Shown piece after piece: positions 1 to 14,931 of a stretch of 14,931 nt of DNA. The notes beneath the pieces were generated by a model, which was given only the letters and a program-made list of their open reading frames with translations, was not told the origin of the DNA and made no database searches. The stretch's first letter is position 1. Each line of letters opens with the position of its first letter. Made by a program: the position numbers and the translations under genes. Location: NCBI GenBank assembly GCA_049424145.1, contig JBMSSC010000064.1:1-14931 (forward strand), given 5' to 3'. This DNA is from Bdellovibrionia bacterium (lineage in GTDB: Bacteria > Bdellovibrionota > UBA1018).

Positions 1-351
1 GTTCTGTACTTGACAGATTTTACCGAGCACAAGATGTTTTTTGGTGCTCGAACCGGATATCTGAATTTCAAAGAACGAAAACTCTATTTATCTTAACTGG
101 AGCAAAAATGGAACGCCGAACTCAAGTTCGGATGCCTGATATCCTCCTGCGAACCCAGGAGGTTCTACGGCATGTTTGATAAAAGGAACGAAGAGAGAGT
201 TTTTTTTGCTCGCCAAGAGCTTTTTTCAGGAGTCACAAGCTCAGGCCGCCGTTCGTTGGTCGTGCTGGATCAAGTCCCTCTTCTGGGGCTTCGTCGGGAA
301 AATTTCAGGAAGGTCCTACGCACTGAGCCCAGATCGTGTTAATTTTATCCT

Positions 352-699
352 ATGCATCCCCCGTTGATTCGAGAAGTGAGACTAAGTGTTTCAGAGGACA
401 ATGAGTCTGGTACCGTCATTCAAGTGGCTCGTCCCCAGGTGAAAGAACCTCCGCGTTACGCTGTCATCTTGCATAATGACGATTACACAACGATGGAGTT
501 TGTGACGGAGGTTCTGAGGCGTTATTTTCATAAGTCGGACGAGGAAGCGGTACAAATTATGCTGCAGGTCCATCAGAAAGGTAAAGGAACTGCAGGAGTT
601 TATTCCTTTGAGATTGCAGAGACCAAGGTGATGCAAGTCGAAGAGTATGCTCGCTTCAAAGGGCATCCGCTGAAGTGCTCCATTGAGCCGGTTCCTTGA
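352..699 (+). CDS. clpS: ATP-dependent Clp protease adaptor ClpS
   Basis: ClpS signature PPRYAVILHNDDYTTMEFV...IMLQVHQKGKG...AETKV...HPLKCSIE; directly upstream of clpA. The start could be GTG at 376. Confidence 0.96.
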   Translation: MHPPLIREVRLSVSEDNESGTVIQVARPQVKEPPRYAVILHNDDYTTMEFVTEVLRRYFHKSDEEAVQIMLQVHQKGKGTAGVYSFEIAETKVMQVEEYARFKGHPLKCSIEPVP

Positions 700-787
700 C
701 GGGTTCTCGCTGTACAGATGGAGTGAAAAAAGGGTATAAAGAACCCATTGATGGAAAGAAGTAAAAAAAAAGGTTTGGGATTCACCC

Positions 788-3430
788 ATGATCGGTCGTA
801 AAGCAGAAGCAGTTTTAAATCGGGCAGTGCGCAGTGCAGTCGAGCAGGAGCATGAGTATTTCACCCTTGAACACGTGCTTTGGAGCTTGCTTGCTGACGC
901 AAAAATCAGCGAGACCATTTTAGCTTGTGGTGGAGATCCGCAGGAGATCCGTCGCGAACTGGAGCTCTACCTTCAAGCCGAGATCCCCAAGGCCTCTCGG
1001 GCCGAGCATCCGCCTGAGAGTTCAAGAGGTGGTGAAGCCGCGCGAGAAAATGCTCCGGATAAGAATTCTGACCCCACACGAGACAATAGCAGTGATCATC
1101 GAATGGGTGGGTCCGAGGAGATGGACGAGTATCCGGTGGAGCATCCGGTGGCCACTCTCAGCATTCAGCGACTCATTCAACGAGCTCTGTTTCATGTCCA
1201 GTCTGCAGGCAAAGACGAGATTCAGCCCGAGGACCTCCTGGTGGCTTTGTTTCAAGCCAAAGACTCCAAGGCCCTGTACATGCTTGCACGCCAAGGGATT
1301 GAGCGCCTGGATGTTCTCAATTACATCAGTCATGGGATTCGCAAGGATAAGGACTCCGAAAAAGATGAGGAAATGGAGGACTCTGAGGACTCACCTGACG
1401 GCAGTGACGGTGAAGCCGACGATGGCCCTGTGAGCAAACCTCAAGTCACCAAGTCCCAGGACGATCCCCTGTCGCTCTATGCATTGAATCTTAATGAACG
1501 GGCTAAGGCAGGGCGAATTGATCCCCTCATTGGAAGACAAATCGAGCTGGATCGCATCATTCAGACGTTGTGTCGCAGGAGAAAAAATAATCCTTTATTA
1601 GTGGGAGAGGCAGGGGTCGGAAAAACCGCCTTGGCCGAAGGGTTGGCCATGCGCATTGTGGCTCGAACGGTGCCGGATCTTCTGCATCACTCCATTGTGT
1701 ATTCTTTGGACCTTGGAGCGCTGCTGGCTGGGGCAAAGTTTCGAGGAGATTTTGAGCAACGCTTTAAGAAAGTCATTCAATCCCTTGAAACGAAGAAGGA
1801 ACGCGGGTTTAGTCCAATTTTGTTCATTGATGAGATTCATACCATCATTGGAGCCGGGGCAGTGAGTGGGGGAGCCTTAGATGCAGCCAATCTTTTAAAA
1901 CCCTTCTTATCTCAGGGGGCGATTCGGTGCATTGGATCAACCACTTACGCCGAGTACCGCGGAGTGTTTGAAAAAGATCATGCTCTGGCCCGGAGGTTTC
2001 AAAAGATTGATGTGGCTGAGCCCACGATTGATGAAGCCGTTCAGATCCTCATGGGATTAAAGCCAAGGTTTGAGGAGCATCACCGAGTGATCTACTCAGC
2101 TGAGGCCATTCGAGCCGCCGTTGAGCTATCGGCCAAGCATTTAACCGAGCGATTTTTACCGGATAAAGCCATTGATATTATTGATGAGGCAGGAGCCAAG
2201 GTTCGGCTGAAACGGAATCAGGCGTCGGGATCCTTGGAAAACGAGTTTCGCGAGGGGGGGCAGGCCAAGGAGGAGAAGGGCTTTCAGGCTGACTTTTCCG
2301 GCCTAACTGAGGATTTAGGGGAGTCTCAGGAACCCGAGTTTCTCATTGATTCGCCGCTGATTGAGGAGGTCGTGGCCCAGATTGCTCGGATCCCGGCGAG
2401 ATCCATTAGTACCTCTCAAAAAGTTCGTTTGAAGAACTTAAAGTCAGATTTGAAGCTTTCGATCTTTGGACAAGATCCAGGAGTGGAGGCCTTGGTCACA
2501 GCCATTCGTTTGGCGCGATCTGGTCTGAGAACCGGAGATCGACCCGTGGGATGTTTTTTATTCTGTGGGCCTACGGGAGTTGGAAAAACCGAGCTTAGTA
2601 AACAGTTATCCCATTGTCTTGGGGTTCCCTTTCTCCGATTTGATATGAGCGAGTACAGTGAGAAGCATACGGTCTCTCGCCTCATTGGTGCGCCTCCCGG
2701 CTATGTTGGTTTTGAGCAGGCGGGCTTGCTGACCGATGGAGTGCTGAAGAATCCTCATTCCGTGATCCTTTTAGATGAGCTGGAGAAGGCGCATCCGGAT
2801 ATCTGGAACGTGCTCCTTCAGGTCATGGATCACGGGATGTTAACGGACAGCAATGGGCGGAAAGCCGATTTTAGAAACGCCATTCTGATTATGACCTCCA
2901 ACGTGGGCTCGCGAGAGCTGGAGCGCAGACCTTTGGGAATGGGGTCCGCTGGGGCAGGATCCTCCGGTCTTGCAGCGCAAAAAGCGGTGGAACAAACCTT
3001 TAGTCCTGAGTTTCGAAACCGCCTGGATGCGATTGTCTATTTCAATCCCCTGGACCCCGCAACGGTGGTGCAGGTGGTCAATAAGCACTTAATGGAGCTT
3101 GAATCTCAGCTCTTGAGTAAAAAAGTCGATGTTGAGTTTGCCGCCGAGGTCAAAGACTGGCTTGCTGAAAAAGGCTATGATCGGCTGATGGGGGCACGTC
3201 CCTTAAACCGACTCATTCAGGATCGGATCAAAAAACCGCTCTCGGAGGAAATCCTCTTTGGCAGGCTTGAGCATGGGGGAAAAGTCCGAGTTTTTGTTCA
3301 GAATGATGACTTAGCCTTTGAGTATCACAGTGCCCCGGTTCAACGCGCCGGGCAGGAGTCGGAAGCCCGAGTTCAAGAGGTGAGGGATCAGGATCCGCTT
3401 TTGCTCAGTGTCAAGCGGAGGCGTTCTTAA
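788..3430 (+). CDS. clpA: ATP-dependent Clp protease ATP-binding subunit ClpA (880 aa, with low-complexity insertions)
   Basis: Clp-N domain (HEYFTLEHVL), AAA+ D1 Walker A GEAGVGKT and Walker B LFIDEIH, D2 Walker A GPTGVGKT and LLDELEKAH, C-terminal MGARPL; LCRRRKNNP and NYISHG motifs typical of ClpA; follows clpS. Confidence 0.95.
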   Translation: MIGRKAEAVLNRAVRSAVEQEHEYFTLEHVLWSLLADAKISETILACGGDPQEIRRELELYLQAEIPKASRAEHPPESSRGGEAARENAPDKNSDPTRDNSSDHRMGGSEEMDEYPVEHPVATLSIQRLIQRALFHVQSAGKDEIQPEDLLVALFQAKDSKALYMLARQGIERLDVLNYISHGIRKDKDSEKDEEMEDSEDSPDGSDGEADDGPVSKPQVTKSQDDPLSLYALNLNERAKAGRIDPLIGRQIELDRIIQTLCRRRKNNPLLVGEAGVGKTALAEGLAMRIVARTVPDLLHHSIVYSLDLGALLAGAKFRGDFEQRFKKVIQSLETKKERGFSPILFIDEIHTIIGAGAVSGGALDAANLLKPFLSQGAIRCIGSTTYAEYRGVFEKDHALARRFQKIDVAEPTIDEAVQILMGLKPRFEEHHRVIYSAEAIRAAVELSAKHLTERFLPDKAIDIIDEAGAKVRLKRNQASGSLENEFREGGQAKEEKGFQADFSGLTEDLGESQEPEFLIDSPLIEEVVAQIARIPARSISTSQKVRLKNLKSDLKLSIFGQDPGVEALVTAIRLARSGLRTGDRPVGCFLFCGPTGVGKTELSKQLSHCLGVPFLRFDMSEYSEKHTVSRLIGAPPGYVGFEQAGLLTDGVLKNPHSVILLDELEKAHPDIWNVLLQVMDHGMLTDSNGRKADFRNAILIMTSNVGSRELERRPLGMGSAGAGSSGLAAQKAVEQTFSPEFRNRLDAIVYFNPLDPATVVQVVNKHLMELESQLLSKKVDVEFAAEVKDWLAEKGYDRLMGARPLNRLIQDRIKKPLSEEILFGRLEHGGKVRVFVQNDDLAFEYHSAPVQRAGQESEARVQEVRDQDPLLLSVKRRRS

Positions 3431-3540
3431 CTCCTGCGCTGGTCTCTGGCAAAACGCTTGTGTTTCTGAACTAAGTGCGTTACCTAAAGGGCAATGGGAG
3501 TCTACCTTCTCACCCACAGAGACGTGGGGGCGTGCGCGTA

Positions 3541-3590
3541 GAAGATCGACAAGGATCGACAAGGATCGACAAGGATGGACAAAAAGATGC
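3541..3590 (+). repeat. 10-bp tandem repeat (AAGGATCGAC consensus, about 4-5 degenerate units)
   Basis: GAAGATCGAC AAGGATCGAC AAGGATCGAC AAGGATGGAC AAAAAGATGC read directly. Confidence 0.85.
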
Positions 3591-3766
3591 GAATCGTTCC
3601 GATTCACTCTTTCTGCAGTCCTTGAGAAGCGCGAACTGGGTAGAGTCCAGACCGCTCTGGTTTTTCCGATCAGAGAGTGGTTCACTCAAAAATTCAATGA
3701 AAGGAAAAAGCGGGTCACCTCCTTCTCTGAAGGGCTGAGGAGTTGAGATTCCGCTGGAAGAAGTTC

Positions 3767-3970
3767 ATGACAGGCACACAAACGAAAGAAGTACAAACGG
3801 CAGTTCCCGCTCAAGTTTTAAGAAGAAAACTGAAAGATTTGGGAAGAAAAAAACGAGCAGATAAATTAAAAGCGGATGCGGCTTTTGCAAAAGCCTATCA
3901 TGAAGCCAAGTCCAAAAGGGCTTTAGAGAAGAAATCAGCTTTCCGTAAAAAGAAATCTAGGAAAAAATAA
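3767..3970 (+). CDS. small, highly basic (Lys/Arg-rich) hypothetical protein, 67 aa
   Basis: ORF MTGTQTKEVQ...RRKLKDLGRKKRADKLK...KSKRALEKKSAFRKKKSRKK; the stop is followed immediately by a terminator-like hairpin. ATG 3767 preferred over TTG 3743. Confidence 0.75.
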   Translation: MTGTQTKEVQTAVPAQVLRRKLKDLGRKKRADKLKADAAFAKAYHEAKSKRALEKKSAFRKKKSRKK

Positions 3971-3999
3971 TTCCTCCCGTTTTTAAACGGAGGAATTTC
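3969..3999 (+). terminator. hairpin or putative intrinsic terminator after the basic protein gene
   Basis: AATTCCTCC(C)GTTT-TT-AAACGGAGGAATT inverted repeat with a single-base bulge. Confidence 0.6.
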
Positions 4000-4037
4000 T
4001 CCACGATTCAAGTTAGAATCGTGTAAAATTAAAAATG

Positions 4038-4083
4038 AGAAAAAAGAAAAGGGAGGTCCCACGATCTCCCTTTTCTTTTTTCT
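4038..4083. terminator. bidirectional intrinsic terminator-like 21-bp hairpin
   Basis: AGAAAAAAGAAAAGGGAGGTC-CCAC-GATCTCCCTTTTCTTTTTTCT: 21-bp stem with one G-T pair; A-rich 5' arm and T-rich 3' arm. Confidence 0.75.
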
Positions 4084-4211
4084 TTCCATCCAGAGCAATG
4101 ATGCAAGCAAGAAGGTCCATGAGTGGGGATGGGCAATGAAGTGGGGGAGGGGCCTTGGCTTTGTGGAGGGTGCCCTTAAATCAGCAGTCCTAGGGACGAA
4201 CGGAGGAAGCC

Positions 4212-4841
4212 ATGGAAAGTGGGCAGGGTGGGAAGAGTGGACTGAATGGACCGAATGGGCTGAATGGGAAGGCAACACCCATTCTTCTGAGTTCCGGTTG
4301 GAGAGCTCGCGCGATTGCCTCGTTGGAATGGCTGCTCTTGAAAGTGCTTTCTCAGTCTCAATTTGAAACCCTGCTTCTTTGGGCCTTTGGGGTTCGAATC
4401 CCCATGCTTCTTTTTGCGACTCCTACCGTGGTTGAGCTCAATGAGCAGCGATGTGAGATTCGCATTCCCTTGAATTGGAGGACGCGCAATCATTTGGGTT
4501 CGATGTATTTTGGAACCTTGGCCGTGGGGGCGGATTGTGCGGGGGGATTGATGGCGATGCGCTTGATTCAGAAACACAGAGTGCCAGTGAGTTTGATTTT
4601 CAAAGACTTTCAGGCGGATTTTATCAAGCGAGCTGAGGGGGATGTGCACTTCTCTTTAGAGGCTCAGCATTCAGGCTCTTCGATCCCAGCGCTGGTTCAG
4701 AGAGCCATCGACACTGGAGAGCGGCAAAATCTAAAGGTCGAAGTGGTGGCAACGGTTCCTAAAAAAACCGGTTCGCAACCAGTGGCTCGATTTCAGCTCA
4801 CCTTGTCCTTAAAGAGACGTTCAGGGGAACTGAGCAGTTAG
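4212..4841 (+). CDS. DUF4442 / PaaI-like hotdog-fold (thioesterase-like) protein
   Basis: IRIPLNWRTRNHLGSMYFGTLAVGADCAGG and SLIFKDFQADFIKRAEGDVHF motifs typical of DUF4442/YiiD-like hotdog proteins; GGAGG at 4202-4206 supports ATG 4212. Confidence 0.85.
   Translation: MESGQGGKSGLNGPNGLNGKATPILLSSGWRARAIASLEWLLLKVLSQSQFETLLLWAFGVRIPMLLFATPTVVELNEQRCEIRIPLNWRTRNHLGSMYFGTLAVGADCAGGLMAMRLIQKHRVPVSLIFKDFQADFIKRAEGDVHFSLEAQHSGSSIPALVQRAIDTGERQNLKVEVVATVPKKTGSQPVARFQLTLSLKRRSGELSS
4217..4270 (+). repeat. degenerate 9-bp tandem repeat (6 units, TGG every 9 nt)
   Basis: AAGTGGGCA GGGTGGGAA GAGTGGACT GAATGGACC GAATGGGCT GAATGGGAA. Confidence 0.7.
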
Positions 4842-5488
4842 AAAATTTTTAAACGGCAAGCCTGTTGCTTGGAGAGTCGGGTTAAGAACTCGTCGCGATC
4901 CAGGAGCTGGGCACCTAAGGCCTGCAGATGAGGGGTCATGACTTGAATGTCAATCCAAGTGAGTCCTTGCGCTTGGAGGTGATGGAGAAGAAAGACGATG
5001 GCCAGCTTGGATGCGTGATCGGCGAGATGAAACATGCTTTCCGCTGAAAAGGCCCCGCCTGAATCCACACCATAAAGCCCTCCTACGAGTCGATCCCCTT
5101 GCCAAGCTTCAACGCTGTGAGCCACTTTGAGTTCGTGGAGTTGGAGATAGGCTTGACGCATGGCAGAAGTAATCCAGGTGCCCGATTGGCCAGCTCGTGG
5201 AACCTTGGCACAAAGTTCAATGACTTGAGGGAAGGCTTGATCGACGGTGAAACGGTAGAGGTTTTTCTTTTGAAATCGCACCAGACTTCTTGAAAGGTGA
5301 AGTTGGTGGATGTCTAAAATGGCTCGTTCGGCAGGACAAAACCACGGTAGGGGGAGTCCTGGGATCGGCCACGGAAAAATGCCCTGCCGGTAGGCTTGAA
5401 TCAAAGTATCGGGGCTTAAATCCCCTCCAAAAGCCACAATCCCCTCCGAGTTTGCCTTTCGGGGGTCTGGGAATAAACGAATCGGCAT
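4838..5488 (-). CDS. aat: leucyl/phenylalanyl-tRNA--protein transferase
   Basis: FPDP...GGDLSPDTLIQAYRQGIFPW, TWIT, AHSVEAW...LVGGLYGV...FSAESMFH...ASKLA...IDIQVMTPHL. Its stop codon overlaps that of the convergent DUF4442 gene by 4 nt. Confidence 0.96.
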   Translation of the reverse strand: MPIRLFPDPRKANSEGIVAFGGDLSPDTLIQAYRQGIFPWPIPGLPLPWFCPAERAILDIHQLHLSRSLVRFQKKNLYRFTVDQAFPQVIELCAKVPRAGQSGTWITSAMRQAYLQLHELKVAHSVEAWQGDRLVGGLYGVDSGGAFSAESMFHLADHASKLAIVFLLHHLQAQGLTWIDIQVMTPHLQALGAQLLDRDEFLTRLSKQQACRLKIF

Positions 5489-5570
5489 AGGGCACGCAGT
5501 TTACCATGAACTTGGGTTTCTGAAAAATTTACTCTATTCAGAGGGTTTCAAGTTGAGGTAATCTAAAAGT

Positions 5571-6416
5571 GTGAAAACGTTCATTACGATTCCGACTTAC
5601 AATGAAGCCCCCACCATTGGCTCGTTAATTGAGCAGATCTTAGGATTAGGTCTGGCTGATCTAGGAATTCTCGTCATTGACGATAGCTCCACGGATGGAA
5701 CGCGAGAAGTGGTCACTCAACTCGCTCAGGCTCATCCCTCTGTAAAACTCGTGGAGCGATTGGATCACTATCGGGGCAAGGCCACGGCCAGTCTTGTGGG
5801 CTTTGATCTAGCTTTGCAGCTGGGAGCGGATCAAATTGTGGAGATGGATGGTGATTTTTCACATAACCCTCAAGACATTCCACAGCTGCTGGCCGCACTA
5901 CAGGATTCGGAGATCTCCATTGGCTCACGTCTGGTGATGGGGGGGATGGATTTGCGACCTAAGGCCAAGCGAGTGTTTAGTTTTTTTACGAATTTCTATA
6001 TTCGTGTGGCTTTAGAGCGGCGGTCTCATCGCAGTGTGGTCAATGATTGGACGAGTCGGTTTCGCGCCTACCGAAGAGAAGTGCTGGTGAAGATTCCGCC
6101 CTTTACGTTATTGCCGGGATCCGATGCTCTGGGGCAAGAACTATTGTTTCGTGCCTTGAACGCAGGGATGCGCGTGAAGGAGTTACCCATCCAGATGGTG
6201 AGTCGTCCCAGTGGATGCTCTGGCTTGGATTTTATGGAAGGGGTTCATTGCTTTTTAAGCGTACTGGCGTATGCGATCCTCTACCGTTTTCGGAATATGG
6301 ATTTTAGTCTGGGTCACCTTCAAGCCAAGGTGGTGGATCAGAGCTCCTATCAAGTCACCTCGATTGAGGCGTCCGCAGATCCTGCTCACGCTCCACGGAT
6401 TCAAATCTCTTCTTGA
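5571..6416 (+). CDS. GT2 glycosyltransferase, polyprenol monophosphomannose synthase (DPM1/Ppm1)-like
   Basis: IPTYNEA, VIDDSSTDGT, EMDGDFSHNP, IGSR and D-x-T-S-x-FRAYRR motifs. Confidence 0.88.
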   Translation: MKTFITIPTYNEAPTIGSLIEQILGLGLADLGILVIDDSSTDGTREVVTQLAQAHPSVKLVERLDHYRGKATASLVGFDLALQLGADQIVEMDGDFSHNPQDIPQLLAALQDSEISIGSRLVMGGMDLRPKAKRVFSFFTNFYIRVALERRSHRSVVNDWTSRFRAYRREVLVKIPPFTLLPGSDALGQELLFRALNAGMRVKELPIQMVSRPSGCSGLDFMEGVHCFLSVLAYAILYRFRNMDFSLGHLQAKVVDQSSYQVTSIEASADPAHAPRIQISS

Positions 6417-6432
6417 AAAAAGGGGAGTCCTT

Positions 6433-7845
6433 TTAAGTTTTTTTCAAAGCAGAGACCATTTGTTGGCCCCAGTGAAGTGCACTTTGGTTTTGAACCTTCT
6501 GCTTCATGCTTTGCATGCGTTGGGATCTCTCCTGGTGTGGCATCCTGAGGGCATGGGCCATGGCATCGGCCACCTGCTCAGGGGAGTAGGGGTTGACGAT
6601 CCAGGCCTCAGTGAGTTCTTGGCAGGCACCTGTGAATTGACTCAGGATCAAAGCACCTTGATGCGGCTTCTGGCACCAAACATACTCCTTGGCCACAAGG
6701 TTCATCCCGTCATGAAGAGAGGTCACTAAGCACAGGTCGCCTAACTGGTAAAACTGCTGAAGCTGATCCCAGTTGAAGTGCTCGTTTAAGAAGTAGATCG
6801 GCTGGTACTTTCCATCGGAGGATCTAAAGCGCTCGTTCACTCTTTGGATGAGTTGCTTGAGGTGTTGTTCAAGGCTTTGATAAGCGGGTAGATGGCTTCG
6901 GCTGGGAGCTGCAATCTGAACCAGAGCAAATCGTCCTTGATAGGCAGGGTATTTTTCCAAAAACCGCTCGACGGCTTCCACCCGTTCTGGGATTCCTTTG
7001 GTGTAATCCAAGCGGTCCACTCCGACGGCTAATAGATCACAGTGAATGCCGTATTTTTTTTTCAGCTTCGAGATCTCCAGTGGGCTGAGATCGGTCACGG
7101 GCTCAGGCTGGATTCCGATCGGGAAGGCTCGAACTGAAGTGGAATGGTTCTCCCGATGAACCGAAAAGTGCTCCCAGTCCACTCGGGCCTCAAGGTAGCG
7201 ATCACAGGTGGCAAGAAAGTTATTGCAGTAGGCCTGCGTGTGAAAGCCGATTAAATCCGCTCCCAGAAGTCCACTTAAAAGTTCTTTTGCCCAAGGACAG
7301 ATTCCAAAAATCTCCGGATTGGGCCACGGAATGTGCCAAAACAATCCCACCTGCAGCTGAGTTTCAAGATGGATTTCTTTTAAGATGCGCGGGACCAGTG
7401 CGAAATGGTAGTCCTGCACCAGGATCAGAGGGTTTTGCTGAAGGTCGGTCCTACGAAGGGCTGAACTGAATTTGAAGTTAACGGTTTTGTACTGCTGCCA
7501 GTCGGAGAGTCGAAACACCGGGCGGTTGTGCGCTAAATGACAAAGAGGCCAAAGCCCTTCGTTGGAGAAGCCTGAGTAATACCCCGCTTCTTCTTGCGGA
7601 GTGAGAAACAGCCGCCTGAGTCGATAAGTGGGATCATGAGGAGGAACTGCAATCTCTCCTTTTGCATCGACTGTGAGTGGGTCAAAGGCTCCGCTTCCAT
7701 GGGCCACCCAAAGGCCTCCAGATGCTCTTAAGATGGGTTCTAAGGCGGTGACCAGTCCACTTGCCGGGCGAAGTGCTTCGTGCGCGCACGATGAGTTTTG
7801 ATGCACATAGGGTTCCCGGTTTGCAATCACGATGAGTGGATTCAT
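6433..7845 (-). CDS. otsA: trehalose-6-phosphate synthase (GT20 family)
   Basis: ANREP, SGLVTAL, YYSGFSNEGLWPLCH, VQDYHF, FWHIPWP, GVDRLDYTKGI, DGMNLVAKEY, LILSQFTGA, VNPY. The start is ATG 7845 or TTG 7866. Confidence 0.9.
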   Translation of the reverse strand: MNPLIVIANREPYVHQNSSCAHEALRPASGLVTALEPILRASGGLWVAHGSGAFDPLTVDAKGEIAVPPHDPTYRLRRLFLTPQEEAGYYSGFSNEGLWPLCHLAHNRPVFRLSDWQQYKTVNFKFSSALRRTDLQQNPLILVQDYHFALVPRILKEIHLETQLQVGLFWHIPWPNPEIFGICPWAKELLSGLLGADLIGFHTQAYCNNFLATCDRYLEARVDWEHFSVHRENHSTSVRAFPIGIQPEPVTDLSPLEISKLKKKYGIHCDLLAVGVDRLDYTKGIPERVEAVERFLEKYPAYQGRFALVQIAAPSRSHLPAYQSLEQHLKQLIQRVNERFRSSDGKYQPIYFLNEHFNWDQLQQFYQLGDLCLVTSLHDGMNLVAKEYVWCQKPHQGALILSQFTGACQELTEAWIVNPYSPEQVADAMAHALRMPHQERSQRMQSMKQKVQNQSALHWGQQMVSALKKT

Positions 7846-7954
7846 GCGCCTGGTAAGAGGTTGCAACCGTTATGCCCTAGGGAGAGGTAGGTGTTTAATG
7901 GTCTTCAGTCTTGACTTATAGAAATTAAATAAAACAAAAATTAAATAAAGTCGT

Positions 7955-7971
7955 CTGGCATTTGAGTTGCA
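7955..7971 (+). promoter_or_regulatory. putative sigma54 (-24/-12) promoter
   Basis: CTGGCATTTGAGTTGCA fits YTGGCA-N6-TTGCW with exact GG-N10-GC spacing; preceded by an AT-rich tract and followed by AGGAGG (8002-8007) and ATG 8015. Confidence 0.7.
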
Positions 7972-8014
7972 CATGAGCTGATTGTCGAACCAAATATTCT
8001 TAGGAGGATATTTA

Positions 8015-8830
8015 ATGAAATCCTTCCGGTCTCTATCAACGATTGTGAGCATGTTTGTCAGCTTACTGGCAGGGTCAAGTGCGATGGCTGGGCCACTGCC
8101 TTACGGGGGTCTTCCATACGGGGGTGTTCCATTTGGAGCAGCAGGTCCATGGGGAGGTCCAATTGGCTTAGGGCTTCCAGGTCCGTTCTTTGGCCCCATG
8201 GGGCTTCCTCCCATGGGTTTAGCGCTCAGTGTGGGGCAGCCCTTTGGTTTTTCTTCAGTGGGTCTACCCTTTGGTTTTCCTGTGGCAGGATTACCTGTGG
8301 GGATGTTGCCTGGAGTGCTTCCCGTGGGGCTTGTGCCTCCCATGATGGGGGTCCCTCCATTTGCAGTGGGCGCAGGACTTTTTTGGGGCGCAGGTTTAGG
8401 TTTATCCGGCTATTATCTCGGAGGCGGAATGATTCCTCCTCTGCCCTTCGGAGGTCCGCTTCTTGGGGGCTTAGGCCCCATTGGTTGGGGTGGTATGCCT
8501 TGGGGGCCAGGCTTCCTTCCTCCTCTGCCATTTGCAGGTCAGATGGGCAAAGGAATACTTCCTCCTCCTCCCATTGGTCCTAAGGGGATTGCAGGTCAGT
8601 TCCTCCCTCCTCCCATCGGTCCCAAAGGGGTAGCAGGCCAGTTCCTCCCTCCTCCTATCGGTCCTAAGGGGATTGCAGGTCAGTTCCTTCCTCCTCCTAT
8701 TGGTCCTAAGGGGATTGCAGGCCAAGTGCTTCCTCCTCCTATTGGTCCTAAGGGAATTGCAGGCCAGTTCTTACCTCCTCCTCTTCCTCCCGCTCCTGTT
8801 CCTCCTCCCATTTTGCCTCCTAAACCTTAA
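8015..8830 (+). CDS. secreted Gly/Pro-rich low-complexity repeat protein (271 aa), function unknown
   Basis: Strong SD AGGAGG; signal peptide MKSFRSLSTIVSMFVSLLAGSSAMA; five C-terminal PPPIGPKG(I/V)AGQ(F/V)L repeats whose DNA differences are mostly synonymous. Confidence 0.85.
   Translation: MKSFRSLSTIVSMFVSLLAGSSAMAGPLPYGGLPYGGVPFGAAGPWGGPIGLGLPGPFFGPMGLPPMGLALSVGQPFGFSSVGLPFGFPVAGLPVGMLPGVLPVGLVPPMMGVPPFAVGAGLFWGAGLGLSGYYLGGGMIPPLPFGGPLLGGLGPIGWGGMPWGPGFLPPLPFAGQMGKGILPPPPIGPKGIAGQFLPPPIGPKGVAGQFLPPPIGPKGIAGQFLPPPIGPKGIAGQVLPPPIGPKGIAGQFLPPPLPPAPVPPPILPPKP
8564..8773 (+). repeat. 42-bp coding tandem repeat x5 (PPPIGPKGIAGQFL)
   Basis: Units start at 8564, 8606, 8648, 8690 and 8732, with no spacers between them. 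Confidence 0.92.
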
Positions 8831-8931
8831 CCGGTTATTTGGGGTCAGGAACAAAAGAGCCTGTGTTGTGCCGTTTAGTGGAGTTTGAGCGCAAGCAGGT
8901 GGGTCCTCATCCCCTAAACTTGGATGAGGAC

Positions 8932-8977
8932 GAGAGAAACTCTGGCCCAAGTGCCAGAGTTTCTCTCCCTTTTCTTC
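8932..8977 (+). terminator. perfect 15-bp hairpin followed by a pyrimidine tract; probable terminator of the Gly/Pro-rich gene
   Basis: GAGAGAAACTCTGGC-CCAAGT-GCCAGAGTTTCTCTC then CCTTTTCTTC. Confidence 0.65.
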
Positions 8978-9007
8978 TTGATGCCGGGTGTGGGCATCAG
9001 CTAAATT
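8978..9007 (+). promoter_or_regulatory. putative sigma70 promoter for the HAD gene (probably leaderless)
   Basis: TTGATG (8978-8983), 18 nt, TAAATT (9002-9007), 6 nt, ATG 9014; no SD. Confidence 0.45.
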
Positions 9008-9013
9008 TTAAAC

Positions 9014-9841
9014 ATGTCAGAGTTTCAATTGGATGTCAGAACAGATCGAGCTCTTAAGCCCCTGAGTAGGCAAGCCTGGATTGACGCAACGGAGTTTTAC
9101 GCACTGCCGAGTCAAGAGGTTTTAAAGCAAGTCACAGATCGAGTCTCAGAGCGGGAGAATCCCTTGGTTTTATTGGATCTGGATTCGACTTTGTATGAAG
9201 TGAGACCACGTACGTATTTTATCCTCAAGGAGTGGGCTCAAACTGAGGCAGCCAAAAATCATCCTGAAGTCTGTGCTTTGATCCTCAGCATGGGTCCCCA
9301 TCAGATTGGCTACTCCATTGAAGACACCTTTGAAAACCTAGGTCTTGGATCTCCTGGACAGATCCCCTCCTCACGGATGGATTCACTTTTGGAAGTGCAG
9401 CGATTTTGGAAGTCTAGGTTTTTTCATTCTGATTATTTAAGTTATGACTTTGCCTATGACGGTGCAGCAGAGTTCGTCCGAGGCCTCCATGAGAGGGGTG
9501 CCTCGATCGTCTATCTGACGGGACGTGATGAGCCTCAGATGGGAAACGGGACTCGCTCCAATTTGATTCGGGATGGGTTTCCGTGGAGTTTGCCCAAGGT
9601 GAGTTTGATGATGAAACCCCATTTCAAGGTGGGGGACCTTGAGTTCAAACAAAATGCACTGCGATTCCTCGAGCTGCAAGGCCATTTGATTGCTTCTTTT
9701 GAGAATGAACCCTTGAACCTTCTTTCGATTCAAAAGGCCTTTCCAAGCGCCATGCACGTTTTCATGGACACGCTCTGTAGTGATCACCCGGCCCCAGTCG
9801 GTCGGGGGATTTATCGGATCACGGGATTTGTGGATTTTTAA
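9014..9841 (+). CDS. HAD-superfamily hydrolase/phosphatase
   Basis: Motif I LLDLDSTL, motif II VYLTGRD, motif III Lys (LMMKP...FK), variant motif IV SFENEPLN; cap-like insertion between motifs I and II. Confidence 0.82.
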   Translation: MSEFQLDVRTDRALKPLSRQAWIDATEFYALPSQEVLKQVTDRVSERENPLVLLDLDSTLYEVRPRTYFILKEWAQTEAAKNHPEVCALILSMGPHQIGYSIEDTFENLGLGSPGQIPSSRMDSLLEVQRFWKSRFFHSDYLSYDFAYDGAAEFVRGLHERGASIVYLTGRDEPQMGNGTRSNLIRDGFPWSLPKVSLMMKPHFKVGDLEFKQNALRFLELQGHLIASFENEPLNLLSIQKAFPSAMHVFMDTLCSDHPAPVGRGIYRITGFVDF

Positions 9842-10025
9842 GAGGACGAGCCTAAGGCTTCGGACTACTCCAAGTGTTCGTTTTTAAGGGAAAGCAAATC
9901 ACACGCTCTGGGCACTCAGTTTCATTGCGTTCCCCATGGATTCTCATTGGGTTAGAGCAAGTTTCTCTTGTCAGTGGGGTGAAAACAGTGGAGTGTAACG
10001 CTGCCATGGAAGGAAGCGGTTTTTT

Positions 10026-10904
10026 ATGTCGGATTTTCAGTTAGTCACCCTTAAAAACGGAACCCAAGGGGTTTTTTCCGTCCAGGAAAATGAAGTGTTT
10101 CATCCTGGAATTGGTCCTGCTCAGGAGGCGTTTGAGCTTCATGTTCAGCAGCAAAGGCTAACTGAGCGAGTGAGACAAGACCGCAAATTTGTCATTTGGG
10201 ATGTAGGCCTCGGGGCTGCGGCCAATGCGCTGTGCGCGATTGATGCGCTTTTGAGTCTGCCTGATCTTTCAAGTACGGTAGAAATTCATAGTTTTGATCG
10301 GACGCTCGCGCCCCTGGAGTTTGCTTATGAGCATGCCCAGGAGCTCGTGTACCCGGTACCGCACCGAGGTTCCATTCAAGCGTTGCTCTCCTGCGGGCGA
10401 GTTCAAATCACGCCTCAGATCACTTGGGTGCTGCACCTGGGAGATTTTGCCGAGCAGCTTAGGACGGCTCTCCTGCCCTCTGCGCAGGCCATCTTTTTTG
10501 ATCCCTACTCCCCTCAAAAGAACCCAGACCTCTGGAGCTTAGATCTCTTTACGCTCTTGAAGCAAAAGCTTGATCCTCAGGTGGGTGCTCTTTTGAGTAC
10601 CTACACCTGCTCGACGGCGGTTCGTGTTTCACTCCTGTTGGCAGGTTTTTTTGTGGGCCTCGGGGTCCCGGTTCACACCAAGCGGCAGACGACGCTTGCT
10701 TCAACCCACTTGCCGCTTCTGCCTCAAGCGCTTGGCGCAAGCTGGCTTCAGACCGTGGCTCGTTCCAGTGCCTCGGCTCCAATTCGAATGAAGCTAGACT
10801 CCTTGGGTTCAAGAGCCACGCTCAGTGAGCCAATCTCGGAGGAGGATTTTAACAGGCTCAGGCAATGCCCGCAGTTTAAAGTCGAATTGATGTCTCAAAA
10901 ATGA
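10026..10904 (+). CDS. stand-alone MnmC/MnmD-like SAM-dependent (tRNA) methyltransferase
   Basis: EVFHPGIG, SAM motif IWDVGLGAAAN, IFFDPYSPQKNPDLWS and LSTYTCSTAVRVSLLLAGF match the MnmC methyltransferase domain; no FAD oxidoreductase domain. Confidence 0.8.
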   Translation: MSDFQLVTLKNGTQGVFSVQENEVFHPGIGPAQEAFELHVQQQRLTERVRQDRKFVIWDVGLGAAANALCAIDALLSLPDLSSTVEIHSFDRTLAPLEFAYEHAQELVYPVPHRGSIQALLSCGRVQITPQITWVLHLGDFAEQLRTALLPSAQAIFFDPYSPQKNPDLWSLDLFTLLKQKLDPQVGALLSTYTCSTAVRVSLLLAGFFVGLGVPVHTKRQTTLASTHLPLLPQALGASWLQTVARSSASAPIRMKLDSLGSRATLSEPISEEDFNRLRQCPQFKVELMSQK

Positions 10905-10960
10905 GAAAAAAATCCTCTTCAGGTAGTACAAAGGGACGCAGGAGGCCGGGGGCAAAAGAG

Positions 10961-11040
10961 GAAAGAAAAGTAAAAAAGAGCAAAGAAGAGCAAAGAAGGG
11001 TAAAGAAGGGTAAAGAAGGGTAAAGAAGGGTAAAGAAGGG
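10961..11040 (+). repeat. purine-rich 10-bp tandem repeat (TAAAGAAGGG x4 perfect plus 4 degenerate units)
   Basis: GAAAGAAAAG TAAAAAAGAG CAAAGAAGAG CAAAGAAGGG (TAAAGAAGGG)4, between convergent genes. Confidence 0.92.
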
Positions 11041-11104
11041 GAGACGAGCGTCAAGTAGAGTCGAGGAGAGCCGACTGAAAAAAAGGTTGGAGCAGCCGAA
11101 AGCG

Positions 11105-11160
11105 ACTCCTCGAGCCAAGGAGATTCTTTTTTAAGCGTCCAGCATTTTGACTCGAGGAGT
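11105..11160. terminator. inverted repeat; possible 3'-end hairpin of the minus-strand secreted protein gene
   Basis: ACTCCTCGAG(C)CAA ... TTG(A)CTCGAGGAGT: 10 perfect pairs plus 3 more after one mismatch (a U-G pair on the minus strand), with a large loop. Confidence 0.4.
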
Positions 11161-11191
11161 GTTCATAGCGAATTGAAATCCACCCCGGATC

Positions 11192-11482
11192 TTAACGTTG
11201 ATTCATTTTCTCTTTTTTCTGCTGAAGGTTTTGAATTTGAGTGTCAATTCTTTGGCTTTCTAGTTGGCGACGGGCTTGGCGATGATTTTCTCGGCAGGTG
11301 CGTGCGGCATCCTGATTGGCGGCTCCTGCCATGCAGCTGCGCTCCGTTTGAAGTTGAGAAATCCTCTCGTCCATGTGCTGAAGCATTCTTTGCTTATGTT
11401 CCGTAAAATGGTTCTGATCCTCTCCGGCTAAGGCAGAAGAGGAGATCATGAGAGCAGCGATCGTCCATCCGATTTTTTTCAT
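11192..11482 (-). CDS. small secreted helical/coiled-coil hypothetical protein with a Cys pair
   Basis: SD AGGAG upstream; signal peptide MKKIGWTIAALMISSSALA; Q/R/E-rich helical mature region with two Cys (SCMAGAANQDAARTC). Confidence 0.82.
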   Translation of the reverse strand: MKKIGWTIAALMISSSALAGEDQNHFTEHKQRMLQHMDERISQLQTERSCMAGAANQDAARTCRENHRQARRQLESQRIDTQIQNLQQKKEKMNQR

Positions 11483-11532
11483 GAGTGAGTCTCCTTTGGT
11501 TTTTTTTGATTCATTTGCTTTAAATCTTTTTT

Positions 11533-11562
11533 ATTTTAAATTTAAAACGTAGATTAGGTCAA
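11533..11562 (-). promoter_or_regulatory. putative sigma70 promoter for the small secreted protein
   Basis: Minus strand TTGACC, 18 nt, TAAAAT; overlapped by the perfect palindrome TTTTAAATTTAAAA (11534-11547). Confidence 0.45.
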
Positions 11563-11564
11563 AC

Positions 11565-12485
11565 TCAATTGATCAAAGGTTCTATTTTTGCTTCAAAGGG
11601 GCGCTGAATCTGAAGGGCTTTGAGTTCAGGCAGTCCCAGCTCGATGGATGCCCTGATGCGATCCACCGAGTTTCCATCTAAGACTGTGGAGCGAGCAAAA
11701 GGGCCTGGGTCATCCTCAAAGTAAATGACCTCTAAGTTTTGGAGGTCCTGAGCAGCACTCCAAATGAGTCCTGCGCACATCTTGCAGGGTTTGAGAGTCG
11801 TATAGATCCGAGAGCCTGAGGGAAGCGGTTTTTTTTCCCGCAGCTGAAACTCTCGCACGAGGTTTACTTCCGCATGTAAGGTTTTGTTGTGAGCATGAGT
11901 GTTTTGAGCCATTTGAAGAATGTCCCCGGACTGAGAAACTAAGAGAGCCCCCACGGGGCGATCCGCTTGGTGTCGGGGCAGGACGACGGGCGTTGCGTCG
12001 CGCAGTCTGAGAGCAAGGGTGATGAATGGAGTGTCAGGGGACTCAGGCTCTAGAGCACGTTCCTTCTCCGGGATCACGCGGGGGAGGGATGGATTTTCTG
12101 GTTTGATCTTGGGTGCTCCAAAATCATCAGGGATTCTCTCAAAAGTGAGCTGACGGAGGATTCCGTGATCCTTGGGGATTAGGCTTGCAGTGACTCGCTT
12201 GGCCACCACCCGGATCATACCCCGACAAAACTCCGTGAGTGGGGCTGTTGTGAAAATTCGCGAGCGTAAAATGCGCTGCGACGATCCCGGGTTGAGTTGA
12301 CAGACGCCATGAATCAAACTCACCACCTCGGAGCGGGTTGGAAACCGCTGCTCTGGGCGCAGGGTGGAAAAGTACACCTTTGAGTTGAATTCTAAAAAAG
12401 CTACGTGAGCAGATCCGGGATTTCTTAAAAGAAGATCCCAGGCGATCTGCTCATCGGTGGCTTGTGGAGGGTGGGTCTCCCTCAA
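11565..12485 (-). CDS. Bd3614-family nucleic acid deaminase (zinc-dependent CDA/TadA superfamily)
   Basis: C-terminal deaminase motifs PVGALLV, NKTLHAEVNL and IYTTLKPCKMCAGLI, plus an N-terminal extra domain. Start uncertain: TTG 12485, or upstream ATG/TTG codons (12557-12578) that overlap slyD. Confidence 0.8.
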   Translation of the reverse strand: MRETHPPQATDEQIAWDLLLRNPGSAHVAFLEFNSKVYFSTLRPEQRFPTRSEVVSLIHGVCQLNPGSSQRILRSRIFTTAPLTEFCRGMIRVVAKRVTASLIPKDHGILRQLTFERIPDDFGAPKIKPENPSLPRVIPEKERALEPESPDTPFITLALRLRDATPVVLPRHQADRPVGALLVSQSGDILQMAQNTHAHNKTLHAEVNLVREFQLREKKPLPSGSRIYTTLKPCKMCAGLIWSAAQDLQNLEVIYFEDDPGPFARSTVLDGNSVDRIRASIELGLPELKALQIQRPFEAKIEPLIN

Positions 12486-12510
12486 ACGTGCAATGTTCTC
12501 TGATTGAAGA

Positions 12511-12996
12511 TTAATGAGTGTGGTGAGTGTTGGGGGTGTGGGGGTGCCCGTGTTCAATTTCCTCATCCGTGGCTTCACGTACGTCGGTGACTTCCACTTC
12601 GAAGTGCAGGGTTTGGCCTGCGAGCGGATGATTGGTGTCCACGGTCACCTCATCGCCTTGAATATCCGTAATCGTGAGGATTTCGTATCCATCATCAGTT
12701 TCCACTTCATAGCTTTCGCCTACTTCGAGTTCTTCGTCTTCAGGAAATTCATCACGGCTTAACGTGTCGGTTAATCCTTCTTCTTTCAAGCCATAGGCCT
12801 CCTCGGGAGGAATGCTCACCGTCAGGCGATCCCCTGCCGATTTGCCCTCTAAAGCTTTCTCTAAGCCCGGAATAATGGCTTCGGACCCATGGAGATAAAC
12901 CAGTGGATCATGGGCTTCCGATTGGTCTAAGACCTGCTTGGAGTCATCGCAAAGGGTGTATTGAATGGAAACAACAGAGTTTTTCGAAATTTTCAA
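12511..12996 (-). CDS. slyD: FKBP-type peptidyl-prolyl cis-trans isomerase SlyD
   Basis: VVSIQYTL, PLVYLHG...IIPGLEKALEG, IPPEEAYG, VDTNHPLAGQTLHFEVEV, REATDEEIEHGH with a short His-rich tail; TTG start with AAGGA SD. Confidence 0.94.
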   Translation of the reverse strand: MKISKNSVVSIQYTLCDDSKQVLDQSEAHDPLVYLHGSEAIIPGLEKALEGKSAGDRLTVSIPPEEAYGLKEEGLTDTLSRDEFPEDEELEVGESYEVETDDGYEILTITDIQGDEVTVDTNHPLAGQTLHFEVEVTDVREATDEEIEHGHPHTPNTHHTH

Positions 12997-13139
12997 AGTT
13001 TAGTTCCTTTGTTTGAGTTTGGATGTCTTGTGATTTTTTGGGATTCCTTGGTGTAGCATCAGTGGAGGGGAAGGCTTAGCCTAGTTCTTTTTCAGGGTCA
13101 ATGCTTTACTTTTTTATTTTTTGATTTTACTTCGAAGGG

Positions 13140-13553
13140 ATGAAAAAGCGCGTCAAAGTCGGAGCCGGAGTCATTGTACGAGAGGGAAAGCTGCTGGTGG
13201 CTCGCAGGAGTGCAGCTCAAGTCTTAGGAGGATTCTGGGAGTTTCCAGGCGGAAAGCTTGAGCCCGAGGAGACGCCCGAGCAGTGCATTCGACGGGAAAT
13301 TCGCGAAGAGCTGGCCTTAGAAGTGAGCGTCCATCAGTGCTTAGGGTGTGAAACCTATGCCTATCCCACCTTAGAAGTGGAACTGTGGGTCTATTTATGC
13401 ACGACTCAAGGCGAGCCCTGCCTCTTGGGTTCTCATGACACGTACCAGTGGTGCTCCCCGGATCAATTACACACGTTTCAGTGGGCTCCAGCTGATTGCT
13501 TTATGGTGAACCAGATCGTCCAGCAGGGCTTACCCGAGGTGCGCTCGCGCTGA
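13140..13553 (+). CDS. mutT: MutT/NudG-like Nudix (d)NTP pyrophosphohydrolase
   Basis: WEFPGGKLEPEETPEQCIRREIREEL Nudix box; LLVARR and WAPAD motifs. Confidence 0.8.
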   Translation: MKKRVKVGAGVIVREGKLLVARRSAAQVLGGFWEFPGGKLEPEETPEQCIRREIREELALEVSVHQCLGCETYAYPTLEVELWVYLCTTQGEPCLLGSHDTYQWCSPDQLHTFQWAPADCFMVNQIVQQGLPEVRSR

Positions 13554-13602
13554 AGGGTGGGCTTCTTTTCAGTTGGTCCGATCCTGGCATACTCGTTGGG
13601 GC

Positions 13603-14544
13603 ATGAACACGATTTCTTCTTTCATCCATCGAAAAGTAGTGATTTTAAACGAAGAGGTGTCCCTTCAAGTGGCGGCGCGAGCCTTAAGGGACAATGAGGT
13701 GGGCTCAATCTTAGTCATTAACTCAGACGGCTCATTAGTCGGTATCGCAACGGATCGCGATTTTGCCTGCCGGGGCGTGGCGGAGTTTTCTTCCTTCGAT
13801 GGACCTCTTTCTCGGATCATGAGTCGTGATCTCATTAAAGTCGATGAGAACGCCGAGCTTCAACAAGTTCTCTACTTGATGGAAAACTATGGGGTGCGAC
13901 GAATCCCCGTCATGGGGCGAACCCCTCAGGGCAAAGAGCGAGTCCTGGGGATCTTAACCCTCGATGATCTGATCGCATCAGGGACCATCGCTCCATCAAC
14001 CCTAGGTCGGATCGTCAAGCGGCAGATTGGAAAAAGGGCGGGTCATGCACCGACGATTTACCGCAGTGCACGCGCCTTTCAGCGATCCCAAGCGCATCGG
14101 ACTCAAACCCAAAGTGAATTCTATTCCTTCTTGTCTCAAGCCACGGGTCTGACTCCTCAAGTCATTCCTGCCGTCAGTCATTTCCTCCTGAGTTCCCTGA
14201 TCATGAGAATCCCCGCCAGCAGTGCTGCGCATTTTCTGGCTCAGCTGCCCAGCCTCATCCAAGCCTCATTGGCAGATCAGCCCCCAGGCCCAGACCGTAC
14301 CATTACGGTGGAATGGATCCTCGATGAGCTGGTCTCCCGGTTTCAGTTCACCCAGGAGCTGGCTTCGTTTGTCCTCTCTCATTTCTGTGAGGGTCTGGAA
14401 CACTTCTTAAGCCCGGGGCAGATCACCCACTTACGCTCCCAGCTACCCCTGGAGTTTCACCCCCTATTTCCTCAAACGGAGGAAGAGAAAAAAGTCTTCA
14501 CTCGCTTGAGCACGTCTGAGAAACAGGAAAAAAAGACGGCTTAA
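13603..14544 (+). CDS. CBS-pair domain protein with a C-terminal DUF2267-like domain
   Basis: Two CBS repeats (VGSILV...LVGIATDRDF; VRRIPV...VLGILTLDDL); the C-terminal region has duplicated HFLAQLP / HLRSQLP motifs characteristic of DUF2267. ATG 13603 preferred over TTG 13573. Confidence 0.82.
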   Translation: MNTISSFIHRKVVILNEEVSLQVAARALRDNEVGSILVINSDGSLVGIATDRDFACRGVAEFSSFDGPLSRIMSRDLIKVDENAELQQVLYLMENYGVRRIPVMGRTPQGKERVLGILTLDDLIASGTIAPSTLGRIVKRQIGKRAGHAPTIYRSARAFQRSQAHRTQTQSEFYSFLSQATGLTPQVIPAVSHFLLSSLIMRIPASSAAHFLAQLPSLIQASLADQPPGPDRTITVEWILDELVSRFQFTQELASFVLSHFCEGLEHFLSPGQITHLRSQLPLEFHPLFPQTEEEKKVFTRLSTSEKQEKKTA

Positions 14545-14554
14545 ACTCCTCAGC

Positions 14555-14577
14555 GCGGTTCCCCTGGATTCCGCTTT
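14555..14577 (+). terminator. weak putative terminator after the CBS gene
   Basis: GCGGTTCC-CCT-GGATTCCGC imperfect hairpin followed by TTT. Confidence 0.3.
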
Positions 14578-14594
14578 GTGGCAAGCTACGCTCG

Positions 14595-14915
14595 ATGTTG
14601 GATCAAAACCTCAGTTGGTACTCAGGGCCTCTTCCCTTAGTCGAGTGGACTTCGGCCGGTCTTTATTGCCGAAAAGGAGGATTTGCCATTGATCCTCACG
14701 CAGGTGTGGAGACGGCCATCATCACGCATGCGCACAGTGATCACGCCAAAAGGGGATCAAAAAACTACATCGCGGAGGAATCCGGGTTAGGCTTACTGCG
14801 AGTTCGTTTAGGCAAGCGAATCTCAGTCAGGGGTGTCCCCTACGGTAAACCCTTTGAGTTGGGCCAAGTGCAGGTGAGTTTTCATCCGGCAGGCCATATT
14901 CTGGGCTCAGCCCAA
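14595..14915 (+). CDS. ligase-associated DNA damage response exonuclease (MBL/beta-CASP fold), 5' part only, truncated at the contig end
   Basis: Not in the ORF track; translated by hand: MLDQNLSW...TSAGLYCRKGGFAIDPHAGVETAIITHAHSDHAKRGS...VSFHPAGHILGSAQ, with the THxHxDH and PAGHILGSAQ motifs. Confidence 0.88.
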
Positions 14916-14931
14916 GATCGGAAGAGCGTCG
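14915..14931 (+). other. Illumina TruSeq adapter remnant (technical artefact)
   Basis: Terminal AGATCGGAAGAGCGTCG is identical to the start of the TruSeq read-2 adapter read-through sequence AGATCGGAAGAGCGTCGTGT. Confidence 0.95.

Follow-up and report, generated by a model that had tools for sequence, protein, structure and literature searches.

What might a Bdellovibrionia bacterium do with a secreted protein assembled from only 13 kinds of amino acids? The gene that poses this question occupies positions 8015-8830 (forward strand) of the window, by which we mean the whole 14,931-nucleotide stretch of DNA analyzed, and belongs to a genome that we designate G000 (other G-numbers are genomes compared with it, and L-numbers are loci). 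Its 271-residue product begins with a predicted Sec-type signal peptide (residues 1-25; 8015-8089) cleaved at AMA|G, as indicated by a basic-hydrophobic-AxA pattern, by a helix spanning residues 3-20 in the AlphaFold model, and by an N-terminus common to the orthologs and kept across the family described below. The mature chain of 246 residues consists of 64 Pro, 61 Gly, 30 Leu, 16 Phe, 14 each of Ala and Ile, 13 Val, 8 Met, 7 each of Gln and Lys, and 4 each of Tyr, Trp and Ser; Asp, Glu, Arg, His, Asn, Cys and Thr are absent. Thus, the composition, predicted cleavage site and seven lysines given in a preliminary description of this DNA are confirmed. Gly and Pro together make up 51% of the mature chain, charged residues 3%, and its GRAVY is +0.5. 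The stretch free of the seven missing residue types runs to 262 residues, which is the maximum among the 4,491 mechanically delineated ORFs of G000 (the next are 129 and 48), with an expectation of about 1e-35 under the composition of the genome.

The mature chain has a bipartite layout. Residues 26-173 (8090-8533) form an uncharged Gly/Pro/aliphatic/aromatic block (GRAVY 0.79), a putative self-association region; the hydrophobic N-terminal part proposed earlier is therefore present, at 148 of the 246 residues (60%) rather than two thirds. A degenerate first Gln/Lys unit (residues 174-182; 8534-8560), resembling the repeat motif at locus L409 of genome G085, leads into five 14-residue units (8561-8770; TRF period 42, 5.4 copies, 86% matches) and then a Pro-rich tail with the last Lys and the stop codon (8771-8830). 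The preliminary description had the number of units right, as well as the single Lys and Gln in each, but not their uniformity, since an I>V or F>V replacement is present in two of them and P is the initial residue of the first. The AlphaFold monomer has a mean pLDDT of 52, with no fold and no helix other than that of the signal peptide. The target is thus predicted to be a Sec-exported, intrinsically disordered, Gly/Pro-rich protein.

An ORF of such low complexity could be an artifact of assembly or frame, and this was ruled out on three grounds. Comparison of the units with each other yields a pS of 0.42 against a pN of 0.039 (10 non-independent pairs); all 15 in-gene differences (14 positions) in contigs from two other metagenome runs, X2 and X3 (depth about 3-6, mostly from one run), are synonymous third-position changes, including those in the hydrophobic block; and the other five frames contain 5-13 stops. 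The target is a real gene under purifying selection as a protein.

Searches against Pfam, NCBIfam and the PDB returned no match, and hence none to a characterized non-structural family, the kind of match that the preliminary description regarded as telling against a structural role. A sequence search of 61 genomes recovered G000 alone, none of 8,000 candidates scored, and of 26 matches among representatives the 12 that were read are all unrelated periodic repeats. Feature scores in the ESM Atlas stayed below 0.8 for both the target and a relative with QKAG repeats, a QKAG protein used as query yielded seven weak matches, and a pattern scan of metagenomes produced 73 loci, none of them a family member. 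As sequence searches found nothing, the target was placed by its motifs, promoter and synteny. Of the 116 genomes in the order, only G000 and G005 match a DNA-level pattern of two KG[ILV]AGQ units. The G005 ortholog agrees with the target locus in its promoter, its leader, the start of its signal peptide and the HAD gene that follows, and combines a Gly/Pro/aromatic block with a run of 6-mers bearing adjacent Gln and Lys; a one-base frameshift near its start (L002:1995-2005) is either an assembly error or real. The closest ortholog, in G108, the sister of G000 on the GyrB tree, is a protein of 363 residues with 52% identity, the same promoter and gene order, and Pro-rich repeats with 11 adjacent QK pairs. 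In alignment, the 14-mer of the target corresponds to the 6-mer of its relatives with eight Pro-rich residues inserted between Gln and Lys. With its sigma-54 motif, signal peptide, Gln/Lys repeats and synteny, and with G108 and G005 as bridges, the target belongs with what we term the QK family. Blocks resembling its Gly/Pro/aromatic block recur in G108, G005, G075, G076, G009, G085 and at locus L080. G000 itself encodes a hydrophilic secreted paralog of 130 residues with Gln/Lys/Ala/Gly repeats (C10:34014-34406, reverse strand; locus L067), preceded by the sigma-54 motif of the target.

The family is phyletically narrow. At least four QKA[G/E]QK matches occur in 22 of 57 genomes of one Bdellovibrionota family (f1), whereas a sample of 343 genomes from the rest of the phylum has no such case. 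A scan of 185,579 species matched 115 loci, among which proteins combining a signal peptide with a QK array come exclusively from records titled Oligoflexia, Bacteriovoracaceae, Bdellovibrionales, Bdellovibrionia or Bdellovibrionota; one longer Holosporales chain includes a short QK-like stretch. QK arrays were found in records named UBA1018 and FG-1, and f1 is, by our own assignment, probably UBA1018. According to the accessible text of the taxonomic account, FG-1 belongs to UBA1018, for which the name Bdellonasaceae is proposed and whose uncultured, vibrioid cells are probably predatory (PMC13200544). Overall, 40 of 75 f1 genomes carry QK genes (36 by ORF reading and 4 by pattern counts), a tally in which the patterns select for Gln-Lys and may miss divergent genes; the first pattern matches in G078, G082 and G042 were spurious, with G078 and G082 positive through other loci, and G104 was scored negative. 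Four QK-family motifs have no occurrence in the literature searched, which spans few subscription journals or supplements and names the bacterial family only in a taxonomy paper; the QK-repeat proteins are apparently undescribed.

What do these proteins conserve? Their repeats are 4-, 6-, 9- or 12- to 14-mers in which a hydrophilic or hydrophobic filler varies while Gln and Lys stay (GQKA, QKAE, GQKP, GQKGLA, PFAAQKGLPPPLA). Most relatives are built of the 4-mers GQKA, QKAE and GQKP, with no Gly-X-Y period, and are small, basic and hydrophilic (GRAVY about -0.4 to -2.1); Gly-X-Y runs reach at most three triplets in 32 of 39 non-identical QK proteins. Across these 39 there are 726 Lys versus 6 Arg and 849 Gln versus 41 Asn, on a genome background of 5.3% K and 5.5% R. 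Lys directly follows Gln in 658 of 719 cases; position x of GQxA is K 446 times and never R, and both Lys codons are used in 38 of the 39 genes. This set was picked by QK content, which does not explain the dearth of Arg, since sporadic Lys-to-Arg changes would still show. In the eight hydrophobic-block members counted, Lys and Gln number 7:7, 12:12, 10:9, 8:8, 8:8, 7:8, 9:9 and 10:9, a parity to within one residue that holds even where the two are non-adjacent, as in the target and G085. With Lys and Gln kept, and the filler and Gly-X-Y period not, it appears to be the Gln and Lys side chains that matter, rather than charge or a triple helix. A role in nitrogen storage was considered and rejected, as Gln and Lys account for only 14 of the 246 mature residues of the target.

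The second shared element lies upstream. A sigma-54-type -24/-12 motif (GG-N10-GC; 7956-7971) precedes the target, is identical in G005, G108 and G110, and is kept before family genes. G000 has 13 such sites, mostly before genes for secreted proteins, versus 2 for the reversed pattern and 3, 2, 4 and 0 for wrong spacers, and it encodes rpoN and 11 GAFTGA activators. The AT-rich tract just 5' of the motif (7906-7953; 79% A+T) may be an IHF or activator region, a role that we assume from what is general for sigma-54 promoters. The leader contains a CGAACC element (7986-7991), invariant in all six aligned leaders of HAD-adjacent QK genes, and a strong ribosome-binding site, AGGAGG (8002-8007). 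Downstream, a terminator-like hairpin of 15 pairs with a T-rich tail (8932-8975), the longest of five found by a consensus scan that finds 2.5 in shuffled sequence, suggests that the target is transcribed as a single gene. Judged from sequence, then, the features common to the QK family are Gln and Lys at about 1:1 and a sigma-54 promoter.

The neighborhood is less constant. Divergent from the target is a GT20 trehalose-6-phosphate synthase-like gene (6433-7866, reverse strand; PF00982, E 8e-118), which adjoins QK genes at 9 of 48 clustered loci. Compared with its G005 counterpart, it lacks an N-terminal extension of about 266 residues, and the target locus is missing the trehalase-like GH15 gene found between the GT20 and family genes of G005. 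The 3' neighbor, a HAD-family phosphatase (9014-9841, forward strand), marks the syntenic locus, with a QK gene directly upstream in 13 of the 29 other HAD loci read; across the 75 f1 genomes its presence is not associated with that of QK genes (p 0.81). Among the clustered loci no tailoring enzyme recurs beside QK genes. An attack-phase role for sigma-54 was set aside as unsupported; attack-phase promoters are assigned to FliA in the accessible text of PMC3627812.

The sigma-54 motif also points to a candidate enzyme. A strict form of the sigma-54 motif occurs at 37 sites in 10 QK-positive genomes (control matches: 5), of which 14 precede QK genes, 6 precede a secreted protein with six cysteines, and most others precede small secreted proteins or lipoproteins. 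The gene for the 6-Cys protein (about 190 residues, six invariant Cys, no Pfam match; L314:1602-2177, L319:1568-2146 and relatives) adjoins that of a sigma-54 activator, and in 14 of the 15 genomes read the gene after the 6-Cys one encodes a lipoprotein of PF16683, the GP42 transglutaminase family. The 6-Cys gene occurs in 33 of 74 f1 genomes and nowhere else in the order; the 6-Cys/GP42 operon is absent from G000 and G005. Where relatives have that operon, G000 has a sigma-54 activator with two sigma-54-driven lipoproteins that have no assigned function (C43:14332-17470), and this activator is the likely regulator of the module.

G000 nevertheless has two PF16683 genes. One encodes a GP42-type lipoprotein (C29:12429-13805, forward strand), preceded by an overlapping secreted gene and ending in a Gly/Pro/aromatic tail like the block of the target; the other encodes a YdjM-GP42 fusion (C102:96-2393, reverse strand). 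The C29 lipoprotein scores 76.7 bits against PF16683 (cut-off 25), matches GP42 (3TW5) at a sequence E of 3e-16, and in a fold search has 3TW5 as its sole match below 0.001 (E 1.8e-13). Orthologs are found in 36 genomes at E <1e-100 and in two more in pieces, all within f1, and the lipobox and active-site cysteines are invariant in 30 of 30; no sigma-54 motif was found at this gene in G000. GP42 is a cell-wall transglutaminase of Phytophthora sojae (PF16683; PDB 3TW5; PMC4915311, PMC10318531), whose catalytic motif the accessible part of the latter review gives as Cys-His. That motif is absent from both G000 enzymes, which have Cys-Asn instead. In the C29 type, the residues are His-Cys-Asn in each of 30 orthologs, and the 13 promoter-linked lipoproteins read have Cys-Asn (10), Cys-Asp (2) or Cys-His (1). 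Cys-His forms are present in the order, with none found in G000 or G005. As the Cys-His of GP42 is mostly not kept, the transglutaminase activity of these lipoproteins stays putative. PF16683 occurs in 94 of the 116 genomes of the order, many of them without QK genes, with up to 18 matches per genome, a range far exceeding the oomycetes and Vibrio named as its holders in the accessible part of the review (PMC10318531), where no substrate is given. In the searched literature on Bdellovibrio, Myxococcus and lipoproteins, which spans few subscription journals, there is no mention of a 'transglutaminase elicitor'. As for other crosslinking enzymes, PF20085 (the Tgl family) and PF06035 have no match in G000, and the PF01186 lysyl-oxidase profile has none in G000 or in any control genome.

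Do the candidate enzyme and the QK proteins travel together? Scoring as positive any genome with either GP42 subfamily (the C29 type or the promoter-linked type, for which the 6-Cys gene stood in; in G089 the GP42 neighbor motif of this gene was not found), the 75 f1 genomes comprise 39 with both QK genes and enzyme, 1 with QK genes only, 2 with enzyme only and 33 with neither. The co-occurrence also proved predictive: reading the promoter sites uncovered QK genes in 3 of the 5 enzyme-positive genomes that had initially counted as QK-negative, compared with 1 of 34 enzyme-negative genomes scanned alike. G108, at 80% completeness, has no match to either subfamily; in general, the f1 genomes are incomplete assemblies in which repeats often break contigs. 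On the GyrB tree, which covers 69 of the 75 genomes (the six without a GyrB row being left out), the QK state changes 15 times, and a kinship-corrected test leaves five independent pairs on well-supported branches, of which 3.6 agree and none are opposite (median p 0.125), a number of pairs that makes the test underpowered. Moreover, an unrelated sigma-54 lipoprotein is found in 36 of 40 QK-positive versus 4 of 35 QK-negative genomes; as it tracks QK genes nearly as well, the whole program would seem to be gained or lost together, and the co-occurrence of QK and GP42 genes may reflect this common program rather than an enzyme-substrate pairing. Six genomes with the hydrophobic block (G000, G005, G075, G076, G009 and G108) are without the 6-Cys gene, and G085 has both; these genomes being kin, the pattern may be one of ancestry. 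Transglutaminase-like genes of PF01841 were rejected as the partner, as they show no association and are absent from G005, G075 and G076.

On balance, we favor the reading, at a rough probability of 55%, that the target is an exported, self-associating protein crosslinked through Gln and Lys by a membrane-anchored GP42-type enzyme into a coat of the cell envelope. An enhancer-binding activator would switch on a sigma-54 module of exported proteins in one phase of the life cycle or of stress; the target chain would leave through the Sec pathway; its Gly/Pro/aromatic block would bring chains together; and a membrane-anchored GP42-type enzyme, in G000 most likely that at C29:12429-13805, would join Gln to Lys between chains. 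The outcome would be an insoluble mesh in the periplasm or at the cell surface, for example the coat of a resting cell or a reinforcement of the envelope. We infer the export, association, crosslinking and phase of the target alike. A resting coat is made plausible by the neighboring trehalose genes together with the resting bdellocyst that, in the accessible text of PMC5941755, is formed by Bdellovibrio strain W. The suggestion in the preliminary description of a secreted, disordered structural polymer, possibly crosslinked through Gln and Lys, accordingly gains support from the conservation of these residues and from the promoter and distribution of the transglutaminase-family lipoproteins. 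More tentatively, as a conjecture that may well overreach, bacteria of the Bdellonasaceae/UBA1018 type could possess a covalently crosslinked layer akin to a cornified envelope, serving as cyst coat or predator armor, made within a Gram-negative envelope from fast-evolving Gln/Lys polymers by GP42-fold transglutaminases whose active site has been rearranged. On this view, the hydrophobic target would have arisen as a derived subunit capable of phase separation, and the GP42 class would find its natural substrates in the QK family.

The co-variation of the entire sigma-54 module also fits an alternative that we deem unlikely but worth weighing, namely that QK proteins are non-crosslinked periplasmic stress protectants, disordered chaperones or hydrophilins similar to Asr or LEA proteins, with the GP42-fold proteins merely co-regulated. 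The small, basic, hydrophilic character of most relatives, the trehalose synthase and trehalase-like genes adjoining the locus, and sub-threshold matches of relatives to LEA_4 (E 0.008) and the NCBIfam Asr model (E 0.19) all point this way, Asr being a periplasmic disordered chaperone according to the accessible text of PMC10746267. Like Escherichia coli Asr and group 3 LEA proteins, the hydrophilic relatives combine a signal peptide with basic Gln/Lys/Ala repeats; yet they reach at best 12.5 of the 50 bits required for Asr and 16.4 of 51 for LEA_4, and the target, which matches neither, is together with its closest orthologs hydrophobic, the opposite of a hydrophilin. A function of charge would also allow Arg, which is near zero, and the 1:1 ratio of Gln to Lys is left unexplained.

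The altered dyad of the papain-like GP42-type enzymes, which could be peptidases or amidases, makes conceivable a different, rather improbable role for the repeats as a multi-core precursor. Short signaling or prey-directed peptides would be obtained from it by a protease, either Lys-specific or of papain fold, or through acylation or deamidation by the GP42-fold enzyme. A signal peptide ahead of tandem cores is the expected layout, and there is one compositional match, below the cut-off, to the repeat RiPP precursor TigB (E 0.014). Only Gln and Lys, however, are common to the cores of different genera; purifying selection acts on the 148-residue hydrophobic block, which has no cut sites; and no tailoring enzymes recur next to QK genes. 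The preference for Lys over Arg could alternatively make the lysines acceptors for an L,D-transpeptidase, with the target a spacer tied, like Braun's lipoprotein, to the cell's own wall or that of its prey; G000 has one YkuD-family gene, and we take Ala-Gln-Lys-Ala to be reminiscent of the stem peptide of the wall, but this very doubtful scheme accounts for neither the fixed Gln partner nor the link to GP42-type proteins. Finally, the title of the preliminary description suggests a genuine triple helix of the collagen kind or an elastomer of the elastin kind. This has next to no credibility, since the 51% Gly and Pro, the continuous Gly-X-Y 6-mer of the G005 repeats and the far sub-threshold matches of one relative to Collagen (E 0.052) and another to SclB (E 1e-6) are outweighed by a target with no Pfam or NCBIfam match, at most four triplets in a row between Pro runs and the elastin words VPG 0, GVG 0 and PGV 1 times, by the absence of a triplet period from the repeats of its closest ortholog in G108, and by the fact that neither Gly-X-Y nor elastin motifs are common to the family.

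Comparison with known systems sets the crosslinked-coat reading in context. Tropoelastin and the bacterial collagen-like proteins (Scl, Bcl) are characterized by VPG-type words or by long Gly-X-Y runs and a trimerizing domain. The target shares with them a hydrophobic Gly/Pro block, a Lys-bearing block and few acidic residues, but has neither those words and runs nor such a domain, and pairs each Lys with a Gln. Loricrin, SPRR/cornifin and the cementoin domain of trappin, the Gly- or Pro-rich vertebrate substrates of transglutaminases, have regularly placed Gln and Lys; the likeness to the QK family is of composition and not homology, with one relative matching Cornifin at a sub-threshold E of 1e-4, although the proposed mechanism would resemble that of loricrin and epidermal transglutaminase. 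Another functional parallel is SafA/C30, which the accessible text of a preprint describes as Pro-rich and disordered, self-assembling and then crosslinked by Tgl (bioRxiv 10.64898/2026.02.03.703564). As in that Bacillus subtilis spore-coat system, the target would be a developmentally expressed, disordered, Pro-rich scaffold with a hydrophobic self-association region, fixed through Gln and Lys; it differs in having no sequence similarity to SafA, no Cys and no LysM domain, and in being predicted to be Sec-exported in a Gram-negative bacterium under sigma-54. The co-occurring lipoproteins, for their part, have the sequence family, fold and active-site Cys of GP42, but are bacterial lipoproteins in which Asn or Asp mostly replaces the His after Cys. 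As far as sequence and structural modeling go, the target appears to have one hallmark of transglutaminase-crosslinked structural proteins, a disordered chain with regular, conserved Gln and Lys.

Bacillus spores and Streptomyces offer the best-known bacterial examples of protein layers built by transglutaminases. The inheritance of the QK family together with transglutaminase-like enzymes suggests that f1 bacteria, too, may have a protective coat of welded proteins; if this is true, matched Gln/Lys polymers and GP42-type lipoproteins under sigma-54 would extend the principle of the crosslinked layer to a Gram-negative predator lineage, supply the GP42 family with natural substrates, point to a resting or armored stage not yet seen in this uncultured family, and provide biomaterials research with new enzyme-tag pairs and self-assembling polymers.

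Several further observations concern the same genomes. Secreted proteins of 70-90 residues with a single Cys follow the sigma-54 motif at C47:906-1184 (forward strand) in G000 and at L290, L292, L306, L315, L317, L320 and L520; possibly Bd0108-like, these small one-Cys proteins occur in QK-negative genomes too. G000 also encodes a secreted protein of 747 residues with a long low-complexity C-terminal region rich in Gly, Met and Pro (C25:11851-14094, reverse strand) and, after another sigma-54 motif, a secreted, Lys/Ala-rich, disordered protein of 87 residues with an Asr-like layout (C139:1358-1621, forward strand). Within the window, intergenic 10-bp tandem repeats are present at 3544-3582 (3.9 copies) and 10962-11040 (7.9 copies), and a Bd3614-like deaminase gene (PF14439), typical of Bdellovibrionota, lies at 11565-12578 on the reverse strand.
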